NCBI RefSeq assembly: GCF_963853765.1
Contig: NC_088855.1
Location: 51,832,001-51,896,000, forward strand
From: Magallana gigas
Lineage: Eukaryota
Direction of reading: 5' to 3'
DNA: 64,000 bases
Made by a program: the position numbers and the translations under genes. Shown one piece after another: positions 1-64,000 of this stretch; the stretch's first letter is position 1; every line of letters starts with the position of its first letter. The notes beneath the pieces were generated by a model, which made no database searches, was not told the origin of the DNA, and was given only the letters and a program-made list of their open reading frames with translations.

Positions 1-1046
1 GCAAACACAATCTGATCAATTCTAGTGTGTTGGAATTTTAGGCTTACTCGGAGAAAAAAGAAAAAAAAAACAACAAATAAACCAAATTCTACAAATGTTT
101 TTCTTCTGCTGATTTAAGTGACAGGTCAAGGGCAACAATGTTTAAAGTGTCACTTGGCGAATGAAAAAAGGTACCCAAAATTCTTCAACAAATATTTTCT
201 TTGCGCAAGTTTCTTCAAAATTATAAAGCACTAATTTTAAAGCTAATTTCAATTACAAAATAACTGCAAATGTTCCTCTCTATTCTCGTACTCTTATCAC
301 TCATACCTCAGGGGGCAAGAATGTCTCAGAGTTCGTACGATGAGGAGCAAACATGTCAGCCTCACAGCTCAGGACGGTGTGTTCCCACCCAGCCAACATT
401 TGTAAATAAAAATATATAGGTAAAATATACGGAATAAACCTAGTCAAATTAATGTTGCATCTTATGCATCGCTCTTTGGTACAAGCAGTTGCAGCTTAAC
501 TATACAAGTTGGGTTTTTTTCTTAAATTATATCAGCGGTTTTTCAACTTTTTTTTTACGGGGGAAGGTATGCATGGGGGTCCAATGTCCATAACCCCCCC
601 CCCCCCCCCCCCGACCCTTCTTCTATGACACCCGTGCTGTTTATTCACATAAGTCCATGATTAACGCAAATTCTTCGTGATTGAATTTCAATCGAGTTAG
701 TTTCAATGATTTATGACCACACAGGATGCACATCGTGCAGTACCCCATTGTATTCATCAGTGACCACTCATTCTATTGTTACACCAGGTAATCAGTTACA
801 TAATGTAACGTAACCCAGTGTCGAATTCATACTCATGCAGACTGCAAGGACGTCAGAGAGTTACGACAACGTCAGTTTATTATTAATCACTTCTTATTGT
901 ATATACCGGTATCATAAGCATCTTCTCAGCATCTACATTTTAACGCTCTTCTACATAAGGTAAGGAAGAGAAATGCTTGTACTTTGGTAGCTGACTTATA
1001 TCTTATGTGAAACATTTAGAATCTATTAGTATTTCTAACAATCAGG

Positions 1047-1576
1047 ATGAAGTCGTCGCTGTTGTTCATAGTTCTTGTTTGTACCCTGTCCGTGTGTACG
1101 GGAAATCAGCGCAAGTCCGTGAGAAAATCCTCCTGGGGACTCCTTGGAAAGTATCAGAGTCTCATAAACGACATCTATCAAATTAGAGAAGCCATTACAG
1201 ACCTCATCAAAGGTATTTTTTAAGTTTCAAGCTTGTTTTGAATAAGTTGATCTTTACCTTCAAAATGTCTTCATTATTGTCATATTGACTGAGGAAATAC
1301 GAATCTCCACCCTTCCTCTTTTCAGGAGGACTTATCAAGGGTGAGGCAGGGGAGGCTGGCGTGAATGGATCCCAGGGTTCAAAGGGAATAAAGGGGGAAA
1401 TGGGAGCCACCGGCCAGACAGGCTTAATAGGAGGAATGGGAGATAAAGGAGAGAAAGGAGATGTGGGCCCAAAAGGTGAACGTGGGGAGGTTAGTCCAAG
1501 TGGTGCTGAAGACAATCGGCAGGCTAAAGGGGACACGGGATTACAGGGACTACGGGGAGACACTGGAAAAATGTAA
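1047..1576 (+). CDS. Short secreted collagen-like protein (about 138 aa, 2 coding exons)
   Basis: Exons 1047-1212 (MKSSLLFIVLVCTLSVCTG..., signal-peptide-like) and 1326-1576, joined by a phase-1 GT-AG intron. 17 consecutive Gly-X-Y triplets, an interruption, 5 more triplets, then TAA. Probable 5'UTR intron 960-1045. Confidence 0.8.
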
Positions 1577-2245
1577 AGGAAGATCAAGTGGTGTCTAAAA
1601 AGCCACATAGAGATAACGGTCAGAGGCATTACCAGAGACACAGCCTGTAAGGGAGGCATTCATAGAGGCACCACTGATTACTTAACAATGAAGAAGAAAT
1701 GTCTTATCACTGTTGTGATTCTGTTTGTGTTGATGGTTTGTCATCATTTTTGTCAGCTTGCAACCTTATCAGAATATGTCAGACCAACATGGCACATTTT
1801 AAATTTTAAAACAGCAGAAGAATAACTTGCTATTTTGAATTTAGAAAATTACACATTATTTTCCTTCAATCTTTTATGTAGTTAAGTACAAAGTCATACT
1901 AATTAACACAAAGAAGAAACCTTCAATTATTTATGAGCAACTGTGTTCTTAAAAATATATGTGCTATAAGTGCAAGGTTTCTATCCATAATATCACATCT
2001 ATAACATGTAAATGTTTGTATAAAAATATATGACATAAACTTGTGTCAGTTTACATCAATACTCTGACAAACATGCCAATAGCACACACCACATGTCAAT
2101 AATCTAATGCACACATCAATAATCTGACATAGACATAATTATCAATTAAATCTATAATCAGACACACTTCATCAATTTTCTCATTGGGAGTGCTGGTAAC
2201 CCTGAGATTAAGATAAGGCCAAGATGTCATATATGACAAGTCACA

Positions 2246-5200
2246 TTATGAAGCTGTAACCTCCTTTGCTGGTATAAATCCAGAATCTCCAAGCCTACGG
2301 ATCGACACCCGTCCGGACGGTCGGATTGTGACCCATGTGATACTGGCGTGGTCTAGACTAATCCTCAACCATGCCTCCGGGGGAAACTGTAGAGCCCTGC
2401 AAACAATCATGAAGGACATTTTACACATGCATTTGTTAGTCCTTATATAATTCATGTATATTAAGATTCAAAATAAAAAGGAGTTTCTGTTTACCATTAT
2501 TTAGAGCTTGTTTAATGAGAACTTGGTATTTGGATATCCAAGGAGAGCATGTACTTGTACATACACATACATATTTGAACATGTACTACAGGACTAGCAT
2601 TTTTTTTTGATATGCAGTACTAAAAAGGATTCTTGAAATTGTTAAAGAAAGAATGCTGAAATTACATTACCTAGCCAAGTCTCTTATTCCTAACTGAGAG
2701 TGAGAGGGTTAATGAATTTGATGTGATGTACATGGACACCCCTTTCCAACCACCAATAAATTGATTGCCTCTAACCAGAGGCGTGTTCAGCAGAGCTCTC
2801 CGCAAAGTTTGTATTGCAGGTATGGGGAAATTTGGTGAGCGCTCGTTCTGTTGAACAGGCCTCTGGTACATACCCTGGTATTAAACCCTAAACAATTCTT
2901 TAAATCCCTTTATAATATTACTAGTCCTGTCAAAAACATATTTTGTGACCTATAACCTGGCTCCATTACTTACAATAGAGTTCATTTCAATAAATCACTA
3001 AAAAAATAATTGAGATGTACGATGGTATTGGGCTATCACTTACCTACATACAAAGTATCTGATAACATTAGCATGACAAACAACAATCTCATAGCTGTCC
3101 TTTTTCTGCTCAACTTCAGCCCTGTGGAAAAGCTTTCTGAAGGCTGTCTCTATTCTGGGACCATCCTGAAAGAACTGCTAAAAATAAATAGAAGAAATTC
3201 CAGGTAAAAGTCAATCACCTGAGATCCCTTGGTTAAATGATATATAAATCGGGATCACATGGAACTAGTGAAGGTATCATACAAACTGTTCAGGTTTCCA
3301 ATGGCCGATTGGAGGTTCCGGTGGGATGGGGGCTCCTTCGCACAGGTTGGGCTCTTTTTCCCAGGTGAGCTGGGGGAGGTGTTTGTGTATAATTGCTGCT
3401 GTCTCCACGGCTCTGGTCATTGTAGAAGATATAAGCTTAGTGTATTCAATGTCTGCCTCTTTTAACCTCTTTCCACAGTAGTCCGCCTGTTTTTTCCCTA
3501 AACAATATGTAATAATTTAAAGTAAAGTATCTGGATATCTGGACTAAAAATTTAGAATAAGATCGATGCATAGCAACAGGGGCAAGGAGGGTGGGCCTGT
3601 CCCCCTTTTGATTTCAATTGATTTTTTTGGGGTATAATTTCCATATTTATTGAACTGTCCCCTCCTGGGAGTCCCAAGTTTAATATTTGAACCATGTAAT
3701 AATATAAGGAAAAATTTATTTGTTGCCTAATTCAAAATAAACTAGCCATAGATAAAGGATGCTTTTAACAAATATGATAACTAATACAGCACAATGAAGT
3801 AGTCTCTTCCCCCCCCCCCCCCCCCCCAATCCACTCCACACTTTTTACATATTCAGGATAATGGGCTCGATCCTGAAAGATAACTTGTATTTTTAATTAC
3901 CTAGTTTAGTAAGATATCTCTCGGAGTCCTCTTTACCATCAAGGTTGTACTGTCCATGTCGAATAAGAAGCAGGTGACGGGTGGCCGTTGGTCTCTGTTT
4001 CTCCAACTCATTCTCTCTGTTTTTTGTCTCTTTTTCTGATGAGTTGCTTTTTAAGGGTTTTACAAGGCTCTCTGGATCCCTCCTTGAAATCAAACCCAAA
4101 TAAAATAAAACAAAACATACATAATTCCAATATAAGTTTATCGCTACATACAAATTTTAATAATTACGCCTTGCTATTTATTATCATTTAGCGCTAGATG
4201 TAAGACCCCCGGTAACTTAAGTTTAGACCAATCTCCCAAACGTGTACTGTTGTAATAGTCTGTTTGAGATAAAATACCCAAAATAGGATATAAATTGTGC
4301 AAAAATTTAAAATTTTTTACTTATAGTCTGTCCCGAGTTTTTGCTTCCACCACTTTTCGCTTGATATTTTGATAATAATTAATACCTTTGTGCTTAATCT
4401 ACATTCATCCAATAATATGAAAAATGTCCATATTATCTGTTTTGAAACGCCCCCTCTACCGCTTCAGGTTTCAATACACATCCCAAAATAGAAATTCTAC
4501 GGGAATTTTGCATTGCATCAGCCATAATCATGATAACTAAGCCTGGTTGAAAAATTGTGCAAGGTGTCCCGAGTACTTCCGAAAGGGGAAAAGATGTAAA
4601 CATTTCCCATTATAAATCTCCGTAAGAAATTTAATGTTTTCCTTCCTGTGAACTTTTATGAGTGAAAAATGATAATTTGTCAATGAAGATATCTTGGGTA
4701 TTTTCCATTCGATTTCAACTGTACTTCTTTGACATGTATGAGTATTTTTATTAAAAATCATCCAAAAGTGATGGAAGAAATAAATTGAGACAGACTATAG
4801 TATAAATTTTAAAAATAAATCTGCATAAATTTATATTAAATTAAACAACTTTTGGTTAGCAAGTTTTTCTATAAGCCTATATAGTTTGTCAGATTGTTCT
4901 CCAAGAAGTTTTGGATGTACTGGGGGTCAATCTCTGCAACAGTACGCAGTAGGGTTACAAAAAAACTCTTGTATACCATTTGTATGCCAAAAGTTATTAG
5001 AATGCAGATTTGACTTTTTCTTGGTAAAATAGACATTTCTAAATAATATTTGCACTTCAAATTTATATTCCATTTGGGATATTACATCCCAAACATACTA
5101 TCATATATCCCATTTGGGAGGTTGGTCCCAACCTGTTAAAAGATTTTATGGCGAGGAAATTCGAATTACGAACCGGTCCCAGTTGTGCTCCCATCTTACA

Positions 5201-5337
5201 CTGGGTTCAAAGTTAGTTGTCCAGGATGCGTTGAGTACTGTTCCTTCGCGTGACCACACTGCATAGCCTAATATTCCTGTGGCTGTGGCTGTGCCTATTC
5301 CTTTAGCAATGTTCAACATGTGCTTGTACACAACCAT
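2246..5337 (-). CDS. PGAM5: Mitochondrial Ser/Thr phosphatase PGAM5 (about 281 aa, 5 exons)
   Basis: Exons 5337-5174, 4082-3901, 3497-3283, 3177-3044, 2396-2246 with consistent phases (846 nt). Recognisable motifs: N-terminal hydrophobic anchor, WEHNWDRRDP, catalytic [40 protein letters not shown]. Confidence 0.97.
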
Positions 5338-5376
5338 GTTGTATTCCGGAATAATGGGGTTTCCATCGTAATACTA

Positions 5377-6504
5377 TGGTGTTCCGATGGGGCCACTTCG
5401 ACATTCGCACTCTCGCCTTTAGGTCGAGGTGCGAGAGTGCGAAGTTGCGACGTCGAAAGTGCGAAGGTGCGACGGCGAAGGAGCGAAAGTGCGAAGATGC
5501 GACGGCGAAGCGCGAATATGCGAAGGCGAAAGTGCGAAGGCGAAGAAGCGATATTACTATCGCACTCTCGCCTTCGCATCTTCGCACTCTCGCCTTCGCA
5601 TCTTCGCACTTTCGCCTTCGCCTTTTTATAAGTGTGGAGCTCTCTATCGTTTAAAGACAATTTTAGCTGTATAAAAGGACATCTGAGGCAGACGATGAAC
5701 TTTTTAGAATTTATTTTCAACAGCCTGCGCAGATCCATAACTTTTTTAGGGGGTGGGGTGGATAAATAATTATATTTTTCGGGGTGGGGGAGGGTTCCGA
5801 AACATATTTTGGAGATTTTATTATATATGATTAATAAAATTAAATTTTCCGGGGGGATGAGATCCAGACCCTCTCTCCCCCTTTACTGCATGTGTGAATT
5901 TATTAATATTGATTTTTCCATGGGGGGGGGGGGGGGGGGACCCCCTCTCCACCTCTAGATCCATAAATCAGCAAGAAGTGTCGCATAATGAAATTAGAAT
6001 GTTACTGTGTTTGATCCATGGTAAACAGACAGCTGGTAATTGACTGGATATGTATACATTATGGCGGACATTACATTTTATATGGAGTATATAACGATTA
6101 GGCATAGCCAGCACTGGTAAAAATATATGTCACATATACACATTAAAATATTTATAAACATTCATAGTAAGCACAATGGCTCAGCGCATGCGTACCAATG
6201 ATATCATGGATAAATCGGAAAACCTTGGCGAGTACGGTGCCTGCATCAAATTCTATGTAATCGACCGAGACTTTCTGAATGCTATCAAAAAAGGCGAAGG
6301 CGAAAGTGCGAAGTTGCGAAGGCAAGAGTGCGTAGTTGCGAAGGCGAGGGAGCGATAGTAGTATCGCTCCTTCGCCTTCGCACCTTCGCACTTTCGCTCC
6401 TTCGCCGTCGCACTCTCGCACTTTCGCCTTCGCAACTTCGCACTCTCGCATTTTCGACCTAAAGGCGAAAGTGCGAAGGTCGAAGTGGCCCCATCGGAAC
6501 ACCA
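5377..6504. mobile_element. Pair of about 250-bp inverted repeats built from GCGAAG/GTGCGA units; possible foldback or MITE-type element flanked by TA
   Basis: 5377-~5630 and ~6288-6504 are reverse complements (TGGTGTTCCGATGGGGCCACTTCGAC... / ...GTCGAAGTGGCCCCATCGGAACACCA). TA lies immediately outside both ends. Each arm is itself an imperfect palindrome. Confidence 0.65.
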
Positions 6505-8331
6505 TATAATACTACTCGAAGATCAAAACTTCCGACAATTTGGCGCGAAAATAAATGAACACTGTGTACATAAAGTGGAGGGTCCATGCAGGCACGGGTG
6601 TAGCATTTGGGGGGGGGGGGAGGCTTACATACAAAAAAAAATTGGCAATGTATTGCATTTAATTAAGGTATTCAGCCCGTAATACAATTTAATACAAAAA
6701 TTTTCAAAAGTGAATTTTTTGGGTCAAAACAATAATATCTCAATACATACTTCATAAATAAACAAAATTATCCAGATTTTTTTTTATCTGACCAAAATAT
6801 ATTGATATATGATAATGTCATAATGTGTAGTAGTAAACATCAATACAACATCACATTTTTGAGCAAATTGATATCAAATTCAGTTTTTACACAGATTTGT
6901 ATAGAACATTTTAATGCATTTTTTATTTAAGAAAAAGTTTAGAAGCATTTACTGTCCAATAACTATGAAAAACTGAGATTGTGTCAGATTAACTTCAATT
7001 ATTTTGATAAAAGAAATATTACAACTGATCATATATGCATTTCTGTAAGGAAAACCAAAGAGTTGACATAAGATATTTTGTAATGAATACATGGCACATT
7101 ATATAGAAAAAAAAATAAAAGCAGTTTTGAAAACTTTTACCACAGAAAACTTTTTTTATTGACAAATTCCTCACCCCACCCCCAAAATTTTCAAAATCAC
7201 TTATGTTCATAAAATAAGTAAAAAAGTATAAAAATTGAAACATAATAAATAATCACAACTATGATGAAGAAGCAATGTCATAAATAACTGAGTGAGGTGT
7301 TTTCAATGACCTTGACCTTTAAATCTGACGACCTTTACTTAAAACTATTACTGATATTAATACTATATAAATATATAATACTGTAAAAGACAAATAGTTA
7401 GCTTCGAAAAAGAGTTATACTTCATCGCAAAACAAGATTTTTAATCTCCAACGAAAACTAAACATAACATCTTTAGATATTTCCCATAAGGATATGAGGT
7501 TTAAGTTAAATAAATTTTTTGTTGATTTGATCTTTGGGCAATTGAACAAAATCTCATCCAAACTTCATTTTTACAGTAAAATATTAAATACTAACGAGTA
7601 CAAGTTGCAAGATTACTTAAAATTTCCCTTGAAATATTAATTGATTAAATCCGGTNNNNNNNNNNNNNNNNNNNNNNNNNNNNNNNNNNNNNNNNNNNNN
7701 NNNNNNNNNNNNNNNNNNNNNNNNNNNNNNNNNNNNNNNNNNNNNNNNNNNNNNNNNNNNNNNNNNNNNNNNNNNNNNNNNNNNNNNNNGTGATAAAAAG
7801 GTGAAATTAAGGGATAGGAGTAATAAATCTAAAAGGGCTAGGTATAATGCCTATTTGCCACATTGGAAGCAAACACTCTGACCTAATCACCTGCCAAAAG
7901 TATGTTAATTATTTTCTTTTCACTATATATTTCATTGAAAACCACCCTTTTAAAAAAGAATGTTTACAAGTGCACTGTAGCCTCTTGGTCGATTTCGAAA
8001 AGATCAAATAAATTCAGAATTGTTCTAGTATATTTTTTGAATAGTATTTAAATATTTCCTAACCTTCTGTTACTTAGATTTGATATTAACAATCCAAAGG
8101 AAGGAAGATTTTTTGGCTTGCATATTGCAAAGGATATAAGTGTATTGTAAAGCTCTTAAAAATATCTTAGTGTTGTGTTTAAGATATGTAAAATATCAAA
8201 ATGCGTTGTAAAAAAAACTATTTTAATGTATGTCAAATCAAATCTGGCTAGATCAATATAAATCTCTTTTAAATCTAACAAAAGACACTGTCAGAAAATC
8301 TTGTGTTTTCCGTGAAATATATAGGTGAAAG

Positions 8332-8413
8332 AAAAATCAAAGTACTGAAGTACTGAAAGCCGGGCTCTTTTGGTGTGTCTTTATGCATATTGTGTAGTAA
8401 AGACTGAAAATCT

Positions 8414-8460
<47 letters not shown>

Positions 8461-8916
8461 GCTTTTAATGTCGGCAAAGCATCAGAGAGCGACCAAATTT
8501 TGTAAGCGGCTATAAGCAAAAAATATGTCTGTCTAGTAGAAGTTAAAAAGTTTAACAGTTACTGCCTTGAATTTTGCAACAAGCATTATATATTCAATCC
8601 CTGTTTCTTCATCGCGCAGCAAAGTAGTTCATGGAAATTCATGCGCATTGTATGTGTCCAAAATGCATAGTAATGTTTTAAAAACACGTTATTAATAAGA
8701 AAACTAAAAAAGATAGACAATTCATTCGAAATTTAAAAAAAGAAACAAAATGCCAACACTTTTGACAAAACGTGGCTCTTTGTGTAACTATTTGGTATAG
8801 CGGAAGCTTTACCTTGACGCTGTTTGGTTTTTTGTTTATTTGTGCTATTTATAGTAACATTGGCGATTTGCCTGCCTATAGCCAGGACTCTGCTTTCAGC
8901 AGAGCCCGGCTAAAAA
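8332..8916 (+). mobile_element. Non-autonomous Helentron/HINE-like element containing a (TC)n microsatellite
   Basis: Subterminal inverted repeat AGCCGGGCTCT (8358-8368) / AGAGCCCGGCT (8901-8911), 3' hairpin CTCTGCTTTCAGCAGAG followed by AAAAA, internal (TC)~21 at 8417-8458. This matches the HINE architecture. Confidence 0.65.
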
Positions 8917-11900
8917 TTACGTAAGTTTGGCACGTGAGTGTAGATTGAGCTATTTGTAGATTGCAATATCTAGCTAGGTTTGAATAAATGGTCTTAAATA
9001 ATGACAGAACTTGCTATGGTATCTTGAAATGATAAGGGACTTCGATATGTTTTGTGCATTTAATTGTGTAAATTTAATTCAATGCCACCAATGTATAACA
9101 AATTTTAGGAAATCCCAAAACTGGATATTGTGTATATGAAATATAAACCACTGGTTATATGCATGGCAAAATAATTACCATATAATTGATGAGCAAATAT
9201 TGTCCAAATTCACTTTATTTTTTTAAATATTTTATTCTGAAATAAATAAACATACATGTATGATATACCATCTACATAATTTACTTTCGCTTCCTTTGAA
9301 TTATCTCAATAAGCTAATGATTTTCAACAATAAAAATATGTCTGGATAACATGTTTAAAAAAAGATAAAGGAATATAAGTTGGATAAAATTCCTATATTT
9401 GATGGATAAGATACTGAAAATAAGAATTAAAAAAAAAAACGCTTTCCGAACGATATGTGTCTTTAAGATCGATCACATCGATCCGAACCCTTTAAAATTA
9501 GGTTCAATTTCAGGTAACAATACGATTCCAACTGGTGTTCGCGTGTCGAAATCTTCAATTAATTTAATTTTTTATAGAACTTCAATGCAATTCATTTCAT
9601 AAAAAAGGATCTGTGCATTCTCTTTATTTTGTCATAATTTTATTTAGGTCTAATAGAAAACAAATCAAATTTAATCAACAAAAACTTGGAGTGATGACGC
9701 ACTATAAATCAAAAATATCATTTTGTAATTTTAATGTATCCCAAAAATTTTATGCTTTAGAAAAATAAAAGAATTTTGTAAATACTGGCCAAGTTTCATA
9801 CTGGTAAATCAACTAAATAAACCATTTTGATATGATTGAAAAGGCTCAGTGGTAATGGCACAAGCTATTTGATAACCTTAAAGAAGTCGGATTTTGTGGT
9901 TCAAAAACTTAGGGCTTTTTTTACATTCGTCTTTGTTAACATATTCAAACTAGATATAGTTCAAAATTTTGCGTTTGCATATAGATATATATTTGTATAC
10001 TATAGTGTAAAACGATACATTCAGATATGAAAATATAAAGAACTAAATATGATATTAGTCAAATTTGGCCCCCAAAACTCGCTATTTTTAAAATGATTCA
10101 GGTACATTAATTTGTTGTGTTATTTTATAAAAGAGTTGACATGAAATATGTTTTTCACCTATTTATTTGATTTATATGCACTCACTGGCAGTATATGACG
10201 TCAGAAGTGACGCTATTTTTATAATTCAATCAAAATCAACCAAAAATTGACATTTTTCTTATCTTTTTTCGAATGGGAAATATAGAGCGACTCTTTGAAC
10301 AAGAACGAACTTTTTGTCACTTATCAGTATTGGAAAGATACCTCTTTGGTGAAAATATTTTGTTTGTTCAAGTAGTCGCTCAATGTTTCCTTAAAGAAAA
10401 ACTGCCTCAGAACAAGCCGTTTTATGCTAAAAATGCGAAAATGGCGGGAAAAGGTCAACTTTATGATGTCATATTTTCAAATTGTGGGCACTAAAAATCA
10501 AAATGAAAATTATGAAAAAACTTCAAATGTATATTTGTACAAATAAAACAAAGAATTACAGTAAAATGACAATGTTCATTTTAGGGGGCCATTTTAGGCT
10601 CAAACCATACATAGTATTTTACGATTTAACAAACGGGCATTCGCGCCATTTTATTTGCTAATCTTCTTTAATTATTTCCGCCGGTTTGGGTTACATTCAA
10701 CATATGCTTGCGATGACATCATGCTGGTACAGGTCACTCAGTCGGCCCATTGAAACTGAAAAAACCCAGGTTTAAATAGTAATCAACAGGGAAGGAAAAC
10801 TGATAAAAACAAAAAGAATTTTCTGCATGTCTGCGACAAATAAAAATTTTTTAAGAGCACATTTCAAAATTGGTAATATATACTTAGCTTATGGAAGTTA
10901 TTTGTAACACTTGGAAATTGTATAATTGGATTGATTTATTTCGCAACAGCTGTTAATTGATTCGTTCTTAATCACNNNNNNNNNNNNNNNNNNNNNNNNN
11001 NNNNNNNNNNNNNNNNNNNNNNNNNNNNNNNNNNNNNNNNNNNNNNNNNNNNNNNNNNNNNNNNNNNNNNNNNNNNNNNNNNNNNNNNNNNNNNNNNNNN
11101 NNNNNNNNNNNNNNNNNNNNNNNNNNNNNNNNNTATCCATTATTTGTATTCAAATAAAAAGGGGGAAAACTTGTCTATTAAGGCGGTTGGTGTCCAAGAA
11201 AAAATATCACCATGCTTACTTTTCCTTTTCTCAGTTCCCTTCTTTTACTTTTCTTGGAATAGATCAATCGCTTGTATTCTCTTAGTTAATTGATTTAATT
11301 TTTATCATATACTAGATTGGTAATCATTCATCAAACTGTTCTGTGTTTGAAAATAACATATGTACTATAAAATGACAATTTCCCACCTAAAGTTTTATTA
11401 GCCGATCGGTTGAAATTAATTTCTTTAATGATAATATAAAGCAATAAGAGCTGCAATTTTAATGTTAAAAATTTTTTTTCTTGTCATCCTGTACAAAAAT
11501 TGATCTGCTATATATTCCTTATAAGTGAAATCTTTTTCCTAACAAAAATTAATGATTTTTTCAAATCTTATTTATCATAAAAGTTTAAGCTACAGGTAGA
11601 CTTATCATACTAGCAGGTTTTTGCAACAAAACAAATTCTAGTAAATACAGCTCATATTGCTTTAAAATTTCATTGGTTTAATACGCATTGCGGAATACTG
11701 GTAATTAATGTGTTGATGAACTTATTCTTCTGTCTTTCCCCTGCATTGAAACGACTCTACACCACATGACACTTTTGTTTGTCTACTGTTGTTCGAAACT
11801 AATTATAAATAATTTCTTTGACGCTTTCACTTCTTTAATTTCAAAGTGTGTACGGTATTTACTATTAACAGTTTTTCAAAAACTTTAAAAATATTGACAA

Positions 11901-12307
11901 GAACGATGTGCCTTGAAATTATATTTCTTTGAAATTATCTTTTCCAACTTAATGTTCAGGTACAATATGGTATACAAAACTGCCGTGTTCTTTATCTAGA
12001 TTTTATTCTCCATAATCTGACCAAAGAACTTCTTGAAAAAATTAACGTTTCTCTCATTAAAAAGAAATATTTTCGTATCAAGATTGTTGAAAATTTGTTT
12101 CAAGAAGTTAATTAAAATCGTTTTTCATTGACATTTTAACGAATACTAGAAAACTTCGCATTTATAGGCTAACAGTTCATTCAATACGTTGATTATTACT
12201 TACTGGTAGATCGTATTACGAGTTTGGTACATGTAGTTGCACCCAATTAACTTAGGTAATCTTGAAACCCCTTAGCATTCTGTAACTTATTTCTCCCAAA
12301 TAGAGAT

Positions 12308-13881
12308 ATGAAGTTAGACTGGTATTTCACGTGTCTTGGGCCTTCCCACGGCCAACCACACTTGTCAGCATGACAAATACGCCTGTGGAGACGGGGCCTG
12401 CATCCCCGTTAACTGGGTCTGTAATGAAGAAGTAGACTGCAAAAACGATATGGCCGAACAAAATTGCGGTATGTGGCGCTTTTGATACCAGGCTGAAGCT
12501 AGTAGCCACTAACAGCAGGCACTAAGCCCGTAGAAAGTAGCAGCCAATAAGGAAAATCACCGAAGTACTGAGAGTTCTCGAACAAAAAATTATATTTTAC
12601 TTTATTATCGGCATATTTTAATTAATATCAATAAATTTATACATGAATAATATCTAAGAGCATTGACAACTTCGGATGCAGTAAAGTTTGCCTGGATAAA
12701 ATAATAGATGCGTTTGTGTTTGCATTTTCAAAAATTTAAATGGTAAAATAGTCAAAGGCTTTAAGTTAACAGATATGAAATAGACATGAGATTTACAAAT
12801 AAAAGCAATATTTTGATGTCATCTTTTATAAGATGGACTCTTTTTACTCCCTTTAAGTAATTCATACATTGCCATCGATCGGTGTTTAAAAATGATGTTA
12901 CAAAAACCCCTCAAATTCTATAGGTTTAGGAGTTTATAGAATTTTATAGCTATACCTTAATCGACTGCTATAAGTCTGAATAGTTACAGATCATCCAACA
13001 ACTTGTAGCGGTGGTGCATATCAATGCAGCAGCGGCGCATGCGTCCCACACAGATGGCACTGTGACGGGAAATTAGATTGTAATGACGGATCAGACGAGG
13101 AGAACTGTACATCAACAGGTACTTGATAAGACTATAATACATAAAAGATAAAAAAAAAAAACCATTCGGGAGAACACTTTAAACTAATTGGAGTGATTTA
13201 CTTATACTCTTTGTAGTATCGGAAACCACTACCAAATCCACAACTTCGACCATGACGTCATCGATTAGTTCTGTACCGCCATTAACAAGTACAATGCCTA
13301 TATCTTCCTCAACAATTAGTTTGTTGGTACGTGGCGTTATGTAAAAAAGGCACAACTGATTATCACTGTACATTGGGCGTTATACTTTTCGATTTTTAAA
13401 AATTCCTACAAATTGTTTAACTCCTTTTGTTTTATTGTAAGGGACCAGACCCGAACTGCCGGGATGAGCAATTGAACTGTCATGTGTTTGTTACCGACAT
13501 TGACATTTGTTTCATGCCGGCCTCAGCACAGCTTCTGTGTGCATCAACCTGCCATATGTGTAGCGGGTCCTCCGAATCACAAAATCACGTGACAGACCAC
13601 CAAACGACAAAGCATAACCCTGGTCATCCAACAGCTTCAACTCTAACATTGACGACGTCGACTCCAATAACGATGACGACCACAGGGACCTCGCACTCTC
13701 CCTCTATAATACCGCACCTTCCACTAAAGAACCAGCAGCATCAGGCTGTGTAGACGCCGAGGACAACTGTGAGCATCTGGTGAAAACAATCAACATATGC
13801 AGTGACCCTGTAAAAGCAGAGTTCATATGCCAGAGAACATGCAATGCCTGCGGAACTACCGATAATCTGATAATTGGTTAA
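12308..13881 (+). pseudogene. Secreted LDLa-LDLa-Ser/Thr linker-ShK-Thr linker-ShK protein, frameshifted in this assembly
   Basis: Exon ~12304-12468 (CQHDKYACGDGACIPVNWVCNEEVDCKNDMAEQNC, LDL-receptor class A). Exon 12990-13118 ([35 protein letters not shown], LDLa). Exon 13217-13326 (Ser/Thr-rich). Exon 13442-13881 with two 6-Cys ShK-like domains in different frames. AATAAA near 13948. The ATG at 12308 is out of frame with LDLa1. Confidence 0.75.
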
Positions 13882-15319
13882 GATTCAACGATGGTTATTT
13901 TTTATCTAAACATACATGTATAGATATAATTTTATGTAGCTCTAATACAATAAAGAACGCATGTTTAATATCAATGTAAACTTTTTTTTTCCTCAAATTC
14001 ATTTGGAGTCTTTGCGTTTTAAAATATGGTGAAATCATTACACCCTTATAATTGTCAATGCACAGTCATTTTGCGGCTTGATTTTATCATATTATGATGC
14101 AAATTATAAAAATATATTTCGTAGGTTTTAAATGAGCTATTGCAAACCTGTAAAAGTATTTTCAGGGAAAAAAAATCAAACTTAATAGTTTGCAATTTCT
14201 AGTATAAATAATAAAACTATGGGATGTATCAAAATCCGGATTGCCAATTATAATGATGCAGGTAGGCTTATATATATTGCTTATTCAGAAACGCCAAGCA
14301 TTATCAGATATCATATAAAAATCGTCGTCTTATAACTACGAGTACATTGTTACAGTTATCTACGCGATCAAAGCAACACCGCGGACATAAGTCGAGATAT
14401 AAAGTACAAATATTCATGGTTTTTGCAAAATAACCCCCTCGGTCTCAAAATGTTCTTAGAAATTTAAAAGCATCGGCTAGATTATGTAACTATCATATTT
14501 CAAACAAAATTTGAGACCAAGGAGGTTATTTAATACAACATTCACGATAACAAGAGTTTTTTTTTTTACTAGCAGCTCGGATTTTCAACTGATCTTTTCT
14601 CCTGCAGAGAGACAATGTGTAGTTATGTTACGGCTGTTCCGTTTAATTCCAACGGATTTGTTAGCAATATGCCGACGACATATTTTTGATTTTTGGATAT
14701 CTAATACACCTTTTTTCAATAAAATATCGTTGAAACATATTCCTTAAATATTATGAGTAATTTAATACGATTATTTCTACTACGCGTTATCTATTTTAAA
14801 AGTGAAAACAGGTATGGAAATGTGTTAGGGAGGTCCTTAAAAGAGCCGCATAGAGCTCTTTGAAATAAGCAGTTTGAGACAACCCAGATCGTTTTTAGAT
14901 GACATTTACATGATTTTAAAAACCGTGTACTTTTGATCTGATAATTCACTGATGACGTTTGTGGTATATTGGAAAATAATTTTTTAGTAAATTATCAGAT
15001 CAGAAATAATAATTTGCACTGATAATTAAAGTATAACTTAAAATTGTAAAAGGTTTTAAAGCACTATCAATATTACGTCTTCTATAATGCCTAAATGTGG
15101 CTGTTTAAAGAGCCCCCAAGCACACTTGCCCTGCATCCTCTTCATATTTAAGATATAAAAGAATAGTAAAAATGGCATTATATTATCTCTAAAATTTAAA
15201 GTTATCTGTTCCAAAGATATTTTTATAAAGAAGAGAAGCGTAGTTCATATCCAGCAAAATAGTAATATGTCGTCTTCATATCAGATCGGTAGCCTGTGAC
15301 CGATACTCATTCTAACAAA

Positions 15320-15510
15320 CCTTTGGGGTTACACAGAACGGCATTCTTAATGACCAATAGTTCGTCTCTCTATTGGAAAATCAGCCGATGAACGATCTGT
15401 GATGTTAGTAAAAAAACCTTTGGGGTTACACGGAAGACCATTCTTAATGACCAATAGTTCGTCTCTCTATAGGAGAATCGACCAATGAACGATCTGTGAT
15501 GTTAGTAAAA
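15320..15510. repeat. Tandem duplication of about 98 bp
   Basis: Two adjacent copies starting CCTTTGGGGTTACAC and ending GAACGATCTGTGATGTTAGTAAAA. Confidence 0.85.
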
Positions 15511-15688
15511 TAGAAATAAAGTCTTGTTGTCGTGAATACTGCAGGATAAACTCTCCCCGAACTGCAAAATATATGCAATAGGATTTAACAGAAAAAAAAT
15601 TAATGAGAAAATGCACATCCGTGACAAAGAACTTTATTACATGAAGTCCAATAACATCTCTACATTATCATGATGTATCATTTCACTT

Positions 15689-16361
15689 TCATTTTCTGGA
15701 TTTACACGACGCTTCCAGCTCTGCCCATTGGTCTTTGTCGCATACACACACAACGTTCTCCGACATCGCATATTCCTCTTCGTATCGGACAACAGTTCCA
15801 TCGGGGGCTTTGCAGTTCTGACCTGTTAAAGAAAGACAGTATAATAAAAAAAATACCGTAAGACTAGTAAATGATTAAAAACGAAATATACGTTTTATAA
15901 TCTGTTCAATGCACACCAATTTATAACCTCAATGATATACCTCTTATATCTATATGTATGTACGAATTATACATGCACGCATATCAAACGTATACCATTT
16001 AGTAATATTTTGCATACTACGAATGTAAAATATCAAAAGAGAAACCGATAACAGGCAGATATAAGATGTGTTGGAACATTGGTCGCTTACCGTTGGGACA
16101 CATTGGACAGCAGTCCCCTGGTCGGCGGATTTTATCGACGCATGGGTAGTCAAAACACTTAGTCTCAGTACATTCCATTTCCCCATCACCTGCACAAACA
16201 CATTCTTTACAGTCATGCGTTTTGAAAGATCCTGGTGGATACTCAATGCCTTTATAAGTACAATTCCTCGACTTGGTTCCTACTTGGGCTTCAAATCCCC
16301 GCGGAACGCTTCCAGTTTCGATAAACAACGTTAGCAAAATGAAGACTCCAATGGAACCCAT
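15689..16361 (-). CDS. Small secreted single von Willebrand factor type C (VWC) domain protein (about 134 aa, 2 coding exons)
   Basis: Exon 16361-16091 (MGSIGVFILLTLFIETGS signal; CTYKG...CKECVC...C...C...CVD...PGDCCPMCPN). Phase-1 intron. Exon 15822-15689 (GQNCKAPDG...VVCVCDKDQWAELEASCKSRK*). Confidence 0.9.
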
Positions 16362-18468
16362 TTTAGACAAAATAAGTTTTAAAACGGGTCTGAAAGCTTC
16401 ATATCCATGCCTAAAACATCTTAAAGAACACCCACATGTCTCGAATCAATCTCTCATTTAAGCCAATTTCTGTGCTTGCGTCACATGTTTTTGATTCTTG
16501 TTTCACATCAATGACAATGACAACGAGTTATATCTATATCACATCGAGTAGTTTTGGCAAAGCTTTCCTAACAATAGAAAGATACAATAGAAAACTGTGT
16601 AAATCAGATGGGACAAACTGATATGAATTCAATCAATGAGGACACAAAATGCAAAGAATAAAAACATTCGGGAAATTTGACATACGTGTCTGTACAAAAG
16701 ATATCAAATTTTAAAACCATTCAATTTTTTACAATGTTATATAATCGCTTTTCTAATATGACTTTGTAACATTTGATCAACACACACTTAGGCAAAAGAA
16801 GGGCTAATATCAGTGTAACACACAACATCGATATCTAATTGTTCAAAAAATAAGTTAAAGGCAATTCATGTACTATATTAAACGCCTTAAGAAAGTTTTA
16901 AACAAAAAATTGTTATTTACGAGTGGAGGAAATTTGTACAAGTACACGAGCGGAAAAGTTAAAACCGCGTAAAATGCTCCCGCGGCGTATGTTTAAAAAA
17001 TCTAAAATTTTGTCTTGTTAATCATAAATAATCACTTTTACATTACGTATTTGCAACAAAAGACTTTTAAAGGAGGTTGGGTGTTCAACAAATTAATCAT
17101 CAGATCAGCCTAAAACTTGAACATATGATATTTTTTTTTATTTCAGACTATAATTTAGGTAAGAAAAATCAAAGTATTTTACTGTATCTTTATAAAGAGC
17201 TTTTCGTATGAAGGAGGTACATAAAGCCTAAAAATAGCTAGGACCATCCACCCCTATAAGACAGGGACCGGAAAAAAAGAAAACAGATTAAAACAATAAG
17301 TATTTCTGAATAAAGCTACGTACATCTGTATAATAGACACTGTGACTCTTGATGAAAATAAATAATGAAATGACAGTATAGCTGGCAGCGATTTCACCAA
17401 GGCACTGATATCATAGTCAACAAAGTAATTAAATAGTAGCACTTTCACTGGGTTGTCACTGACAAACAATGTTAATACTATCTTATCAAAGACATAAACA
17501 GCCAAAATCGATTGCATCAAAAAGTAAAGTAATAGGCTTCACTGAAATTTCACAAAGAGCTCTTTGAACATTTGATGAATTGATTGAACAAACAAAAAAC
17601 CACTGGCTTACTCAGAACCATAGCATCAATGTGCAATAACCTTTCAATTCAGAAATTTTATTTACACTATTTTAAAAAGAATTAATTATGTAATTAATAC
17701 TTTTGGAAAGTCACAAGTAATTGTTAGCAAAAAAATAAATAAAAAAATAATGCCATACAAATGATATCGCAACAATAAAAGACACGTGACATAATATTGT
17801 AGTAAAAGTAAATTGTCCCAAGTCAAAACATGCATATGTGCAAGGAAGATAGATGAGTACGGCTTATCTCACGTATAACTTGATATTGCTAAATATGATA
17901 CAATGTAGCATATATAACTATTTTTCTTTTCATGATGCTGTAAAATATATACATTAAGCTTGCCTTAAATGCTGTAGATTTTGTAAATTTAAAGCTACAA
18001 ATTTGTGTCTACTTATAATCAAAATCAAATCATGTCTCTGTTCTGTTCTTTAAAAAATCACATAACATAAACATACTTTGAATTTTATCAGTGTCCATTT
18101 CCTGCGACCACATGTAGAAAAAAATGTCAATCTTCAATGCTACATCTTTATACTCGTTTATGTAATAAGGTTCATGTTGTCAGTCTTTCTGTTTTAAACT
18201 TCCCTTTTCTTTTATCAAATCTGATTAAAACAGACATTATTCTATTTGTTCATATCAATGGGTATATAAAAACATCTTAAATATGTATAAAAATGTTTCA
18301 CTAAAATGAAAAGAAAAATCCCATGTAGAATAACCAAAAAATATCAATTTCATTTACAACAACAACAACAAAAATCACGTTGAATTTTAAATAATGACAT
18401 TTGTTGAGATCTCTCTTCCTTCATCAGAAAAGTCAGCTGATTACAACATGGGTGGTTTCAGCTGTTTG

Positions 18469-20935
18469 CTAATCTTTGTCCCTTTTCCACACTTCAAAAA
18501 GAAAAAAAATCATTTGTAATATTTTTGCTGTAAAGAGATATCATGCCTGTCAGTTACTTTTGAATCTTTGTAGGACCTAAAAACATCTTCCATAAACAAC
18601 ATTAAGTCAAATAACCTTATTTAAAAATAACAATGCACACAAAAAAATATTCGTCATCGTTTAAATTTCGTTAAATTTAATATCGTTGCCAATTTAAGAG
18701 TTTGCCAATCCAAAACAAGTATTTAAAATCTCTGTTAATTAGATAGAGTTTTCATTCCTATCTGTCTATGGGGCGAATTCAAGATGGGGCGAAAACGTTT
18801 GAAAATGTAGAAGGGCAAAAAAACCAATGGGTACATTAATCTTTTATGCTGTGTAACATTTTTTATATTTAAAATTCTAGTTTAGGTCGTCTTACTCTCA
18901 ATCCTAGCGTTGTATTCCTCCAGTCGTTCCTCTCGTGTTGTGCGTTCCCAGCTGTTATTTTTGTTCTGCATCTCCTCCTCCTTTTGATTATCTGATGCTG
19001 TTAACACAAATATGAAAACACTTCTAATTTTAAGATTTTTAGGATGAAGGTGAACAAGACTTCCTTCTCAATTCCACGTATATATTTCTTTCAATTCTAA
19101 TGAGAAATGTACTTACATGATGATATACTCTCTGCGGGTATGAGGAACCTTCTTGGTAAAAAGGCACCACTATGACCACTATGCTTGTTGCAGTGTTCTG
19201 TGTCAGTCAAAAAGTTGGTAATTATTAGCAATACTGACTGTATATAAGGTTATTATAATCTTCACTCATTTTTTTGAAACAAAAAGAAATTCTTACAATA
19301 TTTGCCACACGTTAGATAAACAGCTTTGTCAGAAACATAGATAGCATATCCCCTTGTAGATTGTTAAAATTGAATGAACCGGAGAGTAACGCGCCATGAA
19401 CACCGTGAAGAAAACCTGTTTTGTTTTGTAATTATAAGCAATGTCTATTTGAAATTCAATACCCTGATTTAAAAATATGTTGAAAAAATATCCTTATAAA
19501 AAGTTAAAGATATTGAAAAATAGTCAAGTTATTGAGGTGATTATAAAAACAACACTTTTATTTATATTTCTAATTCTGGCTGTTAAATGCTTCCAAAGTG
19601 TTCTCGCTAAAGAAAACAAACCAATTAATACATTTTTATCTTTTATTTATAAATCAATTAAACTAGGCAAAGAATTCTTGGACTAATCCATCAAAACAGA
19701 TCAAATACACGTGCTGGTTCTTTTTATTTTTATTTGCATCGCACATGCGATAGGTAGTTTTTCTGCGCTGCCAAAAATATTTTTATTTGATAAAAATTTA
19801 GTATGATCGAAATATTTTGCAGAACCCTTGTCTACTTTGGTAAAGGTATATAACTTATTAATAGAACATGCTTGTTTGAAAATTTCTTTGACACTATAGA
19901 TCTATTACCTAAATGTTTAGAGTATGCAGCAATACTGTGCCAGATAAGTATGACAAAAATTATTTTCCTTTCAGATAATAATTTCTACAGTTAAATATAC
20001 CACCTGTCAGGTGAGACACACTGAAAACAAAAGTGGCTATATACTCAAAACAATTTATGGTCTCTTATTGGGTAAAAATGGATTTTCATGAAACAATATA
20101 TTAGATTAATGTCCATTTTAAATGGATGCAAAAATACCCCCCCCCCCCTTGGCACTGGCATAATTATCCGGCATAGTGTTGTATACATTTATTTACATAT
20201 GCATATAAGTAAACAAAACTTGCTTTCCATCCTTGATTTGTACTGTTCCAAGCGCTCCTCTGTCGTGCGTTCGCGGCCGATGTGTTTCGGAACGTCGTCA
20301 GACTCTTTTATATCCGATGCTAAATGAAAAAGATAACCACATGTGTTATTAAATATATACGAAACACCATAAACATACCTTACATGAACATCTCCTATTG
20401 CTTCTAACAGCCCATCAGCAACCTTTGACATATTTACAGTGTTTTCTGATACAAATAGCGCCGCTTATTTGGTATGTATTGTTATGTTCTTTCACGATCT
20501 TATTACCAAAAAATGTACATGCATAAATATCGACGATACAATTTTTAAGAGAAACAGCAAAACACATGCCTGAAAAACAATGACAAACATTGATAACTGA
20601 CTATTTGAACAATTGTTATTTGACTATAGTTTTTGCAATATTTTACTTTCTAATCTGGCATCATGTTGCATTTTTCGTTCCTCCCTGGCAATGTCCCTTT
20701 TAATGATTTTGTTTTGCATCTCTTCGTCGTTCTGGTTGTCAGATGCTAAGAATATAAAAAATGATGACCAGGTTCAGACAGTGGCGGCTCCATAGTGGCA
20801 TCAGATTACTTACGCAAGCAGAGTCCAAATCAAGAAGATACATACATGATGAGGTTGTTGATGGGGGAACAAGAAATCTCCGACGTAAAAAGGCGCCATT
20901 ATGTCCATTGTATCCATTGTATCCATTGTAGGAAT
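18469..20935 (-). CDS. Array of paralogous phase-1 exons; candidate C-terminal extension of the T-box gene or a separate small gene
   Basis: A1 20935-20846 (90 nt), B1 20745-20647 (99), B2 20319-20224 (96, GC donor), A3 19197-19117 (81), B3 18997-18896 (102), putative terminal exon 18491-18469. All five array exons are 3n long, phase 1/1, open and bounded by AG/GT(GC). A1 resembles A3, and B1, B2 and B3 resemble each other in translation. Confidence 0.65.
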
Positions 20936-21442
20936 CTGAATGGGCAAGGTTTTATTAAAAGTACACAACACTCTTATATTTTATTATCAAAACGATGCAA
21001 TGGAATTCGAAAATTTGAAAACAAAGTTGGAACCTCTGCATTTTCGCTTAAAGAGGATACCTCCCATTTCCCCTTTAGTCTTGTCTCATAACGAAATGAA
21101 AGAAAAAAGACACAGTATTCTGAATTATGACATGGAACAATCATAACTGTAGTTTGTCGTAGAGTTAGTTAAAAAGAAGATATGTTCTTGGCGAAATATT
21201 AATGTTAAGAAAGAAGGTATTAGTGTTTGATTAGTGTCTTTAATCTTTCTTTAAATGCATGGAATTCGTTTACAAAGTACGGTGATGTTAAAGATAAGCT
21301 TTGAAATTTCTTCTTATTAACTCTCTATGACAAATTCAAAATACTTGCTTTCAAGTGATTGCAAATTCAAAATACTTGTTTTCAAGTGATTGCAAAAAAA
21401 GTAAACGGAGGCAAAAATGAGGAAGCAAACCGACATTGTCCA

Positions 21443-22922
21443 TTAACTCAAAAGAGTGCAAAAACCTTGTTCACAGATGTTGCCGTTCACGTGTGGAAAG
21501 ATGGGTAAAGGGACGTTCATTTCAATGAAGCTCATGGCTAGAGGACCTGTAAATACAAGTACAATGATGTCTAGAAGATCGATGTTATATTAATTGATAA
21601 TGCAGGTAAATACAGTTTAACTTGTATACTTTACGGAATTCTTATAACAAACTACAGTATACATGTATTTCACGACAATTATTTTCAACAATTCCCCTTC
21701 TGTATGCAATCACTTTGTGCGGATATACATAAAGTGGTTTACTATATTTTTTTTAATGAACCTACGACGTAAACAAATTCTTTAAACAAACGAATATTTG
21801 TTTAATGAATCTATGACGTAAACAAATTCGTTACATAAGCTGTTGGTAAGTAATTAGTTTTCATTCTGGAGTAGAAAAATTAAAAATCTGTAATAACGAC
21901 CACCTCCCTGCCTGAAATCTTTCAAAAAGAACTATGAAACCTACAATTTTGGTGAAAAACTTAAAGATCTGGTCTACAAAATCATGAATTCAGTTTTCCT
22001 TTTAGGTGTGTGGGAGTAAAGAAGATAATTTTTAAACACTATATGCATTAACACCTATATATCCATTTTGGCCCTGCCCTAGAGTCAAAACCCATACTCC
22101 AGGGGACATGAAATTTAAAATTTTAGTAGAGGACTTCCTGGTAAACATAATTATGAAGTCAGTTTTTCATACAGATGTGTGAAAATAGAGAAGAAGATTT
22201 TTAAACATTATATGCATTAACACTACATGTATATCCCCCCCCCCCAAGTCCTGAACTCCTGACCCAGGGGCCATGAATTTCAAAATCTTGGTAGAGGAGT
22301 TAGTGGACATCATAACCATGTATTCAGTTTTTTGCCCACATGTGTGGGAGTAAAGAAGAAGATTTTTGAAAATTTGGCCTTGATTTTCTAAGATTTAATA
22401 CATTTTTACTATATGGCCATATTGGCCCCACCCTAGAGCCCGAACCCCTGACACAGCGATCATAAATTTCACAATTTTGGTAGAGGGCTTCATGGACATC
22501 ATAATCATGCATTTAGTTTTTAATAAATATACATGGGAGTAGAGAAGAAGATTTTCCAAGATTTAATACATTTTTACTATATGGCCATATTGGCCCCACC
22601 CTAGAGCCTGAACCCCTGACCCAGGGGCCATGAATTTCACAATTTCGGTAGAGGGCTTCATGGACATCATAACTATGCATCCTGTTGTTTCCTCTCGCAT
22701 GTGTGGGAGTAGAGTAGAAGATTTTTGAAAATTTGGCCTTTTTTGCATATTTGGCCCCGCCCGTGGCACCCCGGGGGTGGTAGAGCCATGAATTTCACAA
22801 TTAAGATTCTTCTTACCATAGAGATGCTTTACACCAAAAATGGTAACGATTGGCCAGGTAGTTTTCAAGAAGAAGGTAAAAATGTAAAATTGTTAACGCA
22901 CGACGACGGACGAAGACCAATT

Positions 22923-22959
<37 letters not shown>

Positions 22960-25900
22960 AGGAAATGAGTTGATAAAGGGTTCTTACTTGCTAAAAATTT
23001 ATACCACAACTGCATATCTGCCATTGATATATCTGTTTGAATGCCCTTTTTGTTATTCGTTTCCGATGAGACATAGCCTGTAAACAGAAGCAATGGAATG
23101 AAAGCAAAAAACAATAGAATGTGGATATTGAAGATATTACTGAATCACCACTGAGAGATGCATGTAATATAGAAAAAATCTAAACATCAAATGAAATTTA
23201 AATTCTACAGAGTTAAAATTTAAATATAACAAACATTTAGGTTACTACGGTCATTTTATGTAAATATTTGACCAGCCTGATTAAACAGACTTCATTCTGA
23301 TTAATGAATCACGTAGTAGGAGCTGGTGTTAATATTATCAGTCTTTTTCTTTGAATGATTTTAATACATTTTAAATGGCATTCGAATACAATAAATGACA
23401 AAATCGAACAACTGAACCAGCGCTTTGCTGTGCATGTGGAATGTAATGTGTAACAGATTCATCAGGTAAAGTTTTCTCATTGAAGACACTTACTTGTTTT
23501 TGCTTTTTTATTTATTGGGGAAACGTCAATTGGAAGACTGAAATAAAAAATAAAGAAACTTTAGCTATAATATTCAGTTACCTTTTTATAATACTTTCAC
23601 AACAAATAATATACAGTTAAAATTACATGTAAGTCTAAAGTCCCGTTCAAAATACCGCCTCAAATTGTCACCGCGACCACTAACAAATTCTTACTGTACC
23701 GCAAGAGAACGAAAGACCAGTCATATCATATTTATTTTACGTCGTTAACTCTTTAACACAGTTAAATTACTGAATTGAAATGATGCAATCGTTATGACCA
23801 GCAGCGCAAGTGTCCTTAATCTACTGTTTTCTTATATAATTTTACATTATCGTTTATACCAATACATAAGTCGGTGTGAATGATTCCAAGAAACCGTATT
23901 TATTCCTCCCAAAAATGATTGTATCTTGACCGGAGGTTTGCCATGTCCAGTTTTTACAATAAAGTTACTTGATTTGAAAGTTGCATGTAAATTGCTGTAT
24001 AAATACCATTTTAAATATCCTTTGTGTAGAGTTTGTAAAAAGTTACCCGCTTTTAGCAGACATGAACTTTTGAAATGTAATAAAGTTTACAATGAGTTGA
24101 CATGAGTTCTTGCTTGATTAGGTATGAATGATTGGATCTTCATTCTAAAAAAGACCACCAAATCATTAAACATTTACATGAACATTTTTAGTCAGTTATG
24201 ATTTTACACAAATGTCGATCCAGACATGGAACTGTTAGTACCTTTTTACAGGATATCTAAAAGCCTTGGAATATGGGTTACTGTTTATTTTTAAGTCCGC
24301 AACCTTTCTGTTGTTGTAGGCAGTGACTGCAATGAATGTAGTAGCTTGGATGGGATACTCCACTACCGACACTTCGCCCCCCTTCTCATGCTTTACGAGG
24401 GAAATTCGCACCAAGTACTTCTGTTGGGTGTGGAGTGTAAACTGATTGGAAAAAAAATACATATTGCATATTTCAGACACAGGGATAAATAGGTTATAGT
24501 GAAGGCAAAATTAACCAGATGATCGGTGAAATGGGTGGCGGAATCCAATTGACATTGTATTATTTGGCAAAATGTTTTGTATATGCCACCTTAATTTTTA
24601 CGTTGTTTTGGTTTTTCATATGACATGGAGACCCCCCTGCCATTGTTTTAGACTAGTTTGTATATATGTTACCTTGGGATCTCCCATATTCTAAATGTGT
24701 ATTCATTAACGATGATTTTGTCTTACTTAGTCTTTAGGGAGATCCCGCTGCCTGTCTTAAATTAGGTGCTTAATAAGTCTGTTTATGGTTATCTGGGATA
24801 TCCTTAGTAGCTAAGGTTGTTTATTTGTAGTTGGTAGTTTATCTTCGTCATTAATAAATGACAATATTCATCAAATCATTACTTGTTGTGTTTTAAAGGT
24901 GTAAAAATTAACCGAGATGGAGCTGGTTTCCACATAAATATATAAGTACTAGTATATAAACTTATTTACCATGTCGATTTTGCAAAAATAATTTAAATGT
25001 GTGTTTACATTATTAAATAAATTGAAGATTGTATAGCAGCACTTATTGGGGTTTTCATTTACCATACAAATCGAAAATAATGTAAAAACGTTATCATTTT
25101 AAATCGTACATCAATCTTAAAATATGACCAAAAAGAATAAGGAATAATTACATGAGAACCCATATGTATATCTATATAAAAGTCAATGAACGATTCATCA
25201 TTACCTGTGTATTGATGATGAATTTGTAATGTACTTACTATTCCCGATTTTGATCCAGGCCTGTTTGAGAGCTTTACTTTTTCAAAGGATATTTTTCTGG
25301 CCATCCACTCCGAACCGATTCTTGGCGAATCGGGATGTTTAAAAGGCTGTGTCTTGAATTCATGTTCTTTTTTCCCAATGGGCACCCATTTGTTGTTTAA
25401 AAACTTGAAACATTTATTGCTTGCTGGAATGATGTCAAACATAACGTCGTATAATCCAACAGGATCCAAACCTCTCAATGAAAATTCCACGTACGGGAAC
25501 ATTCTCCTGAAACAAAGGTTCGGTAAACATTGATCTATTCCATTTGGTCGTACCTTAAGAGATGAGAGGGGCCAGTATCATATACAAAGACTTGATCAAA
25601 AGTTCACAAAAGGCAAGGCAATGCCGAAAAATCTCCGTATAAAGTCAGTAACAAACAAAAAGGTGTTCTGTTTTGTTGACAATATAAATATTAGGGATGT
25701 ACATTCATTACAGAATTACCAATCGAATAACTTGCAACCCGTTTAGTAAGAAAATACGAAAAAGTTAAGAATATGTCGAGTATCAAATAATGTTTCAATT
25801 TAATGTATAATCACTCTTATCAGAATCAATATATTCTTTGGATGGTCTTGAACCCAGTAAAGATACATGAACAGATTATGGTTTAGTTTCTTCGTTTGCT

Positions 25901-28900
25901 GTTTTTGTTTCTTCGTTCAATTTTGTTTCCTTGCTAAACGTCAAGCTAAATGTGAAAATAACATTTTTATTTTATGACCATTTTTGTCTGATTGATGCCT
26001 AGGTAAAGAAAATTCTTAGAGAATAATTACATATTCACTTAATGGTCAATTAAGCCTAAACTTAAAAGAATAACCCCTGACAATTTGACCTTAAATTCCG
26101 CAATTGAAGTAGAGGATTCCTTGCTCCTTTCAACGATACAGTCCGTTTGCTTACTTAATACCCAATATTGGAGTAGAATTTTAAAGAATCAATGGATATT
26201 TACAATATAATCAATCGCGCCCCTGCAGTTTAATACAAAAGACACGATTAATCTAGATGTTTTAAGGAAGAAGACGATACTGTTCCAATCGAACGACGTG
26301 TATTTTGACGATAAATTTAAAGAAGAGCCATAGCGAGGTCACCTGTTAAGTTAACCGAGTACTTTCCCCTACCTACTTTGCATGTTTCAGCAAAAAAAAA
26401 TCTCAAGTTTTTAAAGGTATCAGTTTAGATTGTCGCTAAGTTTGTTGTTTTTGTTTTGTTTTGGCTTTCTTCTAACTTCACTAATTCATAAAAAACTTCA
26501 AATCATGTTTATGCACAGTCTTTAATATATTTACCTCACAAATAAGATAGAATATCTTACATAATCTCTGTATATCTTAATTATTTTTGTTATGAGATTC
26601 AATAAATCAATGTTCGGTGTTAAAAAAACTATCCAATGACAAAATGTCCTTATTTGGCCATCTATATAGTAATTAAAGATCCTGGATTTATAACGATTCC
26701 TTGTTTCATAAAATTTCTTTTTGGAAAATAATCTAAGTATGATTCTAACAAGTAGAAATTGTTATGTTTGTTTGGAGAGGAGGGTACACCATTTTATGTT
26801 ATGTCATGAAGTGTTAATGATTTGTTAATGAATCCGCTTTCTTTTGACTTTGCCTGTACTTGTGCCATAAGCACAAAATATGTCAGTTCAGACACCGGAA
26901 GTGTGGGTGTCAATTGAAGGCCAAATCTTATCTATTAATATAATTGCGACAGACTATACCTGAATAACAACAATGGATTTTTTTGGAATTAAACTGAAAG
27001 TCACAGTAATTCATGCACAGGACCATGCACATGACAAGTAAAGCGTCTTCGCTCTTAGTGTCAAGAAATTACATTTGGTAAAACCTGAAAACGTTATTTC
27101 AAATCAGACACCTAAAATGATGGGAAATGGAAATACTCGCGGATCTAGATGTTAAAATATTCTTAAACTATAATAATTTATTGATGACAAAAGTCGAGTA
27201 ACCTTTTTATCTCTTACAGGATATACATGTAAATTTTGCATTGTCTCCACATCTTTTGTTCCTCTTATTGCCAAATCTGTCTAAATTCCTGGCTTTTTTT
27301 CCCCCACCCTTTTGTTGAAAGCCACACTGCGTTGTTTACAATTGATGAGCATGCGCTGTTAAATTAAATGGTTGGTTATCAATATCTACTGTAAAGGACC
27401 GTCTAAAATTATCAAATTTTTAAATAAATTGAGAATTCTTAAATTTTACAACGAGTAATTTTTGGTAAATTTCATACTTTAAACTTGCAAGAAAATTATT
27501 TTAAATTACGTGATAATATTGATTAAGTTGTTATTTCATGGTATTGGCGCAAGATAAGCTGTACAGAGTATTTTTGATAAACATGAACTAGTTTAAAGAT
27601 TTGTATTGCAAAAACAGAAAACGATGTATATGATTGATAGTATACAATGATCTAGACTGTACATGCAAGTTGTTTTTTTTTTGGGATTTAACACCTATCA
27701 GGGTTTAGGCGTTAGACTGTTAATGAGTGTAAATCACTATTTCCCGTCTGATAATGTCAGTGACGATCGGCAATATTTACAACGAAGGTTACTAATGTAT
27801 TGATAATATGTGTAGGAGTAGAATTCCTCTATTAAGTGAGATGGTCACGTTTTGATATAGAAAACTTTGATTTTCAAATACTTTATTTTTACGTTGCTGA
27901 ACTACAATTTATCATGTATTAACAATTATTTGTCATGTTGTTCATAATTCGTTCTTTGTAAAATATTGTTTTTTTATGCTGCTCGAATGTATGATGCATG
28001 AAAAGGAATATACAATGTCTTTGGGAAGAGATCTGGAATATAGTCAAAATAGGATAATAATTCAAGAAATACCTTTCAGTTTATACATATGCCGAGAACA
28101 GTTCTGTATTAAAAGGTAATAGTTTTGAGACCCGACAGGGCCGAGTACTGCCTGTTATTTTCCATACAGAAGTGTTTGAGGCATACCCGGTATATCAAAC
28201 TTAAAGCATTGCCTTTGATTTTGAATTTCATTGTTTTTTTTACCGATTTTGAGGTATATCAGTACTGTAACCACTGGTAACGGCCTGATATTAAGAAGCT
28301 CATTAATTAAGAAGATAAATATCAAGAAGCTCAATAATATCGGACTGTTAAAGGTCAAATTTTAGACTGCTGGAACAAAGGAATGACATCACAGCCGTGT
28401 TTTAACTAAATAATCCAACCATAACATATTATTATACTTTCATGTTTTAAAAATACTGAAATCTGATTGGTTTAGACGCAGTTGATAATCCGTTCTATTA
28501 CCCTCAGCGTTAGCAACACACTTAGCAGCGGGCAACACAACGAATTGTTACATGCCGATAAATTATGCGCGTACGGTTCGCCGTGAAATTCACGTCATTT
28601 CTATATAAAAGCATTAAAAAAAATTCTAAAATTAAGACATTCAGTATAATAAAATTAATAGTGCCTGTTTGGGAGGATAACAGTTGAAATTGACACCCCT
28701 CGAAAACAATTGTCAACCTGCGCTTCGCGTCGGTTCACAAAGGTTTTCTCGGGGTGTCAATTTCAACTGTTACCCTCCTAAACAGGCACTATTTACATAT
28801 TGTTATACTTTCATGTTAAATACTGAAATCTGATTGGTTAAGACGCAGTTAATAATATTTTCTATTACCCTCAGCGTTAGCAACGCACTTAGCAACGGGT

Positions 28901-31488
28901 AACATTAAAAAATGTTACATGCGCAAAAGTTATGCGCGTACGGTTCGCTGTAGAATTCACGTTATTCCTATATAAAAGCAGTAAAATTTTCTTAAAAATT
29001 AAGACATTCAGTATAACAAAATAAATAGTGCCTGTTTGGGAGGATAACAGTTGAAATTGACACCCCTCGAAAACCATTGTCAACCTCCGCTTCGCGTCGG
29101 TTGACAATGGTTTTCTCGGGGTGTCAATTTCAACTGTTACCCCTCCCCCCCCCCCCCCAAACAGGCACTATTTATATAATGGCTTCTAAAAACATCTTTT
29201 TTAGCCAAGGTGACTATGTAATGGATAAATAACGAGATGGTGTTGAATAGTTTAGAGAAAACAGGAGGGGGTGTTTTCTCTAAACTATTCAACACTATCG
29301 AGTTATTTATCTTACTTTAAAAAATTCCCCGATTTGAACCTCTAAGAAGCATTGACCCATTCATATATCCAAATGTGATGTCATACAAAAGAATAATTCA
29401 AGCAATACCATACACAACAATAGCCTAACCAAACACACCTTTTTAATCATGGACGAGTGAACAGGTGCGCGTGTTATAGAAAACCATACCGCTGTACTGA
29501 GCAGACATAGATTTAGAAGATGAATTTTTTAACGCAAAGTACACACTTGTACAATGTATAATAGAGATCCACAATTCCTGGAAAGACATGGATACCGTTT
29601 GAATGATATTTTAAACTTACAAGGAGAAAGGAAAAATCAGAATTTTGACGTCAATTAACAGACGATGATTTATCTAAAAAATTGATAGGAGTCTTATGAA
29701 GTCATAGTGCGACAATATTTCCTATATTGTTAAACTAATTAGAAGGAGTGATATGGTTCAAGGTTCAAAGAGGAAGTCTAAAAGTTTATGAAAGTGATTT
29801 ATATGTGATCCCGAATCTATCAAAATTAAGAAAAGGAGATATTTCTGTTCTGCAAAAAAATTTATTCGTGGCTTATCGGATATACATTTATGGATGACAA
29901 AATTCTGTTTTATAAATTTGGATTTATGTTGGAAATACACGTTTCAACATTTTTTCAGTTTTCTTTGTTTAATGCCCAGTTGGATATTTGAATATCCAAC
30001 TGATTGACGGTTGGATATTAAAAATATCCAACTCCTATCAGTTGGATATTTATATATCCAACACCTGCTGGTTGAATAGTGAAAATAAACGTTGACTGAA
30101 TACAATGGGTGACGTCATAGAAGTTTTTTAATTCCTCCTATTCTCTCTTCGATTTTTTTTCTTTAGTAAATAATAAGATTTAGAAGGACAGAAATAAATA
30201 AACGAAACGTTATTTTTTGCTAGCAAACCAAAAATCGATGTTTCAATATATTAATAAACACATTTAGCTCATCCTAACCCTCAAGTCAGTTAGTTTGCGA
30301 GTTACAAGCCCAATAGCAAAGAAAAAAGTATTTCAAGATTTTGATAAACATTCATCATATGATAATAAATCCCGACTCTAACCATAGAACCACATGCTAA
30401 TAGAATCTCACACTTACCATAGAACTGTACTTTAATACAAACCTACTCTCACCATAGAGCTATATGCTAAAAGAACTCGACTCTTGCTATATAGCAACAT
30501 GATAAGAGAGCCCGATTCTTACCGTACAATCATATGATAATGAAAACCAAACTAAGTCATGGAATCATATAATATTAGAACACCCCTCTAACCATAGAAC
30601 CACGTGATAACACAGACCGACTCTAAACATAAATTCGGAATCAGATAATTATGGAGCCCGACTCTTACCATAGCACCACATGACAACGAAACCAAACTCT
30701 AACCATAGAACTATATGCTTATAGAACCCTGCTCTTAACATAGAGCCAATAAACCCCATCATCTGAATTTCATAATGTTCTTGCTCATTATAACTATGCA
30801 CTAAACACAAAAAGGAGATTATTATTGATCCATTTTCCAGGTGTTTACATCCATATACAACCACGTATGCTCTTTGTGGTGGGTTTTGTTCGGTTATTTG
30901 AACTATATTCCCCACTATATCTCCACAAAACTGACACAGATAATTTGGTCAAGATTGGAAAGCAGTTTTCAAACAGACGCAAAACGTTCGTCCTTTAACA
31001 CTCGACAAACGATTAATACAACAAATGTTTTCAAAAATTGTTCAAATCTGCAAAAATGTTAAAACATCCATATCTTACCTTCCTGTTCTGTTGATAATCA
31101 TTTCAGTCCCAACTTCTAAAAACGTGTACCACAGTTTGGCCTCCATCAGAGACATCCTGATTGGTCCATTTGTGAGCGGTATACAGTTATCTTTGCCGTC
31201 GACCATGTCCTCTGTGAGCTTCATCTGCATGCTCTCCGACGTAAAGCTGTCAGAATATCCAGACGAGATGGAGTTGGAGTAAATCTGTATCTCCATATCA
31301 CTGGACTGAGGATCCATCTCAGTCGGCGAGGACGAGTTCGAAAAGGGAAATGATGTATTTGAAAAGGATCGATTTGTAGACCCATTCATTTCGGACGCAC
31401 TTGACACTCTATTTCCAAAGACTGGAATCTTTGGTTTTTTGTCGCTGGGATCAGTTTCCTCGGCAAAAGTGTCCTCTTTTTCCTCCAT
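21443..31488 (-). CDS. Divergent T-box transcription factor (about 371 aa short model, 6 coding exons)
   Basis: Exons 31488-31079, 25506-25239, 24441-24242, 23537-23494, 23077-22988, 21546-21443, phases consistent (1116 nt). T-box motifs LWYTF..[21 protein letters not shown].EWM...ISFEKVKLSN, FIAVTAYNN, LKINSNPYSKAFR. 5'UTR acceptor at 31522. Subfamily not assignable by eye; the last exons are less certain than the T-box exons. Confidence 0.9.
21870..22960 (+). mobile_element. Helentron/HINE-like element carrying a tandem array of about 166-bp units (resembles the oyster Cg170-type satellite)
   Basis: Unit landmarks near 22101, 22267, 22458, 22624, 22783. 3' end has (CGA)n, then palindrome TAGGTCACCTGAGTGACTCAGGTGACCTA (22927-22955) and AAAAA. 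The 5' boundary is uncertain. Confidence 0.8.
28431..29180 (+). mobile_element. Head-to-tail dimer of a 370-bp non-autonomous element ending in a long hairpin
   Basis: Copies 28431-28800 and 28801-29180. Each ends in an imperfect palindrome of about 135 bp (AATAGTGCCTGTTT...AAACAGGCACTATT) with apex CGCTTCGCG. Confidence 0.8.
30370..30760. repeat. Degenerate minisatellite of about 39 bp
   Basis: About 10 recurrences of ACTCT(A/T)ACCATAG-like cores at roughly 39-bp spacing in T-box intron 1. Confidence 0.7.
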
Positions 31489-32789
31489 TAGTCTGAATTT
31501 TTGTTTCTAGTTATAAAAAAACCTGAAGTAGAAATGTAAAAGATGTTATTCCTTTGAAGAGACGGTATTAGAAACTACACAACTGCGTATGGAACAAATA
31601 AAAAGAAAAAAAAATTGAGTAATGCCAGTGTTAATAGACAATATAAAAAAGGATTAAAAATGAGTCGCTAATTAACGAAAATCTTTCTTTAGAAGCCTAT
31701 GTTTCAACTTCTTTCTTTTGACATTCAAACATATAGAAATTTAAGTCTGAAAAATAATATTTGTACGTACTAATTAGAACACTTTGTGAAACGTAGGAAA
31801 TGGAAAATAATACACATAGAAGGCGTATCGGAGCTGAGCCTTAATTCTATGGACTTTACCGACACCAAACATTTCTGTAAACAGTCAGTAACAAACCTAG
31901 TAAGTGCTTTGTTTTTGTCGAGGACCTTAAGTTTGATATGTAAACAACATAAAATAATATATAACAATTAAATTCATAGACTTATTCTCTTATTGTGTAC
32001 CTTTCTCGACAGTCGTCTGTGCAAACCTGGATGCCATTGTATATACATGTAGGATCGTTTTATTACGTCACGAGCAAAGGGGGTCACTCTAAATATTTTT
32101 GGGCTTAAAAATTATAGGTACGGTTGTGTAAAATATCAGCCCAAATAACGTTACGTCCGCCATGTTGCCGTATAAATTTTGACGCCCGCCGTGTAAAGAA
32201 ATTTATAAGGCAATCACGTGACGCGATCCATCCAATGACGTTGACAATTACAATCAAATCTGTTCGGTTAGATTGTGATAATACAAAAAAATACATATAA
32301 AACTTGCGTCACTAGTGTTGCCGAATGGCTTCATGAAATTCGTACAAAAAACGGATATGGCATTTTAAATCATAGCCTGTGAATCATTCCATGGAACAAC
32401 AAATTCATTATCACTCCTACAAAACATGATAATCTCAAAGCTTAAAGTTATCTGGTGCTTTTTCCGATTAGAGACATATTTAGTACTTTTTTATATATAA
32501 TTTCGAGGAATCTATTCAATTAAATAACAGACAAGAAAATCAAGCAAATCAAAACAATATGTAAATTGATAAATAGAACCCGGAAATGCGTTGTAGAAAA
32601 CCGATGGTCAGTCTTGAATACGTAATAATAGAATGAGCGACTGGCAGTGGTTTTCCGACAATGCGGAAATGAAAGGTTGGTGTTTTTCATAAATAATAGA
32701 ATGCGTACATGTACTTCTGATACGCTTATGTATTTAAAGTTATATAAAATTGTGTAATAAAAGGATTTCCAATATAAGATGTCTTTGTT

Positions 32790-33310
32790 TATATTTATGC
32801 CCCCAAATATTGCAAATTTGTGACTTAACACACAAGAATAAAAAGCACAGATAAAAGTTCAATACAATAATATTTACATTCTACTGTGTTTTTCCATTAA
32901 ATTCCGTGATGTTTAAATGCCTCTAAATGCAACAAGTAGTCAAAGGTCAAATTGACGAGTTTTATTATGACGTCACAAACGTTGAACGCTGTAAACTGCA
33001 ACGTCACAAGCGTAAATCAAAGTTCACGCTTGTGGCTGTTACTGTGGCTCTTCCATTAATATTAACTTGCCCTTAGGATAGGATAGGAATTTTAAGGTAT
33101 GAATCACATTTGCAGACAAGGCAAAAAGTTAAAAAAATGTAAATATAAGCATTAAATCATGGTTTTTGGAAGTATACACTCTCATAACTGCAGCGGTGTG
33201 TGCATACACATTTTCATAACGCGCTAACGCGCGTTACTCAATTTGTATGCACACACCGCTGCAGTTATGAGAGTGTATACTTCAAAAAATCATGATTCAA
33301 TGCTATAATA
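32790..33310 (+). mobile_element. Non-autonomous element ending in a hairpin of about 155 bp
   Basis: Arms 33148-33224 and 33229-33304 are near-perfect reverse complements around AACGCGC-TAAC-GCGCGTT. The left boundary is approximate. Confidence 0.6.
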
Positions 33311-34606
33311 TTAATTCATACTCCCCATCAATATAGGAAAATACTAATTTATTCGATACATATATTGAAGATAAATTATGCAAATTCCGTTAGAGTTTTA
33401 ATGCTATAAAGCAATTAAATCACGGATTAATAAACAGGTGGACGCAGTGTCTTTTACCTCTTAATTCTTGAAACGTTACTTGAGGTTAAATAATATTGCA
33501 AGACAGAAAACTTTTCTCTCTAAGGTTCAAGTTTTATAGTCAATCATTAAAGAAGTTGACAACAGAAAGACTTATCGACAGATATATCAAAAACATCATG
33601 ACTCTTCATTTGGGTGGGAGGGCATACAAATTAGCATTGCAAATATAGGCGTACATAACGTTTGAGAAATTCATAGATATCTCATAATGTCAGTTTATTC
33701 TGAATAATATAATCGATTAAAAATCTTCTCAAAAGCTCGCGTGTAGTACATGTACGAATATGTAATCTCTCATCAACAGAGAGTAAATTTTAAAAAGCTT
33801 AAGATTCGACTAATATTGCAACTACTACAATATGCCTTACAACAGATCTTTTAATATGCGCCCCCCCCCCAAAAAAAAAAATAACAAGGAGCTCTTAAAA
33901 TCACGATATCGATCCATGTAATTTCACAGCTAGTTATTAAAATAAAAATATTATACTTAATATGAAACCTAAATCACAACTCTTGTAGGAATATAAACAT
34001 TGCAGATAAAACAAAATGGAGAAAAATCTATCTATAGAAAATGTTAACCCCGCTCATTACATCCCCGTTTCAAGGAACTTTTAAAAATAAATGAATAAAC
34101 TACCTTTTCAAAAATTTAACCCAAATTTTCTTTTGTCCAAAATGATATTAGTGACAACTAAAATCTTTCATAAATCTCTACTTACCCTAAAATATCGTAG
34201 AAACGATTGCAGTTGAAATTCCTGGGTATAGGAGCCTGTCTAAGGGAATATAGCAGAATGCGAAATTTAACGCTCTCTGCTTTTACGCAGTCACCCAATA
34301 GACAAACTTGAAGTTCTTTTTGCACACAAAATGTTCAACTCATCTACACTTGGCTAGAATATATATATGACAGACACCTGCTCGGCGATACTAATACTAT
34401 GTCAAATATCGTTTACCAATCAAATTGAACGTGCTCTTACATTTGCTGTTTATCTCGAGATGAATTCATTTATATGATGACGTGGATTTACAAACTGTTG
34501 GTGAAAAACAACAAATCCCTTCAATACGCTTCCGATTAAGAATTAACTTGTAAAGACTCCATAACCTCAATTTGAGGCGTGAAAATATTTTGGTGATTCT
34601 TGCAGG

Positions 34607-37600
34607 TATCACCGTGTAGTTGGGGCTCTGGTTATAACTAATAATATTCAACCTGAAATACAGGACAGGAGACAATATAAAATTCACTTCTTTATTATTC
34701 GGAGTCCGTCGCAAAAGTGTGTAATCAATAATTATTATAAACACTACTTATACAAAATGAAATATTAATCTTAAAAGGGGAGAATTAGCTTACAATAGTT
34801 ATGCTTGGCTATGAGAGGGAATTGAAAGCAACAAACCAAAAAATGAAAATAACATGTTATTGTTTCCATCAACAATTTCCGGTCAACACCACACAAGATC
34901 ATGACTTCCGGTTACGGGGGGGGGGGGGGATAGGTGGCTATCAAAGCTTACACACCTAGTCCAGCTTTACTAAAAATCTAATATACTATACGTAATTATA
35001 AAAACAGCGGATGTCTTCAAAGCATATATTTAATTAGCTCGAATGGCACAAATTGATTAAACAACTGTGCGTGTGAATTATCGACTGATGGCCTCAAGTT
35101 ATTTATCTAAGTAAATTTTATGTAAAATTGATTAAAGTAAATAAATATAAAATATAAGTTTTCAAAATTAAAGATATAATAAATTATGTGGAACTTATAA
35201 TAAATTATAAGGTAAGGGTCAAAAATAGAAAAATATATTTGAGGGTCAAAATGACACTATGATAATTCCCTCTTGGTCAGAAAAATCTTTGTCCTCAAAG
35301 ATAAAAATGAAACATACACTTTTCAGGTAATGAGAAAAAAACAAATGAAGTAATATGTACAACAGAAGTTAATACAATAGTGCAATAAAAATAAAATGCA
35401 CATACCCAAACATAGGTACAATGAACACTAAAATTCAAACGCTGAAAAATAATTCTCAATTACTCACAAGTCATGCCAAGATGTTGCAAGGAAGATTAGA
35501 TGGCTCTTACAAAATTTGGAAATATTGGTGGTGCGACAACAGGAAATATGCTGTGTATGGATGCCACCTAGTAGTATAAAGTAGGGATAAGGAAGTTAAA
35601 GATTGTGTACAGTGTAAAATTATGTCAGTATTAGTAGGTGCCTTTACTGAGAAGCACTAAATTAATAATTTTGCAAATCATTAAAATTTTAACACAATTT
35701 GATACAATGTACACAGTGAGAAGGGTAAAGGAGAAAATGTGGGTTAGAGGTGGAATGGATTAAAAGGTGTTCTCATGTTTCATTGGGTTCTTGCTTTATA
35801 CTAAGCATGGCAGTCTTGTGCGCAAATGGTTTAAATCTTTCACTTAAAAGATCCTGGAACCCTTGCAAGTTTTGTAACTGTCCTGGGATGATGGTCTGAA
35901 ACCATGTTCCAGCACTGCCATCTAGAAGACAAGGAATATAGTCAAGAACAGCATTGTCAGTAATCCTATGGAACTTCTGCCACGCACTGAGCTTGGATAA
36001 CCCAATACATGGTGATTCAGTGCCATTAAATTTTGATAATTGGGCAATAGTAGCCATGTTTGTTAGGTTAATTGAATCTGATGGAATGCTATCACTGATA
36101 TAAAGTTGTTCAGAAAACTGCTGATCTTCGGTTCTATCTGCTTTTCGAGAATCAATGTGTTGATGCTCTGTATCCTCAGCTGCGATATGTTTTCACGGTC
36201 CTCTGTTTGTTGGCCTGCTTCTTCGGTAATTGCAGGCTCGTTAAAATGAACCTGCACGTCCTCAGCTGGTAAGTTGGTTTCACTCAAGTGAATATGTTCC
36301 TCTGTTTCCACAAGAGGATGGTCTGCCCCAGTTTCTTGATGGCCAGCAGCGTTGTCCAACGTTGGTTGCTGCTGGGACTCAGCGGTACTGGACTGGGAGT
36401 GTTGTCCTGTCTCTGTATCCTCTGGTGAGGTTAGGAAGCTGGGAGTCCTATTCCTCAGGTTGTAGTTCAGTGGTCTGTCTGTTTGCTTTCATCCGGGATT
36501 TTTCGGATCTCTGCACCAACTTATCACTGTGTGATTGGGGCTCTGGTGATAACTAATAATATTCAACCTGAAGTACAGGACAAGAGACAATATAAAATTC
36601 ACTTCTTTATTATTCGGAGTCCGTCGCAAAAGTGTGTAATCAATAATTATTTTAAACACAATAAAAGATATAAAACAATGGTACATTGCATGTTTAAAAT
36701 GAATGTGCATAATGATGTCACAGAAAAGTTCATGTGTTAATTAAAAACACCATTATATAATCACACAATTCATATCAGGTACAATAACATGTCTACTATA
36801 AATCTTTATCAAGAAAATAAATGAATAAAGTCAAAATGTAATATTAATCTTAAAAGGGGAGAATTAGCTTACAATAGCTATGCTTGGGTATGAGAGGGGA
36901 TTGAAAGCAACAGACCAAAAATAGAAAATCACAGGTTATTGTTTACATCAACAATTTGCGGTCAACACCACACAAGATCATGACTTCCGGTTACGGGGGG
37001 GGGGGGGGGGGTGGTGGCTATCAAAGCTTACACACCTAGTCCAGCTTTACTAAAAATCTAATAAACTATGCGTAATTATAAAAACAGCGGATGTCTTCGA
37101 AGCGTAGGATGGCACTAATTAAATTAACAACTGTGCGTGTGAATTATCGACTGATTGCCTCAACTTATTTATCTTAGTATATCTTATGTAAAATTGATTA
37201 AATTAAATAAATATAAAATATAAGTTTTCAAAATTAAAGATATAATAAATTATGTGGAACTTATAATAAATTATAAGGTAAGGGTCAAAAATAGAAAAAT
37301 ATATTTGAGGGTCAAAATGACACTATGATAATTCCCTCTTGGTCAGAGAAATCTTTGTCCTCAAAGATAAAAATGAAACATACACTTTTCAGGTAATGAG
37401 AAAAAAAAATTTGAGAAAAAAAATGAAGTAATATGTACAACAGAAGTTAATACAATAGTGCAATAAAAATAAAATGCACATACCAAAACATACGTACAAT
37501 GAACACTAAAATTCAAACGCTGAAAAAAAATTCTCAATTACTCACAAGTCATGCCAAGATGTTGCAAGGAATATTAGATGGCTCTTACAAAATTTGGAAA

Positions 37601-37831
37601 TATTGGTGGTGCGACAACAGGAAATATGCTGTGTGTGGATGCCACCTAGTAGTATAAAATAGGAATAAGGAAAGGTAAAGATTGTGTATAGTGTAAAAAT
37701 TATGTCAGTATTAGTAGGTGCCTTTACTGAGAAGCACTTAATTTATCATTTTCCAAATCACTAAAATTTTAACACAATTTGATACAATGTATACATTGAG
37801 AAGAGTTAAGGAGAAAGAGGGGGTTAGAGGT
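34607..37831 (-). mobile_element. Internally deleted LTR-retrotransposon-like remnant (Ty3/Gypsy-like gag fragment)
   Basis: Direct repeats 34607-35751 and 36522-37831 (roughly 90% alike by eye) flank degenerate ORFs 36359-36063 and 36057-35773 (IPCLLDGSAGTWF..., gag-capsid-like). TGGTGCAGAG at 36518-36509 resembles an initiator-Met primer binding site (TGGTAGCAGAG) with one base missing. No pol, polypurine tract or target-site duplication seen. Confidence 0.7.
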
Positions 37832-38518
37832 AGCTGCAGAACTGTAGCTCTCCGGGAAAAAAATATTGACAGACCGGAGAGCTACAGGGCCACCCATTGA
37901 AAAAATTGTATATTTATTGCGCAGAAAAACGTGCGCTAGTTTTCGACTGATTTACCTTATTTCTACGCAAATTCTGTAAAAGCAATTAGTACCATTAAAT
38001 TTTTCATGAAATTTACTACTGATATCGTCTCTTCACTTGCCTCGATCGAGAGAGAGAGAGAGAGAATTGCTCTAAATATTGAAAACATTCTTCCAGTTTC
38101 CCAAGGCCTCATCGAATAGTACTTGTCTGTTATTTCTACAAGCAATTTACCTTTTTACCTATTTGTGTCATACATGATAATGTATGCAATTATATAGCCC
38201 TCTCTTATTTTACTTTTATTTATTGTCAGATAAAAAATCGGAGAGGGTTGCTATAAAATAAGCTTACGGAAATCTGTAATGAACTTACGTCTGATACAAA
38301 TATTTTTAATACACCTCTGACGAAAATTTTAAGGGTCCTCCACACCTTCAAACTTTCGGATAAACGCCCAGACTTCTCTTTTCCCTAGAGTCTAGCATTC
38401 GTTCATAATATGGCAGAAAAAAGGTTCAATTTTTTAGGGAAAAGCAACTTTTAAAAATTCATCGCTATTCATAAAAACACGTCCTTACTAGGGACTGCGG
38501 GTCATAAGACAGAATTGC

Positions 38519-40074
38519 AGACGTTTAGGCCCCAACATGTTTAGGCCCCAAGACGGTTAGGCCCCAGGTAAGATGTTTAAGGCCCCAACATGTTTAGGCC
38601 CCAACATGTTTAGGCACCTATTGTTTATGATAATACATGTAACTGATAGTTGAAAGAACATGGCTTTTAAGCACTTTGGAGCCAATAAATGCAATTTACT
38701 TTAATTTGTAGTAAACTAACAATCGTTACGCAAACATGGCGTTGTTTACCTTATATACAAGTTCTTGAAAAACTTTAATCACGAAAAACATTATGCTATA
38801 AACTTGCATGCACACGCTATCAATGATAGTATCATCCAGCATGGTTATGTGTCCGTGCTTTAAATAAGTTAATACCGTGATCAAATCATACTATCATCAC
38901 AAAGAAACGAACAAATGTTATATAAGGGGAAGTATTTCATTATTGATATTTCAAGAAAAGAAAACAAATTATTATATTTTTTTCTATTATTGGAATTATA
39001 CAACACTTGAATGTCATTAAATTGTTCAGTAAGCTTATTTATGGCAACTGATTTATACATAATATTTTTAAGAACCCTTATATATCCCAAAAGAATTCAC
39101 CTACTTATTACCCAAATACAAGTTCAATTCAATTCTTTATTCGCTCAAGACCAGTTCACTGGTATTTGAGGTTCAAAATCAGTATATACAAATGTACACG
39201 AACACAGTCAAGGATCACATGTACAGTAGGAGTAATAATGACAAAAAAAGGTTAAAATCACAATACAATAGGTTGTTAACATTAAAGTTGGTTTCTGGAA
39301 GAACATACTTTGAAAATTTTCTTAAGAGAAGGCTCTGGAATGCTTTAAGGTCTGCTGGGGTAATAATTGTAAAGCGCTTTGAGAAATGGTTCGCCAATTT
39401 TAAAAGCGCTATATAAAAACTTGCAATTATATTAATTAATTAATAGATATTGACAAGTTTTTCTTCATGTACATTAAAAGTATCCATGAGTGAAATATTA
39501 TTTCTGTGATCATATTTGTACAATGAAAGGATATCTCCCCAAATTATGTAATTTTTCTGCCAATGAAGCTTAACTTGTATTTGGCCTGTCTTCTTTTGGA
39601 GACCCGTCTCTTCGTGGTTTACTTCCAAAGTGAGGTGTGAAACCCTCATTGTATTACTAGAGGAGCAGGATACGGTGGGGGTGTTGTTTTAACAATTTAA
39701 TTCATGTCATACACAAAGTAAATGAAAGTCTTTACCGTTTCTTTGATCTCTAATTAGAAAATTAATTATAGAAAATAATATGATGTGACAAAATAATATG
39801 ATATTTAAAAAATAATAAATTATGCATAAAATGTACTTCTTTATAATTTTTAAAGTAAATGAAGTTTTAAATAATAAAATGTAAATTATAATTAACTTAT
39901 ACAATTGTATGCTGGTGCCTAAACCATTATTCATTTAAAAAATAAAATGAAAATTATAATTATAATTAACTTAGAAAAATGTAGGCTGGTGCCTAAACAT
40001 CTTGGGTCCTAAACATGTTGGGGCCTAAGCGTCTTATCAATGAAGGGCCTAAACATCTTGGGGCCTAAAAGTCT
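38519..40074. mobile_element. Foldback-like DNA element (about 1.55 kb) with inverted arrays of about 17-bp units
   Basis: Six TTTAGGCCCCAACATG-like units at 38519-38619 and inverted copies at 39988-40074. Termini AGAC...GTCT, flanked on both sides by TGC. Confidence 0.65.
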
Positions 40075-40593
40075 TGCTAGACGCTATACCCAGTGTGCTA
40101 CAGAAATGAATTAGACGAATCGGATATTAAACAGTTCCACAAAAGGCTAAAATTGCAATGTTGGGCCTACTGTCATAAAATGTGAATCACAGCGAGTAGT
40201 TGTACAATGTAATGATGTTTTGCTAGTTGCATGCAGTTAGGAACTGGTTACTTGAAAAATTAACGAATAACGATTTATGATAAATGATTATTAATAGTCT
40301 CTTTATGTCCCTTAAGATTTGTTATAACAGTAACTGAGTTTTCTCTTTTTTTTTGTTTCATTGTTGATAACAAAGGTATACTTTTTTATTTTGTGAAGTA
40401 GTTTTGGAAACAGGGAAAAGAAAGTTTACAATACTAAATTAATAAGTCAAATTTTAAGCAATGGTAAAAATATGACATGACTTCTTTTGATGGTTTTGAA
40501 AAATACAAGTGAAAACACAATAACTTTAGTAATAAATCAAAATAAAAGACAACTTATTTTCATATAAAATTTTTATTACTAATTTTACATCAT

Positions 40594-41917
40594 CTATCGA
40601 TACTTGAACCTCTTTCTGACTCGTTTTCCTCTCTTGTAATTGTATTTTTTTCTCAAAAACTTGATTCGTTTTAAAATTTTCTCCAGTTCGGAAGGGAAAT
40701 TATCAGCGAGATATCTTCCCTCAAATCGCAGTCTTCTGTTCAATCGGCCCAGCTCGTTAGCATTATAGCCAATCAGGAAGGCAGGGCCCTTAATCAAATC
40801 CACTGGATGAATTGTACCATCTCCAAGTATATCTGAGATAATAAAACAAATCATGAAATGAACATGACATGTGAATTAATATTCATACATTGATTTTTTT
40901 TTCAATACAATAGTTTCTTCATATACATATTAAATATAGGGCATGATTTTCTCTTCAGATTAAAAAATTGTTGAATTGTTTAGAATATGCATGTACAAAT
41001 GTAGACAATATACTTGAATGAAAGTAAAGTCAAAGGAAACTAACAAACAAACAAGACACAACATGCACCTGTTCAGGATGGAAACTCTGGTCTTCACAGA
41101 TACATATTTTTGACTATATTACAAAATTTAAGAGAAAATTCCAATGGATTGTTATCTAAACTAATGCAAAAAGGAAGAACTGTTTCCGAGACTTCTGAAA
41201 TGTTCCATACTGGCTTCAAATCTTGACTTTCAATATAATATCTAATACTTTTCAAATGCAATGTACTGTAATTTTTGCAATATTTTGGGGAAGACAGATT
41301 TTGATATACATCAGAGATTATTAACCAAAACAAATAGGTGATATAGAAATTGTGGACAAATGCATGAAAAATTTGCATATTGATTAAAGCGGCCTGGTCA
41401 CAATTTTGGTCAAATTTTATTTTTCTGTTTTCATTATTTACAATGCTTTAAAAATGCATTTCTAATGATCAAATAAAATTTGGGTGCCAGTCAATGAGTT
41501 TTAAGCAATATACAGGGCTCACAATTCTTCTTCATGTAAACAAGGCTTGTGCCCTGTTTTTGTTTACATAGATTCAATAAACCAATAAAAAATCTCTTTC
41601 AAGCTGATTTGTCTATCTTCTTATTCATTTTAAGCATTAATAAACAGTTTCTAATGATTAACCGATTCATTTGATGTCCAAAACTGGAATTTTTACTTCT
41701 ACATTCGAAATGTAAACAAAAGCTTTGTTTTCATAGTGAATAATTGTAAGCTCTGTAACTCGCTTATAACTCAACAAATGACTCTCCAATTCTGGTTGCC
41801 TATTAAAAATGCCTTACTGAAGCATTGTAAACATCAAAATCGAAAAATAATTTTTTACCAAAATCATGACCATGCCCCTTTAAGTATATAGTAACAGTAG
41901 TTTAATATAATATACAT

Positions 41918-41951
<34 letters not shown>

Positions 41952-42048
41952 GAAGGATAATTGTGTTTGCCAGGGGGGGTCCGAGGCATATTTTCGCGAT
42001 AATTTTACTATGTAAATTTAATAAATTTTCATTTTCCAGGGGGGGTCG

Positions 42049-42083
<35 letters not shown>

Positions 42084-42834
42084 ATATAAATCTAAATAAA
42101 CATATAATAAAGCCAATACGCCCAATTTTGAGTTGAACATCTGTGTGAGACAGAACTAACCTATATAGTCATTGGCTCCCTGTAAAGCTGACTTGTCCGA
42201 CCATTTGTCCTTGTAATTGAATGGTAATTGATGCTTCAACTCTTTGTTAACTCGTGGCAAGGTAGCTGAGGAAATCAACAATGGTATATGTATATATTTA
42301 CATCCACTAAGTAATAATTATGATTCCCTCTATTTCTTACAGAAATTGAATGTAATGCACAGCTCTATAGAAACTCACAGGACTGAAATCTACATGCTCC
42401 AGTTCTAACCAGTCTATTGATTGATTGAAATATACCGAAAAAAAGAATATTTTCAACATATTTTAGGTTAGCTTTGTTTCTCTTATTGATAGTGGGACAA
42501 TTTAAACAGAAAATTGCAATCTATGAATGGTATTTTTAACACAGGGTTTTCTGTGATTCTTACGTCCAAAACGCGTCGAGGTAACAAACTGGAAACGTTT
42601 CGGCCAATGTCTTCTATACGGGGACTGTGGCTCATATTTTCTGTCCCCATCTCCAATTACAATGGCATCTTGTTTTGGCTCTCGTAAATGAACTGCGCTT
42701 CCATGAAACTGTTTAGTTGCTGTGAGGCATAATGTTGGATGGTCCTGTTGTTTAAAGAGTTTTTCTGTGAAGTTGGTGGGTTTAATTGTCTTGCATAATG
42801 TGGCAATGGAACAAAACTTCTTAACTATAAACAT
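40594..42834 (-). CDS. MRPL51: Mitochondrial ribosomal protein L51 / bL31m-mL51 family (about 204 aa, 3 coding exons)
   Basis: Exons 42834-42564, 42265-42161, 40832-40594, phases consistent (615 nt). KWSDKSALQGANDYIDILGDGTIHPVDLIKGPAFLIGYNANELGR matches my recollection of the MRPL51 motif (RWNEKRAMFGVYDNIGILG..HPKELIRGP.WL.G.KGNELQR). Probable 5'UTR exon ending 43548 (AG|GTGAG). Confidence 0.88.
41388..41879. mobile_element. Non-autonomous DNA transposon with TTAA target duplication (Kolobok-like)
   Basis: TTAA at 41384-41387 and 41880-41883. Imperfect TIRs AGCGGCCTGGTCACAATTTTGGT versus AGGGGCATGGTCATGATTTTGGT (reverse complement of the right end). Confidence 0.75.
41915..42083. mobile_element. 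MITE with CATGCGCGGATC terminal inverted repeats
   Basis: CATGCGCGGATC...GATCCGCGCATG with G/C tracts inside and ATATA on both flanks. Degenerate relatives at ~5725-5965, ~57870-58010 and ~58340-58517. Confidence 0.8.
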
Positions 42835-43669
42835 CCTGGACTAAGATATATAATTTGGCATTATCTACAAAATAAATTTGTTAAAGTCTCATAAAAAATA
42901 ATTAATCATCATATCCCTGATCCAAATATATGGCCAGAAATTAGTCCTGAATTTTAACCCTTTCTATTTGTATCAGGAACATTGGTTACATAGGTTACAA
43001 TGCCTGATTACAAATGAATTATAAACTGTATTCATTGTATGTAATGCAGTTGTCACAGGTTGCAGTGGTAACATTGGTTACTGTAATACAGATTTGACTA
43101 TACCAGGTAGAAAATTAACAGTTTTGTCATACATGTTACTTCATCACCAGAAAACAGTGCTTTTTTATTGGTTACAAATGAACTGATGTAAAAGTCAAGA
43201 CTAATTTCTGGTCATTTAGTTGCATGCATAACAGTGTTTCCATTCTCATAGAATGCCAGGAATAAAACCTTACATGACGTTACACTATGCTCTGTAATAA
43301 AACATCTATTTTTATCTCTTAAAACTATGTGGCACTAGACAGTACCTGAATAAAACTTGTAAAAGATGGAGTGGATAAGAGAAAATTCGAACTACCCACG
43401 CTTTTGTATTGACTATTCTGCATTGTCTATGCAATTCAATGAATGCGTTTGCATTTCATAAACCAGTTTTCATGATATAAACAAATATATTGTAAAAAAA
43501 AATTACAATATAATTCATAACAAAATACAATTATAATTTGTTCTCACCTTTTATTTTGCTGGTGTTGTTTGCTTTAATGAAAATATCTGAGGTATATCCG
43601 AAGTGGAAATCAAGGTTAAATCCTTGAAGCAATGAATATAGTGAGTATTAAACCCATAGTTCAATATGT

Positions 43670-43742
43670 GGGGAATTAGCTCAAGTGGTAGAGCGCTCGC
43701 TTAGCATGTGAGAGGTACCGGGATCGATACCCGGATTCTCCA
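43670..43742 (+). tRNA. tRNA-Ala(AGC): tRNA-Ala, anticodon AGC
   Basis: 73 nt GGGGAATTAGCTCAAGTGGTAGAGCGCTCGCTTAGCATGTGAGAGGTACCGGGATCGATACCCGGATTCTCCA. Cloverleaf folds, AGC at 43703-43705, intact A and B boxes, T-run terminator a few bases downstream. Confidence 0.96.
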
Positions 43743-45986
43743 AAATTTTTCACATTACTTTATAGCTTTTGATTTTTTCTATACAATAGAACTTTGGAAG
43801 TACTATAAACACCCCTGCGAATGTTATTGTCATTTAAATTTTAGACCACGTGGTTTTATTTGACCCTTTCAGTTTTGCAGTAAAAATCCCCGTGCCTCGT
43901 GTTTATAGTCTATTTTATAGAATCTAGGTACTTGTTGTCAAATATAAATTCTAGACGTATATTGATTTTAAACTTTATTTTCATTAATTGGTGGATAAAA
44001 TGTGTTCTAGAAATAAATGTGACAATACAAAACTTAGTTTTTTTCTGCTGTTGCAACAATTACATGCGTAAAAGAGATCCTCCCTATGAATTAATTTTCG
44101 ATCCGCGCCTGACCTAGTAATAACATCAATAGTGAAAGAGACTATACTATTTTATGCAGAATGTTCCTTGAAAATGGCTCGATATACTAAGTTTTTATGT
44201 AAAACATTCACCCATTATTTTTTTTAAAACATAGTATTGCACACCACAAGCATCAGACATGGCTATGATTTTATTTAGCAACCCAATGTTTATATTTTCA
44301 ACCACTCTACACGTGGTTGAACACGAACGATAACTCTGTTCTAAATAGCATCGTTAAATTTAAATAACCGCTAGATGGTGAAATAAGACATACATCTTAA
44401 AAGATGTTCATGTTTTAAAATAAATCAAAGTAGGACATGATATGAACATTGACCAGTACTTACGTATTTTGAGAATATTATCCGAACACTTATAGCTCTA
44501 AGAACCAGTGTGCGCGGGAAAAAGAACGAGCTAAACCTACAGTTCATCAAACAAATTTTTTTGTCTACGTCCCATAATGCTCTCTAATGTTTTCACCCGT
44601 GGTGCTATGCCAAAAATGGCCGACTTTTAACTCGTAATTTACGGTGTCTTAAGGTTTGAAGACACGTTTTGAGTACCGCATATGCTTTGGCGAGACTCAA
44701 GAAATTTGTTACATGCTTCCATACCTTCGTATTTTGAGTCGAGATACGTAAACAAAGACGAACAAATCATGGATGACGTCACAGTGCTCTCGCTCTATAT
44801 TTCCCGCGATAAATTTAGAGGTGGATCAAACATCTGTAATGCGTTTACTAGCTATTTCAGTATAGACTGCGATACCTGCCTCATTGACATATGATTTGTT
44901 TTTATTTATTTTTTTACATAGAGATTATATAAATAAATACTAGCAAGAGCCATACTTTATACTCAATTTTTAAGCTAATTGTGCATGCATGTACAGTAGG
45001 CAGGTAAGTATATGAGTAGGCAGGAAATAAACAATAGGACATTTTGAACTAAATAAAAAGGAATAAAGAGAAAAAATAAACAGTTAAAAAATTTATGTAG
45101 AAATTGCATATAGTCAAACCATTAAATTTAAAGGTGGGAAATTACACACCTACAAGGGGTGTTGCGCTGTATGTATCATAACCATTAAAATTAGTACCTT
45201 TGGCATACTCATTGTAGAGCAATACTCTCTCAAAAATTCTTTGACGTTCGGTGATACTCAAATAACACTAGGTTGACAATGATGCAAGGTATGTGTAATT
45301 CTTGCTGCGCTCGCCAGAACGGTAGCACCGTAAAACATATTACTTCCGCTCGAAATTTCACAGGAACTGAACCAATCTCGGTAAAGTCTCGTGAACTTTC
45401 ATTCGAGCACCTCTGGATTTATTATATACTTAGCAACGATAAAGAAAACATTCCGAACTCATTCGCAGGGGTGATAAATATGAAATTTTACAGGTAGGAA
45501 TATAATTCAAAGAAACATACATGTACGTTCTCTTTTTTGTGTGGAAGATCAGTGTTCAGTACGCGGGGGTGTTAAGGAAGCATATGGAATCTCAGTTACA
45601 TGTAATTCCGTGAAATCACAAATCTTAGTTATCATGTACATATTCAAATATCTAAGCAACGAAATGTAGACCAAATACAAATAAAAAATACTGAAGACAA
45701 TTTTTTTCAGAAATTAGTTTGTATTACGCAGATTTACACATTTATGACGTCACGACTAAAAGTTGAATGACGTGTGAATTTGATCGGAAAGCATTGTAAA
45801 CATATTCAAAATATAACTAATCTAAGAACTCTAATAAAGTATTGTGGTGTGATTTACTGAGAATTGGACATAAGAATACTGGGAGAGATGTTAGTTTTAT
45901 CAATCATTCGCTAAAAGGTATGTAAATTTGCTTTTATTTCTCGGCCAGGCTTTCCTCTGTCGTTGTTTACGATATAAAAATCCGAC

Positions 45987-46282
45987 TAGAACAACACTAC
46001 CCCGTATATATTGAACTTGAAATGTTATACGTATCGCTAGTCTGATAAATGCTTAAATTGAAAAGTGCTGCTAGAATCCCATGTTTTGTGTTGTTTTGAT
46101 GCAACACACCATTTTCCGTGCAGACTTTTTATAAGTTGGGAAGGTTTTACGAGAGCCGGATGAATAACTATTTAATTAAGTAGAACATAGAATTCTAGCA
46201 GCGGTTTTGATTAAACTGAGATGATTTGCTTTCACTTGGTATGTTTATTTTATTTTGGAAACCGCGGGGTAGTGTTGTTCTA
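45987..46282. mobile_element. About 300-bp element with nested inverted repeats
   Basis: Perfect 18-bp inverted repeat TAGAACAACACTACCCCG (45987-46004) / CGGGGTAGTGTTGTTCTA (46265-46282). Inner pair GCTGCTAGAAT / ATTCTAGCAGC. Confidence 0.65.
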
Positions 46283-46676
46283 TCTCATTTTATGTTAAGG
46301 AATATACGTAGGCTATTTATAGTTGTCACGTGATAATGCACCGATGTGGCAGTAATGTACTACCCGATTTCATTGCACTGCCATCTATTTTAAAGGATAA
46401 TATTAAGTTTTTGATCTTATTCAAAATAGTTATTCAATTTCACGATTTTAAATATAACAGTCAAAATAAGACACTCAATTGCCCATATGCTTCCTTAACA
46501 CCCCCGCGTATGTCCGTCATCCAGATCCATGCCTTTCCTATATAAAGCTTATATAAAGTTACCCCCCACCCCCCCCCCCCCCCCCACCCCCCAAAAAAAA
46601 AGATGCTGGAGTATTTGGCGTTTAAGGTCAAGATCTAGTATATGAAAAGTGCCTACAGGTTCATAGAATTTAAGAT

Positions 46677-47619
46677 ACTAGACTTTGACCCGTGCGTGCA
46701 CGGGTTGACATTGCATATCGAACATTTAGAAATAGGTACATCGATACACCTTATTATTGACATTTACATAACAAAGCTATAAGCCTACAATAATGCTATT
46801 AATTTCACTACACTTTCCTTAGTTAATTGAATAACCTAACTGTGTCTCGGGAAAAGCCCCTCCCTTACTTATACCCGTAAAGTAGCAGAAAATTGCAGAA
46901 TCGCTCTGGAACGATTTTGGAGAAAGTTAATGAATGATGTTGCCTTGAAAATAACAGTCAAATACATCACAACAAACCTTTTTGAGACTGCAAATACCTT
47001 TCAACTAAAAATTTTAATCCATAGAATGGAAGAACTCAACACCTTTTCACCAACGTAATCGTATATTCTTTGTAAAACTGGGTCTGTAGGACATTATTCA
47101 TTTTTACGATAAAACATATTCTATCTTCACTCTCCTAACAAATATAATGTAACATTTTTGCATGTAATCAAATATTTTTTGTCATCACGAAGATGAAAGT
47201 AAGTGCTTAGTTGAAATGTATACTTTCTCTCATAAGAAATCATTAATTTATATGAACAAAATATATAGCGAAAGTCCAATGAAAATTTACCCGTATTTGT
47301 ATTATCATTTCTGAGTTTATTCAGGCAGATGTGATATTGTGGAAACAAATATAAACTAAAGATCCCGTTAGTGTGAATGTATATTGCGCAAGTGCAAGAT
47401 TGTAAAATCCAAAAAATCCAGGTGATTTCCGGGATTTTTTGAGGAATTTTCGTTGATTATTAATTAGCGAAGCTAAACTGAGAAAAAATAAAAACAAATT
47501 GGTAATCTTCAAGTACCAAAGATGTTTAAAATATATAAAACAAAAGACAGTATTCTTCCGATTTCTCGGTATTAAAGACTAAAAATTCGAGTCTATTATT
47601 TTAATATAGTAGTATAGAT
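46677..47619 (+). mobile_element. Non-autonomous Helitron-like element
   Basis: Starts ACTAG followed by hairpin CCCGTGCGTGCACGGG and ends TTTAATATAGTAGTATAGAT. These termini are typical of small animal rolling-circle elements (from recollection of such families). Confidence 0.55.
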
Positions 47620-47829
47620 AATTTTTTTTCAATGATGCTTCATAACGATAGGGTGTATCGGGCCAAAAGTTTTTGGTAAACACAATGAAAAATCATATTT
47701 TAAACTGTCATATTCAATGAAATATGAATGATATATGGAACAAATATCGGAGTTATCTAGAATCCATACAGTCTCTCCAAAAACGGAATTAAACAAGCTC
47801 TTGACCTCCTCTTTAAAATGATGTCAAAT

Positions 47830-48840
47830 TGAATATAGGTATCCCCGAGTACCCAAACTCCGTCACCATAACCGGAAAACAGTCCGCGTTTCTCTGCAAA
47901 TTATTTTTTGCGGTTTTTATCATTTGCAATCACTAAATATAACATGAAATGTTATAATTTATAAAATTATTAACAAAAATATTCTTAATATTATTCAAAT
48001 AAGCCCTCTGAAAACGACGTTTATCACACGTGCTATCATAACTTATGAACCTAACTCCGTCACCCACATGATCTATGATACGCCAGGGAATGAAGACACA
48101 TTAACAATTTAGTTTAAACTCAACTTGTATCTAGACCAAGTTATAATAAGTAAAATCGGTGTAAACAATTTAAATTGTATATCATTTCATCAAAGTGAAA
48201 TGATCGCCAGAATAAAAAAAATTGGTCTTTGTAACAACAATCACAACGACCTTTTCAGAATGTATGGATGTCATTTGATTTCTGTCCTTATATGTTTCAA
48301 ATATATCATATCAAGCATGAATATATCAATGATTATGTTATTTATTTATTACATTTTTAATAAATGTAGCATATTCTATAATTACCGTATATATCTGTAA
48401 CCATGTATAAGGCAAAAATTACGGCATGAGCGATTTGACGTTATCATCAGTGTAGTGCATAAACGCTATTGCGGACTGAAAAAAATGTATCAATAACCGT
48501 AATAAAAAATAAATTACATGTGAAATATTTCATCTTGACCTCTCTTAAAATGACTGACCACAGTAAATAATCGAATAGGCCCGCATGTCAGAAATATCGT
48601 TATTTTAGTGCACCCGTAAAAAGGTGTTAGCTGATTTCACGCAATTATTGTTGCATAAAATGAACAGGGTGTAATTTTGTTATGTTTGAACACATTCTTA
48701 AATTTAACCGTTGTAAATTGTTGACATTTGATTGAAGATTTTTGACATGCAAAAAATGACGTCATAATCGCACTTGATTTCAAACGGCGAGGAGTTTCCC
48801 GAAAGTGACGGAGTTAAGGTAGTGACGGAGTTAGGGTGCT
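47830..48840. mobile_element. Probable DNA-transposon remnant with inverted GTGACGGAGTT motifs
   Basis: AACTCCGTCAC near 47858 and 48053; GTGACGGAGTT twice at ~48806-48833. Termini not identified. Confidence 0.4.
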
Positions 48841-49760
48841 ATGCGATATATGGATTACTTTTCCATGTCAAAAAATTGTTTAATTTTCTAAAAAAAAAAA
48901 AAAAAAGATTCTTCAAATCAATTATATATGACGGCATAATGGTTCTAGCACCAAAAATCAATGCTCCAACTAGGACGATTGCAGCTAAAACTGATACTTA
49001 ACTTTAAAATTGGTCCAGACATGTTGGCTATATTTTCAGATTTAATGTTTTTTGATGTTGTAGGACAAACTTTAGTTACAACAATCCAGTTTTGTAAAAT
49101 ATGGTAACCTAGACGCCATTTTGTTTCCTAATCGGCAATAATAAAATGCGTTGCCACAATCGCTCGCTGGCAACGCGCGTTCTGGAGGTCAGCATTCGGC
49201 GACGAAGGCAACACGGCAAATCCGGCTATGCCGGTTAAATGGATGGCACCCTAGATCTTGACCTTAATTATTTTATTGATTACTAAAATCACTCATTAGA
49301 CAAAAAGGATCTAATAGAAATTTTGGCGTCATATCACGGCCTTTATTTCAGTTCAGATTTTTTAAATTTAAAAATGATCAAAGTAACAAAATTTTTCTTT
49401 ATTAGAGTACTACATGTATATATCGCCAGTGCATTGTTACGTCATTTCGCATATCATTTTATGTGATGATAAAATGACGTAGCATTGTACTCTGCATTGT
49501 TACGTCATTTTTCGTATATGTTATCTGATGACGTAACAATGCACTGGCGAGAAATGGTCATTGGCGAAAAATCGTCATATGCCAGTATATAGAAATGAAA
49601 TGAAAAAACAATTTGCAACCCAGGCCAGTGATCGCATTCTGAAATTTTAAAACCCGAATCAAAACTTCAAATGTAATATTTACATCTACCGAGTATCATT
49701 CCCTCTGTTTCTAATGGAAACTTATAATTCATAGTTCTATATATTGAAACAACCAAACTT

Positions 49761-50240
49761 AAATCTACATACCCCGTTTATCGATTAGTGAAAACTCACA
49801 ACGACTGAAACAAGCTGACCGGAAACTGACAGGACTGAAATCTACATGCCCCTTTTATCTATTGGTGGAAACCTATAACGACTGAAACTAGATGACAGGA
49901 AACTGACAGGACTGAAATATACACGCCCCGTTTATCGCTTGGTCGAAAGCTACAACGACTGAAACTAGCTGACAGGAAACTGAGAGGACTGAAATCTACA
50001 CGTCCCCTTTATCGATTTGTCGATACCTACAGCGATCTACGAAACGTCACGGACTGCACGAAATAATCATGATGATGTCAGACTCAAATTGATTTGCCTT
50101 ATTCTTTTTGCTAGCGGGTTGTGAAGGTAGCGATTATTACAGAGAAAATTTACATAACCCACTAACTCGGGTTATGTATTTTTTTGCAATGTCGCCACCT
50201 TTTAATATACCGCATGAATCACCAAAGAAAGCATTTTATT
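49761..50240 (+). repeat. Tandem 77-bp units (about 3.7 copies) plus conserved tail and hairpin; member of a dispersed family
   Basis: AAAT(C/A)TACA landmarks at 49761, 49838, 49915, 49992. Relatives at ~50640-51010, ~56600-56950 and a fragment at ~42370-42420. Confidence 0.8.
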
Positions 50241-51458
50241 GTTTGGATATAAACAACACTCGCGCATAAATATTCAGGACACATGGACCATGGGCACCTG
50301 ACGTAATATATTTTTCTTTTAATAAAAAAATACCCCTGATATCAATTTTGTTCTTACTACCGGAAAATATATAACGCCATAAATGCATGGCACAAGATGA
50401 TTCTATAAAATGTTTAACATGTAAGTTTATCTTACATGAAGAGACAGAGGTTAGCCAACTGAGAAAATCAAGCCTGCTCTTTCTAAAGAATCTATACAAC
50501 TTACTGTATTTTCTTTATTACATTTACATATACTTGGAATCCTTGCCTATTTTTGTGTTCATTTGTATATATTTACATCTACCAAGTATGATCCCTCTAT
50601 TTCTTACAAATACTTTAGTTAATTCGTAGCTCTATAAAAACAAACAGGACTGATATCGACACGCCCCTTTTTCAATTGGTCGAAACCAACAACGACTGAA
50701 AGCAGCTAACAGAAAACTGACAGGACTGAAATCTACACGCCCCATTTATCGTTTGGTCGAAACCTGCAGCGACCTAGGGAAAAATCACGGACTGCCCGAA
50801 ATATCAGGATGATGTCAGACTCAAATTCCCATAGGAGACGATTTGTTTGTTTCGTTTTGTAAAATATTTTCTTAGATGATTCATGCCGGTTATGAATGTA
50901 GCGATCATTGCAGAAAAAATTACATGTAACCCGCTCACGCGAGTAATGTATTTTTTTCTGCAATGTCGCCACCTTCATATACCGCATGAATCTCCAAAGA
51001 AAGCATTTTATTGTTGAACACGAACCTCATATACCTATGAACTGGTCTTGTGTGAATAAAGAATTGAGTTTATTCATGTTTAAAATTTTTAGTTCGGTTG
51101 TTATATATTGCATGTGGGGTGTTTTTCGCATTCAGATTGGTGTCATGAAACGAAACGATATATACCCATATATATACTGTGTAGCGACAACACCAAACTA
51201 TGGTATTCTAAAATAAGTAAACAATTTATCAAAAAACAACATCTCTTTGAGGTGTAAACTACAACAACATAAAAGTAATTAATTTAAGAACAAACAACCA
51301 TAACATCAATAGCACTTCCATACAAACTGCTGCAGTTAATTAATATGATGTATGAACACATTAAATTATTCAACGGCTGAGCCAGCCATTGCCTAAAGAA
51401 CCTTCATCATTAAAAAAAGTTATATAAAAAAGGGAATCATCCAACTCCTTCATATGCT

Positions 51459-54400
51459 CTATCCACTTGATTTGTGGACTTCGTCAATGTGGTTCACAAT
51501 GGCACTTGACGTGGCAAAGTCCATGCCACAGAAGGAACACTGGTACTCGTTACTCCTGTGCTGAGTCTTATGGATCTGTAAATGCCATTTGGACATGAAC
51601 TTTCGATGACAAATGTTACATTGCACAATGCCTTCTAAGTCTACTGACTCGTGCGTCTTCAAGTGTGTCAAGTACTTTTTCTTCCCAGTACATTTATACA
51701 GACACAATGAACACTCAAACCATTTACCATCTACAAAGTTGATTTTTCGCTTCCATCCACGAGAACTCTCCGATAGAGGGCGTTGTCTAGTATTGGTTGA
51801 CCTTTTACGAGCACCTCTTCTCTTTTTCTTACGACTGATTTTCTTTTTCTTATTGTAATATCTCGACTTCCAGTCTCTCTCAAAATCAGAAGCAGAATCC
51901 GAGCTTGTTTTCGACTGTGAAGAATCGCTGACCTCTTTGTACTTACTGCCCTGACGTGCGGGGAGTCCGTTCTCTGCCTCGCCTTCGTTGTTAGTGTAAT
52001 CGGACGCATCATCTTCAGCAGTTTCTGTACTGGAGCAGTCCATTAAATCCTGGGCTCGGTGAATGGGCGGAAGCTCAACGCTCTCGTCCTCGTCCGTCTC
52101 AGACACACGCCTGAAAGTCTGTTTTCGCCTGTTGTTCTTGACCACCTCAATGTTTGATGTTACCGGTTTGAATTCAAAATCTGCCTTTATTTCTGATGCA
52201 CAAAAAGTTTGTTTTCGTTTATTTTTATTCATTTCTGAATCATGTTTATTTGGTGAAGTTGTACTAGCATTAGAAGATTCTGGACTGCCTAGTGAGTTTG
52301 GTTGAATTGGTTGTTTTGTAATTATAGAAACGAAATTCCGTGTTACTTGTAATGGTCGTGCATAGTTGTGCATGTGGGGTGCATCATTAACTGTTGTTTG
52401 AACTCTACTTGAACTCTGTGTATTCTCAATGGACGGGATTTTTGACGTGAGTGGTACAAGTTCCATCCTAGGCTTGGGAGTTGCACTCCTTTGGTTTCGC
52501 AGTTTGGTGTTCTTTGACGAAGTGCTGGACCTATTACCGTCACCAACTTGAACACTTTTCCGCAGCATCGTTTGGATACGGTCTTGTACAAGAGCAGAAA
52601 TGTGTTGTGCGCTTGTAAACTGTTCGTCCGCTGCAACGCTTGTAGCCTTTACTAGTATAGGTACTCTAGGAGATAGAGATCTAACCTGTTGATTGGTTGT
52701 TTCAACATCTTGTGTGACAGGCGGTGATTCCTGAGTAGCTTTGGACTTATCAACCTCCACTCGAAAGACATATTTCCCTTTCATATGAAGTGTCATGTGA
52801 TGCAGAAGATATTGGGACGTTGGAAACCTCGAAGAACACATCCCACATGTAAAAGGCACCGGATCTTCAACAGTATCAAGTGCAGAGTTCGTTTTCTCAT
52901 TAGCCTCTGTGTCTTTTACTATAGTTCTGTTATCGAGTTCTTCTCTTTTCATGATTTTCTTAGGATTCTTGGTCTCCAGAAATTTACGATGTTCATTTTC
53001 ATGCGGAAGAAGTTTTTCCATACTTAAGAATGGTATTCCACAATACTGACACTCTAACAAATTGTAGGGATCTATGTCTCGTGTTTCTGGGGAAAAGTGG
53101 TCAAATAAATGACTCATTATCTTTCCAATGTTAGAACAATTCACATTGTGAAAATTACACCCACAAAAAGCGCATTCCAATTTAGAATCTGTCATTTCTT
53201 CTTTGTAAAATTCACCTAGATGTTGAACAATGTGAATTTTGAGATTATCCAAAGACTTGTATTTCGAGGTGCAGTATTTACAGAAAACATCGGGATTTAC
53301 GGATCGTTGGTGAGTTTCATCTGTTCCTTTATTTGCAACGTCTTCTAGGTTTTTAGTGTTTTCCTCTATTTCTTCCTTCCATTTTCTTTTCTCGCCTTTA
53401 TGTTTCTGCATATGAACTGTTAATTCGGCTTTCTTAAAGAACCATTTAGGACAATGGCGACACCTAAATGTTTGGTGAGATATACGGATGTTGTAATCTT
53501 CTTGTAGTTTCGCTATCTTTTCTAAACCACTTTCTGCAGCAAGTGATGCCTTGGTGGCTCTGCGTGGCCCTTTTCCACGATATTCTGTCTTCTCATGATT
53601 TTCTTCATCCTCTAAATTGCACAATGATTCGTTTGTCCTAACCTTTTTCATCGGACTTTCAATGGTTACATTTTCGTTCTCGCCTGTGATCTCGGGTATT
53701 AAGTTCTTCTTTGACTTTCTTTTAAATTTTCCGCTTTTTTGGTAGACGATTTTCCCTGAATTATTTGGTAATACATGTTTGTTTCGGATGTGACATGCCA
53801 GACTCTGTTGTTTATCGAATATTTCATCACAATAGCCACAAGCATAGGTGAGCTCTCCATTGTCTTTGGTTTTGATCAAAGTACATTTTTTCGTGAATTG
53901 TTTGGATTTGTGCTGATTTTTTTCGATTGATTTAACTTCACCAGTTTTACATACTTTGTATTTCAGGGCATCAACATGCCTCGTTTTGACATGGATAGCC
54001 AAATCTTGACATTTAAGAAAATTTTTCCCACAATGTCTACAAGTATATTTTTTATTATGTAATCGCAAAATATGTAACTTAAATCGTGCTTTGGTCGATA
54101 TAATACAGCTACAGAATAAACATTTGAACTGGCCATCCTCTCGAAGTGTATATGCCGCCATCTTGTCCTTTTTCTCAAGTTCCTCACCGACATCGTCACT
54201 GTTAAGACGGGAATTGTTTTCAGTCTCCAAGTTTGGTAGAGAATTGAAATCGTCAGATTTTACGGGTTTGAAAATGCTATCGTCGTCGGCTTTAATAAAC
54301 TCCTTTTGACTATTTGCTTTCATTGTCTTTTTCATTCTTCTCCTTTTCTTTGGTTGAGGTGGGCCATTTGTTTTGGAGGCCTTAGCTTTCGCCAAAGCCT

Positions 54401-56142
54401 TTCTATCTCTGAGAGATCGCGATGTGATGTTGTTTTCGCACACGTCACTATCATCCTGAGCGTGAGGGAGGTCCTGAGAAGTGTTCTCGGGTCGTTCTGA
54501 GAGGGAATAAACGTTTTCAACGACCAAACAGGTTTCGTTTTCTTCCAGATTTATTAAAGGATTGGAGTGAGGTGTAGAGTTACTTTGCTCGGTGCAGGCT
54601 TGACCACCGGAAGGTACATTATCTTTACTGTTCACCGATTCACGGACTTCTGCTTTCGCTATTGTCTCGTTTTCATTTTGATGAAAATCAACACTTTCAC
54701 TTCGTACATCAGTGATAAGAAGCGTACATTCATTTTCACTGTTCAAACAAAGATGGTCCTTTTCAATTGATTCTATTTTATCTCTTTTTTCACAAGAATA
54801 AACACCATCGGTTGGTTTGTCATGCATAACTTTGGAGCAGTCCTCGTTACTAACAATTTGTGATTCTTTACCATTAGATTCCATACTATTAAAAAGTTCT
54901 CCATCTTGAAATTCTTCCGATGGAAATTTTGTCGCATTCCTTTCACTTTCGACATTGGATTCTGATTTCACAGATTCCACTGAGCCTTGATTACATTCTG
55001 AGTGGTCGCTGTCGGATTCACTCTCTTGTCCGGTATTTTCGGAGACCTCATCCGAATCTTCGCTATCCACAGAAGAAGCATCAGACTGGTCATCCTCCCC
55101 TGATGAGGACTCCGGGTCGCTACTCTCTGTATCCGATGACGAGAGATCCCTCTCAGACGACCCAAGGGGATCCACTGCAAATAGTTTCTCTGCCGCTTCC
55201 TTCAGTTCTACAGATAATTGGCCCATGCGCTCGGTATTTTCTTTTTCCATATCGCTTGATGTGTCTTGTGTGGCTTCTTTCTCTCTGTGTTCTAGATTCT
55301 GTACGACTGATTGGCTTTCCCTGGGTGGTGCGTCGTCTGACGTCGTCTCTCCTTCTGGGGACCCACATGGTTTCACTTGAAACAACTTTTCCGCGGTTTG
55401 TTTGAGTTCCACGGATAAGCGGTCCACAAGTGAGTCAATATCCGCCGGAAGCTCGGGAGTGTTCAGTGTACTCTCTGGAGATTAAAGACAAAAAAAAATT
55501 AATATATTTAGTTTAGTGAGATGGCAAAGAATTCAGTTTTGTCAATCTAAATTAAAAAAAAAAGATATATCTTAAATAGTTACTGGTGAACAGAATTTTT
55601 GAAGCGTGTGTGTCTTTTTAACTGTGATAAACAGGCAGTTACATGTATAAGAAATTATACAATTATACATAATTAGAACCTTTAAACAACAAGAGAAATT
55701 ATTAGTATACAAAATTATTATTCAGTTTATTTCAAAACACAGCTATGCTTTAAACTATCACCATTATATAAATACTGCCTGTCATTTTGAGCAGCAGGCT
55801 AAAAAAAAGACCTCTCCTTCAGATAAACTGAAACATTTGACACTCGATCAATCAAAAGTTCAGACATCGGACTAATAAGAAGTTTATAGAAATCAACTCC
55901 CTGAACTTGTTACTCAACTTTCGATATTTGTGTATTGACCATCACTACTTTTTAGGGGGAGGGACACCCCCCCCCCCCACGATTGGTATCTGTGTAAAAG
56001 AAAACAAAATAGATATTTATTCGTCTGTATACATGTACATACTTTCCGCTGTATTTGGTTGACTCAGGATCTGCGTAATTTCATTGTCGTACAATTCGTC
56101 TTCAAGGGACCGGAAGTCTATCTCTGTTGACTCACTTTCCAT
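51459..56142 (-). CDS. Large multi-C2H2 zinc-finger protein (about 1371 aa)
   Basis: Exon 56142-56043 (MESESTEIDF...), phase-1 intron, then a 4016-nt exon 55474-51459. Ten canonical C2H2 fingers plus one atypical, acidic N-terminus, basic NLS-like tract near the C-terminal fingers. Probable non-coding exon ending 57609. Confidence 0.93.
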
Positions 56143-59100
56143 CTTAATTCCAGTTACAAATGGAAGGTCATTTTTTACCTAAACAAAAATTTTAAAAAAA
56201 TTGCGAGATCAATGTTTACGTCTAAATTAAAATAACTGGGAAATATACTTAAATAACAATGAATAATTAAATGACCACGGAAAAAATGATACATGTTTCT
56301 ATATTGTAATTTATGAAAACTACTGAGTTTGCCTTCTGTAATAGTTGTTTGTTTTTTTTAAGCATCCAAATAAGAGCGCATTGATGAACAGAGGACATAC
56401 CGAGTAAATTCATATCCGGTACATTATATCTGACGTGTATAATGTTATTATTCAGTATTTAGGCCCACTTATGCTCATCTGAATTTTTTCATTTTATTTC
56501 TACAATGGATACAGAAGATGATAATATTTTTAAACTTGTGTCTCTGCACAACAAGTAAGTATATATTTACATAGATCTGTAATAAAATCTTAGCTTTATA
56601 GAAAATGACAGGATCCAGTTCGAACCAGTTTATCGATCGATTGAAACCTACAGCAACCTAAGGAAAATTACGCACTAAGCAAATTAATCATGATGTCAGA
56701 CTCATTTTGGCTATTTCTTTTATCTATCATATGGTGTACATTAACAATACATTTAGTTACTTTTTCTAACTCTTTTCAATCAATTCATGAAGATGAAAAT
56801 ACATGTATAAACAATAACATTGGTTCATGCGGGATATGAAGATAGCGATCATTGCAGAATTCTTTTTACACAATCCGCTAACGCAGGTTATGTATTTTTT
56901 GACGAGTCGATACCGTCATATTCCGCATGAATCATAAAAAACCCAACATTTTGTTGTCAAATGCATATTTACAACGCAAGAATAATTCAAATTCACTATT
57001 ATTTACGAGTTAAAGCTCACAGGGGTGTATCTTCTTATTTTATTATTACGAGACCGTATACTTCGCGGTGCAGATTCAGAAATATTTTGTCGGAGAAGTA
57101 TGTCGGCATTTCCGTCCATCTAAATAATTTCTACGAAAACGACCCAAATTGAAGAAATGTTAATTTTACTATATATCGACTGTTCGCTATTGCGGTACTT
57201 TTCACTTTCATAAATCACACAGAGCCTTCACGCGCCTCTGAAGAAAAAATAGGACATGCGCTTATCAAGCAGAACGGTAGAACTTCCGCAAAGCCGTTGA
57301 CGTCAATATTTTGATCGTTAAATTGTATGTTGACAAAATCTGTCATAAAAGAAAATAAACGTATATGAAGAGACCATTTTATTTTACATGCCGTACATTA
57401 TACATTTATTGCATTATTCAATGCGATCACTTTTTGTCATCGCAAGACACCGTCGCCTGATAGGCGTATAGGCCTGCATACATCCTTCCCCGATCGCCGA
57501 CGCACTTGTTTACATATTTGTGACAGCGCTACATGAAGCATTTTGCAAAAGCTGACAATTATTGGTTTGAAAATATCTTCGATAAATATACCTATCGTAA
57601 AAATTTACCTGAATATTTCCGAACAAGCGAGTATTCCGGCAAATCGGTCACTGTTCCCCGTATTTTGCGAGCGTAAAATTTGTCAATCGCTGCTGCTTTT
57701 CACGGGAAGTAACTCGTGGTAGACTCTGCAGAGGCGAAGCACGGGGAATCAATGCCAAATGCTCTTTAATCCTGCATTCATTCTATATCCTTGTTTTTAA
57801 CTGTTTGTGCGCTTAATCTTATCACCTAAGATATTGCTTAAGTCTTGGCTGTTTCACCAGCACATGTGCTGATCAAGAATTTTTCCTAGAGGAGGGGGTG
57901 GGGAGAGATAATTTTGTTTACCCATCCGATGGGAGGGGATCGGAGGCACATTTTTGGTAGCTTTACTATATATCTGAATTCTCCCTTCTCCCTTGATCAA
58001 AAATAATTTGAATGTAAATATGTTACCAGAATTATTTAAGAAATTTCGTTGAAGGCAATTTTTGAATACAGATTTGTTGATTGGCAAATTAATTGGTCAA
58101 CTCGATCACTTTATTGATCAACAAAATTATAATTTCTCATTACGATTTAAAGAGTAAAATAAATAAACAACAAAACACAGAGTAAAAGGAAACTAAATAC
58201 ACGTACAATTAATGCATGAATGAAGTTTGGTACCGTATATATGCACCTATAAAATTTCATTCTTTTATTTGCATAGCAAAACAAATTTTATGTAAAATAA
58301 AAGCAAACCACAATGCACTATAAACATGCATAATGTGCAAATGCGGATCCAAAAAAAAAATTTCCAGGGGGGAGGGGGTGGGGGTCCAACGGTTATTTGA
58401 GTTTATGTTTTCCAGGGGGAAATTGTGGAAATTTTATATTGTAAATTTGTAAAAATCTGAATTTGCAGGGGGTGGTCCGAACCCCCCTCCCCCCCCCCCC
58501 CTCTATATTCGCGCATTTGCATGGTTCTACTGGGACTTCAATCTAAGTGTTTTGGTAAATTATCAGGTAAACAGAATATATAGGGACCTTCACCATGTGA
58601 TTTATCAGTGTAGGGGTATCATGAATTTGAAAATGACGTTTGTCACTAGAAAACAAAATTGGAATTAGGAAAAGTCAATGGCAGAAAATTTTAGAATTGT
58701 CACGGACAAACAGAAGTGTGAGGAGGAACGGGGCCGGGAGGGTTAGTGTCGGTGTAAAACATGCAACCCCCAACCCACCCCCACCCGCCCCTCTGCATTT
58801 ATAGAGTCTGTAGAATTCCGATGGAAAGATGTAAATTAATTCATTTACTTTTTAAAAATTTATATTATATCAATTTAAAAAAATCATAGCAGCATTAGTA
58901 GCATGGCATACAGGCGCCACTTAGAGTGTTGATAATACACCCTCATTTTTCATGAATTTAAAAGAAAAATGCCGGGGCAATTTGTTAAAAAAAATAAATT
59001 AAGTTATATCATATCCAAATTTCGATTAATGTAATCTTCATACACGTTTGGTAATTTTGAGAGACTGCACTGTCTTCTACTATAATAGAACCGGCAATAT

Positions 59101-59906
59101 GAAACAACCGCATTTATATTTTAGAGAAATCTAGCTAATAACTGTGTAAGGAAGAATCTTGGCGAACTGTGCTGCAAGTCAGAGAGATGAGATATTCATA
59201 TGCAAATTAGTTCAGCTCACATCCCATGAATTTATTTATCTATCTTTTGTTTATTTCTCACTTTCAACTTGGTAGAATGAAACTGTAGACTGTATTGATC
59301 ACGTGAAATGGGTTTATACAGAAACACTATGATAACATTTAGGCCTATTTTTCACAAGTTATTTATGCCTCTGGTTTATTATTAATGGGTTAACTAAAAA
59401 AAAAGATTTTGTGCGGTTGGTTAGAAAATGATCTCAGTAAAAAAATAGTTGGGCAACTATGCCAAAAATATAATAAAAAATATATGAAAGCCTTAACTAA
59501 TAACAATACATGTATTATAAACTCACTTTTTTATCATTTGATCATGTAAAATTTTCTTTCCGGGAATAAATTATCCGTTTTGATATTACTGCTCAAAAGA
59601 CCTCTTCCGGTTTTGAGTAAGAGAAAACGTCAACTTCTGAACTTCAACTTGAACTTTAGGCTTATTTCACTCCTTCTTCCCTACATTATTGAAATTGTCC
59701 CCATCTACTGAAAATCCGTAAAAAATGGGTTAATGGACGATTACATGGAATATCTAACGATCAGAGGAATTACTTGAACTGAAAGCTCGAAAGGTAATGT
59801 ACCAATTCATGTAATCTTATCAGGGATTCTGCTGAAATTAGGGCGCATAGCTACCCTTTTGACTACCCAGCTGCTACACTATAAACTACTTTTTTTAAAT
59901 TATAGA

Positions 59907-60329
59907 CAGGCACGTAGCATCAGGGGGGGGGGGGGGGCAGGGGGGGCTTGGCCCCCCCACTTTTTCTCGCAGCAACAAATTTTTAAAAATTTACATATTA
60001 AAATATGAATTATAATGGAGTTGGCCCCCACTTTTTGGAAGTAAGTAAAAAATTGATATGAAAATAAGGGAATGAGGAGTCAAATTGAAGTTACCTCCCA
60101 CCCCCCCCCCCCCCCCCCCACGGATTAGGAATTCCATGTTTTAGAGGGGAAAAAATTTAGGTAGAGAAGAATTTTTTTTGGAATAGTTTAGTCACACCCC
60201 CCCCCCCCTCCCCCCCCCACGGATTAGGATTTTGAAGATTTTGGGAACTTGAAATTATTTTTTTTTGCTTGTCAAGATTTTTTGGATGGGTTTGGCCCCC
60301 CCACTTTCAAAAACAATGCTACGTGCCTG
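59907..60329. mobile_element. MITE with 14-bp TIR and G/C homopolymer tracts
   Basis: CAGGCACGTAGCAT...ATGCTACGTGCCTG, with ATAGA on both flanks. Confidence 0.8.
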
Positions 60330-60909
60330 ATAGATATAAATCTTATGGTGAAAAACAAAAACAACCTCTCTATAATCTTATATAACTTGAACTGTGTTAA
60401 AATTGATATTAAATTTTACTTTCTGAAATTTATGTCATAAAAATGTTAAAAATGGGGTCCTTGCAATACTCCCGATGAAGATTAAATTTGATCATGGACC
60501 ATCCTACATGTTTTAGCAGTATAAAAAAAAAACCCAGACCAACAATGGGGGTTAAAATGCACTGGTGTATGAATTTAGATATTGTCATTGTAATATCTGA
60601 TACATGGCAAAAACTCAAAAAATATAATATCAGATGTTAGGATGTTGGTGTTTAAAATGATATTAACATCATTATCTAATTGTTGAATTGATTCTTTCAT
60701 TAAGAAAAAAAGAGAAACAGCAATTCACACCATGAGCTGAGGACCCAGCAGACTAAGTTACCCCCCCCCCCCCCCTCCCAGCCCCCGCCTTCCCCCAACA
60801 AAAAAATTAAACAAATTTTCACCAAATGATGATAGTGCTTCTGTAACAAAAACACTGTAACAGATATTTTATACTCTATTCTATCAGTGTGATAATGAAT
60901 GAAATAATC

Positions 60910-61132
60910 AAATGTTGAATGAACCAAGAATTGCGAGTGCTAATACTGACGTGTAAATAACGGTCTGTTAATTCATACTTAACATAATAAAAAAAATTTC
61001 ATAAATAGATTGTTAAATGTTGAATGAACCAAGAATTGCGAGAGCTAATACTGACGTGTAAATAACGGTCTGTTAATTCATTTAACATAATAAAAAAAAA
61101 TATGTAAAGATTTTCATAAATAGATTGTTAAA
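60910..61132. repeat. Tandem duplication of about 105 bp
   Basis: Copies start AAATGTTGAATGAACCAAG at 60910 and 61015. Confidence 0.85.
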
Positions 61133-63758
61133 ATTATTACATATTGGATAGTGATTGTCACTGTAGAAAAGCAAATTGACCTCCAGCCTTTTTTCAAGAA
61201 CCAAAGACTCAGGAATGTCTTCATTTATTTCTTACATATGAAGATACAATGCTTGGCAATAAAAGAATGCAGAGCTATAAGATATTTTTTCTTATGTATA
61301 TTAAGTGACAGGCCTTTCTGCATAAATCATACGCTCTAAATGACTTGCACTGAAATGAAGCAACAAAAATTGTTCAGACACCTTGAATAATTCTGCTGTC
61401 AATGGTTACCAGATAACACAGTAGTTTATATATCATTGTTTCTATATTACTCAGTTACTTTTATCATATTGATAGATTTTAAGTGATTTATCACTTGATA
61501 TTGTGCATCAATATGATTTAAAATTTATTTTTGTCAATTATAAAATATGAAACTTGAAAAGCATTTATCAGTAATAAATATGTTGTATTAATGAAATGTA
61601 ATACCAATTTTCCAATACTCTACTCATCTGTTATAAGAGTATTTATAATGCAAGGTTTGTCATACTGTCGTAAGATATTTAATCATCCGGAAAATTTATT
61701 TAAAGCAAAGCTCACGTTTACAAAGAAGGGTTGTCATCTAAAACATCATGAAATCTATTTAGGACTGCCAGACTGTTTCACACATAGTTTAATTTGTCAG
61801 AAACACAGCTTGAATATGCAAATAAGGTAATAAAAGTGTGTACATCTTGATTTATTAATTAGAACATACAGGATTAAACTTACAAATACTGGTTTTTATT
61901 ATGTTTTTTCCTTTTGGTTGATATGATCAAATTTCCTTTTCATATTTGGTCATATCTGTGATATAAGTATTGGAATATAAGTATGATATTTCCGGAGAAT
62001 AAAATTATTGATATATATATATGTGAAGTGTGAGCTAGCTGATATAAGTGAAATGTGAGATAGTTGATGTTAACAACTCTATGACAATGTGTACTCTGTA
62101 CAATGTACAAACCAACAGGATTCATAGTATACATATTCTATATCTGGAGAGGTGTATTTAAAATAAACATAATACATGTACCGGTATATTAAATTCAATC
62201 ATTCAATTAAATATACCGGTAAATGTTTTTGTTGCATACTCAGATCTGCTGCGTCCTTAGTCTGTATATATAGTTTATACTTTAAAAACAAAGTCTCCTT
62301 CGGACATGACTGCATTGATGGTTTGAAAAATTGAAATGCAAACATAAGTAATAAATGACTTTTTACACTGAACTATTGTGTGGAAAGGTTCAGTGAGAGC
62401 TCAGGTTGTATTCATTTCTACATACTCATACCTTGATGTCAATTTGTCATTTTTTTTTTGGGGGGGGGTACATATAATTGATGTTTGTAATCCATTATTC
62501 ATATCAAATATTTATAAGAGTAGAAATACAGGTACTCAGATATTAAAGTTCAAATTTCTTTTTTTTATATAGATTCTAAATCATACTTGGTCTTTATCTT
62601 TTAGTACATGTACTTCTTAATTATCAATAAAAGCAGAAGACTGAATTATAGTTCATGTATTGACACAAGCATATCAACCCAATGATGTTACCTCCATTGT
62701 TTTACTATCAATGTACCTGTAAGATACCCTGTTCTTTAGTGCATGTAGTAAAGTACATGCATTAGAGTAAATATACCTGTACTGAATCCTGCTATACAGT
62801 ATGTGTTATTATTGTAAAGATTACTGATTTTATTCAATGCTTTGGATCACTGAATGTTATTACAAGGTTGGATGGGGGCATGTTAAGTTGACCTTGGGCA
62901 ACCACTCGATGTGTCACATGATTAAGAACAAGCTTGGAGAAAAGGAAACTATTTGCTTTCAAAAAATATGTACATACATGTATATTGTCTGAAAATCATA
63001 GAAAGTGATTATATTTCTGCATAAAAAGTGGATGGAAAAGTTGTGTAAGGATACTATTAATAAGATATAGGACAGGTTGTGTGTTTCTGATAGACTGCAT
63101 GGTGAAATAGTACACTATTCAGTAGGTGCAGATTATTTATTTCATATGGTACAATGCAAGTGGTCCAAGGTTTTCAGACAATAGTCCATTTTTACTTGTA
63201 TCATACTATAGTATTGTATGTGGCCTTTCTTTTTCATTTAAAACTTTATTTTTAATTTATTTCATTTAAGAAAAATTATATATTGGATTACATGGTTTCA
63301 TTGTATGCAATGGATAATTATGAACATATTGTATTACCAAAATATCTAAAGGTACATAAATTTTGTATTTATGTACATTATTATTTATTCATTTTAATTA
63401 ATTTATTACAAGTAAGGAAAAAGCCTTTTGTTCTATGCATTTACCTGCATGTCTATCGTGTTTCTGCACAAGGAAGGGGAGTTGGGGGGGGGGTGTTTCT
63501 TTTTTACTGAAAATCATTAATATAAAGGCAGATGCTGTAAGATATGATAATGGGTCCAGGTTTTACAGTGATATAAGTTAAATAAAAAAAAAGATGGATA
63601 AAATGATAATAATTAATTTCTATTGTGCAGGCATAGTTTTATTAATGTACCTGTTTTTAATAGTTTCGTGGTTTATCTTTTTAAGTAGAATTAATGGTAT
63701 GCATATTAATGCAGAATATAAGGTGGAATACTTTTAATACTTAATTGTTTAATTTTAG

Positions 63759-63846
63759 GGAAAGGATGTTTAATCGGGGTCAGAATGGCTACAACAGATT
63801 ACTGGCAGATCACACCTACCTCAACAAAGACACCGAAGAAGAATTT
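63759..63846 (+). CDS. Probable first coding exon of a gene continuing beyond the window
   Basis: TTTTAG acceptor and GTAAGT donor. Two open ATG frames: 63766 MFNRGQNGYNRLLADHTYLNKDTEEEF or 63785 MATTDYWQITPTSTKTPKKN. Product not recognised. Confidence 0.5.
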
Positions 63847-64000
63847 GTAAGTGAAATGTTATAGGTGATATGTGTACAAGGTCATGTATCAGGAAATGGT
63901 CGGTTAATGATTTTTTAAGAAACACACATACCAATTTGTCACAAAGACATGCTGACTGTGTGTGTATGTGTTCCTAATGGCAAGATTTCAGAAAACAAAT

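Follow-up and report, generated by a model that had tools for sequence, protein, structure and literature searches.

Does the T-box gene in this region of the Magallana gigas genome end at the stop codon behind its exon E6, or does it continue into a row of five short exons further downstream? The window, that is, the whole 64,000-nucleotide stretch that we analyzed (NC_088855.1, positions 51,832,001 to 51,896,000 of the forward strand), holds the gene on its minus strand, and all features below are given as window positions and lie on that strand. From the sequence alone, the initial annotation had proposed that five duplicated exons, invisible as long ORFs, might give the T-box protein a repeated C-terminal tail. 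We found that the five short exons are real, selectively maintained coding exons and that they very probably form the C-terminal tail of the T-box gene. The array had also been described as hidden, and here the claim stands in part: the coding exons were confirmed, but the public annotation of the sister species already contains the array, the tail layout being public in full for Crassostrea virginica and in part for M. gigas.

The T-domain is encoded by the first three exons of the gene. Exon 1 (31079..31488, start codon at 31488) carries the first T-domain residues, LWYTFLEVGTEMIINRTGR, at its 3' end, corresponds to positions 2-26 of the Pfam T-box profile, ends at the donor GGAAG|gtaaga and shows 75% nucleotide identity with exon 1 of C. 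virginica. Exon 2 (25239..25506) encodes the T-domain core (Pfam PF00907, E=1.4e-24) and exon 3 (24242..24441) the end of the domain (PF00907, E=8.5e-15), so that profile positions 2-181/182 are covered by exons 1-3 in what is, in the splice model, the same continuous ORF as the tail. By its PF00907 domain, the window gene is a member of the T-box transcription factor family. Exon 4 (23494..23537, 44 nt, phase 2 to 1, LPIDVSPINKKAKT) has a homologous 44-nt exon in the transcript of a paralogue, and exon E5 (22988..23077, 90 nt, phase 1/1), which is predicted to form a short helix and is kept in all paralogues and in C. virginica, carries a second LWYxFL-like motif, QTDISMADMQLWYKFLA. This motif fits the pattern QTD(I/V)(T/S)MAD..W..FL, which is also found in the three paralogous or duplicate loci L006, L007 and L008 and in proteins of Crassostrea, Saccostrea and Ostrea.

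A remnant of a further exon, 3b (24102..24146, MKIQSFIPNQ...), is truncated in the window and then runs into a stop. By tblastn only its first 15 residues are left, whereas a twin copy of the gene on chromosome 2 (L006) has all 39, which are 100% identical to the M. gigas protein K1PNN0; the blastn alignment between window and twin breaks at window 24096/24098, where the twin has ~115 bp without counterpart in the window. The exon is likewise kept in the C. virginica model P0162 but broken in the window copy. Because it is truncated and runs into a stop, exon 3b must be skipped in the window copy, and since its length is a multiple of three and its phase is equal at both ends, skipping preserves the frame. 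Indeed, exon 3b is optional, being absent from the models P0004, P0005 and P0158 of paralogues and other species.

In its short form, exon E6 (21466..21546, 81 nt, phase 1/1) ends at the weak donor CAAG|GTTTTT, the internal site from which an 81-nt phase-1 exon had been predicted. The same donor is present in the chromosome-2 twin and in C. virginica, whose gene models use it (…MCEQ|…). Reading past this donor leads to the frame stop TAA at 21443-21445, ~505 bp ahead of the first tail exon, close to the ~500 bp given in the initial annotation. When the twelve pieces (exons 1-4, E5, the 81-nt E6, A1, B1, B2, A2, B3 and the terminal exon) were spliced, one 527-aa ORF with a single terminal stop was obtained, which agrees with the isoform of roughly 527 aa and module order T-box-A-B-B-A-B thought possible before, and the module order is the same in C. 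virginica LOC111127458.

The five internal tail exons, described earlier as 3n long and phase 1/1, were reproduced on the minus strand with the same coordinates and translations. They are A1 (20846-20935, 90 nt), which consists of a YNG microsatellite followed by GAFLRRRFLVPPS and is predicted to be disordered, B1 (20647-20745, 99 nt), predicted to be a charged helix, B2 (20224-20319, 96 nt), A2 (19117-19197, 81 nt), which contains GAFLPRRFLIP, and B3 (18896-18997, 102 nt), which is closest to the ancestral B exon and carries REERLEEYNARIE; all are phase 1/1. The YNG repeat of A1 was reported as a 9-nt microsatellite by tandem-repeat finder (TRF). The coding part of the terminal exon (18469-18491, 23 nt) reads (M)WKRDKD and then a stop, and B3 together with it fits the pattern of the subfamily, in which the last internal exon ends REERLxEYNARIE, has a phase-1 donor and is followed by (M)WKRD. 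The acceptors of the tail exons are all AG and are preceded by a pyrimidine-rich tract; the donors are GT except that of B2, which is GC (A|GCAAGT) with an in-frame GT 9 nt downstream. The earlier exon boundaries were therefore borne out, while the GC nature of the B2 donor had been missed.

The most direct comparison is offered by C. virginica. Its LOC111127458 (P0162, 517 aa, an NCBI model named 'uncharacterized protein') has the same T-domain, E5, E6, A-B-B-A-B array and MWKRDKD end, and the 527-aa model of the window aligns with it from end to end, with 74% identity over 470 aligned residues. Module by module, identity to the positional counterpart was 69, 72, 58, 73 and 85% for A1, B1, B2, A2 and B3, and all off-diagonal values were lower; since each module is closest to its positional counterpart, the five-module array predates the split of M. 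gigas and C. virginica. When the DNA of the C. virginica locus (L011) was aligned with the window, the alignment was limited to exons, which form collinear islands; A1 and B1 share one block, including the short intron between them and ~130 nt upstream of A1, and the other exons are separate islands. Acceptors and donors lie at homologous positions in C. virginica for E5, E6, B1, B2, A2, B3 and the terminal exon. Two sites differ: the A1 acceptor is not conserved, as the C. virginica models use other acceptors and that of P0162 lies more upstream and adds residues, and the B2 donor, GC in the window, reads GT in C. virginica, from which it follows that the GC is a change of the gigas lineage at a real donor.

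The stop codon of the terminal exon is in the same place in C. virginica, and the end of the paralogue transcript described below starts alike, which supports the terminal MWKRDKD exon that had been put forward as plausible. Frame-breaking substitutions in related species had been named as the signature of non-coding sequence; in C. virginica we found the exons open, with the stop and, apart from the A1 acceptor, the splice sites kept. Over 177 codons of six tail exons (E5, E6, B1, B2, A2 and B3), the window and C. virginica differ with a pS of 0.73, which is saturated, and a pN of 0.136.

The RNA data for the locus were sparse. In samples of about 1% from each of four RNA runs (polyA in two cases, single-cell in the other two), depth was zero on all T-box and tail exons, and reads fell only on intronic repeats at 21850-22960 and 20147-20180. 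The word shares of the RNA runs, 0.13-0.22, need not reflect a transcript, because they are about equal to the share of the intronic repeat in the stretch (roughly 0.16). The window gene is thus silent or rare in the four sampled runs; zero depth at ~1% sampling neither supports nor counts against splicing or any transcript start, and both were inferred for the window gene from homology. A separate start exon between 20940 and 21440 was also considered and rejected: a single ORF in that interval begins with ATG, 20974-21144, and as it reaches its candidate donor in phase 0, it cannot feed the phase-1 exon A1.

Zero RNA reads are the sole point in favour of regarding the exons as chance open frames or as non-coding conserved elements. 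We consider this explanation effectively refuted by the codon-specific substitution pattern (pS 0.73 vs pN 0.14), by the conservation of splice sites and stop position across species, by the exonic indels and dN/dS against the chromosome-2 twin (given below), and by the presence of homologous exons in a real transcript. That transcript, the Logan contig L010, is 2798 nt long, has an uninterrupted 485-aa ORF and maps as 9 exons to L007, an older paralogue on chromosome 2. In it, the T-box exons are spliced to E5-like, E6-like and A-position exons, then to a B exon of 102 nt and to a terminal exon starting TGTGGAAA, as in the window. For the paralogue L007, T-domain and tail are therefore on one mRNA.

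L007 is one of three older paralogues on chromosome 2 (with L008 and L009), whose T-box exons share about 72-77% nucleotide identity with the window and whose introns are unalignable. In each of them, a single B-like exon with the phase-1 donor A|gta is kept 3.5-5.7 kb past exon 2; L007 and L008 show both a clear acceptor and a clear phase-1 donor, L009 a clear donor only. The exact 30-residue peptide of the L007 B exon is contained in the M. gigas UniProt protein K1PYY2 (P0004).

The twin on chromosome 2, a different chromosome from that of the window copy (chromosome 3), provides a test of constraint at much shorter distance. It is a near-copy of the whole gene, exon 1 included, with 90-95% nucleotide identity across exons and introns, and T-box exons 1-3 are intact upstream of the tail in both copies of the genome. 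Between window and twin, the tail exons diverge by 3.0% and the introns by 6.0%; the exonic indels are 9, 6 and 3 nt long, all 3n, while intron indels are 3n in only 6/22. The tail differs by 9 synonymous and 8 non-synonymous changes (dN/dS 0.21, P=0.002 against neutrality), with one synonymous change in B1. The coding constraint suggested earlier from homologously placed splice sites and open frames is thus also seen in the dN/dS and in the restriction of exonic indels to 3n lengths.

With a twin so similar, the window copy might instead be a silent, decaying duplicate, which would owe its coding look to recent duplication from the functional chromosome-2 copy. Such decay would fit the zero RNA depth and exon 3b, truncated in the window and intact in the twin, but paralogues and other species can do without 3b. 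Window-specific amino-acid changes, with C. virginica as outgroup, are twice those of the twin (12 vs 6), but this difference is not significant (two-sided binomial P about 0.24 by our own estimate). The M. gigas protein K1PNN0 matches the twin in exon 3b and carries twin residues in E5 and B3, though its B2 carries window residues. Against decay, the full 527-aa ORF is free of stops and frameshifts, the three exonic indels are all 3n and dN/dS is 0.21. We therefore hold a decaying duplicate to be very improbable; of the two duplicates, that in the window may be the more relaxed, though it is not visibly broken.

K1PNN0 itself ('Brachyury-like protein A', P0163, 402 aa, UniProt) has the T-domain, E5, E6, B1, B2, B3 and MWKRDKD as in the window. 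It differs from the window model in that both A modules are skipped and exon 1 is absent, and its B2 is extended to the downstream GT donor (…SKSNHQF). Our searches for tail-bearing proteins found no current M. gigas model that unites the five modules. The long tail-bearing proteins found were only P0162 and K1PNN0, and the short ones were three C. virginica isoforms and a few unspliced ORFs from Logan contigs.

These three isoforms come from a second C. virginica locus, LOC111127049, whose isoforms X2-X4 (201-234 aa) begin with MNNEKGIQTD inside E5 and contain the whole tail and no T-domain; they differ by the choice of A1 acceptor or by intron retention. They suggest that an internal start, in E5 or upstream of it, could yield a T-box-less protein (E5-E6-A-B-B-A-B), in place of the full-length factor or alongside it. 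Such a protein would be a small helical regulator of its own and could compete for the partners of the full-length factor. Their start lies in E5 and not between E6 and A1, and they may be models of a twin locus that were cut short; moreover, E5 of the window is without the start methionine of these isoforms (ETNNKKG). The orthologue model P0162 and the paralogue transcript L010 both join the T-box to the tail, and the T-box exons 1-3 stand intact upstream in both genome copies. We find a T-box-less product of this kind quite improbable and rate it well below the full-length reading.

The preferred reading is, then, that the array supplies the 3' coding exons of the T-box gene upstream, a member of an oyster subfamily. 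The members of this subfamily with a single tail unit, P0153, P0154, P0159 and P0158 (auto-named TBX20-like, VegT-like and T-box protein 12-like), have the same T-domain, E5 motif and E6, then one A-position exon, one B exon ending EERLxEYNARIE and a terminal MWKRD exon, whereas the window gene has A-B-B-A-B. Their ends after MWKRD are longer (…SRSDNPEAMKK) than that of the window gene, and the A-position exon of the paralogues is weakly similar to both A1 and A2 (24-32%). The end REERLxEYNARIE-MWKRD is common to proteins of Crassostrea, Saccostrea and Ostrea, and the motif residues E, Y, N and R are invariant across 10 aligned tails. Several of the models described here, among them P0162 and K1PNN0, were recovered by searching with the T-domain exon and then across the family. 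The tail was absent from the one Pinctada (pearl-oyster) T-box relative examined, P0167. On these sequences, the T-box subfamily with this tail is seen here only in true oysters (Ostreidae).

The canonical T-box classes (Brachyury, Tbx20, VegT/Eomes and Tbx4/5) have the PF00907 T-domain in common with the window gene, but no Pfam C-terminal T-box-associated family matches its tail. The conflicting automatic names suggest that the subfamily is without a clear one-to-one relative among the canonical classes. In the literature we found no paper on this T-box subfamily, its tail or its LOC/UniProt identifiers; in a C. sikamea genome paper, T-box genes are mentioned only as being among the regions under selection (PMC12021676).

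From this layout we conclude that the ancestral tail consisted of E5 (QTDITMAD..W..FL) and E6, followed by single A and B exons and by a terminal exon starting with MWKRD. In the lineage of the window gene, the A-B unit was then duplicated internally to A-B-B-A-B before M. gigas and C. virginica split. Because the tail exons all have 3n lengths and are phase 1/1, the duplication preserved the frame, and any module could be skipped without a frameshift.

Structure prediction of the B repeat had been proposed with the initial annotation, and AlphaFold2, run on the C. virginica tail with a 10-sequence alignment, indeed predicted long helices for the B modules (pLDDT near 90 for B1 and for B3 with the end). 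For the A modules disorder was predicted (pLDDT <50), and for the E5 motif a short helix. The sequence of B3 and the terminal exon places L, Y, I and W at 3-4-3 spacing, so that the helix, charged elsewhere, has a single hydrophobic face. We therefore picture the protein as a DNA-binding T-domain followed by what would be disordered A linkers alternating with B helices that are long, charged and amphipathic; the last helix would end in the invariant subfamily motif REERLxEYNARIE-MWKRD. For the tail, Pfam gave only a sub-threshold DDHD match (E=0.04, 14.5 bits vs a cut-off of 28.3), PDB sequences one match with no significant aligned stretch, and the ESM Atlas clusters no usable match. T-box factors carry their activation or repression regions C-terminal to the T-domain, and for this reason we would assign the tail to the regulatory or partner-docking part of the protein. 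Probably, it is the part for cofactor docking or transcriptional regulation, in which the repeated B helices would give more than one docking site.

The practical outcome is a gene model for an oyster-specific T-box gene of ~527 aa instead of one ending at the E6 read-through stop, and a conserved C-terminal motif, REERLxEYNARIE-MWKRD, common to a T-box subfamily expanded in Crassostrea, Saccostrea and Ostrea. The array is a clean example of how internal duplication of symmetric phase-1 exons can lengthen the tail of a transcription factor, and the duplicated tail offers a handle on the roles of lineage-specific T-box genes in oyster development. As a gene-structure result it is fairly ordinary and alters no general principle.

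Further, the sequence right behind the E6 donor is itself conserved. This stretch (21397..21465 on the minus strand) contains the read-through stop TAA. The sequence here agrees with the twin at 86/87 nucleotides, and 67/70 nucleotides at 21411-21480 (the first 15 of them E6 coding) are identical to C. virginica, although synonymous sites elsewhere are saturated against that species. The stretch was not found in the older paralogues, and a test for a stable RNA fold gave no structure signal (z-score 0.26). It could be a candidate splicing-control or alternative-end element, perhaps a binding site, and the weak E6 donor and the conserved stretch might together help to choose between a tail-less and a tailed product. 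Extended to its limit, this idea makes the tail a switchable module, in which the weak GTTTTT donor and the ~95%-identical stretch choose between a tail-less end and one with one to three helical docking motifs, the tail also being made without the DNA-binding domain as a competitor (cf. LOC111127049). We regard the extended idea as rather unlikely; if true, switch and competitor would together adjust how active this expanded, lineage-specific family of T-box proteins is.

The opening motif of the T-domain occurs a second time in E5 (window 22988-23077), where MAD.Q.WYKFL corresponds to MEAKLWYTFL at the T-domain start, the E5 copy lying C-terminal of the T-domain. This motif, which is predicted to form a helix, was kept across all paralogues and species examined, and in two older T-box paralogues on chromosome 2 it was located at 5783-5839 of L007 and 3331-3417 of L008. 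The optional exon 3b (MKIQSFIPNQ...), which follows T-box exon 3, survives in the window as a truncated remnant (24102-24146, minus strand) that is cut short and reads into a stop codon; in the near-copy of the whole gene on chromosome 2 (the twin, L006), exon 3b is intact at about 3671-3787 and 100% identical to the UniProt M. gigas T-box protein K1PNN0.

Directly 3' of the weak E6 donor, a conserved stretch that includes the read-through stop (window 21397-21465, minus strand) was about 95% identical to C. virginica, against a background of saturated synonymous sites between M. gigas and C. virginica. This stretch had no counterpart in the older paralogues, and RNA fold prediction gave no stable structure for it. 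Further downstream, the YNG repeats inside A1 correspond to a 9-nt microsatellite of 3.9 copies (window 20896-20930). The beginning of this module varies in length because the number of YNG units differs, being highest in the window, one unit lower in the twin (an in-frame gap of 9 nt), and lower still in C. virginica.

Between E5 and E6, an intronic block of about 1.1 kb (window 21850-22960) is composed of diverged repeat units, whose size of roughly 170-190 bp was read from the sequence by eye; TRF on this block did not flag the units, and the twin counterpart is shorter and unalignable. Many RNA reads gathered on the block with one orientation predominating, most of them just 95-99% identical and with loose ends, and therefore they probably derive from other genomic copies. 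RNA reads also gathered on a short repeat containing a G-run in the B2-A2 intron (window 20147-20180), and these originate elsewhere, since both read ends continue into unrelated sequence.

The 564-Mb oyster genome contains a strongly expanded T-box family, with 26 matches to T-box exon 2 and tandem clusters at C2:14.60-14.68 Mb, C2:20.99-21.09 Mb, and C10:7.29-7.34 Mb; in the 21-Mb cluster of C2 and in the C10 cluster, exon 1 or exon 2 of some copies is interrupted by stop codons. A second C. virginica locus, LOC111127049, is annotated with three isoforms (P0180-P0182) of the order E5-E6-A-B-B-A-B without a T-box; what distinguishes them is which acceptor A1 uses and whether the A1-B1 intron is retained.
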